Virus record (IMG/VR): IMGVR_UViG_3300020577_002429
Coordinates: 17,943-81,942 of that record
Reading direction: 5' to 3' (one strand)
DNA: 64,000 nt
Origin: a virus
Lineage: Duplodnaviria > Caudoviricetes
Shown here piece by piece: positions 1-64,000 of this stretch; positions within the stretch are counted from its first letter, which is position 1; each line of letters starts with the position of its first letter. The position numbers were made by a program, and so were the translations under genes. The notes below the pieces were generated by a model. That model worked only from the letters and a program-made list of their open reading frames with translations. It was not told the DNA's origin and did not search any database.

Positions 1-2
1 AA

Positions 3-275
3 CAAAAGATTGATTTAAAAGAAGTAGCTGAGAAGATCCAAGAGAAAGCTATTGAGCAAATCCCAACAACAGAAGATAAACAGGAAACTGTATTTCAACT
101 TCTATCTCAGCTCAATGAAAAACAATTACAAAAACTAGTTAATGACATGGCTCAGGATGTAGATTTACCTTCTGAGTATGTTCAATTGTCACCGAAACAG
201 CTTGCTATGAAACGAGACGGTGTTGAGTGTGTAACATGTAACTATGTGGGTGCTGATCCCAATATGAGACAGTAA
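3..275 (+). CDS. hypothetical protein, 5'-truncated by window edge
   Basis: Open frame from base 3 (QKIDLKEVAEK...CVTCNYVGADPNMRQ) to TAA 273-275, which overlaps the next ATG. Confidence 0.6.
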   Translation, partial: QKIDLKEVAEKIQEKAIEQIPTTEDKQETVFQLLSQLNEKQLQKLVNDMAQDVDLPSEYVQLSPKQLAMKRDGVECVTCNYVGADPNMRQ

Positions 276-769
276 TGACTATAGTAGAATATTTTTTAAA
301 AGAGTATGAAAACTTTAGAGCGCGTGTGCCAAAGGGTATGAATAAACAAGACTGGGAAGAATCTTTACAAGAAACTTATATATCATTATTAAATGTAGAC
401 TATGATGTTTCATATAAAAAAACTTTTATAAACACCTCAGCTATAAGAAAAAACTATAATACTATAGTAACAAGAAATACGAGAAAAGGCATAATAGAGA
501 ATTTAAAAACATATGCCGACACTACTAAAGAAGCGAAGACCCCAGAACAACTAATTATCGACAATGAAGAAATTATGGAGATAGATGCCCGTATATACAA
601 TATGCTAGAATTTTTACCAGAAGAACAGAAGGTAGCAATAAAAGACGTTCTTTTGGAGCTTACATTCGAGGATATTGGTAAAAAAAGAAACTGGAAACCA
701 AACACAGCTAAGAAGCGATATTATTCAGGTATAAGAAAACTTAAACAAAAAGCAGGAGTAACATGGTAA
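275..769 (+). CDS. ECF-type RNA polymerase sigma factor-like protein
   Basis: Region-2-like EESLQETYISLL; region-4 HTH LPEEQKVAI...LTFEDIGKKRNWKPNTAKKRYYSGIRKLK. Confidence 0.75.
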   Translation: MTIVEYFLKEYENFRARVPKGMNKQDWEESLQETYISLLNVDYDVSYKKTFINTSAIRKNYNTIVTRNTRKGIIENLKTYADTTKEAKTPEQLIIDNEEIMEIDARIYNMLEFLPEEQKVAIKDVLLELTFEDIGKKRNWKPNTAKKRYYSGIRKLKQKAGVTW

Positions 770-948
770 CAAAGTCAGAACTCATCAAGAAATTAAGACA
801 ATCAATCGTAGCCAACACTAACAAACGTGGTTATGTAGATATCACAGAAGAAACCGTAGCTGACATCGTTACAGACCTAGAACAAATTATCAACATTGAA
901 TATGCAGAAGAGGTAGTTAGTGAACAATTCAGTTTTGACATCGAGTAA
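763..948 (+). CDS. small acidic protein with HU/IHF-like N-terminal helices
   Basis: MVTKSELIKKL start resembles the HU/IHF N-terminus; SD GGAG upstream; overlaps neighbours. Confidence 0.45.
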   Translation: MVTKSELIKKLRQSIVANTNKRGYVDITEETVADIVTDLEQIINIEYAEEVVSEQFSFDIE

Positions 949-1459
949 ATATAAATCATTAAGAAAGAAAATTAACACTAAATATGGTAAAAATGAGGTA
1001 ATATTAGCTGAAGATATTATTCAAGAATCCTATTTAAAATTACTAGAAGCCGGACACGACATCACCGATCCTAGATATGTTATGAATACGGCTAAGTACA
1101 TTACTTTAAACGCTATAAAAGTAAACGCAAATCATAAAAGACTAAGCGGAGACTACGGATACTTTACCAGTATATACAGTCCTGACCGCAGACTAGAGCA
1201 GCAGGATGTATATTTAGAATATAAACAACTTCTGATAGATAAGGAAGCAGATATTAAGCTAGCCATAGCTTCTCCTGATAAGACTAGACAGGTCCTATGC
1301 GTAACTACTGGTGAGGTATTTAGAACGTCTAGTAAGGCGGCTAAAGCTTATGGTATATCTCCTAGTATGATATCAAAGAATTTATCTGGTAAAAAGAAGT
1401 CGGCTGGTAAAATCAACGGAATGGCTTTACAGTGGAGACGCTTGACAAAAGACAATTAA
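920..1459 (+). CDS. sigma-70 region 2-like domain fused to NUMOD1-like HTH
   Basis: N-term AEDIIQESYLKLLE...YVMNTAKYITLNAIK; C-term VLCVTTGEVFRTSSKAAKAYGISPSMISKNLSGKKKSAG; start codon uncertain. Confidence 0.65.
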   Translation: MNNSVLTSSKYKSLRKKINTKYGKNEVILAEDIIQESYLKLLEAGHDITDPRYVMNTAKYITLNAIKVNANHKRLSGDYGYFTSIYSPDRRLEQQDVYLEYKQLLIDKEADIKLAIASPDKTRQVLCVTTGEVFRTSSKAAKAYGISPSMISKNLSGKKKSAGKINGMALQWRRLTKDN

Positions 1460-1470
1460 TATGCTAGGAT
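1442..1470 (+). promoter_or_regulatory. sigma70-type early promoter
   Basis: TTGACA-17 nt-TAGGAT with TGn extended -10; ATG 6 nt downstream. Confidence 0.75.
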
Positions 1471-1476
1471 GGCAAT

Positions 1477-1641
1477 ATGAAATTTGTATACTATTATAAA
1501 CATTTAGATCAGATAATACTTATAGATATATCAAAAAATGGTATCCTATATGAAACTGGACGTAATAATTTTGCATTTGAAGAAATAGCTATTAGTTTTG
1601 ATAAAATTGTGCGACAATTAGATTTCGTAGGATTTTTATGA
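1477..1641 (+). CDS. 54-aa hypothetical protein, probably leaderless (not in ORF track)
   Basis: MKFVYYYKHLDQ...QLDFVGFL; ATG at predicted +1; TGA overlaps next ATG (ATGA). Confidence 0.6.
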   Translation: MKFVYYYKHLDQIILIDISKNGILYETGRNNFAFEEIAISFDKIVRQLDFVGFL

Positions 1642-2759
1642 AAGTTAGTTTTAGTAGTACTCAGAAATTCTTACAATGTCCGAAGATGTATGAGTATCAT
1701 TACATTAATAAGATACGCCCTACGTGGACATCTTCAGCTCTTATATTTGGAGATGCTTTAGATAAAGCTTTAAATGAACTTGTTTTAAAAACGGAGAATG
1801 ACCCCTATGACACCTTCCTCAAATCCTGGACCAACGGATTCGTCAATAAAGAAGCCATCTATATTCCAACGACTACAAAATTATTATACGCGAACAAAGA
1901 TTATGAGTCTAGTTTACTTACACAGGATGATTACAAAGAAATTGCAGAACGTGTTGCTAGCGGAGAAGTCAAAGATCTCAACTTCCAAGAACTCGTAGCT
2001 AAGAAGAAAGATAAGGGTTGGGATAGATTCTCTAATGATGAGAAAGCATACTTCAATTTACATAATTGGTACTGTATGAGAAACAAGGCTAAGTACATTA
2101 TTGATGGCTATAAGATTAAAGTGCTACCATTGATTACTAAAGTTCATGCAGTACAGAAAGAAATCAAAGCTGATAACGGTGCTGGCGATGAGTTCACGGG
2201 ATTTATTGATCTTATTGCTGATTTAGAAGGTCATGGTACGGTGATTATTGACCACAAGACCTCAGCTAGAGACTATGAGTGGGATAGCCCTAGTAAGTCA
2301 GCGCAGCTTGCTACATACGTCCACATGGAAGGTGAGACATACAACACTAGAAAAGCTGGATTTATTGTGTTGAAAAAGAATTTGAGATATAATAGAGTTA
2401 GAGTGTGTAAAGAGTGCGGCCATACAGGAAAAGGATCACATAAAACGTGCGATAACACGATAGACACAGTTATGTCTGGTCCTGGTACTGGTAAAGCCTA
2501 TCGCTGTAACGGTGAGTGGACAGAAACAACAAGTCCTGAAGCTGAGTTCCAAGTATTAGTACAAGAAATGCCTGAACAATTTGAACACATGACTATTGAA
2601 AATATTGACACAGTAACTAAAGCTATCGGTACTGGAGTATTTCCTAAGAATACGGATAGGTGCCTAGATCACTTTGGGTCAGAGTGCCCATACAAAAAGC
2701 TATGCTGGTCTGGTGGAAAGAACATGACAGGGCTATGTAAAACGGAGGAGACAAAATGA
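1638..2759 (+). CDS. PD-(D/E)XK exonuclease (RecB/Cas4-like) with Zn-ribbon insertion
   Basis: SFSSTQKFLQCPKMY; GFIDLI...IIDHKTS; QLATY; C-terminal C..C cluster. Confidence 0.85.
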   Translation: MKVSFSSTQKFLQCPKMYEYHYINKIRPTWTSSALIFGDALDKALNELVLKTENDPYDTFLKSWTNGFVNKEAIYIPTTTKLLYANKDYESSLLTQDDYKEIAERVASGEVKDLNFQELVAKKKDKGWDRFSNDEKAYFNLHNWYCMRNKAKYIIDGYKIKVLPLITKVHAVQKEIKADNGAGDEFTGFIDLIADLEGHGTVIIDHKTSARDYEWDSPSKSAQLATYVHMEGETYNTRKAGFIVLKKNLRYNRVRVCKECGHTGKGSHKTCDNTIDTVMSGPGTGKAYRCNGEWTETTSPEAEFQVLVQEMPEQFEHMTIENIDTVTKAIGTGVFPKNTDRCLDHFGSECPYKKLCWSGGKNMTGLCKTEETK

Positions 2760-2986
2760 GTGCAGTAGGACTATTCACACTAATGCTACACTTAGTCACC
2801 AGCAATACAAACTACAGCAATCCTGAGTTCCTAAAGACTAAACTTAGTTGTAAAGAGTTTTCTTATGCTTTTGCTAAAGAAGGTCAGAAGTATGCAGGTA
2901 TTGTTGTTAACAAAAAAGAATACTTGACAAATTACGAAAACATTGATACACTACAAGAAGATATAAATAAACAGTGTGGATGGTAA
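2756..2986 (+). CDS. hypothetical protein, hydrophobic N-terminus
   Basis: ORF track; ATGA coupling to upstream gene. Confidence 0.6.
   Translation: MSAVGLFTLMLHLVTSNTNYSNPEFLKTKLSCKEFSYAFAKEGQKYAGIVVNKKEYLTNYENIDTLQEDINKQCGW
2924..2952 (+). promoter_or_regulatory. sigma70-type promoter
   Basis: TTGACA-17 nt-TACACT with TGn extended -10. Confidence 0.7.
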
Positions 2987-3258
2987 TGGAAGAAATGATG
3001 GTAGCTTTAATTTGTTTAAATGGTAAAGGATGTGATGAGGCATATAATACCTACGCATATTATAAGCCATCTATTACTGAGATGATTAAACAGAACGAAA
3101 CAAGAGCTAGGAACATTGTGCCAGCATTTATGTTTGAATATGTTGCACCTATGGCTGCTAGTGCTGCCGGTGTTGATATATCAGTCAAGTTAAATAGAAA
3201 TTTTAGTATTAAAGGAACAAAGACTACTACACAACTAACATTTAAGAGGGAATTTTAA
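2974..3258 (+). CDS. hypothetical protein ending in amphipathic beta-strands and terminal Phe
   Basis: ORF track; C-term TQLTFKREF. Confidence 0.6.
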   Translation: MWMVMEEMMVALICLNGKGCDEAYNTYAYYKPSITEMIKQNETRARNIVPAFMFEYVAPMAASAAGVDISVKLNRNFSIKGTKTTTQLTFKREF

Positions 3259-3611
3259 TGGCAAATAAAGCATTTGAAGATGATGAGCTAGAAGCATTAC
3301 TAGCTGAAGCATCAAAGACAGTACAATCAACTAAGGCCGAAGTAAAAAAAGAAGATACTGCATCTAAGCCTATTGAGAAAACGGTAGAAGAAGGACCAAA
3401 GTGGCAACAAGCATTTGGTGTTAATAAGAACGAAGACGGTAGATGGGACGTAACTGAAGTATTATACAATCCACTTACTAATGAATGTCGTATTAACAGT
3501 GTTGTACGAACGGAAGCTAGTAAAATGGTAGCTCAGGCTAGAGCACAAGAAGCTTTATCTAGAGTATTAAATGGATTATCATTAAATGGTATGATTAAAC
3601 AAAAACGATAG
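3258..3611 (+). CDS. hypothetical protein
   Basis: ORF track; coupled TAATG junction. Confidence 0.7.
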   Translation: MANKAFEDDELEALLAEASKTVQSTKAEVKKEDTASKPIEKTVEEGPKWQQAFGVNKNEDGRWDVTEVLYNPLTNECRINSVVRTEASKMVAQARAQEALSRVLNGLSLNGMIKQKR

Positions 3612-3619
3612 GAGAAACA

Positions 3620-4177
3620 ATGAAAGAATTAGTAAAGAAACTAGCAAAAATTCAGAGCACACTCAAGGCTCCGAAAAATCAATTCAATAAATTCGGAAAC
3701 TATAGCTATAGATCATGCGAAGATATCCTGGAAGCAGTTAAACCATTACTTGCTGCTGAAGACTTAGTATTGACTATTGCCGATGAAGTATTATTTAATC
3801 CAGGTGGTGAAAACTATATTAAAGTTACCACTACTATTACTGACGGTAAAGACTCTATCAGTAATTCTGCCGTAGCTAGAGAAGCACAAGAACAAAAAGG
3901 TATGAATCCAGCTCAAATTTCAGGATCATCTAGCAGTTACGCTAGAAAATATGCGTTAAATGGATTATTTCTAATTGATGATACAAAAGATGCTGATGCA
4001 ACAAATACTCATGGTCGAGCTGATGTGTCTAAAACTGAGCAAGATATGAATGTTAAAAAAGTAGAAACTTATACTGGAGTGATTACTTCTGATTCAGTGG
4101 TAGTAACTAAACCACTACAATCATTCAAACGTCCTGTAAAAGCTATAGCAGTAACAACTAGTGGAGATGATTTATAA
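3620..4177 (+). CDS. erf: ERF-family single-strand annealing protein
   Basis: LKAPKNQFNKFGNYSYRSCEDILEAVKPLL and QISGSSSSYARKYALNGLFLIDDTKDAD are hallmark ERF motifs. Confidence 0.9.
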   Translation: MKELVKKLAKIQSTLKAPKNQFNKFGNYSYRSCEDILEAVKPLLAAEDLVLTIADEVLFNPGGENYIKVTTTITDGKDSISNSAVAREAQEQKGMNPAQISGSSSSYARKYALNGLFLIDDTKDADATNTHGRADVSKTEQDMNVKKVETYTGVITSDSVVVTKPLQSFKRPVKAIAVTTSGDDL

Positions 4178-4335
4178 TGCAACGTATGATTATCAATATC
4201 ACAGTATTTGTAATATTAATGTTTCTTTTGAAGTTTTCAGGAGAGACAGTTAATTACATCTTTAATATCATTGCTGAGTTTATTTTATTAAATTTAGCAG
4301 CTCACTTCATCACTAGCACTATTATAAAGGAATAA
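4177..4335 (+). CDS. 52-aa membrane protein (not in ORF track)
   Basis: MQRMIINITVFVILMFLLKF...; two hydrophobic stretches; fills the gap between coupled genes. Confidence 0.55.
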   Translation: MQRMIINITVFVILMFLLKFSGETVNYIFNIIAEFILLNLAAHFITSTIIKE

Positions 4336-4336
4336 T

Positions 4337-4699
4337 ATGTCAGAAGAACAACAAATCCAAGCAGAACAAGAAACACAAGTAGCCGATACTCAGATGGATG
4401 TAACATCTGCATTACTCATCTATAAGAATCTTCAAATCACTACTAACGAGCTATTACACCAATTTACAGCGTCACACAAAGATAATGTAACTATGGCTAA
4501 AGTATTTAAAGCTGTAATTAGCGATTTAGCTTATGATCCAGATAAGTTTGAAAATAAGAAAGCAGCCAAGCTATATCAAGCTTGCTTTGCGGTATTAAAA
4601 GCAAAAGAAGTCCTGAAAGCTGACATGAAGCAAAAGCTTAGTGAAGGTGTTGATGGAGTCTCTGATGAGCTAAAACAAAAGCTCATGAAAGAGTTCTAA
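4337..4699 (+). CDS. hypothetical protein
   Basis: ORF track; SD AAGGA. Confidence 0.7.
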   Translation: MSEEQQIQAEQETQVADTQMDVTSALLIYKNLQITTNELLHQFTASHKDNVTMAKVFKAVISDLAYDPDKFENKKAAKLYQACFAVLKAKEVLKADMKQKLSEGVDGVSDELKQKLMKEF

Positions 4700-4884
4700 T
4701 GCAAACAATTAAGATGTACTTAACTGGTATTGTTCCATACTTAGAGACTGAGAAACAAAAGTTATCTGAGATGGAGCAAACTGAAGAACAAACGGTACAA
4801 ATTACCTTTGTGTCTAACTTATTAAAAGAAATAGCAGAATTAACTGCGAATCAAGGAGAAGAGAATGGAAAAGAAGGAATTTAA
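4699..4884 (+). CDS. hypothetical protein
   Basis: ORF track; coupled start. Confidence 0.6.
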   Translation: MQTIKMYLTGIVPYLETEKQKLSEMEQTEEQTVQITFVSNLLKEIAELTANQGEENGKEGI

Positions 4885-5125
4885 ACAACCAAAAGACCGC
4901 GTAGGTTATGTATCTAAGTCTAAAACTGGTAAATCAATCATTACCGTTGAACAGGATATGATGCTTAAAAAAGGTGATAAGCTTATTTTAACTAAGCCAG
5001 CTGAAAACATTGATAGCCTGGTAAAGAATGGTGTCATCAGTGAAGAAGCTGGAGAACAGCGAAAGAGTTCTATTCCAGAGTGGAAGACATACGAAGTATC
5101 TAAGTTACCTCCAATGAAAAACTAA
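4865..5125 (+). CDS. hypothetical protein (possible ssDNA-binding protein)
   Basis: Beta-rich; lies in the exonuclease/ERF recombination operon; function inferred from context only. Confidence 0.55.
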   Translation: MEKKEFKQPKDRVGYVSKSKTGKSIITVEQDMMLKKGDKLILTKPAENIDSLVKNGVISEEAGEQRKSSIPEWKTYEVSKLPPMKN

Positions 5126-5128
5126 TTA

Positions 5129-5196
5129 TTAGGGTGCAGGTAGTTGATTCTGATCAAATCCGCGAGACCTGATAACTGGATTTACGACGACCCTAA
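5129..5196 (+). ncRNA. candidate structured RNA with pseudoknot
   Basis: TTAGGGT/ACCCTAA, CAGGT/ACCTG, TTGAT/ATCAA and AAATCC/GGATTT pairings in a GC-richer intergenic stretch; strand not certain. Confidence 0.45.
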
Positions 5197-5230
5197 CAGC
5201 ATCTCTACTGTATATTAATTGAGACGAATG

Positions 5231-5256
5231 GCCTCCGTAAGAGGCTTTTTTATTTT
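5231..5256 (+). terminator. intrinsic terminator
   Basis: GCCTC-CGTAA-GAGGC followed by TTTTTTATTTT. Confidence 0.8.
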
Positions 5257-5257
5257 C

Positions 5258-5286
5258 TTGACATATTCAGGATTTTGATGTAAATT
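5258..5286 (+). promoter_or_regulatory. sigma70-type promoter
   Basis: TTGACA-17 nt-TAAATT directly after the terminator; implies the true start of the next gene is ATG 5302 (SD GAGGT). Confidence 0.65.
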
Positions 5287-5745
5287 ATGAGTGAGGTAAA
5301 AATGAAGAAATTTAGAAAAATGCTATCACTTGGTAAAGATATTGGTAATCCATTCCCAGAAGAACATGAGTGGTTATATAATTTAATTAACTCTTATGGT
5401 AAAATCAATAAAGATTATGTGTATTCGTTAATCACTGACAGTTCTGATTATATTTCTATTCGTCAGGAGTTTATGATATCTATTTTAACTGAAACTCAGC
5501 AATATTATGATATCAAAAAGCTTAAAGATGTTCATTCTAGTATTGAAGATATTATTACTTTATGGAGAAAAGATCCGACAGGAAAAAATGCCAGCGCAGC
5601 ATGGCGCGCAGCAGAAAGCGCAGCAAGAAGCGCAGCAAGAAGCGCAGCAAGAAGCGCAGCATGGAGCGCAGCAGAAAGCGCAGCAGAGCGAAAACAAATC
5701 GAATTAATTATAAGCCTGATAAAAAAACATTCGGAGAAAAAATGA
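5287..5745 (+). CDS. hypothetical protein with SAAW/SAAR/SAAE tetrapeptide repeats
   Basis: SAAWRAAESAARSAARSAARSAAWSAAESAAERKQ, an Ala-rich repeat type common in phages; likely start 5302. Confidence 0.7.
   Translation: MSEVKMKKFRKMLSLGKDIGNPFPEEHEWLYNLINSYGKINKDYVYSLITDSSDYISIRQEFMISILTETQQYYDIKKLKDVHSSIEDIITLWRKDPTGKNASAAWRAAESAARSAARSAARSAAWSAAESAAERKQIELIISLIKKHSEKK
5592..5689 (+). repeat. 12-bp coding tandem repeat (about 8 imperfect units)
   Basis: AGCGCAGCA(AGA/TGG/GAA) units; GC-rich relative to the genome. Confidence 0.85.
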
Positions 5746-6026
5746 GTAAAAAAGTAACGAAGAAGCCTACAAAAAAACTAGTGGTAAATAAGCTATTATC
5801 TTACTTTGGTGGAAAGATTGTGTCTATTGTTCTGAAAGAAAGTAGAGCGGCTGGTGGTAGTCCTATTATTAAAGGTATGATATTGGACATGGACAATTAC
5901 TATTATTATTTGGGGGATGCTTTAGATGTTGAGCTTGCTATTCCTATTAATACTGTTACAATGATAAGAGATGGCGAACTTACTGAGGACGAAGACCTCA
6001 AGCCATTTGGAGATAAGTATCAATGA
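5742..6026 (+). CDS. hypothetical protein
   Basis: C-terminal part of track ORF 5562..6026; ATG 5742 overlaps the upstream TGA, SD GGAG. Confidence 0.7.
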   Translation: MSKKVTKKPTKKLVVNKLLSYFGGKIVSIVLKESRAAGGSPIIKGMILDMDNYYYYLGDALDVELAIPINTVTMIRDGELTEDEDLKPFGDKYQ

Positions 6027-6229
6027 TTGTGATTAGCAATTATTCTAATATAGAATATATGCCTTATACAATAGCTTTACAACTTAACTATGAAGCTACT
6101 TGGTTAAATTCTGAAAGCATAAAAGAATGCAGAATGTTATTTAAGTTACAAAAGTTAACAAATGCACCTCTTTTTAAAATGAATAAAGCTGATAACGCTA
6201 TTGGATTTATGTGGGAGAAGATACGATGA
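6023..6229 (+). CDS. hypothetical protein
   Basis: ORF track; ATGA coupling. Confidence 0.6.
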   Translation: MIVISNYSNIEYMPYTIALQLNYEATWLNSESIKECRMLFKLQKLTNAPLFKMNKADNAIGFMWEKIR

Positions 6230-8508
6230 AATTATTGTCAGAGTCTAAGAATTACTTCTTACTTGAATCAGCACAAGATATAAATGCTTGTATAGCTAAA
6301 ATTCAAGACTCTGAAATAGTCTCATTCGATACAGAGACTACAGGACTTAATGTTAGAAAGGATAAAGTAATTGGCTTATCAGTTTCTACAGAAATAAACA
6401 ACGGATATTACTATCCTATTCTAGTATATAATGTAGCCGATGATAAGCTTGAACTTACTCCAGATATCGGATTAAAAAAACTACTAGATGCTATTAAATC
6501 AAAAAAATTAATAATGCACAATGGAGCATTTGACACAAAAATATGCTTTCATAACTTAGGCGTGGATTTACTATCAAATCTATACGCAGATACTCAGCTA
6601 ATGCGACATACTTTACAAGAAGAAGGTCCATTTGCATTAAAAGATATTGCAGTTGAGCTTGCTGATAAGATTGGAATATCCCAAGACGAAGTAGCAAACC
6701 AAGAACAAATAGAATTAGAAGAAAATGTAAAGAGAAATGGCGGATCTTGGAAGAAGTCAAATAAAGAGATTTATAAAGCGGATTTAGATGTACTAGCGAA
6801 ATATGCCGCAGCTGATACTGATCTGACTTTGAGATTATATCACTACTTTGACAAAGAACTTAAAAATCAGAATCTATATGACTTCTTCTATAATCAAGAA
6901 GTAATGCCGGTATATACATACGCCACAATTCCAATGGAGTTTGAGGGCGTTCACCTGGATATGCCTAAGCTCACAAAATACAATGAAGAAATAGTAAAAG
7001 ATATCCAAGACTTATATAATAATATAACAGAAAAAATACTAAACTCAGATGCCGGAAAGCAGCTCATAAAACTAAGAGCAGATAAAGAATATCCTGTAAA
7101 AAATACAGGAAGTTTTGCGCAAGAAGTAGCGTCTTACTTTGAATTACCATTACCAAAAGTTGCAAGTGGAAAATATAGCCTAACATCAAAGAACTTAGAT
7201 TCACTACAAGATTCTATCGGAAAGCTATTCCTGCTAGGTGAGCAAAGTCTATGTTTACAGACTATAACAGACATACAGTTACGACTTTTGAAAAAAGATG
7301 GAGAACTTATCAATATAGGATCTAAGCAGCAGTTAGCTACACTAGTATTTGATATTATGCAGATTCAACCTTTGAGTGAAACAGCTAAAGGCTCTCCACA
7401 ATTTAACGAGGATACTATCGAACATCTTGCATCAGTTCATTCTGTAGACTGGGCTAAGGATCTTCGAGTTTATAATAAACTAAATAAGATAAAAAGTAGT
7501 TACTACGATAGGTTCTTAGAGCAGCAAGAAGATGGGATATTTTACCCATCATTCAAACAACACGGTACGACATCGGGCAGATTCGGAAGCGATATACAAC
7601 AGCTTAGTAGACCTATAGAAGAAGGTTCTGACGATGCTAGAGTTGTTAAGTATACAAACACACTACGTGAGCTTATCATACCTAAGCCAGGATATGTGTT
7701 TATCGACGATGACTATGAATCATTGGAGCCGAGAGTATTTGCCGATGACGCCGGAGATAAGGCACTCATTGAGATTTTTGATCTAGGTGAAGATTTCTAT
7801 AGCAAAGTGGCTATACAAACTGAAGGATTAGAGAATGTGTCTGCTGATAAGAAAGACCCAAACTTCTTAAAAAATACTCATCCAGAAGTCAGACAAAATG
7901 CTAAAGCATATAGCTTAGGTATTAGATATGGAATGAAAGCGGCTAAATTGGCAGCTGCTTTGAACATCTCCAAAGAAGAAGCACAAGAGAAGATTGATAA
8001 CTACTTCAAATCATTCCCAAATCTTAAAAAAGCAATGGATGGATATTTAGAATCAGCCAAAAAAACGGGTATAGTTAGAAGTAAGTACGGCAGAGTGAGA
8101 CACTTACCAAGAGCAAAAGCTATTTACGAAAAATATGGAGATGATATCCTGGAGTACTCAAAACTAAGAGGTTTATCTAAGAAGTTTTATAGATCTTATG
8201 ATGACCTACAGATGCTTAGAAAAGAGTATAATAATTTACTAAACAACGCTCTTAACTTCCCTATTCAGGCAGCAGCTACTTCAGTAGTAAATAGAGCCAT
8301 GCTAGACATGTCTATTAAATTCAGAAGAGAAGGTTTAGACGCGTGGGTTAGCTTACAGATCCATGATCAGATTGTAGTAAGCTGTCATGAGTCCGCAGTT
8401 GACAGAGTTAAAGAAATAGTGCAAGATAGTATGGAGAACACAAATAAGCTAGCTATGAAGCTAATAGCGAAACCGGAAGTTGCAAGGAATTTACGTGAAG
8501 GACATTGA
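6226..8508 (+). CDS. polA: family A DNA polymerase with 3'-5' exonuclease
   Basis: Exo I DTETTGL, Exo II HNGAFD, Exo III YAAAD; motif A DDDYESLEPR, motif B RQNAKAYSLGIRYG, motif C IHDQIV; likely start 6226 (ATGA). Confidence 0.95.
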   Translation: MKLLSESKNYFLLESAQDINACIAKIQDSEIVSFDTETTGLNVRKDKVIGLSVSTEINNGYYYPILVYNVADDKLELTPDIGLKKLLDAIKSKKLIMHNGAFDTKICFHNLGVDLLSNLYADTQLMRHTLQEEGPFALKDIAVELADKIGISQDEVANQEQIELEENVKRNGGSWKKSNKEIYKADLDVLAKYAAADTDLTLRLYHYFDKELKNQNLYDFFYNQEVMPVYTYATIPMEFEGVHLDMPKLTKYNEEIVKDIQDLYNNITEKILNSDAGKQLIKLRADKEYPVKNTGSFAQEVASYFELPLPKVASGKYSLTSKNLDSLQDSIGKLFLLGEQSLCLQTITDIQLRLLKKDGELINIGSKQQLATLVFDIMQIQPLSETAKGSPQFNEDTIEHLASVHSVDWAKDLRVYNKLNKIKSSYYDRFLEQQEDGIFYPSFKQHGTTSGRFGSDIQQLSRPIEEGSDDARVVKYTNTLRELIIPKPGYVFIDDDYESLEPRVFADDAGDKALIEIFDLGEDFYSKVAIQTEGLENVSADKKDPNFLKNTHPEVRQNAKAYSLGIRYGMKAAKLAAALNISKEEAQEKIDNYFKSFPNLKKAMDGYLESAKKTGIVRSKYGRVRHLPRAKAIYEKYGDDILEYSKLRGLSKKFYRSYDDLQMLRKEYNNLLNNALNFPIQAAATSVVNRAMLDMSIKFRREGLDAWVSLQIHDQIVVSCHESAVDRVKEIVQDSMENTNKLAMKLIAKPEVARNLREGH

Positions 8509-9160
8509 GTCTTGTATTTATTTAATAATAAATAAGGCGAATAATAAGTTTTACATTGGAAGTACTTGCGACTTTCAAAAAAGAAAAACAACTCACCTTA
8601 GAGATTTAAAAGCAAATAAGCACCACTCTAGATATTTACAAAGAGCTTTTAATAAGTATGGAGCGTCTAGTTTTGAGATAGTTATATACCACTTTTGTAC
8701 TGAAAATGAAAAAGTAGAATTAGAGCAGTACTATATAGATTGTATGAAGCCCTTTTATAATACTTCCAAGTCAGCAAAGTGCCCAATGTTAGGAAGAAAG
8801 CATAGCAAAAAAACACTAAAGCTTTTTAAAAATAGACCTGTCAGATATGGAAAAGACAATCACATGTTTGGAATAAAATTATCTCAGTCAACAAAAGATA
8901 AAATGAGACAAGCCAGAACTGGTACAAAAAGGTCAGAATCTACTAAAAAAAAGATGTCAGATACTGCGAAAAGAATAAACTCTATATCAAGAATAGACAG
9001 AACAAAAGCAGAAAAGAAAATACTGGATCAAAATGGTATTATTTACAAGTCGTTATCTGATGCTGCTAAAAAAACAAGGCACTCAGTTCAAGCTGTATGC
9101 GATAATTTAAAGGGAAGAAGTATCAAAACAAGAAGAAAGTACACTTTTAAATATGCTTGA
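8480..9160 (+). CDS. free-standing GIY-YIG homing endonuclease with NUMOD3 repeats
   Basis: CIYLIINKANNKFYIGST...HHSRYLQRAFNKYG; GRKHSKKT, GTKRSESTKKKMS; likely start GTG 8495. Confidence 0.9.
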   Translation: MQGIYVKDIESCIYLIINKANNKFYIGSTCDFQKRKTTHLRDLKANKHHSRYLQRAFNKYGASSFEIVIYHFCTENEKVELEQYYIDCMKPFYNTSKSAKCPMLGRKHSKKTLKLFKNRPVRYGKDNHMFGIKLSQSTKDKMRQARTGTKRSESTKKKMSDTAKRINSISRIDRTKAEKKILDQNGIIYKSLSDAAKKTRHSVQAVCDNLKGRSIKTRRKYTFKYA

Positions 9161-9185
9161 CATGTCACAATATATAAACTATACT
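9157..9185 (+). promoter_or_regulatory. sigma70-type promoter
   Basis: TTGACA-17 nt-TATACT; leader with GGAGG before ATG 9221. Confidence 0.8.
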
Positions 9186-9220
9186 CTAGCTAAGAATAAA
9201 CAATTACTGGAGGATTTATA

Positions 9221-9553
9221 ATGAATAAAAATATATTAGAAGATTATTATGGATATAAAGATCCTAGACTGTGGCTAGAATTTCCAGAAGACTACGACTT
9301 CAAAGAAAAGCTTGGTCCTAAGTTATTATTTCTAATAGGTATTGATTGGTATGTCTATAATAATAGACCAGTACGTCCGAGTGCTAGACGTGAAACTCTT
9401 GATATTGTAAAGACCTATCACAAAACATTTAATATAACATTTTACTTGACATACTGGCAATTTCATGCTAGTTTTAACATTGGCAAAATGCCATACACTA
9501 CTCACGCTGAGTATTTAACCTGGAGGAAGCATGACGCTAAAGGAAATAGTTAA
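9221..9553 (+). CDS. hypothetical protein
   Basis: ORF track; strong SD. Confidence 0.7.
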   Translation: MNKNILEDYYGYKDPRLWLEFPEDYDFKEKLGPKLLFLIGIDWYVYNNRPVRPSARRETLDIVKTYHKTFNITFYLTYWQFHASFNIGKMPYTTHAEYLTWRKHDAKGNS

Positions 9554-10802
9554 ACAGATACGAGAATTATGTGTTGATGGAGGATTAGACCCACAAAAAC
9601 TACGTTTAAAAGATCTAGCTGACATGGGCATATCTGAACGTCAAGTTCGTAATCACGGTGGTTTACAAGCTATTAAAAATAGCTTCTTCCCTAATACGGA
9701 GAAATCACTAAAAGATATCGCTGAATTAAAAGAGACTTCAGACTATATCAGTAAGCTTGAAACTTCTGTTGGAAAAAAAGACCTATTTGAAGATCGTCTT
9801 CTAGAAGCTATTCAGCTAAATATAAAACCGCTGCCTAAAATTAAAGCTAAAAAAGTAAAGAAGTCCTCAAACAAAGATATGGTTGAATTTGTTGGTATGT
9901 TAAATGATACTCATATCGGAGTTATCATTGACAATGAAGAAATTGGTGGAATTAATAATTTTGACTTTAAAGAAGCTTGTCGTCGTTTTGCTTTCTATAC
10001 AAAAGAAGTAATTAACTATAAGAAGCATAAAAGATCCCAAGTGCGTAAGTTACATCTAATTTTAAATGGTGACTTGATTGCTGGCATTATTCATGGGCTT
10101 GATGGTAAGGGTATTCACCTGATGGTTCACCAGTTAAATGCAGCTTTACACATCTTTACCCATGTTGTTCAGAACTTAGCACAAGAGTATGATATTGTTG
10201 AAGTTCATGGCATTGCGGGAAACCACGACCGAGCTGTACACAAGAATCACGGTAAACGTGCTGTAGGTGAAGTATACGACTCATATGCTAATAGTATCTT
10301 CTATGGGCTATCAACAGCATTTAGAAATAATAAGACTGTATCATTTAACTTCCCCAAGACTCCATATGGATTTATTGATTTACCAGCTGGACGAGCTATG
10401 TATGCTCATGGAGATCATGTATTCAGCAGCTCATTAGGCAATCCTGGAAAAGCTATTAATGTAAAAGGCATTACTGATTCAATTAGAAATTTCAATGCTG
10501 GAGAAATAGCAAAAGGAAATAAACCTATTAAGTTATTATTATTAGGACATGTTCACGTATTTGCGCATTTCATCACTACCGATGGTGTAGAAGTTTATAT
10601 TTCACCTTGCTTATCAGGACTTGATAGTTTTGCTCATAGTTTGACTATTAACAATAATTTCGTAGCTCAGCCCATCTTTGAAAGTACTAAAGACTTCATC
10701 TTAGGTGATTGTCGCTTGATTAGATTAAATGCTGCTGATAATCAGAAAGAATTAGATGCTATTATTCCTGTATACGACAAGGAGTTAAAATGGAAAAGCT
10801 AA
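9531..10802 (+). CDS. calcineurin-like metallophosphoesterase
   Basis: NDTHIG, NGDLIAG, GNHDR, HGD, GHVH metal-binding motifs. Confidence 0.85.
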   Translation: MTLKEIVKQIRELCVDGGLDPQKLRLKDLADMGISERQVRNHGGLQAIKNSFFPNTEKSLKDIAELKETSDYISKLETSVGKKDLFEDRLLEAIQLNIKPLPKIKAKKVKKSSNKDMVEFVGMLNDTHIGVIIDNEEIGGINNFDFKEACRRFAFYTKEVINYKKHKRSQVRKLHLILNGDLIAGIIHGLDGKGIHLMVHQLNAALHIFTHVVQNLAQEYDIVEVHGIAGNHDRAVHKNHGKRAVGEVYDSYANSIFYGLSTAFRNNKTVSFNFPKTPYGFIDLPAGRAMYAHGDHVFSSSLGNPGKAINVKGITDSIRNFNAGEIAKGNKPIKLLLLGHVHVFAHFITTDGVEVYISPCLSGLDSFAHSLTINNNFVAQPIFESTKDFILGDCRLIRLNAADNQKELDAIIPVYDKELKWKS

Positions 10803-10966
10803 GAACATGGGTAGGATCTGCAATTATGGCATTTGGTGTATTTATTATGCCATCAGATCTTAGATCTTTTTATATTATGGTATTTGATGGAATAAAAAAA
10901 GGACTAAAGGAACGTAACGAGCAACTTGCTGAAATCAACCGAGAATACTATCGAGGTAACAATTGA
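10790..10966 (+). CDS. 58-aa protein with hydrophobic N-terminus (not in ORF track)
   Basis: MEKLRTWVGSAIMAFGVFIMP...; SD AAGGAG. Confidence 0.6.
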   Translation: MEKLRTWVGSAIMAFGVFIMPSDLRSFYIMVFDGIKKGLKERNEQLAEINREYYRGNN

Positions 10967-11193
10967 TTATCTTTAGAAAAATACATAGTGACTTTGATTT
11001 TTTTCAAGTATCTTTAAAAACACCTTCTTTGAAATATAAGAAGGCTCAGTTTGAAGTATTCGACGATGATTACTTGACCGGATTAGACATGCCTACTAGG
11101 TTATTATATACAGAAGACCGGAAGTCATTTTGGAATTTTGAAATATCACTTCTAGGATTTGGTTTTACCATTTATAGACAATATTCTTATTAA
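10963..11193 (+). CDS. hypothetical protein
   Basis: ORF track; TTGA coupling. Confidence 0.55.
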   Translation: MIIFRKIHSDFDFFQVSLKTPSLKYKKAQFEVFDDDYLTGLDMPTRLLYTEDRKSFWNFEISLLGFGFTIYRQYSY

Positions 11194-11197
11194 CTAC

Positions 11198-11226
11198 TTG
11201 ACAACCAGCAATTTCTATGCTAGATT
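11198..11226 (+). promoter_or_regulatory. sigma70-type promoter
   Basis: TTGACA-17 nt-TAGATT with TGn; ATG 9 nt downstream, no SD. Confidence 0.75.
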
Positions 11227-11235
11227 GTTCTATCT

Positions 11236-11739
11236 ATGCACTACCTTGAAAAAGAATTTCAAAGACTGATTAAATATGCTCAAGGTTTAGGTATAAAAGT
11301 ATCTTTTGTTAAAGACACCAATGCTGGCATGTCTGCTGCATGGTTATCTGATGGCAGCGAGATAATTATCTACAATAAACATACCAAGGGACCGCTACAA
11401 CTATGCCTAGAGTTCTTCCATGAACTTAGTCATCATCTATGTTGGATACACAGCGGTAAGAAACAAGATCTGAAAACAGATCATATCCTGTCTAAAGAAG
11501 CCGAAGGTAAAGTGCTTACTAAGAAGCAGCGTAAAGTGATTTACGACATGGAAGTACATGATAGTCAATTTCAGAAAATAATACATAAAGAAGTGCAGAG
11601 TAGAATACCAATTAAACGACTTGATTTAGAAATTGAGTTTGATTTATGGATATATGAGTATTTTTATAAACATGGTAAATGGCCTAAAGAATCTGATAGA
11701 AGAATTAAATTTAAAGAACTTAGGAGTAAATATGTCTGA
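11236..11739 (+). CDS. HExxH metallopeptidase-like protein (ImmA/IrrE-like)
   Basis: FFHELSHH motif preceded by AAW...IIIY. Confidence 0.65.
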   Translation: MHYLEKEFQRLIKYAQGLGIKVSFVKDTNAGMSAAWLSDGSEIIIYNKHTKGPLQLCLEFFHELSHHLCWIHSGKKQDLKTDHILSKEAEGKVLTKKQRKVIYDMEVHDSQFQKIIHKEVQSRIPIKRLDLEIEFDLWIYEYFYKHGKWPKESDRRIKFKELRSKYV

Positions 11740-12007
11740 TGAAAACAAACCAGCGACGATAACTGGCTTATCTGGTGGTATTACTTTAATTGACCCACAT
11801 TTGGATTATATTTATCCGAATAGCCGTAATCTAGCGGCATTAGGTAACGTACTTACTCTACTTCCTATTCATATCATCAGGAAGTGTCTAGTTGAGATGG
11901 ATCACATCTACGCTATTTCAAATAGTACTAACTTAGATCTAGCCTTATCTATTACAGAAGAGAATAAAGAAGCTACTCTTAAAATGTTAAAACTGCGAGG
12001 TTGGTAA
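11732..12007 (+). CDS. hypothetical protein
   Basis: C-terminal part of track ORF 11633..12007; ATG 11732 with SD AGGAG. Confidence 0.6.
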   Translation: MSDENKPATITGLSGGITLIDPHLDYIYPNSRNLAALGNVLTLLPIHIIRKCLVEMDHIYAISNSTNLDLALSITEENKEATLKMLKLRGW

Positions 12008-12675
12008 TGAAATGGGATAACTGGGGATTACCTGTAGACGATAATGGTAATCAGGGTAAGTCTTGTCAGCAACTAGCTAACTACTTCATTAACATTAATT
12101 GTTATAAGAAGCATTTTGATAATGAGTTTAAAAAGAACCATCCACAGAGAGAACGTCTAGCTGGTGAGACTGTAGAAGACTATGATAACTACTTAACTCA
12201 GCATTTAAACGCATATCGGGATTTACTAAACTCTAAAGACATCCAATATATGCAAGATGCTGATTTACACTTTTCAGACAAGTTAAATAGCCTGTTATAT
12301 CATAGTGTAGAATTAACAATCCACCCACAACTAGGTAGAGTGATGAATAGACAAAACCTAGCACCTATGCTAGTTTGTTTGTTCATATACGGCTTTACTG
12401 ACACGTTAAATCACCAAGACACTAGACATGCTCCACAGTTGAAAGACATTCAACAAGGACGCTCTAATCGCTTCTATCGCTTTGCTGGAGATGCTATACG
12501 GTTTGTATCGGTCATATTCAAAGATCAACCGGATGTTCATATACCTTATTTAGTCCTGAATAAAGTCACCAATACTGAGACATGGCTAGCTAAACTCACT
12601 AAAAAGATTTTCTTTACAAAATATAAAAACTATGGTAGTCTATGGGACACAACGATTGAATGGCTAAAAACATAG
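12001..12675 (+). CDS. hypothetical protein
   Basis: ORF track; likely start ATG 12007. Confidence 0.7.
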   Translation: MVMKWDNWGLPVDDNGNQGKSCQQLANYFININCYKKHFDNEFKKNHPQRERLAGETVEDYDNYLTQHLNAYRDLLNSKDIQYMQDADLHFSDKLNSLLYHSVELTIHPQLGRVMNRQNLAPMLVCLFIYGFTDTLNHQDTRHAPQLKDIQQGRSNRFYRFAGDAIRFVSVIFKDQPDVHIPYLVLNKVTNTETWLAKLTKKIFFTKYKNYGSLWDTTIEWLKT

Positions 12676-12684
12676 GAGATCTTC

Positions 12685-12993
12685 TTGGCACGTAAAAAGG
12701 ATAGAAGCGAATTGGAGCATCTACGAGGCGAGAACCGGGAATTAACTAAAACAATACGGAAGCTAAAGAGGCAAATACATCAATTCGAGAAGTCCAAACA
12801 CATCTACCACGAGGTTATCTCAGATTACGAAGAACTGATAGTACAAGAACAACAAGAAGAGATTGTAGTAGAGAAAAAGAGTAAAATGAAACATTGTGAA
12901 AAGTGTCATAGCGGAGTGATGGAAGAATTTGAGATAATGGGTAAAACCATTGGTACATGTAATAGCTGTGGAGCAAGAAAGAGGATAAAATGA
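12685..12993 (+). CDS. coiled-coil plus Zn-ribbon protein
   Basis: N-terminal heptads; CEKC...CNSC. Confidence 0.7.
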   Translation: MARKKDRSELEHLRGENRELTKTIRKLKRQIHQFEKSKHIYHEVISDYEELIVQEQQEEIVVEKKSKMKHCEKCHSGVMEEFEIMGKTIGTCNSCGARKRIK

Positions 12994-13202
12994 TGTTTAA
13001 ATATGAATATACAATAACGCCAATAGGATTAGTAGGACATCAGTATGTATGCTCAGTATCTTTTGTTGAACAACAGTATGAAGAAGATGTACTTGACCTA
13101 CTAGCTACTAATGATTATCACTCAGATGGAAAGGTATTTATACCAAAACATGCAGTATTGATGTTCAGTAATCTTAAAGGTGAGTTTCTAAGTGAAGATT
13201 AA
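12990..13202 (+). CDS. hypothetical protein
   Basis: ORF track; ATGA coupling. Confidence 0.6.
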   Translation: MMFKYEYTITPIGLVGHQYVCSVSFVEQQYEEDVLDLLATNDYHSDGKVFIPKHAVLMFSNLKGEFLSED

Positions 13203-13515
13203 TGCTATTCAATGTGGTCAATGTGATGACATCATCTTTTCTAGAGCACACTATGACTATAGGAAGTGTTCTTGTGGTCATTGTGTTATAGACGGTTCAA
13301 AGATAGTAGGACTGTTTTTCACTTATGGACAAATAGAATTAAATATAACAAAAGAGATCGCTTACCAGGATTGGAATAATTCAAATGATAAGTATGGAAA
13401 AATTAGCAAAGATGAGCAACGTAGCCTTGGTATCAGCTTTGAAAAAAGTGGGATACAACATACCGAGCGAGATACCGAGATTTCAGCTACTGGAGACGAT
13501 AAGACAGTTGTTTAG
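13192..13515 (+). CDS. Zn-binding hypothetical protein
   Basis: CGQC...CSCG...IDG motif common in phages. Confidence 0.65.
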   Translation: MKINAIQCGQCDDIIFSRAHYDYRKCSCGHCVIDGSKIVGLFFTYGQIELNITKEIAYQDWNNSNDKYGKISKDEQRSLGISFEKSGIQHTERDTEISATGDDKTVV

Positions 13516-13591
13516 AGAAGGTAAGATTAAAAATAGTGATTTTGTTAGTGAGGAAGAAACGGAAGAAGGTTTTGCGAAAACCAATAGATAA
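13394..13591 (+). CDS. small helix-extension-helix (Rho-N/SAP-like) protein
   Basis: LAKMSNVALVSALKKVGYNIPSEIPRFQLLETI pattern; overlaps the tail of the upstream ORF. Confidence 0.4.
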   Translation: MEKLAKMSNVALVSALKKVGYNIPSEIPRFQLLETIRQLFREGKIKNSDFVSEEETEEGFAKTNR

Positions 13592-14030
13592 GAAAGCTTT
13601 CCTTATTCAAACATTACGTAGAGCATCGTATAGATGGCCGAGCCGTAATGCAGTATTAAAACGCGCTAGAGTAGCTAGAGGGCAGTATAAATGCGAGCTA
13701 TGCTCAGCTATAGTCGATAGACATAATATTAAGATGGATCACATACATGCTGTCGTAGATCCGGCGGTAGGTTGGGTATCACTGGACGTATTTGCTGATA
13801 GATTATTCTGCGATGAGTCCGGCTGGCAAGCCCTGTGCGTTCCATGTCACTCATTAAAAACTAAAGATGAGAATGAGATTCGTAAACAAACTCGCAAAGA
13901 AGCAAACGAAGCTAGAAAAGTAGCACGTAAGAAAGCTAAGAAGAAAGATCCAAAGACAAATAAACACACAGGTTCATCACTAGATGATTTCTTATCTGAG
14001 TGTGGCATAATTATTGAAGATAAAAAGTAA
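13536..14030 (+). CDS. HNH endonuclease
   Basis: YKCELC...MDHIHAVV...QALCVPCHSLKT; likely start TTG 13572. Confidence 0.85.
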   Translation: MILLVRKKRKKVLRKPIDKKAFLIQTLRRASYRWPSRNAVLKRARVARGQYKCELCSAIVDRHNIKMDHIHAVVDPAVGWVSLDVFADRLFCDESGWQALCVPCHSLKTKDENEIRKQTRKEANEARKVARKKAKKKDPKTNKHTGSSLDDFLSECGIIIEDKK

Positions 14031-14037
14031 TAACCAC

Positions 14038-14066
14038 TTGACATTATTGATATTGTATGGTATATC
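14038..14066 (+). promoter_or_regulatory. sigma70-type promoter (imperfect -10)
   Basis: TTGACA-17 nt-TATATC with TGn; lacks the conserved -7 T. Confidence 0.55.
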
Positions 14067-14072
14067 TATTGC

Positions 14073-14148
14073 ATACGGTATTTTCTCCTAAGTATCGTGT
14101 CCCTCCACAGGGCAGCTCAGTTTACCTCCACTGGGTTGCCCGATTTTT
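14073..14148 (+). ncRNA. candidate anti-Shine-Dalgarno small RNA or structured leader
   Basis: Two hairpins with loops UCUCCU and UUUACCUCCA, linker CCCUCCACA, then a T-run. Confidence 0.55.
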
Positions 14149-14158
14149 ATAAGGATAT

Positions 14159-14428
14159 ATGAAAGATTTTGAATTTCCATTCGCTACAGACAAAACAAAT
14201 GGTAAACCATCGGTAACGCTATTCTTTGCTTATGTTGCATTTTTAATCGCATTAGGTGTAACTATCTATCTTACAGTAAAAGATGTAGTAGCAGGATCTA
14301 TAGCGTCATTAATGTTATTTTTTGGATGTTTATTAATGTACCGCATGAGGGCTATTGATAAATTTAAAGTCAATCTTCAAGAACGATCTTTTGAAGCTGA
14401 AGATACTCCAGATGAGGAAAACAAATGA
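14159..14428 (+). CDS. two-TM holin-like membrane protein
   Basis: Two predicted TM helices, charged C-tail, 89 aa. Confidence 0.5.
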   Translation: MKDFEFPFATDKTNGKPSVTLFFAYVAFLIALGVTIYLTVKDVVAGSIASLMLFFGCLLMYRMRAIDKFKVNLQERSFEAEDTPDEENK

Positions 14429-14823
14429 GAAATTACATTATTACAGGACTTGTATGTTTAGTCATTGGAGTAGCCGCTGGTAGCAGTTTATTTCCTAAAG
14501 TAAAAGAGAAGACTGTTGAGACAGAAGTCGAGCGAGTAGTTAAAGACGTACAGACTGTAATCAAGGTAGTCACTAGACCGGATGGAACGAAGGAAGAAGT
14601 TACAACAATCGTCGATAAGTCTAAACAGAGTACAGACAAGACAAGCACTAAGATTATCGCTAAGAATGACTGGCACATTTCAGCATCAGGATCTCGCACT
14701 TTTACAGATAGTAGCATGACATATACTTTACAAGTAGAGCGTAGAATTATTGGTGATGTATTTTTAGGTGCATCAGTTAACAGTGATAAACAAGTTGGAT
14801 TAACCGTAGGATTGGAGTTTTAA
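14425..14823 (+). CDS. membrane-anchored protein with C-terminal beta-strands (spanin-like)
   Basis: N-terminal TM/signal; KEKTVETEV linker; C-term VGLTVGLEF resembling an outer-membrane beta-signal. Confidence 0.45.
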   Translation: MRNYIITGLVCLVIGVAAGSSLFPKVKEKTVETEVERVVKDVQTVIKVVTRPDGTKEEVTTIVDKSKQSTDKTSTKIIAKNDWHISASGSRTFTDSSMTYTLQVERRIIGDVFLGASVNSDKQVGLTVGLEF

Positions 14824-15249
14824 ATGAGAGCAGTAGAATTAAATGCTATATATGGTGATTTTTTAAATTCATATACAACACCCTTTAAGATTGACTTCTT
14901 GAATGATAAAGGTATAACCAAAGTCCCAGAAGATAATTTTGGCGCTTTTCAATTAAACCTACCAGCATCTTCTAATATAAAACTAGAAAAAACTAAGTCT
15001 GGTGGAGTACTTGTTAGATATTGCTTTGGGTTTGACTTCGCAAGAAAGACATTCTCTGATTATAAACAAGGAATTAGATTTCTATCAGTAGTTCAGAATG
15101 AAATGCTGTTAGCAATATCACCTTGGATTGATTGGTCAAAACCAACAAATAATCTATTTCAAAGACCAGGTATGCCAAATGCTTTCTTTTTAGAGCTAGA
15201 CAGTCATGCTGGAATAGAATTAAGAGCGTACTACGATGGATCAATTTAA
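14824..15249 (+). CDS. internally deleted paralogue of the major capsid protein (mini-MCP)
   Basis: YGD..N, GAFQLN...K....K......R and FQRPGMPNAFFLELDSHAGIELRAYYD match the MCP at 39100..40329. Confidence 0.85.
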   Translation: MRAVELNAIYGDFLNSYTTPFKIDFLNDKGITKVPEDNFGAFQLNLPASSNIKLEKTKSGGVLVRYCFGFDFARKTFSDYKQGIRFLSVVQNEMLLAISPWIDWSKPTNNLFQRPGMPNAFFLELDSHAGIELRAYYDGSI

Positions 15250-15703
15250 GGATTTATTAGACATAGCATCATCAGCTAGCAATTTAACTAATTGCGATTT
15301 TGATACATTCCTGAAGGAAAAGGGATTTGATGAATCTGATACTTCTAAGCGTATTCTTATTCAGGACTTATTTTTATTCTACACTCACTGGTATTACAAT
15401 AAGTATCAGAAGATACCGCACAGATCAAACTTCGCTAGAGGTAGTGAAATATTAAAATTATACAAATTAAGACAAAGATATCCAGGAACAAAGAAGCTAG
15501 CATGGGGGATAAGATGCTCGGCTTCATTTCGTATTGCGTATTTACTATTTAAAAAGGATACCCCCGAATGGCAACAAAAGCTAACAAAAATGTTAAACGC
15601 AAAAAAAGCACACCGAGCAAGAAAAATAAACCGCAAGGAGCAACGTCAGCTAGAAAAACTAATAAGCTCGCTGGCCTCAACCCAAGACTCTTCTCAAAAA
15701 TAA
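15236..15703 (+). CDS. hypothetical basic protein (possible winged-helix DNA binder)
   Basis: ORF track; function uncertain. Confidence 0.55.
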   Translation: MDQFKDLLDIASSASNLTNCDFDTFLKEKGFDESDTSKRILIQDLFLFYTHWYYNKYQKIPHRSNFARGSEILKLYKLRQRYPGTKKLAWGIRCSASFRIAYLLFKKDTPEWQQKLTKMLNAKKAHRARKINRKEQRQLEKLISSLASTQDSSQK

Positions 15704-16113
15704 AACAAGAGTTTCATGACTTAGACTACACTAAAGATCTTCCACCGAAGCTCCAGGAATACATGGCAAGCTTTATGGAAGAAAGTCTAGGTGCTAGATT
15801 CAATCATGATGGTAAGAAGCACATTAAGTCTAAAGCTAACAAGAAGAAGATATACACAGAGAATAATGCTAGACAAAGAGATACATACGCACTAACTAGA
15901 GCTACAGGACGTATGGTAGACATAGATCCTGAAATAGCAGTAAGTATTTGGCAAGAGCGTTATTTAGATCATGATTTTGAAGACAGCATGCTAAAGCAAG
16001 AAGAAAAACCTGAGCTATTAACTAAACGTGAATTTAAGAAACTCTTAGATAGCGGAGCTGAGATACCTTTTGAAATGTTAGCTTTTTATATGGACTATTA
16101 CGATCTAGAATAG
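15568..16113 (+). CDS. hypothetical protein with Lys-rich N-terminus
   Basis: ORF track; last plus-strand gene before convergence with the late block. Confidence 0.7.
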   Translation: MATKANKNVKRKKSTPSKKNKPQGATSARKTNKLAGLNPRLFSKIKQEFHDLDYTKDLPPKLQEYMASFMEESLGARFNHDGKKHIKSKANKKKIYTENNARQRDTYALTRATGRMVDIDPEIAVSIWQERYLDHDFEDSMLKQEEKPELLTKREFKKLLDSGAEIPFEMLAFYMDYYDLE

Positions 16114-16377
16114 TCCGATTTGTTTAGCACCTAATATAATAGAACCTAAAATACCAAGTAATGCCGCTGCCCCCATGACTTTATCTTTATGAGATTCAAG
16201 TCTACGTAGTCTTTTATCTGAGTCAGATTTTACTATCTCAAGAGATTCTTCATTTGCTAAAGATCTACGAGTATGATCTTCTAGAGTCAAATGCTGTTTA
16301 GCAAGAGTAATGTCAATACTATCTATTCTAGAGTCCATTTTATCCAATTTTTCCATAATACGTTTAATATCCGACAT
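16105..16377 (-). CDS. coiled-coil plus C-terminal TM protein (holin/XhlA-like)
   Basis: Heptad N-terminus; C-terminal hydrophobic helix MGAAALLGILGSIILG. Confidence 0.55.
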   Translation of the reverse strand: MSDIKRIMEKLDKMDSRIDSIDITLAKQHLTLEDHTRRSLANEESLEIVKSDSDKRLRRLESHKDKVMGAAALLGILGSIILGAKQIGLF

Positions 16378-16393
16378 AGCTACCTCTTAAATT

Positions 16394-18535
16394 TTATTTC
16401 TTATCTTCTTCTGAAACTGAACGAAACCAGCCCTGTTGATTTAACAAAAATATAGCACGATTCTTAACATCACCTTCAGGCATAGACATAACATCCTGTA
16501 CTTTTTTACCTAAATTAGAATTACCAAGCTTACTAGCAGCTTTAGCTAACTTACTGTTGGTAACAGCTCCAGCAGCTTGTCCAGCAGCAGCAGCTCCTCT
16601 ATAACCAATAGATTTTAAATTAGACTGAGAAATATCTCTAGCTAAATTATAGTTCTCACCAATACTCTTACCTTTAGTAATTAGGTCATTCACTTGTGGA
16701 TTATTTAAAACATTTTGAGATGCCTGTAATTTATTGGCGGCATCTCCAGTTTCATTCTTAGCAGCTTGTTTGAGCTGTTGAGTAAGGTACGTACCAGCAT
16801 CTTGAGTTTTTAAAACATTAGACGCTGATTCATCAAGACCGATACCAAGCTCTTTCAAACCGGCCATCATGTCTCTATATTTAGTATCTAACTCTGGAGC
16901 ACCTTTGATATTAGACTTAACGATATCATCAATCTTTGCAACTAGATCTGGTCTACCCATCTGCTCAGCGTAAGATTTCAAACTATTCAAGTTAACATCT
17001 TTAATAGTTGCTAAGTTAGTATTAGGTGCTGAGTTCTTAAGAATATCAACTTGATTAAGTAATCCAGAAAATGCCGAATTATTAGTTGCTTGCTTCTGTT
17101 CAATAAGATTAGCTATCTGCTTACTAGCATCAGCATTACCTTTTTGTAATCTTTGTATTTCAGCTTGTAACGGATCTGTTTGTGTTAATATGTCACGAGA
17201 AGATTTATCAACTACAGCTTCAGATTTACCAGCCTTATTTGATGTAAGTTTAGCTTCTGATACCTCGTACCCCAAATCTTTAAGTTCTTTTTCTTTATAG
17301 AACTTATCTTTAACTTTTTGACGGAGTTCATCCTCTATCTCCGCTTTTTCGGCAGCACTAGCAATCTTCTTTTGTTCTCTCAGAAGCATGATATCTTCTC
17401 TAATTTGGAATAACTCATTATCTAATTGCTTTTTCTGAGATAGATTTTCAGCAGCAGTATCAATAGATGAAATACCTTGCTCAGCTTTTTTGTAGCCAGT
17501 AGCAGAAGTCATCTCTTTCTTAGCTTTAGAAGCGTTAAGAATTGATACTTTAAGTTGTTTAATCTTATCATCACTGATGGACATGTCATTTCTTAGTTTA
17601 TTAATAGTAGAATCTACGGAACGAACATCAATCATTCCACCACGTACTTGCTGTTCAGCTAACTCATCAGCCAACTTATCAAGATCCGCTTGAAACTTCT
17701 CAGGAGCATCAATTTTTAAACGCTTAACTGCCTTTCCGTATTCAGTTTTAAAATCATTAGCCTGATTGGTTACCGCATTAACAATATCATCCGATGTTTT
17801 AAGTAATTCTTTATTAAATAATTCAGGGGCTTCTTTGCTAACTAAATCAGCACCTTTTTTAGATTTGTTAAATATTTTACCAGTCTTTTGACCAACTTCA
17901 CTAGCGGCAGCATAGTCAGCAATATTTCCAAGTCCCTTTAAACCACCACCAAGTATAGCACCGACACCAGCACCAACTCCAGCACCTTTTAAAACATCAG
18001 CAGCCTTAAGATTTTCTAATTCTTTTTCTTGTGCAGCAGCACTAATAGCACCGCCAGTAGCTCCCGCAGTAGCACCGGCCTTAGCCGCTTGCATAACACC
18101 TCGTACACCCTTAGCTCCGGCACCTAAAGTTTTAGCCGCAGCAAATCCTGGAGTGGCAAATCCGCCAACAAGTTCAGATAACAGTGCAGTTTTAGGATTA
18201 GCTTCAGATTGTTCGACACTTTTATCTCTAGATAAATCTCTAGTTTTATAATACTCAGCAGCAATTTCTTCAGGATCTAAAGTTGGTGCAGCAAACTCAA
18301 TATCCTGAATGTTGCCACCTGTATTTTTTAATCCAGCAACCCTAAGTCCTCCAGATACTAACCCTTGTAATCGGTCAGAAAGTCCCATAGTGACACCTTC
18401 TAGACCTTTTCCTACAGCAGTAGATAAGATACTAGGATCTTCTTTTTGAGGAGTATCAAAGTCAGAAAAGTCATAAGAACTTTCTTCTTTTGCTGGTGCA
18501 TCAAAATCTGAGAAGTCATACTGTTTATCAGACAT
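16394..18535 (-). CDS. internal virion/ejection protein
   Basis: 713 aa, helical, Gly/Ala-rich hydrophobic segments; YDFSDFD repeats at N-term; position after tail genes. Confidence 0.65.
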   Translation of the reverse strand: MSDKQYDFSDFDAPAKEESSYDFSDFDTPQKEDPSILSTAVGKGLEGVTMGLSDRLQGLVSGGLRVAGLKNTGGNIQDIEFAAPTLDPEEIAAEYYKTRDLSRDKSVEQSEANPKTALLSELVGGFATPGFAAAKTLGAGAKGVRGVMQAAKAGATAGATGGAISAAAQEKELENLKAADVLKGAGVGAGVGAILGGGLKGLGNIADYAAASEVGQKTGKIFNKSKKGADLVSKEAPELFNKELLKTSDDIVNAVTNQANDFKTEYGKAVKRLKIDAPEKFQADLDKLADELAEQQVRGGMIDVRSVDSTINKLRNDMSISDDKIKQLKVSILNASKAKKEMTSATGYKKAEQGISSIDTAAENLSQKKQLDNELFQIREDIMLLREQKKIASAAEKAEIEDELRQKVKDKFYKEKELKDLGYEVSEAKLTSNKAGKSEAVVDKSSRDILTQTDPLQAEIQRLQKGNADASKQIANLIEQKQATNNSAFSGLLNQVDILKNSAPNTNLATIKDVNLNSLKSYAEQMGRPDLVAKIDDIVKSNIKGAPELDTKYRDMMAGLKELGIGLDESASNVLKTQDAGTYLTQQLKQAAKNETGDAANKLQASQNVLNNPQVNDLITKGKSIGENYNLARDISQSNLKSIGYRGAAAAGQAAGAVTNSKLAKAASKLGNSNLGKKVQDVMSMPEGDVKNRAIFLLNQQGWFRSVSEEDKK

Positions 18536-19935
18536 TAGATCTTTCCATTCTCTTTTAATATTTTAATCGCCTCATTCTTATCTTTTATGTTATTCTTTTT
18601 CATAAAAGATTCAATCTTAGCATCGTCTACCGCTGGAGTTAGTTGTTGTTGCGGTTCAGACAACATAGGATCAATTAAATCCAAATCTGACTCAGCAAGA
18701 CCTCGCTGTAAGGCATTTTTCTTAATTCCAGATAAGTGTCTATTGTACTGTTTTTGTGCAATTGTTCTATTCATTTCGGCAAGCTTTAAAACCTGTTGGA
18801 TGAACTCTTTAGGGATCACACGAGGATTGTTTCCAAGCTTAGACATTTGATTTTCAAGTTGAGCTTTAAGAGAAACACCCTGTTGCGCTAAACTAATCTC
18901 ACCTTCACGTACTGCTGAGTTAGGATCGAATCCACGTACTGTTCTATATAATACGTCGATATCTTTAACTCCAGAGGGATCTTTTAATGCGGACATAGCT
19001 GATGTATACTGTTCTTCTGCCGTACTAATTTTCTTATAAGCATCAGACTTAATCAATCTATCATGTTGACGTTCCGCAAAGTCTAAATTTTTAGTATTAA
19101 TTTTAGTAGCTTTATCAGCAGACATAGCTTCACGCTGCATAGCTAAATTTTCTTTCTTAGCATCTTGAGCCATCTTAGCTGATACAATATTACCCAACAT
19201 TCCTGTTGTTTTCTGTAAATCTGCCATAGACATTTTATCACTAATAGCTACAGGTACGTTAGCAATCTTAGCATAGCTTGCCATATACTCTCTAAACGCC
19301 TTAGAAACATCACTATTAGGATCATTTTCTTTTTCTTTATCACCAAGTTCAAAAAGAGCTTTCTGCTCAGAGATAACTTGATTCTTACGTTTAAAACTTT
19401 GATCTTCTTGTTCCATCTCAGACTTACGGCGAGCTTGAAGGTCAGTAACATCTTTATTAGCTAAATCAACAAAGTCCTGTCCATACTTCTCATCAGCATT
19501 AACACCAGCAATAGATGCTCCGATTTTATTAGCAGCCCTAGCCATTAATATATTACGGATAGTATCATTAGCATTTGCTTGCTTATTCATCAGTTCATTA
19601 TCAGACTCAGGCTTTGGTAAGTTAGCCAGTAAGTCAGCTAAAGAAGCTTTCTTTTCAATAGGAGCTACTTCTTCTTGAGGAGCAGGAAGTTCTTGTTTAG
19701 GCATAGATGGAAGAGAAGGCTTGATAGTAGGTTTAGGAACGCTAGCTTGAATAACGTCAGGTTGTTCATTAGTAAAGTCCAACGTAGGCTTTCGTTCAGG
19801 ATATGCCATAGGACTTGGGTAAATAGACGGGTTTAAATTTGGTGCAACTTCATAAGCTGGAGAATTACCAACTTGATCAACAAGTTCATTTTGCTGAGGA
19901 ATACCTGCTAATAATTTTTTTAATAAATCATTCAT
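18535..19935 (-). CDS. internal virion/ejection protein
   Basis: 466 aa helical; DVLYRTVRGFDPNSAVREGEI motif typical of phage injection proteins. Confidence 0.6.
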   Translation of the reverse strand: MNDLLKKLLAGIPQQNELVDQVGNSPAYEVAPNLNPSIYPSPMAYPERKPTLDFTNEQPDVIQASVPKPTIKPSLPSMPKQELPAPQEEVAPIEKKASLADLLANLPKPESDNELMNKQANANDTIRNILMARAANKIGASIAGVNADEKYGQDFVDLANKDVTDLQARRKSEMEQEDQSFKRKNQVISEQKALFELGDKEKENDPNSDVSKAFREYMASYAKIANVPVAISDKMSMADLQKTTGMLGNIVSAKMAQDAKKENLAMQREAMSADKATKINTKNLDFAERQHDRLIKSDAYKKISTAEEQYTSAMSALKDPSGVKDIDVLYRTVRGFDPNSAVREGEISLAQQGVSLKAQLENQMSKLGNNPRVIPKEFIQQVLKLAEMNRTIAQKQYNRHLSGIKKNALQRGLAESDLDLIDPMLSEPQQQLTPAVDDAKIESFMKKNNIKDKNEAIKILKENGKI

Positions 19936-20948
19936 TAGTAACCCCTTCTTCTGGCTTCTTCATAATCAGCCTCAGTAAGAGGAGCTTTTGTATCAGCCTT
20001 ATTTGACGCCAATGCTGCTTGACCTAGACCGGCACCAATGCCTTGAAACATGCCAGCTGTTCTATTCGCATTATTAGTATAATTAGCTGCTTGGTTTTGA
20101 GCAACACCGGCTTTAGCACCAGCTAAATTCATACGATTAGCGAAGTCTGTTTGTAAAAGACCTTTGTTATAAGCCTGATCTGTATTCTTAACTCCAACAT
20201 TCTTGTCACCAACATTTTGTTGGCGAGTAACGTCAGATTGTAAAGCTTGGTTAAACCTATCAACATTAGAACTATTTACTCTAGCACGTTGTCCTAAATT
20301 TGTCAACTCTCTAGCGTCGGTAGCCGTAGCTAAATTACCCTGTCTATTGTAGTCAGCATTTTCCATACCAGAAGCTAAGTTAGCACCTTGAGTAATAGCT
20401 TGCAAAGCTCTAGATAATCCTTGAGCCTGTGTAGTGCGAGCGTCTTGAGCACCACGATTAGCACTACTTTGAGACTCCATCATTTTTTGAGCAAGAGCCA
20501 TATCAGAATTACCAACACCACGCATGTCTTGATTTTGTTGTAAAGCTTTTAATTTACTGGTCAAGTCGGCTTCTCTAGAAGATCTTTGTTCTTGTAGTTG
20601 ATTTAACTCATCAGCAGTAAAGCCTTTACCAGAAATTTGTTGTAAAGTATTTAATGCATTCATCTGCGCTTCTTTTAATCTAGGATCTAGTTGAATGTCA
20701 GCTAAAGCAGATTGACCTGCCAATTGCTCAGCATTTTCTGTCTGAATATTTCCACCCAATAATGGACCTACGTTGTACTGCTCAGAAGCAACTTTCATAG
20801 CTTCAATATCCGGAACGGACAAGTTAGCATATAAATCTTTAATGCTGGCAATTTCAGAAGCAGCTTTATCCCGATCTCCTTGAGACAACGCATTTCCAGC
20901 AACTCCGCCAACAATATTTGCTAAACTAGCTAGTAACAATGGGTTCAT
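19935..20948 (-). CDS. DNA ejection/pilot protein (P22 gp7-like)
   Basis: Gly/Ala-rich hydrophobic ends (IVGGVAGNAL; GMFQGIGAGLG); Q/N/A-rich coiled coil. Confidence 0.6.
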   Translation of the reverse strand: MNPLLLASLANIVGGVAGNALSQGDRDKAASEIASIKDLYANLSVPDIEAMKVASEQYNVGPLLGGNIQTENAEQLAGQSALADIQLDPRLKEAQMNALNTLQQISGKGFTADELNQLQEQRSSREADLTSKLKALQQNQDMRGVGNSDMALAQKMMESQSSANRGAQDARTTQAQGLSRALQAITQGANLASGMENADYNRQGNLATATDARELTNLGQRARVNSSNVDRFNQALQSDVTRQQNVGDKNVGVKNTDQAYNKGLLQTDFANRMNLAGAKAGVAQNQAANYTNNANRTAGMFQGIGAGLGQAALASNKADTKAPLTEADYEEARRRGY

Positions 20949-22810
20949 TAGTATTCCTCACCTTGAATTAATTTTAATAAATTATTATATCCAATATTTT
21001 TCAACTGGTCTTGGATTTGTTTATTGACGCCGCCCACAGCTTGTTGTTCGGCTTGAGTTTGAGCTGCCCAGTTATCCATTTCGCCGTAATTATTAGCATT
21101 TCTTCCACCAGCGTAAGTATAGCCAGCATTACGCATAGCTAAATCATTAGCTACTCGATTAGCATTTGCGTTCTCTACGGATAGAGTAGGACCAATGCCA
21201 GCAACACCAATAGATGATAGTGTTGGATTTTCTAATATATCAGTAGCACCAGTAAAAGCATCTTGTAGATTGTTAGTTAAATTTGGAATATTACCAGTAA
21301 GTAAACTGTTAGGAACATTAACAATTGCGTCCAGAAAATTCATAGCACCACCGCCAACAGAGTTTCTGCTTTGTCTAGCGATGCCTTGACCATATAAATA
21401 GTCGTCAAGAGTTGCTGTAGCATTAGATGCTCCGTAACCTTTTTTACCACCACCCATAGACTGAGTATCAGATCCTGATGCAGAGTAACGCTGAGATAAA
21501 TCTTTATTTAAAAAGTCTTGAGCGCGAGCATTTAAAGCTTCATCTAAAGATGATTCGCCAATTTGCTTATTACCAAATTTAGATAACTTAGCATTATTAG
21601 TACCACCAGTAAGAGCAGCTAAAGCATTTAGGTTATCCATATCCTGTTGATTAACAACATCCTGTCCAGACATAGCTTGAGTGTCTAATAGTCCCGTATC
21701 AAGAAAACTATTAAGTCCTCTATCTTTTAGTACATTAAACAATCTGATTTGTTTTTGCTGAGGCGTTTCATTAGGAGTCATCTTTTGGGCAGTAACCGTA
21801 CCACCACCAATACCAGCAGCTTTATCTACATCTTGAACATTACCTAATTGTAAAGTGTCATAAAGAGCTTGAGATACTTCGCCAGTATCTTGAAACTTTT
21901 TGTAGTCAGCTTCAAGTCTAGATTTAGTAGCAGCTTTAGCTTGATTAATTTGACCAACTCGATCAGTTAGAGCCTTTTGCTGCTCAGCACTCATTTCACC
22001 AAGTCTATTATTAAGACCTAATTCAGCAGCAGCTTGAGCAGTAGATAACGTACCTACTTCTTCTTGTTTAGCCGTAGCAACATTCTTATTTTCTTGTAAG
22101 CCTTTAGTGTTAGCTTGTAAGTTTTGATTAACTTGATTTAACGTACCAGACTTATCTTGAGATAATAAAGCATTATCTAGATTTTGCAGTCCAGCCCTTT
22201 GATTTCTACTATTGATAGCTTTCTGTAACAACACAGATCTATCATTAAAATTATTTAATTGAGATTGACGTTCTTTATTTGTATCATAAGCTTTAGCTGA
22301 TGCAGCCATAGCTTCATTGGCTTGCTTGTTAGATTCTTCTTTTAATTTAGAAGACGTATCACCTGTAGCAATACCTCTAAAAGTATTCAATTGATCTTGA
22401 TTTTTAGAAATATCAGCAGCTGCTTGTGCTCCAGATAAGTTAGTAGCATACCCCTCAACACCATAAGCTTTACCAGTTGGTGTCGGCGGTTGGACAGTAT
22501 TAGCTGACTTTAATTTATTAGTAAAATCTGAAGTAGTTCCGGTAAGGTTGCCGATGTTTTGATTGGCAGCACCAGCCTCATTTATCTCACGACCAGTAGT
22601 TTCTTTAAGACCTGTAATTTCTTTATTAACATTAGAACCAATAGCACCAGCTAAACGCTGACCGCTGCCTTGATTAGCACTTAAGTACTTTTGAAGAGTA
22701 GAATACTGTCCTGTAGGAGTCTGAGTGCCGCTAGTAGACGCTGGCTGAGGAGCAACATTAGACGTTGCGACCGTTTTGTTTGGATCAGTTGGATTAGAAA
22801 TAGTAGCCAC
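20948..22810 (-). CDS. internal virion protein
   Basis: 620 aa N/Q/A-rich; GTG start, SD GGGAG. Confidence 0.6.
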   Translation of the reverse strand: MATISNPTDPNKTVATSNVAPQPASTSGTQTPTGQYSTLQKYLSANQGSGQRLAGAIGSNVNKEITGLKETTGREINEAGAANQNIGNLTGTTSDFTNKLKSANTVQPPTPTGKAYGVEGYATNLSGAQAAADISKNQDQLNTFRGIATGDTSSKLKEESNKQANEAMAASAKAYDTNKERQSQLNNFNDRSVLLQKAINSRNQRAGLQNLDNALLSQDKSGTLNQVNQNLQANTKGLQENKNVATAKQEEVGTLSTAQAAAELGLNNRLGEMSAEQQKALTDRVGQINQAKAATKSRLEADYKKFQDTGEVSQALYDTLQLGNVQDVDKAAGIGGGTVTAQKMTPNETPQQKQIRLFNVLKDRGLNSFLDTGLLDTQAMSGQDVVNQQDMDNLNALAALTGGTNNAKLSKFGNKQIGESSLDEALNARAQDFLNKDLSQRYSASGSDTQSMGGGKKGYGASNATATLDDYLYGQGIARQSRNSVGGGAMNFLDAIVNVPNSLLTGNIPNLTNNLQDAFTGATDILENPTLSSIGVAGIGPTLSVENANANRVANDLAMRNAGYTYAGGRNANNYGEMDNWAAQTQAEQQAVGGVNKQIQDQLKNIGYNNLLKLIQGEEY

Positions 22811-22828
22811 TTATACTCTCCCCTATAT

Positions 22829-22841
22829 TAATATATGTTAA
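22829..22841 (-). promoter_or_regulatory. putative late promoter motif
   Basis: TTAACATATATTA on minus strand, 18 nt before GTG 22810. Confidence 0.75.
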
Positions 22842-22851
22842 TATCCCCTCG

Positions 22852-23259
22852 TTAAGAAGCAAAAAACACTATTGTAACGTCATAATCTTTATTAGGTAAT
22901 AACCCTGTAATCTGTGTAATAGTGATAATGTCACCATTTAATGAATAAGTGACAAAAGGACTACCGGCTAACATACTACCATCATAACTTCTAACATTAA
23001 TAACTATTGAACCTTTGGGCTTAGTCTTTAATGTATACTTAATCTGGCTGTTTCCAATAGGCTTTCCGGTAGCATCAACCCTAGCCTTATAGGTAGCTGT
23101 TAATGCGCTTAGATTCTCGTCTATTGTGATATTATTATTAAAGGCATAATATACCTGTTCTTGGAACAGATTGAATACAGAGGCTAATTTCTCAATTAAA
23201 GGTTGATCCTTGGCATCATAGTCTTCTTTTACTAAACGCTTAAAAGCCGATATCTTCAT
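22852..23259 (-). CDS. virion structural protein
   Basis: ORF track; beta-rich C-terminus; tail module. Confidence 0.6.
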   Translation of the reverse strand: MKISAFKRLVKEDYDAKDQPLIEKLASVFNLFQEQVYYAFNNNITIDENLSALTATYKARVDATGKPIGNSQIKYTLKTKPKGSIVINVRSYDGSMLAGSPFVTYSLNGDIITITQITGLLPNKDYDVTIVFFAS

Positions 23260-23759
23260 TATTTTCCACCATGATAACGTAATCTATTAGCATTTCTAAA
23301 AGAATCGTACATCTGATCGTATTTTTCAGTTAAGGCTTTAGCTTCGTTATCATTAACATTTGGATCATTAATCTGATCGTCAATTTGTTGAAGCTGACTA
23401 TCTTGTTCATCGTCAAACTCTAACCCTTCAGCTAAAACATTCTTCTCATACTCAGGAGTACCTTGTTTATACTCAACGCGTATAGGCATTTCATCATCCC
23501 TAACAGCACTACCAGGATTTTGATTACGAAGAATAGCTGCTAAAGCTCCATACCCACCACTTTCAGGTTCTTCCATAGCTGGCTGTCTTTTTTGGATGGG
23601 AACAATGCTGTCCACTTTAGATTGTACAGGACTAGCTCTGTCGAAGTCTTTACTGTAACCGATATAGTCATTTGAATTAAATGCCTTATTAGTAGGTACA
23701 GCTTGATCTCTAGGATTTTTAATTATTTGTCCAGTAATAGGATCTATTTTATATGCCAT
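23259..23759 (-). CDS. hypothetical acidic protein
   Basis: ORF track. Confidence 0.6.
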   Translation of the reverse strand: MAYKIDPITGQIIKNPRDQAVPTNKAFNSNDYIGYSKDFDRASPVQSKVDSIVPIQKRQPAMEEPESGGYGALAAILRNQNPGSAVRDDEMPIRVEYKQGTPEYEKNVLAEGLEFDDEQDSQLQQIDDQINDPNVNDNEAKALTEKYDQMYDSFRNANRLRYHGGK

Positions 23760-23760
23760 A

Positions 23761-26700
23761 CTATCTCCTGTATGCTCTATCGCTAGTTATTTCATATTTA
23801 TAGCTGATGCCCAGGATGTTGTATTTCATCCAAGCACTATCATGGAACACTCGACACTTAATATGACGACATCTTTGTTTCATTCTAGGGATGAGAGTTC
23901 TTAGTGGATAAGAAGTACCATTACCACCAAATGCAGTTTCACCAAATACAGCTTTACCGAAATTACCATCACCATCTAAAGTAAAAGTCACATTCTCAAA
24001 GTTACCAGAAAGATCTGTAGCATACCCTAAAGTAATCTTATTCAAACTATTCTGCTCAACCATAAGAGTACCTTCGGAAACATGCTTTAACATAGAAGGA
24101 TCTCCCAAGGTGAAGTACTCCCACACTATCTCAGACTTAATACTTTGATAATGAACAACGTCACCAATAGAGAAAGGCATATTGTATGCTATCTTTATGT
24201 AGTTCTGCGAAGCGTTTACCTCAGTTACAATTAAATCCAACTCTTCCATTCCAACTGATAAATCATAGTTAGAAAAGAAAGCAGAGGTAGACGTATTAAG
24301 CGAATTAACAATATCGTTAAATTCTCTTTGTACTATTTTATTGTCCGTTTGACCACTAAAGTAGTACGATTCTTGTAACGTACCATTTTCAGCAACATTA
24401 AGATCAATATTCACTTCAATGACTTGAAATCTAGACGCTGTAGAATTAATTACCTTGTATGGTCTAGCATTTTGTAAACCTGTAGGTGGGACCGCCGTTA
24501 CCGGAGTTGCACTATTTGTGTAAGTAATTACATCACCGTCTACTAATCCATGCTCAGGAAATACCACCTCAGAAGTTGTGTAATCTATGTCCTGAACAAG
24601 ATTAAATTGTAGAGTTTTAGAAACTCCAGTAAATATACCTATGCCTAGAGTTGAAATAGTTTTAGTAAGAATGTTAGGTAGTAAGTTAGTAAGCTTGAAA
24701 GTGTTAGTTGTAACATTGACAACTCTATAGTAACTATCTGATGTTAATGCCACTGGAGTAGCAGAAGTAAATTTTACAATGTCATTTTCTTCAAATCCAT
24801 GACTAGCTATTGTAATAGTGTTAGATGCCGTACCAGAGAAAACATTAGATATTCTAGTGGTATCTTTAATATTTAATTCCGTTACTAAATCTATCATACC
24901 ATCAGTAAGATCTGCTCCACCAAGCATTGTAAGCTTAGGAAATGTAGAAGAGAAGTTTAAAGTTGGATCGGTTTTAAGTCTAGCAACTAAGTCATTGTAC
25001 TCATCAGGAGATAAGTATTGTTCTTGTGTGACACTATCTCCAATTTCAATACCTGATACATTATCCATATAAATTCTATTTTGCGAAAAAGCCGATATTG
25101 TTCTATCAAAACTTCTATCAACATAATCACGAGAATTAAGCTTCTTACGTTCAACTTCGATGGCCGGAGTATCGTCAACACCTAAGTATAGTTTATTCTT
25201 ACTGCTAACAACACCGCAAATACCAGACTTATCAAATGAAGTCCATGTTCTAGTAAAGCTATTATATCGATACGCTATAGTTGCTGTCTCATCGGATTCA
25301 TTATCAACTATAAACAGGATATACGCTCTATCAGCTTCATAGCTAATACCAAAAGACGCAGTAGCATAGTTTGTAAAGTTCTCAGAAGAAGCTCTATTAA
25401 ACGTATTTTCAATAGGTCTAGAGATAACACCTACTCCAGTTTCGGAAGCAGTTGATACGCCTTGTACTCCCCAGAAGTAGATTTGGTTATTTAATATAGT
25501 AGCACTATCAGGAGCGAGTAATATACCAGAGTTATCAAAGAAAGCAACATTAAAGTTTGATTCATTCTCCCCGGTAAGACGATATAAACCCTCTTCTTTG
25601 AAGATAAATAAACTATCACGTAAACCTAAGATGCGAAGAATTGCTTTATCCTGTGGACCAATTCTAAATGAATTAGTTGTTGGAACCGCTTCTGGTTGTT
25701 GTACTTTAGAGAACATTAAAACATTGTTTCCAATATTATTAGTTGAATTTACCGCAGTAGCAATGTCAGGATTAAAGCTAACATTAGATTGAAATCCAGT
25801 ACCTAGTATAGAAAATGATGTAGCTGAGAAATTCTTCTCTTCTAAATAAAACTGACCGGGCAAACTGTTTGACGTAGCTAGGTAGTAAGCATATACCGGA
25901 CTAGACGTAGTAAAATTAATTACTTTAACTAGAGATTTAGCTGTATCTTCAATAGCCGAAGCTGGACTGAAATAACTAGATAATTTAGCAAATCCTAAAG
26001 ATATGTTCTCACCAAAACCATCTTGAGTTTTAGCAATAGAAACCAAAGAAGTACCCGATTGCGTAGCACTAGCAACATCAGTCACTGCGCCAGAAGTAAT
26101 TGTAGTAACAGTTAACTCACCAGTAGCAACTTCTTCTATTGTGAAAAAATCACCAGTTAAGTCAACAGCATCTTTAATTCTAGACCTAACCTCATCCGCG
26201 GTAACAGTAGCAACTGTGTATAAGTCAACTTTAAACAACACACGTCCGGGGACGGTAGGAGCTACGTCTATAGCTGACTTAGCAAACCAGAATGAATACT
26301 TGATTTTATCATCAATAGAAGTTAAATTGAAATAATCAGAAGATACTACGGAAGCAAAGGGTTGAGCAACTAAACTAGTTACTTCAGGTTTACCAACAAA
26401 GAAATATCTATTTGTTTGCGTATTCTTAGTGATAGTTACATAAGTACGATATAATACATAATTTAATCCAAACAAAGCACTATCAGCATTGATAGTAATA
26501 CTAGTAGGAGAAACAGCTGTAACAACATACTGACCATCAACGCTAGTAGTATTAGCTAAGGCAACGTACTCACCAAGTTGAACGCCATGTCCAGAAGGGA
26601 GAGTAATTACTGCCGGATTACCAACAGCGGCTGGAGCATCAATAGGAGCTTTAAATCCATCAAATCCCAAGAAAGTTAAATCTAACTTCTGAGTCGTTTT

Positions 26701-27867
26701 AGTATTAGCAAACCAAGCTCTATCTTTATAGACACAGATATCTTCACATACTGGAGGTCGGTCATTAGCTTGTAATATACCTTCACCAGATAATTCATTT
26801 GTATAAAGAGGTGTACCTGTATCTCGGATAACTTCAGGAGTACTATCTGTAATGGTAACAATAGAAGAATACCCATCATACTGAGATTCATAGACAAGAC
26901 GCATCTCATCACCAGAACCATTTACAGTAAATACATTAGTGCGGTAAATTTGATAGAAATAATCAGTAGTAATACCTTGTGGAACAGCAAAGCTAACAAC
27001 TACATCAGCATTTTGTCTAGTGTAATTTTGAATGAAAGCTCGCTCACTAGGTTTACCAAGTATTAAATTAGTGTTAACATCTTTAGTTCCCCACAATACG
27101 CGATAGGCAACCTCAACATCATCAGCACCAGTGATAGGACCGAAGAACCCCCCAGTACCGCTGAACGATAGAGATAGATCGACACCTAAAGCTGTAATAC
27201 CGCCAGCACTTCCAATTGAATACGGATTAAGTTGAGAAATCTTTTTAACACCAGTGTTTGTTGTAAAATATAAATTACTATTTAATTCAATATACTTAAT
27301 TCGTAACTTAGATTTAACTTCATTGGTGATAAAATCATAAATAATTGTAGCTCTTGCTGATCCACCGATAACAACAGGAGATCCTGACAGAGAGTCTGCG
27401 ATGGTGAATGTATCTTTATCTATAACTTGATAAACTACATAACTAGAAACTTCATTAATTCCCGTGGGAAATGTAAAATATCCAGAACCTGAGTAATCTC
27501 TAGTCTTAGTAAAGAATACAGAATCACCAACTGATAAGCCGTGATCTACAATAGAAATATTAGTAGAAGCTGTAGTTGTGATGAAATTAGAAGTACCCTT
27601 CATAACGGTCATCGAAGCCGGATCTGCCGTATTTAAGTATCCAATAGAATTACCGTAATGGCAAAGCACTCTATCTTTATAAGTAAGAAGCTGTTTAGAA
27701 TATTCAGGAAGGTCAGTCAATATCTTCATACCACGTCTAGGTTCTAAGATATTATCTCTATCAATTACTACGTTACTAGCTATCGACTGATCACCATTAG
27801 CTTCGTTGTCAATATAATTAGGAAAGTTTTTTAAACCATTGGCTTTATTGATAGAAGATGTTGCCAT
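23761..27867 (-). CDS. tail nozzle/tubular protein B-like with inserted modules
   Basis: 1368 aa; N-term ASNVVIDRDNILEPRRG and C-terminal beta-sheet typical of podovirus nozzle/stabilisation proteins; four HG(L/F/V)..(G/N)(D/E).V modules. Confidence 0.7.
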   Translation of the reverse strand: MATSSINKANGLKNFPNYIDNEANGDQSIASNVVIDRDNILEPRRGMKILTDLPEYSKQLLTYKDRVLCHYGNSIGYLNTADPASMTVMKGTSNFITTTASTNISIVDHGLSVGDSVFFTKTRDYSGSGYFTFPTGINEVSSYVVYQVIDKDTFTIADSLSGSPVVIGGSARATIIYDFITNEVKSKLRIKYIELNSNLYFTTNTGVKKISQLNPYSIGSAGGITALGVDLSLSFSGTGGFFGPITGADDVEVAYRVLWGTKDVNTNLILGKPSERAFIQNYTRQNADVVVSFAVPQGITTDYFYQIYRTNVFTVNGSGDEMRLVYESQYDGYSSIVTITDSTPEVIRDTGTPLYTNELSGEGILQANDRPPVCEDICVYKDRAWFANTKTTQKLDLTFLGFDGFKAPIDAPAAVGNPAVITLPSGHGVQLGEYVALANTTSVDGQYVVTAVSPTSITINADSALFGLNYVLYRTYVTITKNTQTNRYFFVGKPEVTSLVAQPFASVVSSDYFNLTSIDDKIKYSFWFAKSAIDVAPTVPGRVLFKVDLYTVATVTADEVRSRIKDAVDLTGDFFTIEEVATGELTVTTITSGAVTDVASATQSGTSLVSIAKTQDGFGENISLGFAKLSSYFSPASAIEDTAKSLVKVINFTTSSPVYAYYLATSNSLPGQFYLEEKNFSATSFSILGTGFQSNVSFNPDIATAVNSTNNIGNNVLMFSKVQQPEAVPTTNSFRIGPQDKAILRILGLRDSLFIFKEEGLYRLTGENESNFNVAFFDNSGILLAPDSATILNNQIYFWGVQGVSTASETGVGVISRPIENTFNRASSENFTNYATASFGISYEADRAYILFIVDNESDETATIAYRYNSFTRTWTSFDKSGICGVVSSKNKLYLGVDDTPAIEVERKKLNSRDYVDRSFDRTISAFSQNRIYMDNVSGIEIGDSVTQEQYLSPDEYNDLVARLKTDPTLNFSSTFPKLTMLGGADLTDGMIDLVTELNIKDTTRISNVFSGTASNTITIASHGFEENDIVKFTSATPVALTSDSYYRVVNVTTNTFKLTNLLPNILTKTISTLGIGIFTGVSKTLQFNLVQDIDYTTSEVVFPEHGLVDGDVITYTNSATPVTAVPPTGLQNARPYKVINSTASRFQVIEVNIDLNVAENGTLQESYYFSGQTDNKIVQREFNDIVNSLNTSTSAFFSNYDLSVGMEELDLIVTEVNASQNYIKIAYNMPFSIGDVVHYQSIKSEIVWEYFTLGDPSMLKHVSEGTLMVEQNSLNKITLGYATDLSGNFENVTFTLDGDGNFGKAVFGETAFGGNGTSYPLRTLIPRMKQRCRHIKCRVFHDSAWMKYNILGISYKYEITSDRAYRR

Positions 27868-27869
27868 GA

Positions 27870-29192
27870 CTATCTCCTTCTATTATTAGAATATAGCGAT
27901 CTTTTTATAGGCGTATGTCTTGGTACAACTTTTAAAGGAGCAGATTCTACTCGGTTATCAATTAAACTACCAGTCTTAGCTTCCATATCAGCAAGCTTAG
28001 CTGCTGCTGCTTGTAATCCTGGAGCGTCACCTAATGACTCTAGACAACGCATAACAACACGCTGAGCCAGCATTGGGTGAAGTTCAATCGGGATTTGTGG
28101 AATAGATGTCTCTTCAGATAAAGAGATAGCATCGTCAATGTTTAATTTTTTTGGAATAGTAACAGATCCAGCTGATAAAACATTCTCAACAATAGAGAAC
28201 GTAGCCGTTGTATCAAAGTTATCTCCAACAGAAATACCCACTCCACCGTTTTCAATAGTGAAATTATTAGCATCTACTTGTTGCATGATGAGTCTATTAT
28301 CGGAAAAAGATGAATTAAATAACGGAACGAGTAAAACAATAACATCAGAGTTTGAAACTGCTGTAGAAATATTTACTCGGTATAAATTAGCACCCGGAAC
28401 AATCGGAGGAGTGTCAGATCCGGTTTTATCAAACCAAAATACATTCTTTTCATTAGAGCCTTGACTATTATCAACCACTTGGATATAAGAAGATCCTGTA
28501 ATAAGCGAGAATAGAGGTAAGGTATACTGTTCTTTTTTAACAGTACCAAAAGTAAAATTAAGATTTGTATCAGTAGCTAAACCTTCAGGAGAAGTTTCTT
28601 TAGCGATTAACTTAAAAGATGATTTAGAAGATGTAATATCAAATGATGATACATTCAAGAATTTTTCAGGATATTTATCTATAGCGACTAATCCATTATT
28701 ACGATTAATTGATGTAACATAAGCAACATCATCTTCAGAGACGATGCTGTTAGGTCTAATATAGTAAGAAACATTAAGTTTACCTACCGATAATGAAGAA
28801 GGAACAACAATCTCATCACCTTCAATATAGAAAGCTCTAAGATTAGATGTTTGAAAATTACCCCACGTATCAGTAAGATCTTCTACAGAAATGCGAGTCA
28901 TCTCATAAAGACTATTACCGTCATTATAGCAAATGTCTCTAAGCTTATTACCAATAGCCCGATTAGGAATTGTATATCGGTTTGATTCTGTCGATAAATC
29001 TATACTCTCGGTATATAAAAAGTAGTCCTCATGATACATAAGTATATGAGGAACAACACCAAGATCCATCTCTTCATTAATAAATGAAAGAAAATCCTTC
29101 TCTTGGAAGGTACTTTGTGTCGATGGAATTGACGCTTTGAGACTAACTAAATCAATTAGCTTCTGAGTAGTGAGGCATTTGATATTAGCCAC
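27870..29192 (-). CDS. head-tail adaptor/tubular protein A-like
   Basis: N-term helix with FLSFINEEM, YTIPNRAIGNKLRDI; C-term PQIPIELHPMLAQRVVMRCLE. Confidence 0.65.
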   Translation of the reverse strand: MANIKCLTTQKLIDLVSLKASIPSTQSTFQEKDFLSFINEEMDLGVVPHILMYHEDYFLYTESIDLSTESNRYTIPNRAIGNKLRDICYNDGNSLYEMTRISVEDLTDTWGNFQTSNLRAFYIEGDEIVVPSSLSVGKLNVSYYIRPNSIVSEDDVAYVTSINRNNGLVAIDKYPEKFLNVSSFDITSSKSSFKLIAKETSPEGLATDTNLNFTFGTVKKEQYTLPLFSLITGSSYIQVVDNSQGSNEKNVFWFDKTGSDTPPIVPGANLYRVNISTAVSNSDVIVLLVPLFNSSFSDNRLIMQQVDANNFTIENGGVGISVGDNFDTTATFSIVENVLSAGSVTIPKKLNIDDAISLSEETSIPQIPIELHPMLAQRVVMRCLESLGDAPGLQAAAAKLADMEAKTGSLIDNRVESAPLKVVPRHTPIKRSLYSNNRRR

Positions 29193-29194
29193 AA

Positions 29195-29536
29195 TTACCC
29201 CTTAGCTAATTCTAATTTTTTCTCATTTAATTTAGCAATTAATTTATCAATATCTTCAGGAGTTTCACAAGAGTCAACAACTTCCATCATTTCATCTTCT
29301 GGAGATTCATCTTCCATCTCAGGCATTTCTTCAACAACATCTTTAGCCTTCTCTAAACCGGCTTCTAGACCTTCTTGATCTGGAGCAGCAACAGTAACCT
29401 TTTTCATAGATTTCATGTCGTCAGCCATCATATCACCAGCCATTTTACGCATACCTTTTACGGCAGCTAATTTAGCTTCTTTTTCGATAGGATCAATCTT
29501 CTTTTTAGCTCCTAATAACTCTTTCAAATCTTTCAT
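29195..29536 (-). CDS. hypothetical acidic protein
   Basis: ORF track; SD GGGAG. Confidence 0.65.
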   Translation of the reverse strand: MKDLKELLGAKKKIDPIEKEAKLAAVKGMRKMAGDMMADDMKSMKKVTVAAPDQEGLEAGLEKAKDVVEEMPEMEDESPEDEMMEVVDSCETPEDIDKLIAKLNEKKLELAKG

Positions 29537-29554
29537 AGAATAACTCCCTTATAC

Positions 29555-29567
29555 TAATATATGTTAA
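29555..29567 (-). promoter_or_regulatory. putative late promoter motif
   Basis: TTAACATATATTA, overlapping the upstream stop codon; 18 nt before ATG 29536. Confidence 0.75.
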
Positions 29568-29794
29568 TTTTTCTTGTAAATGTCGCCTTTATAAGCGTCC
29601 ATAAGCATACGTTTAATCTTAGCAAAAGAACCAGCTTGGTCGTAAGCTTGGTCAACTGCTTGAGGTCTGGCTTCTGGAGATAGTTGATTAATTTTCATAG
29701 CCACTCCAGGATCTAAGTCTGTTGTAGGATCATACGAGGGAGCAAAGATGTCCTCAACGCTAGAAATAGCCCTTTTTCTTCTTATATCATCCAT
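29564..29794 (-). CDS. hypothetical protein
   Basis: ORF track. Confidence 0.55.
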   Translation of the reverse strand: MDDIRRKRAISSVEDIFAPSYDPTTDLDPGVAMKINQLSPEARPQAVDQAYDQAGSFAKIKRMLMDAYKGDIYKKN

Positions 29795-30012
29795 AAAGCA
29801 CCTATCGCTGAAGATATAGCTAATGTCAATACTGCATATTTAGCTATTTTTTTATATAATTTAAGATCTGCATCACTTTTTCTTAAAGCATCCAAATCTA
29901 TAACATTGTCCATATTATCTAAATAAATACGTTTTTCAACAATAAGAGATCCGGTCTCCCGTATTTGCTGAATAGCCTGTTTTTTGTCTTTATGTGGTAA
30001 CATGATAGCCAT
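29782..30012 (-). CDS. small membrane protein
   Basis: C-terminal TM helix. Confidence 0.55.
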   Translation of the reverse strand: MAIMLPHKDKKQAIQQIRETGSLIVEKRIYLDNMDNVIDLDALRKSDADLKLYKKIAKYAVLTLAISSAIGALWMI

Positions 30013-30311
30013 TATTTAATCACTTTCAAACGAGCCTCAGCTCTTAGTTGCTTAATTTCATCTGGACAAGGCGTACCTAGCTCCAATTCTTTAATAATCA
30101 AATAGTCAGTATCTTTTAAGTAAGCAAGAGCTTCCTCTGATTGTTTTTTTGCAAGCAACTCACTAGTAAGATCTTTTATATCAGTAGTAAACTCTTCACC
30201 AAAAGATCCGTTAGCTGATTCACTATCAACCCAAGAAAGAGCCTCTTCCATATCAGAAAAAATGCCCTCATTAGTTACTTCACTATTTCTAATTATTCTA
30301 ACTCTAATCAT
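30012..30311 (-). CDS. tail-fibre assembly chaperone-like protein
   Basis: LAYLKDTDYLIIK...EIKQLRAEAR motif; likely start ATG 30311 (track start 30356). Confidence 0.55.
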   Translation of the reverse strand: MIRVRIIRNSEVTNEGIFSDMEEALSWVDSESANGSFGEEFTTDIKDLTSELLAKKQSEEALAYLKDTDYLIIKELELGTPCPDEIKQLRAEARLKVIK

Positions 30312-30312
30312 A

Positions 30313-30894
30313 TTAAACCTTCTGTATAATAAGTGTATTACGAGTGGCAGCAGCAACTATAGATTGATTAGAACCAGCTGCATGCGAAACCTGTATAGCA
30401 AATTGTTGACTTGCTGTAGCCGAAACTTGCAGCATAATTACTTGAGTTGTCTGGCTAGATCCTCCAGTATTAAAAGATCTGATATTATGCGCTAATATTG
30501 TTACAGAGGTCGCATCAGTTATGTACACATTTCTATCACTAGCAGCAACAGTATCGCTGAATGTAATGGCTACAAATATATTATATAAACCAGCAGAAGG
30601 CGCTGTAAATATTCCAGTAGTAGCATTAAATACGTTAGACGTATCTGAAATCTCGGTCCAGTTAGTTATTGTTGTAGTTAAATTATTTGGAATTGTTTGA
30701 CCGCTAGAATTTCTGGCTGAAACAGATACAGTAGCCGGTACACTACTAAGGGAAGACCAAGCACCATTTTCATATTTTTCAAATTGGGCATTAGCACTAT
30801 TATAGATTAAATCTCCATCTTCAGGATCTGATGGACGAGCTGCCACTGGTGACAGTGACAACCCCTTTCCAATTTTAGCATGATTCCTAGACAT
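30313..30894 (-). CDS. tail fibre tip with C1q-like domain
   Basis: PSDPEDGDLIYN trimer motif; FNATTGIFTAPSAGLYNIF C1q-like signature. Confidence 0.65.
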   Translation of the reverse strand: MSRNHAKIGKGLSLSPVAARPSDPEDGDLIYNSANAQFEKYENGAWSSLSSVPATVSVSARNSSGQTIPNNLTTTITNWTEISDTSNVFNATTGIFTAPSAGLYNIFVAITFSDTVAASDRNVYITDATSVTILAHNIRSFNTGGSSQTTQVIMLQVSATASQQFAIQVSHAAGSNQSIVAAATRNTLIIQKV

Positions 30895-30903
30895 TAATTA
30901 TCC

Positions 30904-32508
30904 TTATACTGCAAATTTATTTTGCTGGTAAGTCATTGTCATAGTTCCAGATTCAGTGTTTGTATGTCTGATGTTAATATTAGCACCATTTACAACGGCT
31001 TCAAATACAACAGTACTATCTACTGTCTCAACAAAACTATCATTTAATGAAATATTTGTCCCATCAGTAGCTACTAACATTTTACCAACTCTAACCAAAG
31101 TACCTTTTGAAATACGATACTCAATAACACATCCATTAAAAGATGCAAATGCAAAAGTTAATCCGGTAACGACCTCATTAGTCACATTAGCACCTAATGA
31201 AGCATTGGCAGCTTGAACTAGTGTTGTATTATGTAACGGTTCTTTATTATCTAATTGAGTTTGAGCATTAGATGATAAACTATTGATATATTGTAATTCA
31301 GTATTAGTAACACTACCGTCTGCCAACTTTACAGCATCAATGCCAGTAGCAACTTTAGCATTACTGATAGAAGCGTCAACTACAATTGCAGTAATAGTAT
31401 TTGCACCATCGTCATAAGTAAACTCAATAGTAGAAGTATTACTAAAAATATTACCAACAGCATCTTGTGCGGCTTCAGTAAAGTCACTAACTTCGGCAGA
31501 GGTGATAGAATTAACCTTTAATCCAGCAGCAGACTTAGATAACGTAGTACCGTCTAACTCTAAAGCTAATTGACCGGTAACAAACTGTAAACCTTCTCCA
31601 TCGTGGTCAACTGAAACATTAGATCCTGAAACAGTAATACCATCACCGCCAACTAAAGAAGCTGATGAATTAAAGAATACAAAATTAATAGGATCGGTAT
31701 CAAGTACAGCAACAACCCCTGATTGGACAAATACCTTTCCAGCATTTGCGGTACCCTCTTGAACTGCAACTAAAGAACCATTTACTTCATCAATTGGACT
31801 TAATGAATCGAAGTCAGTAGATCTAGTTGGAGTAGCTGAAACAACGTAAATACCATTAGCTTCTGCTGCTGTTTGATCTTTTACTAATACTCGGTCGCCA
31901 TTAGCTAAAGTAACACCATCAACTACATCTCCAGCATTTAACGCGGTAGCAATTGTAATGTTAGCAGTAGTAGCAACGCGAACAGCAGCTTTAGGTTTTA
32001 AGCCTTCAAGCGCCGCATCGAATTGGCCCTTATTTACTGCATCAGATGCAGCAGTACCAGCCGCTAGTGATGTGAGCTTAAATCCACCCATAGATTGAGC
32101 CGCAGTAAAAGCGACACTACCATCCTTCTTAATAACAGCACTATCTAACGCTCTAGTGTCAACATCGGACTGGAGTTCATTTAATGCCGACTGAACGTCT
32201 GTTGCGGCTAAGTTGCCAGCTGGCACATTCGATATAGCAGATGCGGCGTGGGCATTTGACACGTCATTTACGTGAGCATCTAATGCTGCTTGATCCGTTA
32301 CTTTTCTAAAGTCAGTATTACTACCTGAAGTATTTTTAATATACACTTCACCGTTTGATCTAACATAAATACTACCAGCTACAGCGTCTACTGCCGTAAC
32401 CGTGGGATCAGCTGAATTGCCGGTAATAATTTGAACATCTGATTCTTGAAAACGTAAAATCTTCTTTAAAAGTTTTACTGCTCCAAGATTAAAAATTGTA
32501 CTAGCCAC
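30904..32508 (-). CDS. tail fibre protein
   Basis: GLKPKAAVRVATTANI...VDGVTLANGDRVLVKDQT...NGIYVV module; AQDAVG repeat. Confidence 0.75.
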   Translation of the reverse strand: MASTIFNLGAVKLLKKILRFQESDVQIITGNSADPTVTAVDAVAGSIYVRSNGEVYIKNTSGSNTDFRKVTDQAALDAHVNDVSNAHAASAISNVPAGNLAATDVQSALNELQSDVDTRALDSAVIKKDGSVAFTAAQSMGGFKLTSLAAGTAASDAVNKGQFDAALEGLKPKAAVRVATTANITIATALNAGDVVDGVTLANGDRVLVKDQTAAEANGIYVVSATPTRSTDFDSLSPIDEVNGSLVAVQEGTANAGKVFVQSGVVAVLDTDPINFVFFNSSASLVGGDGITVSGSNVSVDHDGEGLQFVTGQLALELDGTTLSKSAAGLKVNSITSAEVSDFTEAAQDAVGNIFSNTSTIEFTYDDGANTITAIVVDASISNAKVATGIDAVKLADGSVTNTELQYINSLSSNAQTQLDNKEPLHNTTLVQAANASLGANVTNEVVTGLTFAFASFNGCVIEYRISKGTLVRVGKMLVATDGTNISLNDSFVETVDSTVVFEAVVNGANINIRHTNTESGTMTMTYQQNKFAV

Positions 32509-32523
32509 TTATGTCTCCCTTTG

Positions 32524-33033
32524 TTATTTTAATAAATTCAGGATAATATTTCCTGAAGTAATGTTGTTTTTTAATGATTTAATTGAAATTCTTGAGCCAG
32601 TTGGTACGTTTACCTCTACTTCACCACCACCCAAAGGTAATGCGCATAGCAGAGTTTCTGAAGCTGGAGCACCAACATACAACGCCATATACTCACCAAT
32701 GTCGTCAATGGATTGAATCTTGACTGTGGTTTGAGTAGTTGACGCGACTAATTGTAGATATGTAGAAGTTGTAATATTAGTTACGCTAGCGTCGATAAGA
32801 GATGTTACCGCATAAGTTGCTGGAGGAGTAACAACAAAAGATCCAGATACTGCAATTGGGGAAGTAAGCTTATTATCAATACTTTCTAATACTGTAATTT
32901 GATCATCTTGTTTTGCTTCAGTAGCACCGCCGACAGGAGGAGCGAATGTACCAGAAACTCTCAATGTTTCCGTAGTACCATCAAATACTTTTCTAAATAT
33001 ATTGTCGCTACTTAAGTTTCTTGGATCTGACAT
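32524..33033 (-). CDS. virion structural protein (short paralogue of 44916..47447)
   Basis: Shares NI.RKVFD.TT.TL and SID.KLTSP motifs. Confidence 0.6.
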   Translation of the reverse strand: MSDPRNLSSDNIFRKVFDGTTETLRVSGTFAPPVGGATEAKQDDQITVLESIDNKLTSPIAVSGSFVVTPPATYAVTSLIDASVTNITTSTYLQLVASTTQTTVKIQSIDDIGEYMALYVGAPASETLLCALPLGGGEVEVNVPTGSRISIKSLKNNITSGNIILNLLK

Positions 33034-33041
33034 ACTACTCC

Positions 33042-33422
33042 TTAATTGTTAATATAACCAACCCCTACAAACTTAACATTCCAACTAGTTGAACCGGCAA
33101 AGGTATACTCTACAAAAACACTGGCAGAGGGGAATAATTTAATTGCTGGAGTAGCAAAATCTGGTGAAGTTGGAAAACTCCCTCCAGCATAAGTTGTACT
33201 GAGTCCATTGGGGTATGAAATTCTTATGTTAATATGATTAGCGTTATTAGCACCGCCATCACGACTAGCTTGAATTAGTGATAAGTATATATCAATAACC
33301 TGCTCAGTACCTACTGTCACTATTAGCGTAGAGAAAGTTCCACCGCCGGTGGAGGCTGCACTAACTGTATTAAAAGAAGATATCATGATATCTTTAGTTG
33401 TTGACGCTGGATATTTAGTCAT
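33042..33422 (-). CDS. virion structural protein
   Basis: ORF track; beta-rich. Confidence 0.55.
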   Translation of the reverse strand: MTKYPASTTKDIMISSFNTVSAASTGGGTFSTLIVTVGTEQVIDIYLSLIQASRDGGANNANHINIRISYPNGLSTTYAGGSFPTSPDFATPAIKLFPSASVFVEYTFAGSTSWNVKFVGVGYINN

Positions 33423-33431
33423 TTAAACCTC

Positions 33432-35174
33432 TTATAATTTTAAGTAATGAACCACAAGACCGCAATCTTCTGGTAAAATTGTTGTACCATTTTGTAATTG
33501 AATAACATCACATTTCAAAATAGATTTTTTAGCAATAAATTGAGAAGACACATTAAGAATAGGTGCCGTACAGCCTGTAACAGTGTCTCCTACTCCAATC
33601 CATTTACCATCACCAGCTGTGAAAGCTATAGAAGGATCTGTGGTAAATAAGTTAGTAAAAGATCCAGCACCGAAAGCTTTAGAATATAATCTAAATCTAG
33701 TAGCTCCGCCTTCACCAACTTTAATATTATATAAGAATACATTAGTGATAATCATGTCATAAGGAATAACAGTATACCCATCAATTGCATCAATCGGAAA
33801 TACATCAGTAGGATCGTAATACGAACCGTTAAGTTTAAATTCAATGGTTTCTTCTGAGAATTGTGGATTAACCCAAGATAATCTAGTACGCTGAGAAACA
33901 CTATCTCTGTAGTAAATTACTGTTTGATTTTGTTTTAAGATATAATTAGCGCCGCTATTTGTCGTAATACGATTAGTAGCAGTTACTCCAACATCTTCAT
34001 TTACAATAGTAATATCAGTTGAAGAGGTATTGATAATCATACCAAAACTTCCAGCAGATAAACCGGTAATTTCATTAATAGTAGGTTTTACTCCAGTGAT
34101 GCGAGTTACTGCACCACCTGATAATGTCAGGACTGAATTAGTTGTGGCATCATTTACAGACGGTAAGTTAAGAAGATTTTGAATAGTCTTCTCACCTGTA
34201 ATAGTTTGAGTAGTATTAGCAGTGATAATTTCTGACTCACTACCTAAAGCCCCAACTTTAAATTTAGAAGCAAGAGCATCTTGGTACGCAATGCTACCAT
34301 CAACGCCGGTACGCTCAATAGTTAATCCAGCCAGCTCAGCAGACACATCTGAACCACCTTTATTTACTGTAACATTAGCATCGGTAACATCAAGAGTTTG
34401 TGAGTTGATTGTAGTAAATGTACCATTAATAGTAGCATTACCATTGATAGTAACATCAGCATTAATAGTTGTAGTACCTTCAACAGTAAGAGTATCGTTA
34501 ATCAGGATGTCATTAGCATCTACATTCTCAAGGTTAGCATCCCAACGCAGAGATAAGCTACCAAGATCTTTACCATTGGTGTCAGGTAATAAGTTCTCAC
34601 TAACGGCAGTAGGTGCGATAAGATTAGATAAATAACGATTAGCACCCGCGCCGCTGATAAGCTCAACATAGCCAGTTGATGTATAATTCCAAATTGTATC
34701 AGTAGTTGTGTTGTAAACGATGTCACCGATAAAGCCAGTTGGCGGGGAAGCGGGAGCAAACGCAACATTAGGAAGACGAACGGCTTTACCTTCTAAAATG
34801 ATTTCTTTTGTAGATGGAGCTGTTAATTTGATAGATCCAGAAGCAACTGATAACTCAGCATCTCCAGCATTATCAACATGAGTGAGTAAACTATCTACAA
34901 TCTTATGTGTAGTAGCTTCTGAAAGTAATAATTTATTATCAGTAGTATTTGATAATGATACTTCTTTATTAGTTAAGGACTGAGCAGCATTATCACCAAC
35001 CAATGTAGTAGTTGCATCAGGTAACGTAACTGTTCTATTATCAGTTTGATTCGCTACAATAGTTGTCTTTTTATTAGCAGTTGCTGTATCTGCTACTGTA
35101 ATTTCTACAGACTTAGATTGGTCAGCACTATTTAATATTCTCAACCCTTTTAAGATCTTTTTAATATTTAACAT
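33432..35174 (-). CDS. tail fibre/spike protein
   Basis: Thr-rich; TITVADT...TLPDATTTLVG, TTINSQTLDVTDANVTVNKGG modules. Confidence 0.65.
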   Translation of the reverse strand: MLNIKKILKGLRILNSADQSKSVEITVADTATANKKTTIVANQTDNRTVTLPDATTTLVGDNAAQSLTNKEVSLSNTTDNKLLLSEATTHKIVDSLLTHVDNAGDAELSVASGSIKLTAPSTKEIILEGKAVRLPNVAFAPASPPTGFIGDIVYNTTTDTIWNYTSTGYVELISGAGANRYLSNLIAPTAVSENLLPDTNGKDLGSLSLRWDANLENVDANDILINDTLTVEGTTTINADVTINGNATINGTFTTINSQTLDVTDANVTVNKGGSDVSAELAGLTIERTGVDGSIAYQDALASKFKVGALGSESEIITANTTQTITGEKTIQNLLNLPSVNDATTNSVLTLSGGAVTRITGVKPTINEITGLSAGSFGMIINTSSTDITIVNEDVGVTATNRITTNSGANYILKQNQTVIYYRDSVSQRTRLSWVNPQFSEETIEFKLNGSYYDPTDVFPIDAIDGYTVIPYDMIITNVFLYNIKVGEGGATRFRLYSKAFGAGSFTNLFTTDPSIAFTAGDGKWIGVGDTVTGCTAPILNVSSQFIAKKSILKCDVIQLQNGTTILPEDCGLVVHYLKL

Positions 35175-35680
35175 TATTTAATTATATTGGTTGTTTTAAA
35201 CCGAATATACCCTTCATAATTGCTATCAGGAGTTGGTGAATTGTTGTTAATAAGTGATGAGTGATATTTAATTTGACCAGTATTATCTATGTCAAAATAG
35301 ACAAATGTAGGTTCTCCGGTCAGGATGTCTCTTTCAATAGACCACTTATTCAATGGATCTACTTCACTATAACTAACTCGTAATACACCTTGCTCAGCTA
35401 CTGCTGTAGTATTCTGTGTTTTACGATAAATTCTATATGCAACTTCGGCTGATTTAGATAGATTATTGTTAAATAGTAAACCGGCTACAGCTTTTGGAGT
35501 GGCAGAGTTAATACCGTTCTCAATGATGGATTGTGTCTCTGTAATTGTACCAAGACCTGCAATGCTTGATAGCACCGCGGTTACTTCTTTTATCCAACCT
35601 GTCACATCTTTAGCCCAGTTAGGACTTGTACCAGGATCGGGTATGTTAAATATCTTATTATTGACCTTGCTATCACTCAT
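35174..35680 (-). CDS. virion structural protein
   Basis: ORF track; N-term PDPGTSPNWA fibre-like motif. Confidence 0.55.
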   Translation of the reverse strand: MSDSKVNNKIFNIPDPGTSPNWAKDVTGWIKEVTAVLSSIAGLGTITETQSIIENGINSATPKAVAGLLFNNNLSKSAEVAYRIYRKTQNTTAVAEQGVLRVSYSEVDPLNKWSIERDILTGEPTFVYFDIDNTGQIKYHSSLINNNSPTPDSNYEGYIRFKTTNIIK

Positions 35681-35701
35681 GGACGATATTCTCCCCTATA
35701 T

Positions 35702-35714
35702 TAATATATGTTAA
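35702..35714 (-). promoter_or_regulatory. putative late promoter motif
   Basis: TTAACATATATTA, 21 nt before ATG 35680; SD GGGGAG between. Confidence 0.75.
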
Positions 35715-35739
35715 AATGGGAGGCATTATTTGGGAGTTA

Positions 35740-36150
35740 TTAAGGATTAAACCACCTAGTGCCGCCGGATTTATAGCTACCGAAAGGGAGACATTGAAAG
35801 TGTACCCAGTTAGCATTTCCGGCTTCGCAGAATAACCCAGCTTTTTCTAATAACTCTGGATGTTCTTTTAGCCATTTGGTTAAAGATAGGTCAGGATCAG
35901 ATACGTCTACTCCCGCACCAACTAGATGTTTAGACTTCATAGGTATTTTAGATTGATCAGTTATACCTTTAGCTTTATAGATTCGTAGATGGTCTGCCAT
36001 TGTTCGATATCCGCTCGTGACAGTCATACTCTTACCCCAAGCAGTTCTAATGATATTGACTGCATCTAGAAGCTTTGTGAGGTTATCCTGATGATCTTTT
36101 GGTAACGTATTGAAATCTGTGTTTTTTAATAGCTCTTTCATTGTAATCAC
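35740..36150 (-). CDS. endolysin, peptidase M15 family (L-Ala-D-Glu/D-Ala-D-Ala type)
   Basis: VTSGYRT, SKHLVGAGVDV, NWVHFQ Zn-ligand motifs. Confidence 0.85.
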   Translation of the reverse strand: MITMKELLKNTDFNTLPKDHQDNLTKLLDAVNIIRTAWGKSMTVTSGYRTMADHLRIYKAKGITDQSKIPMKSKHLVGAGVDVSDPDLSLTKWLKEHPELLEKAGLFCEAGNANWVHFQCLPFGSYKSGGTRWFNP

Positions 36151-36866
36151 TGGCTTTCTCCTTTTTTGTGTGACACGACATCTACTCCTCCGTCTACGAG
36201 TACTTTAGACGAATTAATTGTCCAGTCTAGCTTATTAGATTTAGATATATTATCTGCCGGTGTTAGAAACTGTAAATTAGTATAGTGGTGTAAAGCTGAT
36301 AGATCTTTTTCGTTCTTAGCACAAGAACATGGTATTATGTGATCTACGTGGTAATTAGTGTTAGGATCGTAAAAGCCGTAGTTTTTTATAGCAGTTTGTT
36401 GAAGATGTTCGTGCAGCTGTTCATAGGAACATCCTATTAATTCATACGCTTTAGATGATTTGGTATACCCTTTCTTACGAAATGAAGTACTGATTAAGGA
36501 TCTCATACGAAGATTTAGTTTATATATCGGATCGGTTGCTTTTCTTTTGGCTATACATCTACCACTAATAGCTATACATTTTTCTTTATTTCTAGCATAG
36601 TAATCTCGACGTTTCCTATTCAAACGATCTCGATTGGCAATAACCCACTTTAAGGCAGTAGCCTTAGCCTTTGGTGAATTAGTAGCATAGTGCTTCTTAA
36701 GCTTATCTTTATTAGTAGTGCGGTATTGTTTTTGATATTGAATAACTTTTTCCTTATTGACTGATCGCCAAGCTTTAGAGCGCTCATTCTTACATATCTG
36801 ACACTGCTTTAATTTAATAGAATAGTTATGTCCATATTTACAAGTTCTATGCGATTCATACTTCAT
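36147..36866 (-). CDS. HNH-like homing endonuclease
   Basis: CKYGH..CQIC; basic helical repeats; YHVDHIIPCS...HYTNLQFLTPADNISKSN. Confidence 0.85.
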   Translation of the reverse strand: MKYESHRTCKYGHNYSIKLKQCQICKNERSKAWRSVNKEKVIQYQKQYRTTNKDKLKKHYATNSPKAKATALKWVIANRDRLNRKRRDYYARNKEKCIAISGRCIAKRKATDPIYKLNLRMRSLISTSFRKKGYTKSSKAYELIGCSYEQLHEHLQQTAIKNYGFYDPNTNYHVDHIIPCSCAKNEKDLSALHHYTNLQFLTPADNISKSNKLDWTINSSKVLVDGGVDVVSHKKGESQ

Positions 36867-36868
36867 AC

Positions 36869-36880
36869 TAATATATGTTA
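36869..36880 (-). promoter_or_regulatory. putative late promoter motif
   Basis: TAACATATATTA only 2 nt before ATG 36866. Confidence 0.65.
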
Positions 36881-36888
36881 TTTTATGC

Positions 36889-36917
36889 TTGACTCCTATA
36901 TAAATATATGTTAGATT
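36889..36917 (+). promoter_or_regulatory. sigma70-type promoter of the plus-strand island
   Basis: TTGACT-17 nt-TAGATT with TGn. Confidence 0.7.
36902..36913 (-). promoter_or_regulatory. putative late promoter motif (variant)
   Basis: TAACATATATTT, one mismatch. Confidence 0.55.
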
Positions 36918-36947
36918 GTATACAGACTTTAGCCAGTCGAATACTTT

Positions 36948-36987
36948 AGGGGAGGGAGCTTACTGACGTTACTCTCTCCTCTTTTTT
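36948..36987 (+). terminator. leader terminator/attenuator
   Basis: AGGGGAGGGAG/CTCTCTCCTCT 11-bp stem followed by a T-run, just before GGAGG-ATG 36996. Confidence 0.65.
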
Positions 36988-36995
36988 GGAGGAAT

Positions 36996-37241
36996 ATGAA
37001 GTTAATACCTGTATCTAAGCGTCCAGATATTAGATCTTCATATCAATATAGTATTTGGCTTAATCACGATGACGCACTGACTAAGAGAATTATTTACGCT
37101 ATAGATGGTGATGTTAATTTTAGATTAATTTTTAAACTGCGAAGTCTGACTGGAGATATTTATATGCAATCTGAAGAAATAGACAATTCATTTTTTTGTA
37201 GATTAGAGTATGCTAAATTATATAAAGAATTTGTAAAATGA
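36996..37241 (+). CDS. small hypothetical protein (paralogue 1)
   Basis: YSIWL...IDGDVNFRLIFKL. Confidence 0.65.
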   Translation: MKLIPVSKRPDIRSSYQYSIWLNHDDALTKRIIYAIDGDVNFRLIFKLRSLTGDIYMQSEEIDNSFFCRLEYAKLYKEFVK

Positions 37242-37399
37242 AGTTAGTACAAGACAACAAATTGCGCGGCTATTCAATATGGCTAGATGATCGTAATTAT
37301 AGTAGAAACCATCCCAGTGTTTATACCATTGTTGGAGACTTAGATTTTAAATTATTATTTAAGCTAAATGCTATTAGGGTCATTATATATTCAATATGA
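37238..37399 (+). CDS. 53-aa hypothetical protein (paralogue 2; not in ORF track)
   Basis: MKLVQDNKLRGYSIWL...IVGDLDFKLLFKL; ATGA coupling. Confidence 0.6.
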   Translation: MKLVQDNKLRGYSIWLDDRNYSRNHPSVYTIVGDLDFKLLFKLNAIRVIIYSI

Positions 37400-37455
37400 T
37401 CTTGATTTCTGGAGTGGTCGTCTTAATGATCATGATAAATTATACCAAAGATTCC

Positions 37456-37484
37456 TTGACAAGAAGAAATAGTCGTGATAAACT
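37456..37484 (+). promoter_or_regulatory. sigma70-type promoter
   Basis: TTGACA-17 nt-TAAACT with TGn; ATG 6 nt downstream. Confidence 0.75.
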
Positions 37485-37490
37485 AGTGTT

Positions 37491-38303
37491 ATGAAGATTT
37501 GTAGTAAATGTAAGATAGAAAAAGAATTCAGCCATTTTAGTATTAGGGAGTATAAGAATGATATTCCTATCTATAGAAATCATTGTAAAGTTTGCCGAAC
37601 TAACCATACAATGACGAAAGTACGAGAGAATCCAGAGCAAACAAAGCAGAAAAAAAGAGAGAGTTACCATAAAAATAAAGAAGGTAGCTTAGCTAGAAAA
37701 AAGGCTAAGTATCGAAGTAATCCGGAACCGACAAAGATTGCAAATAAGAAATACTATGAATTGAACCGTGACAAAAAACTACAATACGCTAAAGAGTATA
37801 GACAATCTCGTAAAGAAGAGAATAAAGAATATCAGGCTAATTATAGAATTGAAAATAAAGAATTAAGACGAAAAGCTCACTATAATTGGGAGAAAAAAGA
37901 ATTAGAAAGTAATCCTGCATATAGAATTACAAAAAATTTACGAAATAGACTTAGAAATGCTCTTCATAGAATTGGTGCAGCAAAAGCTACTTCCGCTATA
38001 CATAAATTAATGAAAGATGATCTGTATTTAATGGAGCATTTTGAAAAGCAATGGCAACCGGGAATGACATGGGATAACTACGGAGACGAAGATAATTATT
38101 GGAATATAGACCATCACATCCCTTTTGCATATTTCGATGATGAACAATTAAAAGATCCATTAAATCAAAAAATACTAAATCATCCGATAAATCTTAGGCC
38201 ATTATGGGCGGCTGATAATTTACTCAAATCTGACACAATCCCCGACGACGTTGAGTTTGTGCTAAATCAAATTAAGAAAGCAATAGAAGATGAGTCGATT
38301 TAA
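37491..38303 (+). CDS. HNH-like endonuclease
   Basis: CSKC..CKVC; WNIDHHIPFA...NHPINLRPLWAADNLLKSD; paralogous to 36147..36866. Confidence 0.85.
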   Translation: MKICSKCKIEKEFSHFSIREYKNDIPIYRNHCKVCRTNHTMTKVRENPEQTKQKKRESYHKNKEGSLARKKAKYRSNPEPTKIANKKYYELNRDKKLQYAKEYRQSRKEENKEYQANYRIENKELRRKAHYNWEKKELESNPAYRITKNLRNRLRNALHRIGAAKATSAIHKLMKDDLYLMEHFEKQWQPGMTWDNYGDEDNYWNIDHHIPFAYFDDEQLKDPLNQKILNHPINLRPLWAADNLLKSDTIPDDVEFVLNQIKKAIEDESI

Positions 38304-39084
38304 TGTTGGTAATAAGGACATACAAGCATCAACGGCATGGCAATATCAACGACGATTAGAATCAGCGGCTACCGAAGCTAATCATCCATACTGGAATAAT
38401 TTAGATTTAACATTAAAAAATACAATCATAAAAGAAATATCAATAACAGAAGCTCGCCCTATTATTGAAAAATATGAATGGCTTGGAACTATAGCTGCTG
38501 TAAACAAGCATGCCTACGGGATTTATTTTAAAGATAATACAACAGGACTAAGTGTGTGTGGTGGGGTTGTAGTTTTTGGGAGTGAGTATTCCGAGAACTT
38601 AGGTGTTTGGGATAAGTATGGATTTTCTAATAAAATAATACTTCTCAATCGGGGAGTATGTCTGCATTGGACACCTAAAAATACAGCCTCTTATCTGATC
38701 ATGGCGGCTATAAAAATGCTACCAAAACAATATGAAATAGTCACCTGTACCGTCGATCATAATGCTGGAGAAGTCGGGACTATATACCAGTCCTGTAATT
38801 TTCATTATGTAGGATCTATGGGTAAGCCGGATAGACTTAGGTTTGCTGTAGAGATAAACGGTAAGATTTATGGGTCTAGAGCAATGAGAGTTAAAGTGGG
38901 TAGCCAAAAAAAAGCCGATATACTAGCTAAATATCCTGATGCGAAGTTTATTAAACAAAAATCAAAACACAGATATTTTTACTTTAATTGTGATAGAAGA
39001 AAGAAAAGGGAATATTTATCTAGAATTGAACACATGATAATTCCATATAAAAAAAGGGAGTCGAAAGACTCCCCTCAGAGATAA
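38290..39084 (+). CDS. mom: Mom-like GNAT-fold DNA adenine modification enzyme
   Basis: LLNRGVCLHWTPKNTASYLI...VDHNAGEVGTIYQSCNFHYVGS matches the Mu Mom pattern LELNRMW...PRNSESRAI...AD...GVVYQASNF.FIGS (recalled). Confidence 0.8.
   Translation: MSRFNVGNKDIQASTAWQYQRRLESAATEANHPYWNNLDLTLKNTIIKEISITEARPIIEKYEWLGTIAAVNKHAYGIYFKDNTTGLSVCGGVVVFGSEYSENLGVWDKYGFSNKIILLNRGVCLHWTPKNTASYLIMAAIKMLPKQYEIVTCTVDHNAGEVGTIYQSCNFHYVGSMGKPDRLRFAVEINGKIYGSRAMRVKVGSQKKADILAKYPDAKFIKQKSKHRYFYFNCDRRKKREYLSRIEHMIIPYKKRESKDSPQR
39049..39073 (-). terminator. intrinsic terminator after major capsid gene
   Basis: Minus strand GGGAGTC-TTTC-GACTCCC followed by TTTTTTT. Confidence 0.85.
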
Positions 39085-39099
39085 CTTTTAAAGTATCAA

Positions 39100-40329
39100 T
39101 TAAGAAACTTTTAAGTTAGTTACAAGCACCTGGCGGCCAATCTTATTGCATAGTAATGCCTGGTCAGTGTATGCACGAAGTTCAACACCTGCATGAGATT
39201 GCAGTTCCAGGAAGTACTTATCTGGTTGTCCAGGACGTTTGAAAGTAACGTCTGTAGAACCGATACGTCTCCAGTCATCTTTACAGATGATGAAAGCGTG
39301 ACCTTCTTTAACGTGGATGTATGGGATAATCTCAACCATACCGTTTTGAGAATGGAACTTGATTGAACGAGCGCCATTTTCAGCTTGGTTAGAAGAGTAA
39401 GAACTGTCATACATACGTAAAGCAGCTTGCTCAGTTAATAAATCATCCCAGTGACCTGGATTACAGAAAACTACTACGTCTTTATCTAAACCTTTTTCAA
39501 CACCTTTAGTGATAGCTTGTTGAATAACAGCGAAAGATAAAACGTCAGCTGTAGGTAAAGCGTACTGAGTACCTTCCCATAATTCGTATTGAGCAGCATC
39601 AATACCGAACATTACGCCTGTGTTTTCCATGATCTTTTTCATACCGATCATTTGTTTACCAAATGCGCCAGCAGGATATAACTTATGTCCAGCAGCGGCA
39701 CCAACGATACCAACACCTTGTAAAGTTACAATTTTAGTTGATAAATCAACGCGTTGTACTTGAGCTGTTCCAACTAAAGTAACACCATTGTACAAATCAA
39801 CTTTCATACCACGAGAACCAGCCCAGATACCTGGAGCAAATTCAGCATCAGTAATTTTGAAAGAAGTAGCTGTAGGAGCTGGAGAAGAGTCTAAAACTCC
39901 GATACCATCTTGTCCGTACATTAATTCAACTTCTAATTTTTTGTATAATGAATCCATCATGTTTTGGATTACATACTTAGTTGTTTCTTGGAAAGCTTGC
40001 TCACTACCTTGAGAACGGAAAATTGATTCGTATGACATTGCAGAACGCAATACGATTTGGTTTCCTTTGATAGTTGCTTGCTTAACTGCACCAGCTACTG
40101 CATCGTTCAATTGGAACGCACCAGCATCAGATGATTCGTAAGTTACGCCATGCTCTAATCCTAAAATTACAGCTACGTTATATGATTCACCTGTTTTTGC
40201 TTTTGGCAAGAAAGGGATCATTTCCGCTACCTTTTTACCAACTGGGATGATGTTTTCTAAATCACCATAAACTTTTTTAAAGAGACCGTTCGCAGTTGTA
40301 ATGTCAACTGCACCTGGAAAATCTGCCAT
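39100..40329 (-). CDS. major capsid protein (HK97 fold)
   Basis: 409 aa directly downstream of scaffold, own promoter and terminator; DLLYG-like ELMYGQDG, VFCNPGHWDDL. Confidence 0.85.
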   Translation of the reverse strand: MADFPGAVDITTANGLFKKVYGDLENIIPVGKKVAEMIPFLPKAKTGESYNVAVILGLEHGVTYESSDAGAFQLNDAVAGAVKQATIKGNQIVLRSAMSYESIFRSQGSEQAFQETTKYVIQNMMDSLYKKLEVELMYGQDGIGVLDSSPAPTATSFKITDAEFAPGIWAGSRGMKVDLYNGVTLVGTAQVQRVDLSTKIVTLQGVGIVGAAAGHKLYPAGAFGKQMIGMKKIMENTGVMFGIDAAQYELWEGTQYALPTADVLSFAVIQQAITKGVEKGLDKDVVVFCNPGHWDDLLTEQAALRMYDSSYSSNQAENGARSIKFHSQNGMVEIIPYIHVKEGHAFIICKDDWRRIGSTDVTFKRPGQPDKYFLELQSHAGVELRAYTDQALLCNKIGRQVLVTNLKVS

Positions 40330-40380
40330 TTTAATATCCTTTGTTTTTTATGTTATTGTTGTTTTTAGTACATTTTTTAC

Positions 40381-40409
40381 TTGACATTTCACCTACTATG
40401 TGGTATCCT
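40381..40409 (+). promoter_or_regulatory. sigma70-type promoter antisense to the MCP leader
   Basis: TTGACA-17 nt-TATCCT with TGn; no plausible sense ORF downstream. Confidence 0.6.
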
Positions 40410-40470
40410 AGAGGCAGTTGCTTATCTAAGAGCCGTTGAGTTCAGCCGATGACAAATATAGATGTCCTAA

Positions 40471-40483
40471 TAATATATGTTAA
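40471..40483 (-). promoter_or_regulatory. putative late promoter motif (MCP)
   Basis: TTAACATATATTA, 141 nt before the MCP ATG. Confidence 0.75.
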
Positions 40484-40503
40484 AACTATCGTTATTCTGG
40501 TTA

Positions 40504-41427
40504 TTACCAACCACCCATGTCTTCAATTCTAATCTTCTTAGGTGCTGTTGGAGTCGCTTCTGTAGTCTTAGTTGTAGAAGGGGTAGATGAAGTAGGAGTT
40601 TTCTTAACTTTAGCTACCGAGTGTTTGCGGTATTCATTAAGAACATCTTTACCTAATAACTTTTCAAGCTTAGCTGGTTCTCTATGCTTACCAATAAGAC
40701 TACCAAAATCACTCTTCATTCTACCTTCAACGTAAGGCATAATGTCTTCTACAGTAACATCTTCCCATCCAGCTTCAATAGCAGAAGCCATAGCATCAGC
40801 TACTCTACGGATAAAGAATGGTTCAGCAGGAAGATCACTCTTCTCTAAAGCTTGAATCATGCTGTTTTCAATCTCAGTCTGATTACGACGAGTTGCTTCT
40901 TCTAATTGCTGAGCACGACGAGCGTCTTCTTCTTTTTTCTTATTATCTTCATATTCTTTTAACTTACGTTCATACTCTTCAAGCTTCTTTTGCTCAGGAG
41001 ACTTCTGTTGTTCTTCTAAGTCCTGTAAAAGAACTTGTTCAGCTAATTTTCGGATATCTAAGCCTAATGCCGGATTACGAAGTACCGACAAGGGGTCATT
41101 TTGTAACATCTCAACTAGCTGCTCAGCTTGCTTTTTATAACTAGAAGCTTCTTGAAACTTCTCATCAGCAGCCATAGCTTTCTGTAAGTATTTCTTAACT
41201 TCTTCATCATTATCCATATCAAGGTCAATCTTCTTAGATTTACCATTGACTTTAAGTTCGTATGATTTTAAAGCTTTTTTTATTTCTTCTTGCTTTTTAG
41301 CTTCTTGTGCTGGCGTTTCTTGAGTTTCTTCACCAGAGGCTTCTAACTCTTGACCTTCGATTGCTTCGACTTCGGGAGCCGTTTCTACTGCTTCTGGCGC
41401 AGGAGCGCCTGTGTTTTCTTCTGACAT
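40504..41427 (-). CDS. capsid scaffolding protein
   Basis: Acidic helical; YELKVNGKSKKIDL...YLQKAMAADEKFQEAS motif; upstream of MCP. Confidence 0.8.
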   Translation of the reverse strand: MSEENTGAPAPEAVETAPEVEAIEGQELEASGEETQETPAQEAKKQEEIKKALKSYELKVNGKSKKIDLDMDNDEEVKKYLQKAMAADEKFQEASSYKKQAEQLVEMLQNDPLSVLRNPALGLDIRKLAEQVLLQDLEEQQKSPEQKKLEEYERKLKEYEDNKKKEEDARRAQQLEEATRRNQTEIENSMIQALEKSDLPAEPFFIRRVADAMASAIEAGWEDVTVEDIMPYVEGRMKSDFGSLIGKHREPAKLEKLLGKDVLNEYRKHSVAKVKKTPTSSTPSTTKTTEATPTAPKKIRIEDMGGW

Positions 41428-41444
41428 ACTTTTTTCCTTTTTAT

Positions 41445-41492
41445 AGTCCCAAATAAGGGATATAGTTTAAAGTGGACAGTCCCAACATGGGA
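41445..41492 (-). repeat. tandem hairpins in scaffold 5' UTR
   Basis: Two TCCC-(5/6 nt)-GGGA hairpins, each with AGTCCCAA on the plus strand. Confidence 0.6.
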
Positions 41493-41502
41493 GTAGTCTC
41501 AT

Positions 41503-41514
41503 AAATATATGTTA
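41503..41514 (-). promoter_or_regulatory. putative late promoter motif (variant, scaffold)
   Basis: TAACATATATTT. Confidence 0.6.
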
Positions 41515-41516
41515 TT

Positions 41517-41936
41517 TTAGTCGCCTATTATTTTTGTTACGTCTTCAGACCCTGGACGCTTGAGTTTTTTCTCAGCTTCTTGTGCTCTATCTATTAAGTC
41601 TATATCAATATTTCTACGTCTACGTAGTTTTTCAGCATCTGATAAGATGTCTTTAGGGTACGAGTTAATCAACTCCTCTTCCGTAAGTTGTCTACCATAT
41701 CCCCTATCTTGAATTGCCTTTTTTAATTGCTGAAACTCATTTACAGCGGCTTGCATTTCAGGAACATTTAAACTCTTAATACCGCCAGAAGCACTAGCCA
41801 TATCTTCCAACATACTCTGCGTATATCCTGGTTGAAGTTTAAATTGATTATCAATACGATTAAGATGCGGCGCAGCCTTAGCTTCCTGCTCTTGTGCGAA
41901 TTGTTTCATTTTAGCAAATAATTCTTTTGGGTCCAT
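41517..41936 (-). CDS. hypothetical protein
   Basis: ORF track. Confidence 0.6.
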   Translation of the reverse strand: MDPKELFAKMKQFAQEQEAKAAPHLNRIDNQFKLQPGYTQSMLEDMASASGGIKSLNVPEMQAAVNEFQQLKKAIQDRGYGRQLTEEELINSYPKDILSDAEKLRRRRNIDIDLIDRAQEAEKKLKRPGSEDVTKIIGD

Positions 41937-41937
41937 A

Positions 41938-42087
41938 TTACTTCTTTTTCAACTTCTCTTTAAGTTTAGAAAACGCTTCTTTGGGTGTGGCATCTATCAT
42001 TTCTTTTGCTACTTTTTTAGGTACGCCAGTATCTTTTTTTAAAGAAGCATACATTAGTCTTTGTTGTGCGCGTGATTTTAAAGGCAT
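41938..42087 (-). CDS. 49-aa basic protein (MPxKSxAQ phage family; not in ORF track)
   Basis: MPLKSRAQQRLMYASLKKDTGVPKKVAKEMIDATPKEAFSKLKEKLKKK. Confidence 0.7.
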   Translation of the reverse strand: MPLKSRAQQRLMYASLKKDTGVPKKVAKEMIDATPKEAFSKLKEKLKKK

Positions 42088-42089
42088 GA

Positions 42090-42542
42090 CTATCTCGCTT
42101 TCATCTTATTTAATAAATTAGGCATAATACCTAGTTCTTGTTTAGCCTTTTCAATTCTATCTTCATATAAGCCCATATTCTTAAGCTTATCTTCATTAGA
42201 CTCCATAGAAGCATTATGACCTTTAAAGTGACCAACAGCTGCTGGAGTAAGTTGTCCTTGATTCTTTTTTAATAGATGTTCGGCAAGTTTAGTCATAACT
42301 TCTTCTTGCATTTCAGGATTTTGTTCTAACATCTTCTGCATTTCAAATTTATCATCAGTATTCTTAAACTCAGAAGAAGGGCTTCTATTAAGCATTTCTT
42401 GAGCCGTTGTAGGCTTTATTCCATAACGTCCAACAGCATTTGTTCCATCTTTTAATAGAGCATGGTCAGTCATAGTTCCATCACGACTTTCTAGCTTAGA
42501 CATCAAATCAATAAGAGCTTGTTGTTGAGCAGATCTATCCAT
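42090..42542 (-). CDS. lysozyme/SLT-like protein
   Basis: LESRDG...AVGRYGIKPTTA resembles the transglycosylase E-S / G..Q...T motifs. Confidence 0.5.
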   Translation of the reverse strand: MDRSAQQQALIDLMSKLESRDGTMTDHALLKDGTNAVGRYGIKPTTAQEMLNRSPSSEFKNTDDKFEMQKMLEQNPEMQEEVMTKLAEHLLKKNQGQLTPAAVGHFKGHNASMESNEDKLKNMGLYEDRIEKAKQELGIMPNLLNKMKAR

Positions 42543-43048
42543 TATACAACCCTCTTTACGCCAATTATGTTAATTATTTTATTAAAATCACTAGGAGTAA
42601 CGCTTTCTTGATCAGCAATAACTTTAGGGTATGCTTCTTCTAATATTACATATCCCAACTCTGAGCAGATGAATTGCTCATTACCATTAGCAACAAGCTT
42701 TATGTCTTTTGTTTGAAATATCTTCTGTAATGCTATGTTGAGTATTTGTAGTATGCTATATTTTAATCCAAGAAGAGAGTTCATCTTCTTTCGGATAGTC
42801 ATATACACGCTATCCAATACCTGCATTTCATATTCTTCTATGATGACATTTGAAGCAAGAAACATAGCTTCAGATACTACATTAACATCCCCATGACTAG
42901 CCTGAAAAATCATAACATCTTTAGTAAATTCATCTACATATTTAACATATACATGTGAGTATGGTCTTTTCTCAACTAACTGAATAGCCTTACTAAAAGG
43001 CTTACACCCAATACTTCTACTAAATCCGAAAGTTAATATTTTACTCAT
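42542..43048 (-). CDS. permuted papain-like (YiiX/YaeF, NlpC/P60) amidase-like protein
   Basis: PYSHVYV (His first) ... FICSEL (Cys) ... VTPSDF. Confidence 0.7.
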   Translation of the reverse strand: MSKILTFGFSRSIGCKPFSKAIQLVEKRPYSHVYVKYVDEFTKDVMIFQASHGDVNVVSEAMFLASNVIIEEYEMQVLDSVYMTIRKKMNSLLGLKYSILQILNIALQKIFQTKDIKLVANGNEQFICSELGYVILEEAYPKVIADQESVTPSDFNKIINIIGVKRVV

Positions 43049-43060
43049 AGTACCACCTAT

Positions 43061-43073
43061 TAATATATGTTAA
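43061..43073 (-). promoter_or_regulatory. putative late promoter motif
   Basis: TTAACATATATTA, 12 nt before ATG 43048 with SD AGGTGG between. Confidence 0.75.
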
Positions 43074-43544
43074 TTACAAAGTAGCTGCATATGTCCAGAT
43101 ATTATCCAGATCCGCAGACGTCAGTCCCAATGATGAAGCTAAGGAATTAACTAAAGCGTTACTCCTAAGCATCTCATTTGAATACTCCCATTGCTGTAAA
43201 GCTAGAGATCTATTCGGTTCTGACAATGTCTCAATGAATGATTTTATCGCATCAGGATGTAAATTTGGTTTACTTTGTTGAAAAGAAATCAAAACTAATG
43301 CAGTGCGTAGTTGTTGGTTTGTAACAGGAGATATCACTTTGCTTTTTGAAGCCTGCCACGCTGCTATGATAGGATCTTGACTAGACACGTAAGAAGCATA
43401 GTCTTCGTCGGACATTACTGTATACCCTAGTGATTCTAAAGTTAGCTGTTCTCCTAGAACACAATCTTGCACAGTAAAGGGTACCGTAGCTGGTATATTT
43501 TCTGGATTAAACTCGGCTTGAGACCACATTTTAAATGCTTTCAT
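43074..43544 (-). CDS. fibre-associated chaperone-like protein
   Basis: VTNQQLRTAL...QWEYSNEMLRSNALVNSLASSLGLTSADLDNIW motif typical of genes following fibres. Confidence 0.55.
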   Translation of the reverse strand: MKAFKMWSQAEFNPENIPATVPFTVQDCVLGEQLTLESLGYTVMSDEDYASYVSSQDPIIAAWQASKSKVISPVTNQQLRTALVLISFQQSKPNLHPDAIKSFIETLSEPNRSLALQQWEYSNEMLRSNALVNSLASSLGLTSADLDNIWTYAATL

Positions 43545-43575
43545 TTTATACCTCTCTTAAATTCCGATGATACTA

Positions 43576-44916
43576 TCATGTTATATCTCTCACGGTGATA
43601 AATGTTGAATTATACACTGAAATGGTCTGTCCGTTCGTCTCTGACCTAAATGCAGGGGTTAGCGTACCACTTGTTGTACAAGTAAAAACACCATAAATCT
43701 TACCAATATATAAAGTACCGGCTGAAGGTACTGCCGTAGATGTAATAACGGTACCTATTCCTGAAATTGGTATAAACTGGTTAGCATTTGTTGAAGTTTG
43801 AAAAGATCCAGTTGCTGTTATTGTTCCAGCCACTCCACCGCTTCCGGTCATTGACCAAGCTGCGCCTGTAGTTGCCACAGCAGATGAGTATTCGATTACC
43901 GTTTCAAATGCATACCACCTACCAGCAACAACCGGAAAAGATAAAGCTGTCATATTAACAAGAGTTACGCTAGAGCTATTAGTTAAAGTACCTTGAACTC
44001 GTGAAATTGTTGTTTTGTTTAACTGAGCTTGTAGTTTCCCAATGGCTTGTAAAACAGTGTCAGCTGCTGTAACTGCTGTACCTGTTGTCAAACTTAAACC
44101 GGTTAAAACCGTTGATCTTACAGCATCAGCAAAGTCTGAAACTGCTGCTGCAACAATCGAAATCGCTGTATTTACAACCCCTGTGATTCTACCCTTTGCG
44201 TCTGTCGTTAACACTGGAACTTGCGACGCAGATCCATAAGTACTAGCAGTTCCAACATCAGGCATTGAAATGGTTCTATTGGCTGTAATATCTCCACCAC
44301 CAGATAGTCCAGCACCGGCAGAAATACTAACAGTAGTGTGGTCTATATGACGATTAGCTGTATAATTCTGTAGAGAGTTATGATCAACTCCGGCAGGTAG
44401 TACCGCAGCAGATATTGTATTCGCTACATCATTGTAAGTGAAGTCAACACTAGCTGTATCAGTAAGGATAGTTCCTACCGCATCTTGGGCTTGTTCATCA
44501 GTATAAGACCCCCCACCACCACCTGTACTGTCAATTGTCAAAGTGTTTGCTACATCATTATAAGTTAATGTTATATTTGTACCAGCAGTAAGTAACGTAG
44601 CAACTCTATCATCAACTGCCTCTGAGAAATCTGAAATTGTAGAAGCTAGCTGAGTTCCGGTATGATTAGCTCTATCTCTATCGGCAGTAGAAGCAGCACT
44701 AACTGTTGACGTGACCTGAGCTACGGTTTGATAGCCCGATGGATTAGACGCATCATATTTTAAATTTAAGGCAGCTTGAGTTGTTGCATTATCAGCCTTA
44801 GCGTCAGTTTGTGTCTTGAGTTGCAGCAAAGCATCCTGAACATTATCAGCACTAACTCCAGAAATAGCATCAATAGGAAGTCCAGAACCTGACTGTGTTG
44901 TACTTATCTTACTCAT
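43576..44916 (-). CDS. fibre protein
   Basis: RANHTGTQLASTISDF, AQDAVG, TYGSASQVPVLTTDAKGRITG modules. Confidence 0.7.
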   Translation of the reverse strand: MSKISTTQSGSGLPIDAISGVSADNVQDALLQLKTQTDAKADNATTQAALNLKYDASNPSGYQTVAQVTSTVSAASTADRDRANHTGTQLASTISDFSEAVDDRVATLLTAGTNITLTYNDVANTLTIDSTGGGGGSYTDEQAQDAVGTILTDTASVDFTYNDVANTISAAVLPAGVDHNSLQNYTANRHIDHTTVSISAGAGLSGGGDITANRTISMPDVGTASTYGSASQVPVLTTDAKGRITGVVNTAISIVAAAVSDFADAVRSTVLTGLSLTTGTAVTAADTVLQAIGKLQAQLNKTTISRVQGTLTNSSSVTLVNMTALSFPVVAGRWYAFETVIEYSSAVATTGAAWSMTGSGGVAGTITATGSFQTSTNANQFIPISGIGTVITSTAVPSAGTLYIGKIYGVFTCTTSGTLTPAFRSETNGQTISVYNSTFITVRDIT

Positions 44917-47447
44917 TATGATAACTCCACTACTCTTACATTATGCGATCCGGATGTCGCTATTAAATAAACAGTAACATTTGGTCCCAATTCAAAAGAT
45001 ACGCTTGTGTTCCTGGCCAAAGGAAATCCATTTGACGTAGTAACTCCAGTACTAAATCCATAGTAAAGAATATTTCCAACAGTAGCGCTATTATTATAGA
45101 TAGTTATATTTTTTCTATTTGCTAAATTAGTTCCACTAACATTAATAGCCGTTGCTGTAGTTGATACGGTTACTGCACCGTTTACTGCTGTAGCATTTGA
45201 TATATCAGTTACGGATATAGTATTATTGTATGTGGTTAATTTAGTATCAATACTATTTAAACTAGTATTACCAGTTGATTGTAAGGCACTAGTAGCTGCC
45301 CCTGTAGGTAAAGGTAAAGATATAGCTGAAATAGGCTGAGTTACACCAGAGTTGTCCGTAAGTAATCGAGTAGACGTTACCGTTAAACCTGAAGGTAATT
45401 TTGTATTTATAGCTGCAACAGTAGTTTCAGTTGCTACTCCCGCGATTGTGCCTAAATTTGCGGTCACTGTACCGTTTACCGGTATAGGATTACCTACGTC
45501 ATTAGATATCTCAATGCTAGCATTACTTATAGTAGCTGTTACTGGATTATTTGGACTTAATGTAACAACTAAAGCTTGATCAGCGGCTACTGCTGCCGTT
45601 GAAGGAGCTTTTACGGTAAGATTGGATGGTATTTTACCATTCAAAGTACTTAACGTTGTTTCAGTTGCGGCGCCAGTTGGTAGTGGTAACGATGCTGCCG
45701 AAACCGCTACTGTATTTGTAACAGTAGTTGATGTTAAACTTACCGGTACATCAGTTTGATTAGATGCAAGCGTAACTGGCATTGATGCCGCCATAGTAGT
45801 TTGTCCTAAAGCTGCCGGAATACCAGCATCAATACTAGCTAATGTAGAATTAGTTGTACTTAACTTAGTATCAACAGATGCTAGAGTCGTTTGAGTAGCG
45901 GCTCCTGGAGGTAAAGGTAGAGATACTGCGCTAATAGGCTGGGTAGCTGGGAAGTTAGCGATAGATACAGAACCGCTTACTGGTACCGGATTTCCCACAT
46001 CATTCTTAATTTCTACTTCAGAATTAATTGTGACATTTCCACCAGTGATATTAACATCAACGACATTACTTACCGTTACATCGCTACCAGTAACATCTAC
46101 TAATGATGGGAAGTTATTTACACTGACCGTTTCTAAAGATGCTAAAGTTGACGCATCTAATGCAACCGCCGGTATTTCTTTAATAGCTACATCTAAAGCT
46201 TGTCTATTTGCGTCTACATTAGTGCTAGTTATATCGCCAGCTAGCGTTGTACCTTTAGCTCCACCTCTTACGATAGCCTTTTGACTACCGCTTAATTGAT
46301 TTGTAGCCACTGTTCCTATCGAAGTGTTGATTGTACTCTGTAATGCTGAAGTAGAAGCTCCAGTAGGTAAACTTACTGTACCTGAAACATTACTTACATT
46401 CCATGTTCCAGATTGAGTTACCGCTAGTGAAGCATTTTGTACTGTAACATTTTGATTAGCTGGAAAATTATCAACAGATACTGTTGTATTCTCTAAAGCT
46501 GCCAGTGTTGCTGGATCTAATGCTACAGTAGAACCTGTAACATCAACCTTATCCGTAGAAAACACTAGATCTCTAATATCAAGATTATTTGCTGACACAG
46601 GCTGAGTCGCTGGAAAGTTTGTAACCGATACTGATGATCCAGAGGCGTCAACTTTATCTGTAACAAAAGCTAGATCTCTTATGTCTAGATTTGTTGATGT
46701 AACTGCTATTGATGAATTTAATTTAGTTAATATATCATTTTGAACTATAGTTTGATTTGTTGCTTCAGATAAAATACCAGAAGTGTCAGAACTAATTAAC
46801 GAAGCGTCTCCTGCTATACTAGATAATGAACTATTAGCATTGGTTAATTGCGTAGTTTGACTTTGTTGCTCAGTAAGAGTAGCTGCACCAGTTGGTAGCG
46901 GTAAACTAACAGCTGAAACCGCCACTGTATTACTCACTGTAACAGAAGATCCTGAAGCATCAACTTTGTCGGTAGCGAATACTAAGTCTCTAACATCTAA
47001 GTTAGTAGCAGATACGGTTACCGGACTAGTTAATTTACTATCTATTGAATTTAATACTGTAGTTTGTGTTTGTTGTTCAGTTAGTGTCGCAACGCCAGTA
47101 ACGACGACTGTACCATTTACCGGAATTGGATTACCGGCATCATTTTTAATTTCTACTTCATTTGATACAGTAACTGGGCCTGTGATGTTTACAGTAGCTC
47201 CGCCAATATCAACAGGAACTCTTCCGGACACCGGAGTAACTCCAAAGATATTAGTATCAATTGTTCCATTAGGATTTACCGTCATTAAATCGCCAGCTAC
47301 GTTACCAATCGCAATACTATCATCAGCAGAACTAATGATAATACCAGAAGGTCCTCCTACAGCTGTCGTTTTTAAAGTATCAGTAGTATGGTCGAATACT
47401 TTCCTTATAATATTTTCCATGTTTAACATAGAACCTGGTATTGACAT
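44916..47447 (-). CDS. repetitive fibre/decoration protein
   Basis: Repeats LP(L)PTGAAT, NLD(V/I)RDL.F.TDKVD, EIKND.GNP.PV. Confidence 0.65.
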   Translation of the reverse strand: MSIPGSMLNMENIIRKVFDHTTDTLKTTAVGGPSGIIISSADDSIAIGNVAGDLMTVNPNGTIDTNIFGVTPVSGRVPVDIGGATVNITGPVTVSNEVEIKNDAGNPIPVNGTVVVTGVATLTEQQTQTTVLNSIDSKLTSPVTVSATNLDVRDLVFATDKVDASGSSVTVSNTVAVSAVSLPLPTGAATLTEQQSQTTQLTNANSSLSSIAGDASLISSDTSGILSEATNQTIVQNDILTKLNSSIAVTSTNLDIRDLAFVTDKVDASGSSVSVTNFPATQPVSANNLDIRDLVFSTDKVDVTGSTVALDPATLAALENTTVSVDNFPANQNVTVQNASLAVTQSGTWNVSNVSGTVSLPTGASTSALQSTINTSIGTVATNQLSGSQKAIVRGGAKGTTLAGDITSTNVDANRQALDVAIKEIPAVALDASTLASLETVSVNNFPSLVDVTGSDVTVSNVVDVNITGGNVTINSEVEIKNDVGNPVPVSGSVSIANFPATQPISAVSLPLPPGAATQTTLASVDTKLSTTNSTLASIDAGIPAALGQTTMAASMPVTLASNQTDVPVSLTSTTVTNTVAVSAASLPLPTGAATETTLSTLNGKIPSNLTVKAPSTAAVAADQALVVTLSPNNPVTATISNASIEISNDVGNPIPVNGTVTANLGTIAGVATETTVAAINTKLPSGLTVTSTRLLTDNSGVTQPISAISLPLPTGAATSALQSTGNTSLNSIDTKLTTYNNTISVTDISNATAVNGAVTVSTTATAINVSGTNLANRKNITIYNNSATVGNILYYGFSTGVTTSNGFPLARNTSVSFELGPNVTVYLIATSGSHNVRVVELS

Positions 47448-47458
47448 TTACTTATCTC

Positions 47459-49468
47459 CTATTTATTAAAATTAATATTACCCTGAGTCGCTTGCTGCAT
47501 CTCCGCTTGATCTGGGGACATAAATGAGGCCGGAACTTGCGTCGGTTGAGGTAAATTCATACCTTCAGCACCCAGTGGAGCTTCGCTAACTGGACCTTGC
47601 TCTGGACTTTGACTTACTTGACCCTCTGGCGGCATAGGCGGTTCAGGAGGTGGAGCTGTTTGTTGTAAACTAGGAATACCAAGAATACTAAGTAATCCAG
47701 GGTCTGTGTTTTTCATTAAGTCAACGTGTTCAAGAATATGCTGATAAACTAAATCGGCAACATCACCTTCACGTAAATCTGGATCAGCAATCACAGACTG
47801 ATGTTCTTTAATATGTAAAGCGTGATCATCTAATGCGATAGCTTTAACTGCAACACCCAACATCATCTTCTCATTTTCAGATCTAGATAAGTTAGTGTGT
47901 CTTTGAATCGGATCAATCATCACATCTAAACGTCCTGAAGTAAGAACAGTTAAGTACTCTTCTGGAGTCTTAACTAAACCATACTGCATTAAGTCTGAAG
48001 CAATTTGTAAACGTCCAGCGTGTGTTTGCGATAACGGATTAGCTACTTCTACCGTAATACGATTGATATTAGCTAAATCATCTGATGTAAATTCTTTTTC
48101 AATATAGTTCTTATTAGCAATACCGGCAAGCATTACAATACGAGGAGTATGTGCGAAAGCTTTAAGTAAGTTGATAAGACCGGTTCCAACATCTTCCATT
48201 AATCTAATGTATTGTTGTTGTAAGCCTGACATATATTGAAGTGATGTAGATTGAACCATCGCTAGTGCTGTACCAGAACGAAGGGAAGCTTCGGGATTAC
48301 CTCTTGTTACAGATGATACTCCAGAAATAGTTTCCATTTGCGTTTCTAACGTCTTAGCGAAGTTAAATACTTCAGCTGGTGTATTAGTAAAGTTGATTGG
48401 TTCGGGCTTCTCGTTACCTTCAATAATATTTAATCCACCTTCTAATGATTTAGGTGAGATATCTGATCCGCGTTTAACGAAGATAGATTGAACAGCAAAT
48501 GCTGACTGATTAGAAAGGATAGCTGAGTATGTCGCATTCAAAGCGTCTTGTACTTGCAATAAAGGAAACATTGGAGAGTATCCAAAAGAAGTTCCTAATA
48601 CATCACGAGGAGAAATACGAAATACCGGTAATTCAGGATATGGATTAGCCATGTCTTGTAACACAGTATCTCCATCTAAGAATAGCATGAATCTGCCATC
48701 TGGTAATGCTTCTGTTTTATTATGAATAAACTCATAAACAGCAATGTCATCAGATTTATTGCTATTGAACATATCCATGCCATAGTTGAAATACTCACTA
48801 GCTGGAGTCATTGCTAAAATTTTATCAGCAAGATCTGGATATTTAGCTGCTAAATCATATTTACTTTTGAATGTACGACATAAGACCCAGTCATGTTCAT
48901 CTGGAGTTCTAGTTGTATCAAACATAATGTTGAAAGGAGTAATGTTTTTAAATTCTACATCACCAGCATGAATTGGTGTACCAGTTTCATCATCAACTTC
49001 ATACACTTCACCACGAGTAGCGTTCCACTCCATTTTGATGTAACCGCTACCTAAGATAAGAGCACTTTCTACCGCTTTAGATAAATACTTCTCTAAGTTC
49101 TTATCGCGCATGTAGTACTCAAGTAAGCTACTAGCTAACTTTGACTGGATGATTGATTTATTGTCTGAATTGGTAGCCTTAGCGACAAACGCTGGCTTAT
49201 TAGCCGTAATCATTACGTGCATGTGTTGAGCTATGTTGGCATAGTGATTAATGTCAATATTAGTTAATTCACCTTGTTCGCCGCCAAAAGTGATCTTATG
49301 ACCATCCTGACCTCCAAACATACCATGATATGCTAAATATGAACGCTGGATAATATCGAAGTAGTTATTAGAATATAACCCTTGATACCAGTCATTAGCT
49401 CGTCTTAATAGATCTGCTGCTGCTTTTTGAGAATCTTCAGCGGCAAAATAATTCTGATTATTAGCCAT
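47459..49468 (-). CDS. portal protein (P22/T7-like)
   Basis: 669 aa after TerL; GSGYIKMEWN, ETISGVSSVTRG, SGTALAM; Pro-rich C-tail. Confidence 0.85.
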   Translation of the reverse strand: MANNQNYFAAEDSQKAAADLLRRANDWYQGLYSNNYFDIIQRSYLAYHGMFGGQDGHKITFGGEQGELTNIDINHYANIAQHMHVMITANKPAFVAKATNSDNKSIIQSKLASSLLEYYMRDKNLEKYLSKAVESALILGSGYIKMEWNATRGEVYEVDDETGTPIHAGDVEFKNITPFNIMFDTTRTPDEHDWVLCRTFKSKYDLAAKYPDLADKILAMTPASEYFNYGMDMFNSNKSDDIAVYEFIHNKTEALPDGRFMLFLDGDTVLQDMANPYPELPVFRISPRDVLGTSFGYSPMFPLLQVQDALNATYSAILSNQSAFAVQSIFVKRGSDISPKSLEGGLNIIEGNEKPEPINFTNTPAEVFNFAKTLETQMETISGVSSVTRGNPEASLRSGTALAMVQSTSLQYMSGLQQQYIRLMEDVGTGLINLLKAFAHTPRIVMLAGIANKNYIEKEFTSDDLANINRITVEVANPLSQTHAGRLQIASDLMQYGLVKTPEEYLTVLTSGRLDVMIDPIQRHTNLSRSENEKMMLGVAVKAIALDDHALHIKEHQSVIADPDLREGDVADLVYQHILEHVDLMKNTDPGLLSILGIPSLQQTAPPPEPPMPPEGQVSQSPEQGPVSEAPLGAEGMNLPQPTQVPASFMSPDQAEMQQATQGNINFNK

Positions 49469-49487
49469 ATATTACACTTCCCTATAA

Positions 49488-49500
49488 TAATATATGTTAA
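49488..49500 (-). promoter_or_regulatory. putative late promoter motif (portal)
   Basis: TTAACATATATTA, 19 nt before ATG 49468. Confidence 0.75.
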
Positions 49501-51021
49501 TTAGCGACGTCTACGGCTTCCTAATTTTGGAGTAAAAGCGTCTTTAATGAACGATTCAAAGGGAGTAGACGGTGTATTTGGTTGGTTATTAAGATGATAG
49601 TTAGATGGGCTGTAGTTATCTTTAGGAAAAGGATTACGCTGAAAGTTAACATTACGGCACAAATAAATCAAGCTATCTGCTAGGTCATAATGCCCTTTGT
49701 CTGGACTTCTAGCAAAGGAAGTACGAGCACTATTCCATACAGCACCTTTTAAGTGAGATATTAAAGTCTTACATTTTGGACTGATTATTATCTTACCGGA
49801 CTTTATTAACATGCGCATATTATTTATAGCGGCGTCCTTGTCATCCTTGGCCGTAGCCATAAAGTTAAGACCATGCTTAACAGCCAAATCCTGTAAAAGA
49901 ATGGGATTATTATTATCAGCAACTCGAAGATGAGGCTTAATATTCTCACCAGTATATCTATTAATAAAATTAGCAGACTCTTTCATCTTAACTTCTAATG
50001 CTAGATTATCTGTTAACATTTTAGTACCTGATAACACTAATTCATCTTTAATTACAAGCTTAGCATTTTGGAAATCATAATAAGCAAATAATACAGCAGT
50101 TAAATCTTTAAATCCGATATCCATAGAAACATAAGCGTCGTAGTGAGCTGGTTCAGGCCAGTCTTTTATGCAAGCTTCTTGGATTTCTTTTTTATTAAAC
50201 TCAGGCACTACAGCATCATCATCATCTGTAATAATTTCGCAGAGAAACTCGCGGCGATATGTTGTAGAATTTACACCATCAACATAAGGAGCTAGGATTA
50301 CTTTGTCAATAAACTCTTGCTTAGATGTAAATCCAGAACTAGCTGCTTGGAAATCCATCAAAGGATTTTCATGAATAGTATATTTAACTAACTTCTCTTT
50401 AAATTCATAATCTCTCATGTACTTGATGAAGTCGTGATCATTTGTTTTAGAAGGAGTAGATGCCATGATGATACGTTTCTTACGAATATCACCCTTACCA
50501 CGCGCAATCATAGGGAACATTACAGAATTAACAATGTAGTCAAGCTTCTCACAGAAACCAGCCTCATCAATAATACACAAGTCGGCAGTAGCTCCTCGAA
50601 GTTTCTCGAAGTTACCTTTTTCAACACCGGCTAGATGTATTTCACTACCATTATGTTCAAATACAATTTTATTCTCTTGTACTTTCCATTTAATTTTATC
50701 AGCATACTTCTTAGGACAATCTTCCATAACTTTTTTATAGTTATCCATAACGATAGTCTTAAGATCCTTGGCGGTAGGAGCTGCATATTTTATGATTGTA
50801 TTGGGTTTTTTTAGACAGAACTCAAATGCGATAGTTAGTAGGGCAAATGACTTACCCCAACCACGAGAACAAGCGATGACTCGAATGATATCTTCACCTT
50901 CTTGAATCTTTTGGTACATATCGTTCTGTGATGAATGTAATTTATACGTTAAGTTACCTAAATCCCAAAGCTTAGCAATAGCTTCCGACTTGGTTAGCTT
51001 CTTTGCTGGAGCTTCGGACAT
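49501..51021 (-). CDS. terL: terminase large subunit
   Basis: Walker A SRGWGKS, Walker B IIDEAG, ASTP, nuclease MDIG ... YDLADS. Confidence 0.95.
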   Translation of the reverse strand: MSEAPAKKLTKSEAIAKLWDLGNLTYKLHSSQNDMYQKIQEGEDIIRVIACSRGWGKSFALLTIAFEFCLKKPNTIIKYAAPTAKDLKTIVMDNYKKVMEDCPKKYADKIKWKVQENKIVFEHNGSEIHLAGVEKGNFEKLRGATADLCIIDEAGFCEKLDYIVNSVMFPMIARGKGDIRKKRIIMASTPSKTNDHDFIKYMRDYEFKEKLVKYTIHENPLMDFQAASSGFTSKQEFIDKVILAPYVDGVNSTTYRREFLCEIITDDDDAVVPEFNKKEIQEACIKDWPEPAHYDAYVSMDIGFKDLTAVLFAYYDFQNAKLVIKDELVLSGTKMLTDNLALEVKMKESANFINRYTGENIKPHLRVADNNNPILLQDLAVKHGLNFMATAKDDKDAAINNMRMLIKSGKIIISPKCKTLISHLKGAVWNSARTSFARSPDKGHYDLADSLIYLCRNVNFQRNPFPKDNYSPSNYHLNNQPNTPSTPFESFIKDAFTPKLGSRRRR

Positions 51022-51434
51022 TAGTCACCTCTTGCTGCGGCCAGTAAGTCCACCTCAGAGACATCTCTGATAGTTGTATTATTGTTCTCTGTAGGTTGAG
51101 AACGGATTAATCTTAAATTTTTAATAAGTAAATCTAGTTTCTTAACATCATTGATGTCTAGTTCTCTGGACTGAGAACGCTCTTTTAATATTCTAATCTG
51201 CTCAACGCAGATAAATTCTTCATTGTTGTCATCATTACCTTTAATAAGTAATGGACTACCCATAGACTTGATGATTTCATTAGCATGATCTAATTGTTTT
51301 TGTAACTCATTAGACATGTTGATATACTTTTCAAGAAGTTCTTGTTGTTTATGAACAAACTCATGAATATCAGCAGCTTTTGATTTAGATAGAAATTCTT
51401 TACGAAGTTCTGCAATAGAAATAATATCAGCCAT
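51021..51434 (-). CDS. putative terminase small subunit
   Basis: Helical 137 aa immediately upstream of and coupled to terL. Confidence 0.5.
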   Translation of the reverse strand: MADIISIAELRKEFLSKSKAADIHEFVHKQQELLEKYINMSNELQKQLDHANEIIKSMGSPLLIKGNDDNNEEFICVEQIRILKERSQSRELDINDVKKLDLLIKNLRLIRSQPTENNNTTIRDVSEVDLLAAARGD

Positions 51435-51706
51435 TAGAAATACCTTTGGTTTTCTTTCACTGGAGGCTTGATGCCGCTTTTAATTGATACGTTAGAGATA
51501 ATACTACGCATCTCATTAAGCTCTTGTTTAACTTCTTCAGATAAAGGCTTAACTTCCTTAGATTTGAGAAATACCGAATAAGCATACAGTCCTGTAGTTG
51601 CTAGTCCAAAGATAGCTAAAGCCATAGACGCATCACTAAACATCATGCGTACAGTGACGAGACAAAGAAGCAACATAGGAACATTAGTTTTTTTAATATA
51701 TTCCAT
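51434..51706 (-). CDS. small membrane protein
   Basis: Two hydrophobic segments at the N-terminus. Confidence 0.55.
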   Translation of the reverse strand: MEYIKKTNVPMLLLCLVTVRMMFSDASMALAIFGLATTGLYAYSVFLKSKEVKPLSEEVKQELNEMRSIISNVSIKSGIKPPVKENQRYF

Positions 51707-51790
51707 AATAATTCCTTATATTTAGATAATCCGCGTGGTGTACTGTGTCTATTTTGCTTTATAAGCTGCTTGGTAAAAACCAAAGGTCAC

Positions 51791-51819
51791 TTGACAAAAC
51801 ACTTACTATCTACTAATAT
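51791..51819 (+). promoter_or_regulatory. sigma70-type promoter
   Basis: TTGACA-17 nt-TAATAT; ATG 7 nt downstream. Confidence 0.7.
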
Positions 51820-51826
51820 ATGTTAA
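51814..51826 (-). promoter_or_regulatory. putative late promoter motif (head of late block)
   Basis: TTAACATATATTA overlapping the -10 of the divergent sigma70 promoter. Confidence 0.75.
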
Positions 51827-52048
51827 ATGTATTATTATTCAGTAGGTAGAATTTTTAAAGCAGACGTAAAACTAAACCGCAGCATAATAGCACGTAGTAT
51901 CCTTTTATTACGGAATGTAGAGATACTTCCATATGCTGTTTGGAAAACGTCATATGTAGATAACAATAAAGTACAAATAACATCCAGACAAGCGGCTTGG
52001 TTGATAAAATTATATGGCGGAGATATTTCTATAATGGAGAAGTTATGA
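51827..52048 (+). CDS. hypothetical protein, probably leaderless
   Basis: ORF track; ATG at predicted +1. Confidence 0.6.
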   Translation: MYYYSVGRIFKADVKLNRSIIARSILLLRNVEILPYAVWKTSYVDNNKVQITSRQAAWLIKLYGGDISIMEKL

Positions 52049-52257
52049 TCTACATTTCACACAATAATATATTTAAAGACACTGGATTGCCCCTTAGTTT
52101 CTCTATATCATCCATTGATCTAGAAGGGGGGTATATTCCATTCCCTGTTTACACGGGTTCCCTTATGGAGGAAGCTAAGTCTATCATATCAAACCGTAGT
52201 GTTGCTAAATTATTAAAAATATGTGGACATGATGTAAAATTATTGGAGAAGTTATGA
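52045..52257 (+). CDS. hypothetical protein
   Basis: ATG 52045 with GGAG SD overlapping the upstream stop (track start 51997). Confidence 0.55.
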   Translation: MIYISHNNIFKDTGLPLSFSISSIDLEGGYIPFPVYTGSLMEEAKSIISNRSVAKLLKICGHDVKLLEKL

Positions 52258-52472
52258 AGTATAAAATTTCAATGCGACATTCACGTCTCTGTATATTTAG
52301 ATATGCTCCGTATAAAATAGGTGAAGAACAGTACTATGGTCCTAGGTATTGTACGGAGAATTTAGTGAAGAGTATATGAGGGTATATGAAGAAGGAGTGC
52401 AAGGACTCTATCGAGATTCTGTTTTTATTTCCAATAGAGCTATGTTCAAATTAGCAACACTTAATAATTTCC

Positions 52473-52501
52473 TTGACAAATTGAAAGAAATGTGTTCTAC
52501 T
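52473..52501 (+). promoter_or_regulatory. weak sigma70-type promoter candidate
   Basis: TTGACA-17 nt-TCTACT with TGn. Confidence 0.4.
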
Positions 52502-52535
52502 GACTTGAACCAAAAACAATAACAAAGGAGTTATT

Positions 52536-53378
52536 TTGAAAAAAGGATTTTTCTATTCAGCAATCGCGGTATTACTAGTGACAGGAGTTGCTTTAGGTAT
52601 TCGCACAACATCAACAAAGACGCAACAAACGGCTTCCACTACTTCATCAGAAGTAGTTGCTACTGTTGGCACAGAATCTAGCACAAGTACTACAACTGTG
52701 TACACGCCTCAGTCTGTAGCAACCCTAAAGCAAACAAACTACACCGTAGAGAACATGAAAGTTAGTTCTGATAGTGTTATTTTATTCAACGTGTCGGTAG
52801 TTGAAGAGTCTGTAGAAGCGGCTATTAGCTTAATTCGGGAGACTTCAGGAAACACTGTATATCTAGTATTAGACAGTCCTGGTGGTAGCGTATTAGCTGG
52901 AGCGAGACTATTAGAGTATATTAAGCACTCAGGAAAGAACGTAATTACTGTATGTGATAACTTATGCGCATCAATGGCTTTTCAAATCTTTGAAGCAGGG
53001 TCTCGTCGTCTGATGACTGAGAAAGCTATCCTTATGGCACATCCAGCTTCAGGTGGAGCACAGGGTACTATTGAAAACATGTTCGAGCTTATTAAGATGT
53101 ATAAGTCTTATGTTGATCGTATGGATGCGGAAGTTGCTAAACGCTCAGGAATTGAGTATGGCAAGTTTAAAGCACTAGTAGCTGATAATATCTGGGCAGA
53201 AACTCCAGAGGCTTTAGCATTAGGCTTAGCTGATGGTGTTGTCCACTTAAATATTAAATCATCTATTACATCATTTGGAAATAAAGCACCGTATAATGTT
53301 ATGGATATTTTAAAGAAAACAAATAAATGGAACGATAAAATGTTAGGCGTTCGCGGGTATATTTTCGATATTCGCTAA
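52536..53378 (+). CDS. ClpP-like serine protease with N-terminal signal anchor
   Basis: LDSPGGSV, CASMA (Ser), MAHPASGG (His), DNIW..PEALALGLAD; hydrophobic N-terminus plus Thr/Ser linker. Confidence 0.85.
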   Translation: MKKGFFYSAIAVLLVTGVALGIRTTSTKTQQTASTTSSEVVATVGTESSTSTTTVYTPQSVATLKQTNYTVENMKVSSDSVILFNVSVVEESVEAAISLIRETSGNTVYLVLDSPGGSVLAGARLLEYIKHSGKNVITVCDNLCASMAFQIFEAGSRRLMTEKAILMAHPASGGAQGTIENMFELIKMYKSYVDRMDAEVAKRSGIEYGKFKALVADNIWAETPEALALGLADGVVHLNIKSSITSFGNKAPYNVMDILKKTNKWNDKMLGVRGYIFDIR

Positions 53379-53392
53379 TAAAGAGGAGAAAC

Positions 53393-53665
53393 ATGGACAT
53401 GAGTGAGAGTATTGATAAACTGAAAGAACTTAATGATAAGTTAAATGACATCAATGTGACATTATCATGTCCAGTAGTAAATGAAGATGTTAGGGTGCAA
53501 GCCCTAGCTCTACAGTACGATTTATTTATGGAATTTATTGGAGTATATGAAGATACTCTTAATTATTTAGATAGTATTCCAATTACAGATGAGAATGAAT
53601 TTGAAATATTAAAGACTAAGAAAGAAATTAATAAGTATTGGGGAGAAGCGAGGATGGTTATATGA
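53393..53665 (+). CDS. hypothetical protein
   Basis: ORF track; SD GAGGAG. Confidence 0.65.
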   Translation: MDMSESIDKLKELNDKLNDINVTLSCPVVNEDVRVQALALQYDLFMEFIGVYEDTLNYLDSIPITDENEFEILKTKKEINKYWGEARMVI

Positions 53666-54255
53666 ATATTTATCTTCAAGATGGCGTTGTATCTGTAGGG
53701 GATATCGTTTATGACAATCGTGATGGTGTTAGTGGAATATACAAAGGATTTACATATCCATTTGCTGAACTAGAGCTTGAAAACGGATTTGTTAGATCGG
53801 TTGACTACACGCGGTTACGGAAATACGGCAATACCTTCGATGTTTTATCTATTGCTGATGAAATGCGACCAAAAGAAGAAAAAAGATTACTGACACTACC
53901 AACTGATTCAGCTGAGAGAAAAAATTATCCAATGCTATCAGGACTTCTTAATTACTTTCCAGCAGCTTTAGCTGGAGCAGCAAATACATCAAAGTTAGGT
54001 AATGACAAACATAATCCTGGAGAACCTCTACACCACGCTAGAGGTAAATCTATGGATCATGGGGACTGTATTATTAGACATTTAATGGACACTGAGAACT
54101 TAAAAGCTAGTTTTAAAGCTGGAGAATCTTCTGTGAAACAATCAGATATTTTATTAGAAGCAAACCAATTAGTATGGCGAGCATTAGCATACTCACAACA
54201 ACTGCATGAAGAGTTTGGAGCACCTTTAGCTCCCGCAGCGAAGGAAGAAGTATGA
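53638..54255 (+). CDS. dATP/dGTP diphosphohydrolase-like protein (DUF5664-type)
   Basis: RKNYPMLSGLLNYFPAALAGAA..SKLGNDKHNPG...DCIIRHLMD...WRALA; likely start ATG 53662. Confidence 0.75.
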   Translation: MGRSEDGYMNIYLQDGVVSVGDIVYDNRDGVSGIYKGFTYPFAELELENGFVRSVDYTRLRKYGNTFDVLSIADEMRPKEEKRLLTLPTDSAERKNYPMLSGLLNYFPAALAGAANTSKLGNDKHNPGEPLHHARGKSMDHGDCIIRHLMDTENLKASFKAGESSVKQSDILLEANQLVWRALAYSQQLHEEFGAPLAPAAKEEV

Positions 54256-55295
54256 TAGATGTTAACTGTTTTAATTGTGGAGTACTATTTTCAATATATC
54301 CAGGTCGCTCAACAAAAAATAAGACTCACCACTGTAGCACTAAATGCTCTGGCGTAACAAGTAGTAAGCGTCAGACTAAAAAAGTTTGTAGAACTTGTTC
54401 TAACTGTGGAAAAGAAATTTTTTATAAAAAAAGCCATTCTAATAAGATAGTAAATCCAACATGTTCTAGATTATGTATGTCTCAATACAGATCAAAGTAT
54501 TATGTAGGATATAAAAATACAAATTGTAAAAACTTTACAGCATTAGAGAAAGTATTTCACAACAGAGTAACAGATATAAAAAAACGCGCTGAGAATAAAA
54601 AGTTAGAATTTGATTTAACAAAAGAAGATTTAATAAAGCTATATAATAGTAATGGCGGCAAATGTCACTATACAAATCTACCAATGTCTCTAGAAAAGAA
54701 GGGAATGCCTAAATATAATACGATGTCAGTAGATCGTATAGATAGTACTAAGGGATATACCATAGACAATGTTGTTTTATGTTTATTTAGCATAAACATG
54801 CTGAAAGCTCATCATGATTTGAGTGATATTAGAACAGTATTTCGAGCTATGTATATGAAAGAGAAGAGTAATGTAGTGGTAAAAATAAAGAGATTATACG
54901 AAACTTCTATTTTACCCAAACAATCCGATCCATCCGCTGCTGGCTACGACTGCTTTACTCACCGAATAGAAGAGACTGACACCACATTAACCGTATTTAC
55001 TGGAATATCCGTACAGCCAGAGATGGGTACCTATTTTATGCTAGTACCTAGATCTTCTACTCATAAGCGAGGATTGATATTATATAATAACATAGGTATC
55101 ATTGATAGCAACTACTCCGGTGAAATTATTGCTATTTTTAAAAAAACTTCGGAGTATACAGAAGGGTCTGTTAGCATTGGCGATAGACTGGTACAACTTA
55201 TACCTCAAGAACAGATATGGGCAGATCTTGTTGAAGTTGATGATTTTAATGAAACAGACAGATCCTCTTTTGGATTTGGTAGTACAGGACGATAA
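54252..55295 (+). CDS. dut: Zn-finger/HNH endonuclease fused to trimeric dUTPase
   Basis: N-term CxxC repeats and SVDRIDSTKGYTIDNVVLC; C-term AGYD, PRSS, GIIDSNYSGEI, GDRLVQL, FGFGSTG dUTPase motifs in one frame. Confidence 0.85.
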   Translation: MIDVNCFNCGVLFSIYPGRSTKNKTHHCSTKCSGVTSSKRQTKKVCRTCSNCGKEIFYKKSHSNKIVNPTCSRLCMSQYRSKYYVGYKNTNCKNFTALEKVFHNRVTDIKKRAENKKLEFDLTKEDLIKLYNSNGGKCHYTNLPMSLEKKGMPKYNTMSVDRIDSTKGYTIDNVVLCLFSINMLKAHHDLSDIRTVFRAMYMKEKSNVVVKIKRLYETSILPKQSDPSAAGYDCFTHRIEETDTTLTVFTGISVQPEMGTYFMLVPRSSTHKRGLILYNNIGIIDSNYSGEIIAIFKKTSEYTEGSVSIGDRLVQLIPQEQIWADLVEVDDFNETDRSSFGFGSTGR

Positions 55296-55316
55296 TATAC
55301 ACGTTGAGGAGACAAC

Positions 55317-57278
55317 ATGACACAAAATTACAAAGCTATTGCTATTGGACTAAACAAACGTAAATTAGTACCAGAGTCTGAATTAATTTCAGAACTATCT
55401 AATTTATACAGTAAAGATCCTAAACAGGACTATTACTATTCAATTTATAAATATACTCAAAAACATTACGACGATTTCAAGAAAACACATACATTAGCTG
55501 GTATTTCTGATGTTAAAACTAACACGCTAGTATTTGACTTCGATAGTAAATCAAATATTGAAGCCGCTAAGCTAGATGCGCTCACTCTCATTGGTAGACT
55601 TACACAAAAGGGTATAACAAAAGAAAATATCAGTGTCTATTGGAGTGGCAGCAAGGGTGTTCATGTTGAGGTAGCATCTGATCAAGACTTTACGCAAGTA
55701 GAAGCTAATGCTATACGCAAATCGCTAGCTGGCGATCTAGAATCTAACGATACTTCAATCTCCGACGTGCAGCGAGTCATTAGAGCACCGCTGTCAAGAC
55801 ATAATAAATCAGGTCTATACAAGATACCGCTTACTGTGGACGAGTTAGCTAAGCTGTCTGTACAGCAAATCTCAGAGGCTGCTAAAGAACTTACTGATAA
55901 TCATTATGATATGGTAGATCAGAACATGAATAAGCGTGTTACTCTGCCTATTGACATTGTTAATTTGAAGAATGTAAAAGAAAAGAAGAAGGAAATTGTT
56001 GAATACACAGATAAGCCTGATTTTAATAAGAATAAAACAGGATTAACTAACGCTAAGTATGCGCTTGCTGAAGGTTACTTTGAAGAGGGTGAGCGTCACG
56101 AAGCTGTTATGATATTAGCAGCTACTTATTTAGGTCTTGGTTGGCATCAAGAGTTAGCATACAATAATATCAAGGCGACACTACGTTTACGTGCTCGTAG
56201 ATTAGGACTAGATGACGTTGATGAAGCAACTAAACGTGAAGTATGGAAAGAATTAGAAAGCGTCTATAGCCCTTTGTGGAAGGGTGGAATGTACTCTGAG
56301 GATAAAAATGAACTTCTCATCAGAACTAAGCAAAGATATAGCATTGAAGATAAGTATGATAGAAATTTACTTATTAAATTATCGCAAGTAAATAGTATTT
56401 TCTCCGATTTTGCTACAAATATTGACAAGAATACATTGAAACTGGGTATTCCATCATTTGATCAGGAAATTAGGGTGACAACAAGTACGTTAGTGTCAAT
56501 CTTGGCAGCTCCTTCAGCTGGTAAATCAAGTATTTCATTTGGTATCTTAAATAGCACATCTAAACAAGGCATTAAGTCCATGTTCTTCTCTTTAGACATG
56601 GCAGCTCCTCAAGTATATCAGCGTCTAGCTCAGAGACATACAGGATATCATAGTGATAGACTATTTCATGCGTATCAAAATAAAGATATGGCCGTGATTG
56701 AAAAAGTTGAGAGTACATTAGATGCTGAATACTCTAATGTTAAGTTTTGCTTTCGTGGAGCCATGAATGTTGACATCATTCGAGATGCTTTACTAAAAGA
56801 AAAAGAACTTACTGGTGAATTTCCTAAATTAATCGTAGTAGATTACTTAGAAAATGTCCTGACAGACTTATCCAATGATCCGACTATCGCAAAAGGATTT
56901 GTTGCTCGTTCATTGAAAGACATTGCTAATGAATTTGCTATTTGTGTTATCTTGTTGACGCAGCCAGCGAAGGTAACTGGTGGACCAGCAGAAGAACTTA
57001 ATTCATATTTTAATATTAAAGGGTCTGGATTAGTCGCGGAGGCTTCGGCACAAGTAATTACAATGCATCGTCCAGGATTTGATCCAAAGAATCCAGCTGA
57101 TGATAACTTTATTACACTTACTGTTGTAAAAAATCGTATGGGTACGTTAGGTACATTCGACTACCACTGGGAAGGTGTGAGAGGAACTATTAGAGAACTC
57201 ACTCAAGAAGAAAAGCAAACATTAAAAGTAGTTAGAGATCAAAACTTTGCCAAGAAAAAAGGAATGGATGATTTATGA
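55317..57278 (+). CDS. bifunctional AEP primase-DnaB-like helicase
   Basis: FDFDS, WSGSKGVHV, RVIRAP (AEP); EGERHE (PriCT-like); AAPSAGKS, FFSLDM, IVVDYLE, KNRMG (helicase). Confidence 0.9.
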   Translation: MTQNYKAIAIGLNKRKLVPESELISELSNLYSKDPKQDYYYSIYKYTQKHYDDFKKTHTLAGISDVKTNTLVFDFDSKSNIEAAKLDALTLIGRLTQKGITKENISVYWSGSKGVHVEVASDQDFTQVEANAIRKSLAGDLESNDTSISDVQRVIRAPLSRHNKSGLYKIPLTVDELAKLSVQQISEAAKELTDNHYDMVDQNMNKRVTLPIDIVNLKNVKEKKKEIVEYTDKPDFNKNKTGLTNAKYALAEGYFEEGERHEAVMILAATYLGLGWHQELAYNNIKATLRLRARRLGLDDVDEATKREVWKELESVYSPLWKGGMYSEDKNELLIRTKQRYSIEDKYDRNLLIKLSQVNSIFSDFATNIDKNTLKLGIPSFDQEIRVTTSTLVSILAAPSAGKSSISFGILNSTSKQGIKSMFFSLDMAAPQVYQRLAQRHTGYHSDRLFHAYQNKDMAVIEKVESTLDAEYSNVKFCFRGAMNVDIIRDALLKEKELTGEFPKLIVVDYLENVLTDLSNDPTIAKGFVARSLKDIANEFAICVILLTQPAKVTGGPAEELNSYFNIKGSGLVAEASAQVITMHRPGFDPKNPADDNFITLTVVKNRMGTLGTFDYHWEGVRGTIRELTQEEKQTLKVVRDQNFAKKKGMDDL

Positions 57279-57538
57279 TGAAATTTATTAAACATGAAGA
57301 TAGCATGGATGTGTGCTATGAAGTGTTCGCAAGCGATGATAGCGATTATTTCTGCTATGCTTGGAATATGGGCATACTAGCCGCCTTCCAAATAACCCAT
57401 GAGTGTATTAAAATACCAGTATCAAAATTATACCTTGACAAAGGTTGGCAAGTATGTAACAATCATAAAGAAATACTAGATAATAATAAATCGTTTAGAG
57501 ATGGCACTTGGAAATACTTACAAGAGAGAAACTCATGA
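57275..57538 (+). CDS. hypothetical protein
   Basis: ORF track; ATGA coupling. Confidence 0.6.
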   Translation: MMKFIKHEDSMDVCYEVFASDDSDYFCYAWNMGILAAFQITHECIKIPVSKLYLDKGWQVCNNHKEILDNNKSFRDGTWKYLQERNS

Positions 57539-58131
57539 ACCTGAGAGAAACATTAGATGAAATACAAGCTAATAAAAGCTTGGTGGCTAAAATAAAAGAA
57601 GCATATAGCGACATAGTTGAGTATATTACTGATATTCCTTATGATATTAAAGTGTTATTTCAAAGATTTATGCACCGCACTCGCAAGCTTGTTCAATTTA
57701 TTAAGTTAGGTTGGAATGACTACGACTTTGATCACGCATATCTTACAGACTTGTTAGTTTACAAGCTAAACGCTATGTCTAAATATCATAAAGAAAGTGG
57801 CCATACTGAAGATGCTGATAAAATGGCTAAACAGTTGCGAGTAGCAGCTAAAGCTTTGCAAAAATACACAGAATTAGATCATGCTGCTGTATATGACAGA
57901 AGAAATCCATCTAAAGTTAATAGCGAACATTCTTGGGGTAGAACTGAAAACGGATTGCTAACATTAAAACGTGTATATATAGGAACTAACACTGAGATAT
58001 CAGAAGATGATTTTAAGATTATTCAAGAAGAGATGAGACAGTCTCTGAAATATGAAAAAAGACAATTAAAACGATATAAGCGCGTATTCTTTAAGATAAT
58101 GTACGATAACTACTTGAAATTTTGGGACTAA
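57508..58131 (+). CDS. hypothetical protein
   Basis: ORF track; helical. Confidence 0.7.
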   Translation: MEILTREKLMNLRETLDEIQANKSLVAKIKEAYSDIVEYITDIPYDIKVLFQRFMHRTRKLVQFIKLGWNDYDFDHAYLTDLLVYKLNAMSKYHKESGHTEDADKMAKQLRVAAKALQKYTELDHAAVYDRRNPSKVNSEHSWGRTENGLLTLKRVYIGTNTEISEDDFKIIQEEMRQSLKYEKRQLKRYKRVFFKIMYDNYLKFWD

Positions 58132-58132
58132 T

Positions 58133-58345
58133 ATGAAATTTACTAAAAATGAAATGTATAAGAACTTATTCAAAGATCAAGACGTAGCTTTTGAGGTGGA
58201 TGAAGTGCTATCTCAGAACAACTACGGAGCCGATTTAATTGTTACATGGTTTAAGTTGACAAACGGTGGAAGATATGTTAGCATGGGTATAAGTGGTGAA
58301 TTTCACATACCTAAAGACCAAGTGATGCACTATATACCAGTATAG
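58133..58345 (+). CDS. hypothetical protein
   Basis: ORF track. Confidence 0.6.
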   Translation: MKFTKNEMYKNLFKDQDVAFEVDEVLSQNNYGADLIVTWFKLTNGGRYVSMGISGEFHIPKDQVMHYIPV

Positions 58346-58445
58346 GAGATACGATGCTAAGTGAAAAACTAGTAGAACATTTAATTCAATATATGAAAGA
58401 GAAGCCGGACTGTCTCGTTTTGATACTTTTAGAGAGCAAACAGTA

Positions 58446-58640
58446 GTGCATGTACATGGAAACTTAGGTGAGCGTAGCATGTTTCACGATAATAATTTTC
58501 ATGTTGAGTTTACTTATGATAAATCCGGTAAAATTACAGAAATGAACGGAATAGCATTTACTTTTGACTCACAACCATTGATGGATGCTATAACTGATGC
58601 GGTATCTAGAAATTTTATATTAAAGCGTAAAAAAAAATAA
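58446..58640 (+). CDS. hypothetical protein
   Basis: ORF track; start uncertain. Confidence 0.5.
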   Translation: MHVHGNLGERSMFHDNNFHVEFTYDKSGKITEMNGIAFTFDSQPLMDAITDAVSRNFILKRKKK

Positions 58641-58653
58641 ACTAGGAGTATAG

Positions 58654-58953
58654 ATGAAAGATAAGTCACCTATTACAGAAATGTCCATAGCACTAATTAT
58701 TACTATTTTCTGGCTAGCATTTATCCTACTGACATTTACAATCTCAGCTCACGCGGCTACATATCAGTTTAAATACAAGCAGAGTGTAACAGCTACAGTA
58801 GACGCAACCAGTTATGAAGATGCGTTCAGAGTAGCGGCTAAGATTTGTTATATGACTCTTACCAAGAATGTATATCCGGGAGAAGAAAAAGGTCTTGAGT
58901 ATATAGATATCTGCGCAAATGGAAGGCTAGTAAATGCCGAAGCGAAGAAATAA
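58654..58953 (+). CDS. secreted hypothetical protein
   Basis: Signal peptide ending AHA-A; two Cys (KICY, DICANGR). Confidence 0.65.
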   Translation: MKDKSPITEMSIALIITIFWLAFILLTFTISAHAATYQFKYKQSVTATVDATSYEDAFRVAAKICYMTLTKNVYPGEEKGLEYIDICANGRLVNAEAKK

Positions 58954-59178
58954 ATTAGAATATGATGGCGGATTATCTGAAGCTGAAATAATTGCTATGG
59001 CTATGGAAGCATTTGAATGGCCTTATAAAAAGATTATGTCTTGGTATCAGTAGAGAACGCAGCTCTAAACGACGCTAGACCTTGTGAACTAGTTGAACGA
59101 GGGAATACAGATCCTATTGTTGAATTACTGAAAAGAAGATCTTATGAACTTAAAAGAAATAAAGCGAGGAATAAATGA
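58934..59178 (+). pseudogene. frameshifted Xre/MbcA/ParS C-terminal (DUF2384-like) antitoxin homologue
   Basis: Frame 0 ...IIAMAMEAFEWPYKKIMSWYQ*; -1 frame continues VENAALNDARPCELVERGNTDPIVELLKR. Confidence 0.6.
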
Positions 59179-59441
59179 ACATAGAAAAGATGAAAAAGAA
59201 AAGTAGAAACACCATACGCAAGTTAGTAAAAGATACTATGTTAAAAAAAGAAGATGTTATTCTATTGTTAGATGATTTGCGTGTTCACTTCAGACAAAAT
59301 GGATGGGCTTTAAATTATCATGTTTATCTTGAACTATCAAAATTAGAGGGTATGTACTTTGATCAATTACTGCACATTAAAAATTACAAAGTAGTTCATA
59401 CGGATGGATCACTACTTATCGTAAAGAAGGTGAAGAAATGA
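59175..59441 (+). CDS. hypothetical protein
   Basis: ORF track; SD GAGGA. Confidence 0.6.
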   Translation: MNIEKMKKKSRNTIRKLVKDTMLKKEDVILLLDDLRVHFRQNGWALNYHVYLELSKLEGMYFDQLLHIKNYKVVHTDGSLLIVKKVKK

Positions 59442-59771
59442 AAAATGCAATATTATTTGATAAATTTAAAAACAGAAAAGAAACTACTCTAGCTAAGATT
59501 GAGGATGAAATTGTTCTCACTGAAAAGCAAGAAGAAATTAAATATAAGCTACAATTCTTTGATAATAAGCGTAGAGCTATTTATGTTGAGAAGAGTAGAA
59601 CAAAGCTTGATGAGTAACATGTGAAAAATTTCGCTATTATAATTATTATCTATATATTACTATTTATAGGCGGAACTAAGATTATAGAAAAGCAACTTGT
59701 GATTGACAAATTAGAAAGTCAACAAAGATGTCTTAAACAGACAAATAATATAAAGTGTTTGGAGGAGTAAT

Positions 59772-59972
59772 ATGGTTAGCCAAGAAGATTTAGATGAAAT
59801 TATAAAGTCTTTGGATAAGGTTCATAAAAACCAAGCAGAGTCAAGAGATGAATATATAAAAGAATTTACAGAAATTTTAAACGCATTAAAAGATCTGCCA
59901 AAAAAAGAGCGGGAGAGACTAATAATGGCAGCAATTAATTTTTATGATTTGTCGTATTTGAGGTATCCTTAA
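59772..59972 (+). CDS. hypothetical protein
   Basis: ORF track; SD GGAGGAG. Confidence 0.6.
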   Translation: MVSQEDLDEIIKSLDKVHKNQAESRDEYIKEFTEILNALKDLPKKERERLIMAAINFYDLSYLRYP

Positions 59973-59973
59973 A

Positions 59974-60327
59974 ATGACTAAATCAATCGAAGAACAAGCG
60001 ACCGAGTATGCTGAACAGAGCATTCAGCGTGACAACGGCGAAAAGATTTCCTTAATGGTAAAAGAGTTTAAAATTTTTATTCGCACAGCTTTTTTAGTTG
60101 GCGTAAAACGTCGAGACGCTGAATGGCTCAAAGTTGTTAGTGAACTTAAAGGGGCTTTAACCAAAAGTAAAGACACGCTTCAAGAGTTAAATAGTGATTT
60201 TGGTAATTTTATTTACGAAGACGGATCGGAAGAAACTGAACAAGAAGTTAAAGATACTTATGATCACGTCGAGAAAGCTTTAACCAAAGCTGAATTGATG
60301 ATGAAAGAGATGGGAATAGAGAAATGA
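59974..60327 (+). CDS. hypothetical protein
   Basis: ORF track. Confidence 0.65.
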   Translation: MTKSIEEQATEYAEQSIQRDNGEKISLMVKEFKIFIRTAFLVGVKRRDAEWLKVVSELKGALTKSKDTLQELNSDFGNFIYEDGSEETEQEVKDTYDHVEKALTKAELMMKEMGIEK

Positions 60328-60451
60328 TTAAAAAATATATAGCACAGCTATGGTGTTGGTTCTTCGGACATGATAAAATATACCCAAATGTAAATAGGCG
60401 AATATTTGCGTGTGCTAGATGTGAAAATGGACCTGATGATAGGTGGAATAA

Positions 60452-60772
60452 ATGACTCAGTACGGATTATTTTTACAAATATTTTTCGCTAACCTAGCTA
60501 TGTCAATGATAGGACCATTCACAGTACTAGGTCCAATGTTAGGATTTCCACTTATACTTATATATTCTATTGGCATTTCTTTTTTGGGAGTAAAATCTAC
60601 CATTAAGAATATTCTATATAGTATCTTAGGTATTATTATCATTCTGATCACCCTATATAAAGGGTTTCCTATGTTACTTATTGGCATTATATTCCATAGT
60701 GTAGGAATTATCGCTGGAATTTTTGTTAGTAGTTTTTTAGTCGCAAAATACAATACTAAATCGGAGAAATAA
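60452..60772 (+). CDS. multi-TM membrane protein
   Basis: About four hydrophobic helices in 106 aa. Confidence 0.6.
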   Translation: MTQYGLFLQIFFANLAMSMIGPFTVLGPMLGFPLILIYSIGISFLGVKSTIKNILYSILGIIIILITLYKGFPMLLIGIIFHSVGIIAGIFVSSFLVAKYNTKSEK

Positions 60773-60976
60773 ATGAAATTAACAATAGCATTACAAACAA
60801 TTATCATTATCGTCATATCTTTTCTTCTTGTTGAAGCAAATAAGACGATGGACAGCATAGACTTCATGATAAGAGAAGAAGTTAGAGCTGCATACATGTA
60901 TTCATGCACACAACACGAGTCAATTCCTGAGTGTGTAGCACAAGCTAGTGATTATATTAGTGAATTTGTCAAATAA
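60773..60976 (+). CDS. small protein with N-terminal TM
   Basis: ORF track; SD GGAG. Confidence 0.55.
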   Translation: MKLTIALQTIIIIVISFLLVEANKTMDSIDFMIREEVRAAYMYSCTQHESIPECVAQASDYISEFVK

Positions 60977-60982
60977 AAATAG

Positions 60983-61011
60983 TTGACAAACGATATATTC
61001 TATGAGATATT
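60983..61011 (+). promoter_or_regulatory. sigma70-type promoter candidate
   Basis: TTGACA-17 nt-GATATT with TGn, in the intergenic gap before the MoxR gene. Confidence 0.5.
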
Positions 61012-61050
61012 AAATAAAACAAACATTCATTACAAATAGGAGAATAAATA

Positions 61051-62160
61051 ATGAATATTAAGCAATTAAAACAGTTCTTACCATACGCTTTCAAGGTCAA
61101 TGCCTCAGTAATCGTTCACGGATTACATGGCATTGGTAAATCACAGGTCATTAAGCAGTTTGCTCAAGAAAATGGCATGGAGTTTATTGATCGACGCTTG
61201 TCACAAATCGAATCAGGTGACTTACTAGGTCTACCAGATGTATCAGGAGAGGTAACTAAGTATAAACTACCTAGTTGGTTACCTACAGACCCTAAATCTA
61301 GAGGAATTTTGTTCCTAGATGAAATTAACCGTGCTCGTCGTGATGTTTTACAAGGTGTATTCCAGCTTGTACTTGATCGCCAGCTCGGCGACTATACACT
61401 TCCTAAAGGTTGGGCCGTAGTAAGTGCTATTAATCCAAATACTGACGACTATGATGTTACAAACGTGTTTGATGAAGCCTTAATGGATCGTTTTTTACAC
61501 ATTAAGCTCAACCCAACAGCTGAGGAGTTTCTCTCTTTTGCCAGAAAACAGAAAAATGTTGAGATGTCGTTTCTAGATTACCTTCAAATCAATGAAGAGA
61601 AGCTAGAAAACAGTAAACTTAACACGTTTACGCTTGATCGTAAGCCTTCTCGTCGTAGTAACATGAAAGCTGCCGAGCTTTTAGCTACTGGATTACCAGA
61701 AGATCTTATTGTTGAAGGTGTTGGCGGTCTTATTGGTATTACAAATGTAGTGGCATACATGACTTGGCTTAAAGAAAATGATGTAAAACCATTTAGCGGA
61801 GAAGAAGTAGTAACTAGTTATGATAAAATTGCCGAAAAAGCAGCAAAATACGCAGATGCGGTAACAGGTCGTCACGATATTCTTGATGCTTCGTTCACTA
61901 ACACACTACAATACATCCAAGACAACTACAAAAAGATGAAACCAGATGGATATGCTAATGTATTGAAGCTTGTTAAAGCTGCACCAAAGGATTTATCTCA
62001 GGCTTTCTTGAAACGACTCATTGATGTATCAAGTCCCGATCAACAAATGCTCACAGAGTACATCATTCCTAATCTAATTGATGTTGGTGACACTGATTTC
62101 CTATTAACTGAAGAAGATGAGAAGTTCTTATTATCATTAGAAACAGAAGAGAGTAAGTAA
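61051..62160 (+). CDS. MoxR-like AAA+ ATPase
   Basis: GLHGIGKS, ILFLDEINRA, SAINP, DEALMDRF. Confidence 0.9.
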   Translation: MNIKQLKQFLPYAFKVNASVIVHGLHGIGKSQVIKQFAQENGMEFIDRRLSQIESGDLLGLPDVSGEVTKYKLPSWLPTDPKSRGILFLDEINRARRDVLQGVFQLVLDRQLGDYTLPKGWAVVSAINPNTDDYDVTNVFDEALMDRFLHIKLNPTAEEFLSFARKQKNVEMSFLDYLQINEEKLENSKLNTFTLDRKPSRRSNMKAAELLATGLPEDLIVEGVGGLIGITNVVAYMTWLKENDVKPFSGEEVVTSYDKIAEKAAKYADAVTGRHDILDASFTNTLQYIQDNYKKMKPDGYANVLKLVKAAPKDLSQAFLKRLIDVSSPDQQMLTEYIIPNLIDVGDTDFLLTEEDEKFLLSLETEESK

Positions 62161-63371
62161 TGTATAATGTTTTAGAAGATACTATTAGAAAGATGATAAC
62201 TAATTATCCATTTTATGCTAATTTAATTAGTATTATGGATAAAAAGTTAACGGAGGATGTACCTATTGCTGCGGTAAGTATTACTTCTCGCATCAATCTG
62301 ATGATCAATCCTAAAACATTTAACAAAATGCCAGAAGCCGTAAGAGTTGGAATATTATTACACGAGTGTTACCACATTATTCATAATCACATCGGTCGTA
62401 GTAAGAGTGTTTCAAAAAGTTTCAATAAGGCGCTGAACATCGCAGCTGATCGCGCCATTAACGAACACTTACACATCCTGAGCAAGAATAATAAAATTAC
62501 AGCCACTATTCCTGATAGTTTAGAAGTAGAACTAAAAGGAAAAAAAGAAACCATGAAGTTTGTCACAAAGAAAAACTTCCAAGACACTTATCAAGGTAAA
62601 ACAATTAAAGATAATGAAACAATGGAATACTATTATAAGTTTCTAAAGGATAATGCTGAAAAGGGTGATGGACCTGGCGACTTCGGTGGTGACATGGACA
62701 CTGTTGATGACCATGAAGGTTGGGGAGATAGCGCATCGCAGGAGCAAGTAGAAGAAGTTACAAAAAATGCTATGAATAAGGCGGCTCAACGAACAAAAGC
62801 TGGTGACATTCCTGGAGATGTTCAACAAGCTCTTGACAAAATGAACAACAGTACTGTAAACTGGAAGAATGTGTTACAGCGTTTTGTTGCTAAGTGTGTT
62901 GATATGAGTATTGACAGCTCAAGAAAGCGACGCAGCCGAAGATTTAAACTTATGCACCCAGGCACAATCAAGGAACCTATTTTAAAATTAGGCATTGCTG
63001 TTGATACTTCTGGTAGTGTTGCTGATAAATACTTGCAGCAATTCTTCGGTGAAATTAATAAAATTCATAATATGGGTATTGAAATTTATATTGTTCAAGC
63101 CGATTATGTTGTACAAAGTGCTGAGAAGTATGATCCGAAAAAGCCGTTAGTAGCAAAAGGTCGTGGGGGGACAGCATTCCAACCGGCAATTGACGCTCTA
63201 GAAAAAATTGAGTGCGATAGTTACATCTATTTTACTGATGGTGAAACCGGAAGTGAGGAGCCTAAATCAAAAAGACCTATATTATGGGCGTTATGTCCTA
63301 GTTATACAATTCCTACTGGATATTCAGAAAAGTCTACTATTAAAATTACCTTACCGGAAGATAATAAATAG
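62160..63371 (+). CDS. putative metallopeptidase-VWA protein (DUF2201-like)
   Basis: LLHECYH; MIDAS VDTSGS, GRGGTAF, YFTDG. Confidence 0.85.
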   Translation: MYNVLEDTIRKMITNYPFYANLISIMDKKLTEDVPIAAVSITSRINLMINPKTFNKMPEAVRVGILLHECYHIIHNHIGRSKSVSKSFNKALNIAADRAINEHLHILSKNNKITATIPDSLEVELKGKKETMKFVTKKNFQDTYQGKTIKDNETMEYYYKFLKDNAEKGDGPGDFGGDMDTVDDHEGWGDSASQEQVEEVTKNAMNKAAQRTKAGDIPGDVQQALDKMNNSTVNWKNVLQRFVAKCVDMSIDSSRKRRSRRFKLMHPGTIKEPILKLGIAVDTSGSVADKYLQQFFGEINKIHNMGIEIYIVQADYVVQSAEKYDPKKPLVAKGRGGTAFQPAIDALEKIECDSYIYFTDGETGSEEPKSKRPILWALCPSYTIPTGYSEKSTIKITLPEDNK

Positions 63372-63372
63372 T

Positions 63373-64000
63373 ATGGTCATATACACTATTACAAATCTTA
63401 TAAACGGTAAGGTGTATATCGGAAAGACTAATAATTTTCGTAAAAGAAAAAATGGACATCTGTGTCTATTGACTAGAGGTGTTCATTATAATAAGTACTT
63501 ACAAAATTCTTGGAATAAGTACGGATCTCATAATATGAAATTTGATATTCTAGATACGGACGCTACGAGCTATGAAGACTTATCAGAAAAAGAACAATAC
63601 TATATAAAATTATCTAAAAGTTGGGATCAAGATTTCGGATATAACATGACATTAGGTGGAGAAGGTTCTTTATTCACGAAACAACAGAAAGAGTCATTAT
63701 CCGAACGCATGAAAGGCGTGCCTAAGTCGGAAGAACATAAATTGCGAATCTCCGCAGCAACAAAGGGAAAGCATAAAGATAGAGTATATACTGACGATAG
63801 ACGCAGGAGTATTTCGGAAAACTTAAAGAAGCAAGTTCAATCTGAAGAAACTAAAAAGAAAAGAGCATTAAAACAAACTGGTCCTGGTAATCATAGATAT
63901 GGAAAAACCGGAAGCCTATCTGCCAGTTTTGGTAAACCTAATGTCAATAGAATTAAAGTTGATTGTTTCACAAAAGATTTAGTATTTGTTAAGTCGTTTG
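63373..64000 (+). CDS. GIY-YIG homing endonuclease with NUMOD3, 3'-truncated (not in ORF track)
   Basis: MVIYTITNLINGKVYIGKT...HYNKYLQNSWNKYG...GYNMTLGGEG...KSEEHKLRIS; open to window end. Confidence 0.85.
   Translation, partial: MVIYTITNLINGKVYIGKTNNFRKRKNGHLCLLTRGVHYNKYLQNSWNKYGSHNMKFDILDTDATSYEDLSEKEQYYIKLSKSWDQDFGYNMTLGGEGSLFTKQQKESLSERMKGVPKSEEHKLRISAATKGKHKDRVYTDDRRRSISENLKKQVQSEETKKKRALKQTGPGNHRYGKTGSLSASFGKPNVNRIKVDCFTKDLVFVKSF

What the first reader, a model, noticed from the sequence alone, without database searches (positions are those of the whole stretch)
14038..14148. Putative small RNA presenting three anti-Shine-Dalgarno motifs
Seen: after TTGACA-17-TATATC there is a roughly 76-nt unit. 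Hairpin 1 (14073-14100) has loop UCUCCU (complementary to AGGAGA). A single-stranded linker CCCUCCACA follows (complementary to UGUGGAGGG). Hairpin 2 (11 bp, 14110-14141) has loop UUUACCUCCA (complementary to UGGAGGUAAA), then a T-run. Three exposed anti-SD motifs in 60 nt of an AT-rich genome is unlikely by chance. Established: alphaproteobacterial AbcR1/2 and 'cuckoo' sRNAs and Firmicute RsaE/RoxS repress many mRNAs through C-rich anti-SD loops. Inference: a phage sRNA that broadly occludes SD-led translation (host shut-off, or holding back late mRNAs), or a cis leader gating the downstream holin-like/spanin-like/mini-MCP genes.
Basis: partly seen in the sequence, partly recalled or inferred. 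Interest (0 to 1): 0.75.

Follow-up and report, generated by a model that had tools for sequence, protein, structure and literature searches.

The report
Conserved phage RNA with anti-ribosome-site loops
Between a promoter and a small membrane-protein gene, an uncultured 82-kb phage and at least seven related lineages keep a ~76-base two-hairpin RNA whose open loops match the complement of ribosome-binding sites, so it is very likely a real, undescribed regulatory RNA, although its target and even its transcript remain unproven.

Summary
At 14038-14148 there is a TTGACA-17-TATATC promoter with an extended -10 TG. An 11-bp hairpin follows with loop UCUCCU, then the linker CCCUCCACA, then a 12-bp GC-rich hairpin with loop UUACCUCC and a U-run. 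The Shine-Dalgarno (SD) site and ATG of an 89-aa two-TM protein come next.

The element is not chance.
- It has no Rfam or tRNA match.
- It lies upstream of homologues of the 89-aa gene in eight sequence-divergent lineages.
- The stems are replaced by compensatory changes: 20 of 22 pairs change on both sides.
- The CUCC-type motifs stay unpaired: 12 exposed sites against 2.6 expected.
- In close relatives the RNA is 97-100% identical, while flanking genes are 73-93%.

Distant relatives and the sister phage have the same promoter abutting the gene with no RNA. The module therefore looks like an insertion into a leader.

My best reading is a promoter-proximal, terminated ~76-nt RNA. It attenuates the downstream cassette and acts through CU-rich seeds on SD-like sequences. 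The three-site layout matches Listeria LhrC, and the genesis resembles phage StxS. Trans versus cis action, and the targets, are unresolved. "Broad translational shut-off" is unsupported.

This scan has noted other anti-SD-loop RNAs in unrelated phages.

The parts
14038..14043 (+). -35 hexamer TTGACA
   Evidence: Kept as TTGACA, TTGACT or TTTACA at the same distance from the RNA in all relatives. Belongs to a phage-wide family, TTGAC[AT]-N14-TG.
14058..14066 (+). Extended -10, TGg-TATATC
   Evidence: TG and the -11 A are invariant in all lineages. The last base of the hexamer varies (C, A or T).
14073..14148 (+). Predicted ~76-nt RNA, from the inferred start A14073 to the end of the U-run
   Evidence: The start is inferred from the promoter geometry (7 nt after the -10). 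Fold. Covariance models R1 and R2 find a single copy in the genome.
14073..14100 (+). Hairpin 1 (11 bp), beginning at the predicted +1
   Evidence: All nine modelled pairs show changes on both sides across relatives.
14084..14089 (+). Loop 1, UCUCCU (anti-SD-like)
   Evidence: A (U/G)CUCC motif is present in loop 1 of every lineage that has hairpin 1.
14101..14109 (+). Single-stranded linker CCCUCCACA
   Evidence: The C-rich motif is kept in L030, L033 and L026, and absent in L027, L034 and L039.
14110..14141 (+). Hairpin 2 (12 bp, -19.8 kcal/mol): the terminator stem-loop
   Evidence: strongest terminator-like hairpin my scan listed; 10 of 12 pairs with changes on both sides.
14122..14129 (+). 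Loop 2, UUACCUCC (anti-SD-like)
   Evidence: The loop reads ACCUCC, GCCUCC, GUCUCC or GCCUCA in relatives. L039 lacks it.
14144..14148 (+). U-run of the intrinsic terminator
   Evidence: A U5-U6 run follows hairpin 2 in nearly all relatives; L034 has the weaker UAUUCUUU.
14151..14155 (+). Shine-Dalgarno AAGGA of the downstream gene
   Evidence: There is no room for another promoter between the terminator and this site.
14159..14428 (+). 89-aa gene: two predicted TM helices and a charged C-terminus. The RNA travels with this gene.
   Evidence: 20 homologues; Atlas: putative membrane protein, viral. No Pfam or PHROG match.

Best explanation
The element is a self-contained transcription unit embedded in the leader of a small accessory cassette.

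1. Host sigma-70 RNA polymerase starts at about A14073 from an extended -10 promoter (inferred).
2. The nascent RNA folds into a hairpin that begins at +1, a short linker and a strong intrinsic terminator.
3. Most transcripts therefore end at 14144-14148 as a ~76-nt RNA. The read-through fraction is the only visible source of mRNA for the 89-aa membrane protein and the genes behind it. The element thus attenuates that cassette (inferred from layout).
4. The released RNA displays one to three CU-rich motifs with a CUCC core, complementary to the GGAG of Shine-Dalgarno sites. They sit in loop 1, the linker and the terminator loop.
5. The most likely action is base pairing with G-rich ribosome-binding regions of target mRNAs to block initiation. 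This is what the three-site Listeria sRNA LhrC and other C-rich-seed sRNAs do.

What is shown here: structure, conservation, covariation, motif exposure, promoter and terminator signals.
What is inferred: that it is transcribed, that it terminates, that it pairs with SD sites, and the identity of its targets.

My sub-probabilities: real conserved structured RNA element, 0.9. Gives a discrete terminated transcript, 0.7. The CUCC motifs are the functional contacts, 0.7. They act in trans on other mRNAs, 0.4.
For: - Fold: -30.9 kcal/mol, z = -6.1.
- Position: the same promoter, 5' hairpin and terminator unit precedes 89-aa-gene homologues in eight divergent lineages. Each folds alone into this architecture, except L038, which has lost hairpin 1.
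- Model transfer: a model trained on close relatives found L034, L039, L026 and L027. The second model then found the untrained L033, L030 and L038 at the right place.
- Covariation: 20 of 22 pairs change on both sides. 93% of cells are paired, against 35-42% when partners are slid, and 0 of 500 shuffles reach the observed values.
- Strand: the G-U pairs mark the + strand RNA rather than a DNA palindrome.
- Motifs: exposed CUCC/CCUC sites number 12, against 2.55 +/- 1.43 in shuffles. Other terminator loops in the phage lack them.
- Selection: the RNA is 97-100% identical where flanking genes are 73-93%.
- Promoter: it belongs to a family of 25 TTGAC[AT]-N14-TG sites.
- Context: in L026 the upstream gene is divergent, so the terminator does not serve an upstream operon.
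- Coding: no conserved peptide.
- SD usage: the phage uses SD sites heavily; 74% of genes score at or below -5 kcal/mol.
[quoted passage not shown] StxS shows that a phage promoter-proximal terminated RNA can act as an sRNA (PMC7547250).
Against: - There are no expression data, and the host is unknown.
- No outstanding target exists in the phage. Initiation regions pair only slightly better than internal windows, there is no late/early bias, and the best genome-wide hit (10 bp at 63158-63167) lies in Gly-Gly codons.
- Motif number varies from one to three, and L039 has none in the terminator loop.
- All copies were found through the neighbouring gene. The strict linkage may therefore be ascertainment, or it may indicate a cis role.
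- The covariation alignment was fitted to the model.
- The -10 hexamer is imperfect.
- The sister phage G001 does without the RNA.
Confidence: 0.45

Rival explanations
1. The element is a purely cis-acting leader. The terminator attenuates transcription of the membrane-protein cassette. In read-through mRNA the 5' hairpin stabilises the message, and the C-rich motifs fold back on the gene's own Shine-Dalgarno site. Translation of a potentially toxic, holin-like protein is thereby held low or timed.
For: - In every lineage found, the RNA sits between the promoter and the 89-aa gene. Relatives without it have the promoter abutting the gene.
- No other promoter fits between the terminator and the SD.
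- In L030 and L033 the linker UCCUUU/UCCU pairs with the SD AAAGGA, and opening the SD costs 2-4 kcal/mol more with the leader present.
- L027 has a CUCUU/AAGAG hairpin over its SD.
Against: - In this phage and in L015, L034, L038 and L039 the leader changes SD opening energy by no more than about 1 kcal/mol.
- The local SD AAGGAU matches the motifs over only 3-4 nt, whereas the motifs fit GGAGG/GGAGA.
- Three redundant sites are more than one SD needs.
- Loop-SD pseudoknots were not modelled.
Confidence: 0.25
2. The element is an antitermination-controlled or protein-bound leader. As with lambda PR'-tR', the promoter fires constantly and the terminator blocks the cassette until a phage or host factor lets polymerase read through. 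That factor could be an antiterminator or an RNA-binding protein recognising the C-rich loops. The short RNA would be a by-product.
For: - A promoter-proximal strong terminator lies directly before a small two-TM membrane-protein gene.
- Single-stranded motifs conserved in loops are typical protein or RNA contact sites.
- The StxS paper describes this layout in lambdoid phages (PMC7547250).
- The phage encodes sigma-like factors of its own (note e1-5892799, seen, unchecked).
Against: - No Q-type antiterminator family was detected in the genome. PF03589 and PF06530 were absent; the PF06323 search was uninformative.
- I know of no bacterial or phage antiterminator that recognises CUCC loops (from my own knowledge).
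- The cassette is not shown to be a lysis cassette, and no endolysin is adjacent.
Confidence: 0.15
3. It is an ordinary terminator of the upstream HNH-endonuclease operon, next to a chance promoter-like site and chance C-rich motifs.
For: - Hairpin 2 lies 80 nt after the stop codon of the HNH gene and would also stop upstream transcription.
- Promoter-like hexamers are common in AT-rich DNA: 13 found against 15.5 expected.
Against: - The whole unit, including the promoter spacing, hairpin 1 and the loop motifs, is conserved across lineages whose stems share no sequence.
- It is more conserved than the flanking genes.
- It follows the downstream gene, not the upstream one, which varies between lineages and is divergent in L026.
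- Exposed-motif excess.
Confidence: 0.04

Closest known systems
LhrC1-5 sRNAs of Listeria monocytogenes (PMC4132741)
   Same: [quoted passage not shown] All three can bind the G-rich SD region of a target mRNA. This phage's RNA has the same three positions occupied; relatives L027, L034 and L039 even read CUCCC.
   Different: No sequence or model similarity: there is no Rfam match even at E <= 10. The element is ~76 nt, single-copy and phage-borne. It sits in the leader of a gene rather than standing alone. Pairing with any target is untested.
StxS / lambda 6S RNA (PR'-tR' short transcript of lambdoid phages; PMC7547250)
   Same: A phage promoter is followed at once by an intrinsic terminator, giving a short RNA (74 nt for StxS) that is both the leader of downstream genes and a trans-acting sRNA.
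   Different: StxS depends on Q antitermination and Hfq and works through a different seed. No Q homologue was found here. This phage looks virulent and its host is unknown.
C-rich-seed sRNAs RsaE/RoxS and S. aureus RNAIII, and the alphaproteobacterial cuckoo/CcsR and AbcR families
   Same: They have unpaired C-rich motifs in loops that pair with SD sequences and block initiation. The motif class is cited in PMC4132741; the rest is from my own knowledge.
   Different: These are different families, lengths and hosts, and none matched in Rfam. The core here is CUCC/CCUCC rather than UCCC/CCCC.
c4 antisense RNA of phages P1/P7
   Same: A phage-encoded ~77-nt RNA made from the leader of the operon it controls. 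Its loops pair around the ribosome-binding site of a downstream gene (review PMC12197685).
   Different: c4 has long, specific complementarity to its own operon. Here the complementarity to the downstream SD is only 3-4 nt.

Membership tests
LhrC family (Listeria) | Sequence and structure homology to the family's covariance model | tested here: not met
   The Rfam 15 scan of the window found nothing at gathering scores. The scan of 13980-14220 at E <= 10 gave only three chance-level hits to unrelated families.
LhrC family (Listeria) | CU-rich motifs exposed in loop A, the inter-hairpin single strand and the terminator loop | tested here: met
   UCUCCU, CCCUCC and ACCUCC are all unpaired in the MFE and centroid structures. 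P about 0.003 in shuffles. The layout is as described in PMC4132741.
LhrC family (Listeria) | Multicopy chromosomal genes | tested here: not met
   There is a single copy in the phage genome, and none in G001-G004.
Base-pairing anti-SD sRNA (functional class) | A discrete stable transcript that pairs with SD regions and represses translation | not testable with these tools
   No expression data and no known host. Only phage initiation regions could be scanned, and there was no outstanding target.
Intrinsic (Rho-independent) terminator | GC-rich stem-loop followed directly by a U-run on the transcribed strand | tested here: met
   12-bp stem with 7 GC pairs, -19.8 kcal/mol, then GAUUUUU. The feature is kept in all relatives.
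Sigma-70 extended -10 promoter | -35 TTGACA, 17-bp spacer, TGn, -10 TAnnnT | tested here: inconclusive
   The -35, spacer, TG and -12T/-11A are present and conserved. The last -10 base is C, so the consensus scan did not list the site. Promoter activity was not tested.
Lambdoid PR'-tR' / Q antitermination leader | Promoter-proximal terminator before late or lysis genes, plus a Q-family antiterminator gene | tested here: not met
   The layout is present, but PF03589 and PF06530 are absent from the genome. The PF06323 search was uninformative. The lysis role of the cassette is unproven.
Known riboswitch or cis-regulatory leader, or tRNA-like element | Match to a curated model | tested here: not met

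The most novel reading that the evidence does not exclude
The RNA is not a gene-specific regulator. It would be a phage-made mimic of the 3' tail of 16S rRNA, with ACCUCC/CCUCC presented two or three times. Made in bulk from a strong early promoter, it would compete for SD sequences, or for factors that bind the anti-SD tail, and so re-weight translation of the whole infected cell. Together with the other phage anti-SD-loop RNAs noted by this scan, that would be a general and so far undescribed phage strategy.
Probability: 0.08. Interest if true: 0.85.

Novelty: new member of a known kind. Interest (0 to 1): 0.6.

Why it matters
Very few regulatory RNAs are known from virulent or uncultured phages. 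Those that are known come almost entirely from lambdoid prophages and from P1, P4 and P22.

This element defines a new RNA family with clear covariation and selected single-stranded motifs. It sits at a junction where one signal sets both the output of a short RNA and the dose of a membrane-protein cassette.

If it pairs with ribosome-binding sites, it would show that the "redundant CU-rich seed" design of Gram-positive sRNAs has arisen independently in phages. It would also give a compact, testable model (76 nt, three mutable sites) for how phages tune translation. If it acts only in cis, it is still a tidy example of a leader attenuator inserted between an ancestral promoter and its gene.

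Tried and rejected
- **blastn against the phage collection.** Querying 13000-15500 found no match.
- **Exact 16-mer scan of IMG/VR.** It returned two GC-rich phages where the match is the reverse of an SD before a start codon, so chance.
- **IMG/VR searches with the 89-aa protein.** They found nothing. Searches with the 132-aa protein found only relatives that lack the intergenic gap.
- **Sister phage G001 (capsid protein 85% identical).** It lacks the element. A 48-nt gap with the same kind of promoter precedes its own cassette.
- **Plain MAFFT alignment of the divergent RNAs.** It was structurally wrong, so I used model-guided alignments instead.
- **tRNA and Rfam.** Nothing.
- **Small-protein reading.** The ORFs across the element differ in frame and length between lineages and have no SD. 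The compensatory changes in L015 truncate the 31-aa ORF.
- **Minus-strand reading** (GGAGG as real SD sites on the other strand). No start codon follows at a suitable distance, apart from a 2-codon ATG-CAA-TAG.
- **DNA palindrome or protein operator.** The G-U pairs and the one-sided U-run argue for + strand RNA.
- **Linker as antiterminator against hairpin 2.** This is convincing only in L026 (CCCUC duplicated) and not general.
- **Preferential targeting of late mRNAs.** No difference.
- **Host assignment.** A distant homologue lies on an 81-kb contig binned as a Bacteroidales MAG. I treat that as a mis-binned phage, because this phage uses SD sites heavily.

Full report
**1. What is there**

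The window is part of an 81,942-bp IMG/VR phage record (35% GC, about 98% complete). The 128-nt gap at 14031-14158 lies between an HNH-endonuclease gene (13536-14030; PHROG HNH families) and an 89-aa ORF (14159-14428).

Reading the sequence:
- TTGACA at 14038-43.
- A 17-nt spacer ending in TGg.
- TATATC at 14061-66.

Seven bases later comes an 11-bp hairpin (14073-14100, loop UCUCCU). The linker CCCUCCACA follows, then a 12-bp hairpin (14110-14141, loop UUACCUCC), then GAUUUUU. SD AAGGA is at 14151 and ATG at 14159.

RNAfold gives exactly this structure as both MFE and centroid: -30.9 kcal/mol, z = -6.1. The terminator scan lists hairpin 2. At -19.8 kcal/mol it is the strongest terminator-like hairpin that my scan of the genome listed.

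The only difference is one extra closing pair in hairpin 2.

**2. Is the motif cluster more than chance?**

- CCTCC occurs 11 times on the + strand of the whole genome, and two of these are here.
- No other + strand 70-nt window holds three CCTCC/CTCCT pentamers.
- In dinucleotide shuffles of the RNA that were refolded, three exposed CUCC/CCUC sites appear with P about 0.003.
- Loops of the other terminator-like hairpins in the phage carry no such motif.

**3. The promoter**

The consensus scan skipped this site because the -10 ends in C. However, the phage has a clear promoter family, (c)TTGAC[AT]-N14-TGn-hexamer. 25 of 119 TTGAC[AT] sites carry TG at that spacing, against about 6% expected. 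Most lie just upstream of + strand genes.

The site at 14038 is a typical member. In relatives the -35, the TG and the first two -10 bases are kept, while the last -10 base varies. The predicted start, A14073, is the first base of hairpin 1.

**4. Relatives**

DNA searches of phage collections gave nothing useful. The sister phage G001 (capsid protein 85% identical) lacks the element. At the syntenic place a 48-nt gap holds TTGACA-N14-TGg-CATACT directly before its gene.

The 89-aa protein has 20 homologue clusters in metagenomes. Their contigs fall into two groups.

*Close relatives* have the same 128-nt gap. There the 76-nt RNA is 97-100% identical, while the 89-aa gene is 73-88% and the end of the upstream gene 80-93%. 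The exception is L015, at 92%. All six of its changes are compensatory or wobble changes in hairpin 2.

*Divergent lineages* are L026, L027, L030/31, L033, L034 and L039. They have unalignable stems but the same plan: promoter, a hairpin starting at about +1, a linker, a GC-rich hairpin, U5-6 (weaker in L034), then the SD. L038 has lost hairpin 1.

The most distant homologues (L032, L036/37, L041; 35-42% identity) have the promoter abutting the gene.

The module therefore looks like an insertion between an ancestral promoter and its gene, kept in one clade. In L026 the upstream gene is on the other strand, so the terminator is not there to end an upstream operon.

**5. Covariation**

Model R1, built from four close relatives, found L034, L039, L026 and L027 at the right coordinates. 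Model R2, built from those, then found the untrained L033, L030 and L038 as its next-best hits, and nothing in G001-G004.

On the 11-sequence alignment:
- 20 of 22 pairs show changes on both sides.
- 93% of cells are paired, against 35-42% when partners are slid by 1-3 columns.
- 0 of 500 shuffles reach the observed values.

Two cautions apply. The alignment is fitted to the model. The L038 "hairpin 1" row is really promoter DNA.

Independent single-sequence folds give the same architecture, with z from -2.7 to -5.6. Frequent G-U pairs and the one-sided U-run show that the + strand RNA is the folded species.

**6. The motifs are selected**

| Position | Motif | Lineages |
|---|---|---|
| Loop 1 | (U/G)CUCC | every lineage that has hairpin 1 |
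| Terminator loop | ACCUCC, GCCUCC, GUCUCC or GCCUCA | all but L039 |
| Linker | CCCUCC, UCCUCC or CCCUC | four lineages; none in three |

Summed over seven lineages, exposed sites number 12 against 2.55 +/- 1.43 (maximum 7) in shuffles. The lineages are kin, so this is not a probability. But the stems around the motifs have been fully replaced.

**7. Not coding, not a known RNA**

There is no tRNA or tmRNA. There is no Rfam match at gathering scores or at E <= 10. ORFs over the element differ in frame and length between lineages and have no SD.

**8. Cis or trans?**

*Cis.* With the leader present, the energy to open the downstream SD rises by 2-4 kcal/mol only in L030 and L033, and by about 1 or less elsewhere, including here. 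The local SD, AAGGAU, matches the motifs over just 3-4 nt.

*Trans.* The phage uses SD sites heavily; 74% of genes score at or below -5 kcal/mol against the 16S tail. But no phage initiation region stands out, and late and early genes do not differ (P = 0.56). The best genome-wide match is 10 bp at 63158-63167. It lies inside GGG-GGG glycine codons, so it is probably chance.

The host is unknown, so host targets could not be tested.

Two Q-type antiterminator families are absent; a third search was uninformative.

**9. Comparison with known systems**

- *LhrC of Listeria* has CU-rich motifs in loop A, the inter-hairpin single strand and the terminator loop. Any of the three can bind the SD region of lapB (PMC4132741). 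That is the same design, but there is no homology.
- *StxS* shows that a phage promoter-proximal terminated RNA can double as an sRNA (PMC7547250).
- *c4 of P1/P7* is a leader-derived RNA that blocks a downstream ribosome-binding site (PMC12197685).

My library searches turned up no paper describing a phage RNA with redundant anti-SD motifs. One study of a Listeria phage looked for UCCC motifs in its abundant RNAs and found none (PMC12282133). Notes from this scan list similar, unrelated candidates in other phages. These are unchecked AI notes, so they are leads rather than evidence.

**10. Verdict**

The element is a real, conserved, previously uncatalogued phage RNA. The most likely mechanism is a terminated ~76-nt RNA that attenuates the downstream cassette and acts through CU-rich seeds on SD-like sequences. 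I put trans action at about 0.4, cis-only at about 0.25, and a protein or antitermination role at about 0.15. "Broad shut-off of SD-led translation" remains a low-probability but interesting reading.

Noticed in passing
window 36889-36995 (+): A second leader with the same plan. Promoter TTGACT-N14-TGT-TAGATT, then a hairpin with a G-rich 5' arm (AGGGGAGGGAG) and a CU-rich 3' arm (CUCUCUCCUCU), then U6, SD GGAGG and ATG 36996. Its G-rich arm holds the only GGAGGG on the + strand and is complementary to the linker UCCCUCC of the RNA studied here. The fold z-score is only -1.2.
   Followed up: partly
whole genome; for example window 1442, 9446, 11198, 40381, 52473, 57435, 60983 (+): A phage-wide promoter family, (c)TTGAC[AT]-N14-TGn-TAnnnT: 25 sites, mostly just upstream of + strand genes.
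   Followed up: partly
L026:2340-2380, L030 and L033 about 2335-2375, L027 about 2350-2385: In the divergent lineages, an inverted GTCAAG...TTGAC pair lies about 20 nt upstream of the -35 of the RNA's promoter. It could be a back-to-back divergent promoter (in L026 the upstream gene is on the other strand) or an operator-like repeat. This phage lacks it.
   Followed up: no
L020-L023, L026, L027 (between the 89-aa and 132-aa gene homologues): Relatives carry different inserted genes at this junction: a 352-aa protein (faint CapR hit), a 221-aa Endonuclease_7 protein, or 166-aa and 224-aa proteins. It is a hot spot for gene gain.
   Followed up: no
window 5126-5286 (+): An intergenic region with the usual order: a structured stretch, the terminator GGCCUCCGUAAGAGGCC plus U6, then promoter TTGACA-17-TAAATT before gene 5302. 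Here the CCUCC is paired inside the stem. Another reader already noted this region as a possible pseudoknot RNA.
   Followed up: no
L041 (CAIWIS010000237.1, an 81,385-bp contig): A contig of phage-genome size, binned as an uncultured Bacteroidales MAG from Lake Erken, carries a 35%-identical homologue of the 89-aa gene behind an HNH gene and a TTGACA-TG promoter. It is probably a mis-binned related phage.
   Followed up: partly
window 14425-14823 (+): The 132-aa protein has an N-terminal TM or signal-like segment. Its beta-rich C-terminus ends in ...GLTVGLEF, which resembles an outer-membrane-protein C-terminal signature. It has no Pfam or PHROG match.
   Followed up: no

Follow-up and report, generated by a model that had tools for sequence, protein, structure and literature searches.

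A small, optional phage gene homologous to two separated parts of the major capsid protein

Why would a tailed phage carry, beside its full-length major capsid protein (MCP), a second and much shorter protein that resembles it? The question arises in the window analysed here, a 64,000-nt stretch covering bases 17943-81942 of an 81.9-kb IMG/VR phage record that is 98% complete. A preliminary description had picked out three collinear blocks shared by the two proteins and had taken the short one, which we call mini-MCP, for an internally deleted paralogue of the phage's own MCP. Both reading frames are intact (Table 1), and the small gene lies on the strand opposite to MCP and outside the late operon, as described, in an operon at the end of the early/replication strand block and 24 kb from the head module. 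It starts 1 base past the stop codon of the upstream gene, has a GGAG 6 nt ahead of its ATG, and shares its final 14 nt with the start of the next gene.

Table 1. Coordinates of the mini-MCP operon, the related parts of MCP and the gene slot upstream of the operon (window positions unless a contig is named).
Feature	Position	Strand	Remarks
Promoter-like site, TTGACA-17-TATATC	14037-14065	+	
Strong intrinsic terminator	14110-14141	+	12-bp stem and T run; ends 17 nt before p89
p89	14159..14428	+	First gene of the operon; 89-aa membrane protein
p132	14425..14823	+	132 aa; N-terminal membrane anchor; directly upstream of mini-MCP
mini-MCP gene	14824..15249	+	Intact ORF; 141 aa, 16 kDa, pI 6.6
mini-MCP block 1, IYGDFLN	14848..14868	+	Predicted N-terminal helix; counterpart is MCP N-arm helix motif VYGDLEN
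mini-MCP N block, aa 17-78	14872..15057	+	Homologous to MCP aa 50-108 (E = 1.1e-12)
mini-MCP predicted spine helix, aa 80-101	15061..15126	+	Contains VVQNEML; collinear with start of MCP spine helix
mini-MCP C block, aa 103-141	15130..15246	+	Homologous to MCP aa 352-392
p155	15236..15703	+	Conserved gene downstream of mini-MCP; homologue in G001 (E = 1e-35)
MCP	39100..40329	-	HK97 fold, 409 aa; full-length relative; intact ORF; phrog_14242; PDB matches
MCP aa 50-108	40006..40182	-	Matches mini-MCP N block (family-profile comparison)
MCP aa ~132-351	39277..39936	-	No counterpart in mini-MCP; rest of spine helix, A-domain, insertions
MCP aa 352-392	39154..39276	-	Matches mini-MCP C block (BLASTP, profile)
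Slot content, window	13536-14030		HNH endonuclease
Slot content, L006	L006:8944-9609		Endonuclease VII protein
Slot content, L008-L010	L008:5160-6218		352-aa treble-clef and CapR-type zinc-finger protein
Slot content, L135	L135:14083-14550		Unrelated 155-aa gene

Homology to the major capsid protein and predicted fold

The longer protein, a member of a family of ~1,900 proteins, has a weak match to 'major head protein' in the PHROGs search. Its AF2 model (pLDDT 75.8) has 316 PDB matches at E<=0.001; all of those listed are HK97-fold capsids, and the best is the SU10 capsid (6.4e-11). By BLASTP, mini-MCP residues 103-141 match residues 352-392 of this protein with 22 of 41 positions identical (E = 3e-13), a stretch that includes the 27-residue core for which 19 identities had been counted, a count that is exact; residues 28-71 match MCP residues 59-101 at E = 0.003. 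Comparison of the family alignments, 53 mini-MCPs (A2) against 28 MCPs (A3), gives E = 1.7e-14 for the C block against the MCP family. With the C block cut away, the N part alone still aligns, mini-MCP 17-78 with MCP 50-108, at E = 1.1e-12 and a probability of 97.8%. The similarity goes beyond chance short motifs, as two blocks are significant in profile comparison.

The remaining pieces of the original alignment hold up in part. IYGDFLN and VYGDLEN are present, collinear and placed in matching predicted N-arm helices (mini-MCP 3-15, MCP 10-21), and the same is true of SVVQNEM and YVIQNMM in matching predicted spine helices (mini-MCP 80-101, MCP 110-138), but the short motifs IYGDFLN and VVQNEM are not significant individually in the family profiles (E = 0.2 and 0.11). 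On these alignments, mini-MCP is truly homologous to two separated parts of MCP, with their order kept. The N block holds the E-loop region, the first P-domain strand and a short helix; MCP residues 110-131 (VIQNMM) are the counterpart of the predicted spine helix that follows; and the C block corresponds to the P-domain hairpin with its RPG loop and the ELRAY strand. The reported loss of the central MCP is confirmed, although its size is ~220 residues (~132-351) rather than ~230, and an N-arm stretch and the last 17 residues are missing as well.

The codons of the shared residues have diverged, as had been pointed out for the C-terminal core: there, the codon is shared for only 4 of the 19 identical residues, and 8 of 27 third positions agree. 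Codon use differs too, with AGA and TTA in mini-MCP and CGT and CTG in MCP, and GC3 is 0.20 versus 0.28. Such divergence with the amino acids kept argues that the similarity has been held by selection at the protein level. Saturated synonymous sites and differing codons rule out recent gene conversion and a recent deletion copy. Ten positions are near-invariant in the mini-MCP family; eight of these align to invariant MCP residues (T63, A71, F72, L74, R95, P366, E383 and R385), a ninth to the near-invariant F373 and the tenth to the MCP consensus residue N123.

The AF2 model of mini-MCP, built on a 53-sequence alignment, is confident (pLDDT 92.4, pTM 0.85). Its elements run from a helix (3-15) through a long extended segment to a strand (62-69), a short helix (70-76), a 22-residue helix (80-101) and a terminal hairpin (122-137). 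The MCP model has the same order, with a helix (10-21), the E-loop region, strands (82-99), a helix (100-105), the spine helix (110-138) and terminal strands (353-364 and 381-394); between the spine helix and these strands it carries the A-domain and insertions. In mini-MCP, the spine helix passes directly into the terminal hairpin, and the complete fold with an A-domain is absent. The protein is thus an HK97 N-arm, E-loop, spine helix and last P-domain hairpin without the axial (A) domain, the domain that closes pentamers and hexamers.

Structure searches, which the preliminary description had proposed as a check, agree with this picture in part. Nearly all top structural neighbours of the model are HK97-fold capsid proteins or encapsulins, but the matches are weak (Z 5.2-3.3; Kp7 at Z 5.2, phi29 MCP at Z 4.9 over 100 residues at 3.9 A), and Foldseek against the PDB and BFVD returned no match at E<=0.001, with capsid proteins weakly enriched in the lists. 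Two small cellular proteins, 2gtc and 1y2i, also resemble the stripped fold weakly (Z 3.7-3.9). It is the sequence-profile evidence that is decisive for homology; the fold search merely agrees. The model makes mini-MCP a test case for the HK97 fold, in which N-arm, E-loop, spine helix and P-domain hairpin apparently fold stably as a 16-kDa unit with the A-domain absent.

Selection, origin and distribution

Eight close orthologues of mini-MCP (137-144 aa, 60-97% identity) were found, and a profile search of 1.84 billion representatives adds ~45 further clusters of 127-160-aa proteins that align end to end; in the same search, full-length MCPs, including P0171 and P0173, match solely in two stretches. 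Over the whole family, lengths range from 127 to 178 aa. Against the 97%-identical orthologue, dN/dS is 0.035 (29 nucleotide changes, 4 amino-acid changes), and against the 74%-identical orthologues it is 0.16-0.21. Orthologues therefore exist, and ratios far below 1 indicate that the gene is under purifying selection. Mini-MCP is at the same time the fastest-changing gene of its operon: against L004, its dN is 0.167 and that of the operon neighbours 0.005-0.039, 4-30 times lower, and in this comparison the tail-fibre-like genes on the other strand alone vary as much. Profiles, dN/dS and model bear out the earlier view of a real, selected protein composed of HK97 E-loop, spine-helix and P-domain parts.

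The proposed origin did not survive. In a tree of the shared parts of 59 mini-MCPs and 42 MCPs, the latter including those of a ~34-kb phage clade, one branch (SH-aLRT 98) splits all mini-MCPs from all MCPs, and the mini-MCP branches are several-fold longer. With this single branch and saturated synonymous sites, mini-MCP is not an internally deleted paralogue of the phage's own MCP. Repeated independent births from local MCP genes were rejected on the same branch, and a single old origin of the family would be the simplest reading of the tree.

The family is carried within a clade of ~80-88-kb phages whose capsid, portal and adaptor proteins are SU10-like, by some of its members and in every case among early or accessory genes; it was found only in phages whose MCP is of the same lineage. 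Pfam, PHROGs and PADLOC hold no family that matches mini-MCP, and a PDB sequence search gave no match. Neither DNA nor protein comparison with INPHARED phages found it; there, the sole match of MCP is a Silvanigrella phage at 29%. A scan of IMG/VR with the close-family alignment and two metagenome scans also gave no match. With the family profile, a separate mini-MCP gene of 136-178 aa was found in 7 of the 38 IMG/VR relatives searched (G001, G003, G005, G010, G013, G017 and G019), and the rest had none at E<=0.01, among them the 100%-complete ~80-kb genomes G008 and G012 and the ~34-kb clade. In G001, MCP is 85% identical and mini-MCP 32%; in the distant genomes, mini-MCP is located among small early genes.

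Close relatives are syntenic, with p89, p132, mini-MCP and p155/p181 followed by the convergent late strand, and on backbones 83-87% identical in DNA the mini-MCP locus has three states. First, the window allele recurs as a 100% identical copy in another sample (L131). Second, in L014, mini-MCP is 32% identical in a setting where p132 is 92%, p181 97% and p90 100% identical in amino acids and the flanks are 87% identical in nucleotides; DNA similarity is lost exactly at the start of mini-MCP and returns ~40 nt before its stop. Third, a 75-kb sister contig (L132, L135-L137) lacks window bases 14824-15235, and in it the stop of p132 overlaps the ATG of p155 (TAATG). Mini-profile search of 31 of the 75 kb of this contig found no other match. 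The MCP of this sister phage is 99.5% identical to that of the window over 392 aa, so mini-MCP is dispensable for building this capsid. As these comparisons indicate, mini-MCP is an optional accessory gene exchanged as a unit, which is neither part of the late module nor present in every genome.

The operon and other variable genes

Upstream of p89, a promoter-like site is visible and is followed by a strong intrinsic terminator, so expression of mini-MCP may depend on read-through. The stretch 14037-14141, which matched no family in an Rfam search, is a possible leader gating the operon, as an attenuator or a small RNA. In the neighbouring p132, an N-terminal membrane anchor or signal is followed by a charged middle and ~4 predicted C-terminal beta strands; the protein ends in ...GLTVGLEF (...GIDW in the sister phage), like an outer-membrane beta-signal, and may be a small outer-membrane protein. 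Obligate pairing of mini-MCP with p132 was considered and rejected: the gene order is reversed in G001, where mini-MCP precedes the p132 homologue, and p132 is absent near distant mini-MCPs.

Past mini-MCP, gene callers differ, giving either one protein of 181 aa or two of 155 and 116 aa. The p155 frame overlaps the 181-aa frame (15568-16113) by 136 nt in another frame, and within the overlap an 84-nt stretch (15575-15658) is identical in four genomes that are otherwise ~87% identical, which suggests dual coding or another constraint.

The slot upstream of p89-p132 holds differing homing endonucleases in relatives (Table 1), and by its gene content the region is a mobile-gene (homing-endonuclease) hot spot. 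In L014, the swapped segment coincides almost exactly with the mini-MCP gene and does not reach out from the endonuclease slot. We considered a link to the CapRel sensor through the 'CapR' domain of the L008-L010 protein and rejected it, because this domain (PF21817) is a zinc-finger DNA-binding domain unrelated to CapRel. It is common to the PLE CapR repressor and to ICP1 proteins predicted as homing endonucleases, and the L008-L010 protein is probably one more homing endonuclease.

The MCP gene itself is interrupted in some relatives. In the mini-less sister phage, an insert of ~910 nt (L137:3128-4038, logan:SRR28201391_26127) interrupts it after codon 17/18; this insert carries a LAGLIDADG_2 homing-endonuclease ORF (L137 3311-3991) and is probably a group I intron. 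The 99.5%-identical window gene has no insert at the counterpart site, ~40276-40279. The idea that mini-MCP copies the site in the MCP gene at which the intron homes was dropped, as no DNA similarity is seen there by eye. Interruptions near residues 54-62 occur in further MCP genes of the family (L023, L020, L022 and L043). The insert in G005 (L023:460-667) is ~205 nt long, contains stops and no ORF, looks structured and has no Rfam match; in G010, G013 and G017, the MCP match begins at residue 54-62, and the 300 nt upstream do not contain the N-terminal part.

Two further regions vary among the close relatives. At the end of the late strand (16394-19935, -), proteins of 713 and 466 aa are 41-85% identical beside neighbours of 97-100%, the pattern that would be expected of host-range (fibre-like) proteins. 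Between MCP and the next late genes, the sister phage (L137:5409-7347) has Mom-like, M15 peptidase-like and endonuclease VII genes, and two + strand ORFs, of 270 and 264 aa, occupy the window counterpart (37491-39084), which makes this another variable island in the structural region.

Possible function and comparison with known systems

The data point away from a required role in assembly and toward an optional mimic. We favour, with a probability of about 45%, the reading that mini-MCP is a soluble mimic of the MCP rim for use in conflict rather than a building block. Such a protein would keep only those residues that MCP itself cannot change and would occupy or titrate a factor that recognises the MCP periphery; candidate targets would be a capsid-triggered host immune sensor, a satellite capsid-hijacking protein or a rival phage. 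Different hosts would favour different alleles or none. Without an A-domain, contacts through the E-loop, P-loop or N-arm would be possible, but capsomer closure would not. That sister phages sharing one MCP differ in their mini-MCP allele or lack the gene favours a role in conflict with an opponent that varies between hosts. Capsid proteins are common triggers of bacterial defence systems (PMC13728456), and mini-MCP is small, accessory, patchy in distribution, fast-diverging and located in a variable early region, as counter-defence genes are. A narrower version of the mimic is possible though doubtful: a dedicated capsid-rim decoy, made early or as an accessory protein, that would blind or saturate MCP-recognising factors and whose alleles would be exchanged as cassettes according to host. 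A poison aimed at sister phages is unlikely, since it would also hit the phage's own MCP, from which theirs barely differ.

Several points count against the mimic. A sensor bound by mini-MCP could be activated just as readily as blocked, and the near-invariant residues shared with MCP may serve folding alone, without forming a binding surface. Allele swap and loss also occur in harmless accessory genes in homing-endonuclease mosaic regions, and PADLOC gave no match of mini-MCP to a defence or anti-defence family.

The main rival, which we consider somewhat unlikely, is that mini-MCP modulates head assembly of its own phage as an optional factor, a pseudo-subunit whose N-arm, E-loop and P-loop surfaces would bind MCP or the scaffold encoded at 40504..41427. 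It might restrain MCP ahead of nucleation, or cap the edges of the lattice, and so aid the fidelity of a probably prolate head. In solved HK97-fold capsids, N-arm, E-loop and P-domain parts make scaffold and inter-capsomer contacts, and it is these contact parts, along with MCP-invariant residues, that mini-MCP retains. The nearest solved relative of MCP is from the prolate SU10 capsid, in which hexamers need several conformations (PMC9509320). That same head is made of MCP only, and no minor capsid protein was observed in it (PMC9509320); a modulator is hard to square with a sister phage that has a 99.5%-identical MCP and no mini-MCP, with 32%-identical alleles on near-identical backbones, with evolution far faster than that of MCP and with a place outside the late operon.

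Less probable again is reuse of an old capsid-derived fold for a job unrelated to capsids, such as binding a host protein or nucleic acid. The ancient split between mini-MCP and MCP would fit this, as would the weak resemblance to 2gtc and 1y2i, but 9 of the 10 unchanging mini-MCP positions align to invariant or near-invariant MCP residues, including RPG residues in a surface loop, and the family was found only in phages with an MCP of the same lineage.

T4 Soc and Hoc are optional proteins encoded away from the head genes, and mini-MCP could be a non-essential decoration or cement protein of this type on the finished capsid. Its optional, patchy distribution is compatible with such a role, and an origin from the MCP rim could suit sites between capsomers. 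We nevertheless regard this as improbable, because the gene belongs to an early/accessory operon on the other strand with codon use unlike that of MCP, and because it does not co-vary with MCP, being absent or present as a very different, 32%-identical allele beside near-identical MCPs and backbones; no such protein is seen in SU10 heads (PMC9509320). Finally, a decaying partial duplicate of MCP or a chance ORF without function, for which only the small size and the lack of database annotation speak, is refuted by the selection and conservation seen in the alignments (dN/dS of 0.035-0.21, full-length orthologues and ~45 clusters of the same length), and against it stand also the confident predicted fold, the coupling to neighbouring genes and the gene's own ribosome-binding site.

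Among known systems, the T4 vertex protein gp24 (PDB 1yue) is, like mini-MCP, a second gene descended from the phage's HK97-fold MCP, in its case gp23, and 1yue is among the structural neighbours of the mini-MCP model (Z 3.6). Unlike mini-MCP, gp24 has the whole fold including the A-domain, forms pentamers of the shell and is a late structural gene; mini-MCP, having no A-domain, is not a full-fold vertex paralogue. SaPIbov5 Ccm (PDB 7rwz), P4 Sid, SaPI CpmB and PLE TcaP engage the MCP of a helper phage and alter its assembly. Ccm resembles mini-MCP in being a relative of HK97-fold MCPs, and 7rwz and 7jw1 are among the weak structural neighbours of mini-MCP, but the fold of Ccm is complete and shell-forming. 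Sid, CpmB and TcaP are not derived from MCP, and all four proteins are encoded by satellites. Mini-MCP is not satellite-encoded: the 81.9-kb phage genome in which it lies is 98% complete and includes a full head and tail module of its own.

In a full-text literature search, we found no description of a truncated or A-domain-less MCP paralogue, an MCP decoy or a dominant-negative phage capsid protein; the mini-MCP family is widespread, and we found no published description of it. Capsid-triggered systems, including CapRel-SJ46, staphylococcal Thoeris, some CBASS and STAND NTPases, would give a selective reason for an MCP look-alike, and the optional, allele-swapping pattern of mini-MCP resembles that of counter-defence genes. 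Escape from capsid-triggered defences has been reported as point mutations in MCP (PMC13728456). If mini-MCP is a mimic, a conserved, cassette-like copy of the capsid rim would be a different answer to capsid sensing than mutation; alternatively, it would be a new kind of assembly regulator. With three natural states, allele A, allele B and none, beside essentially the same MCP, the question is directly testable.
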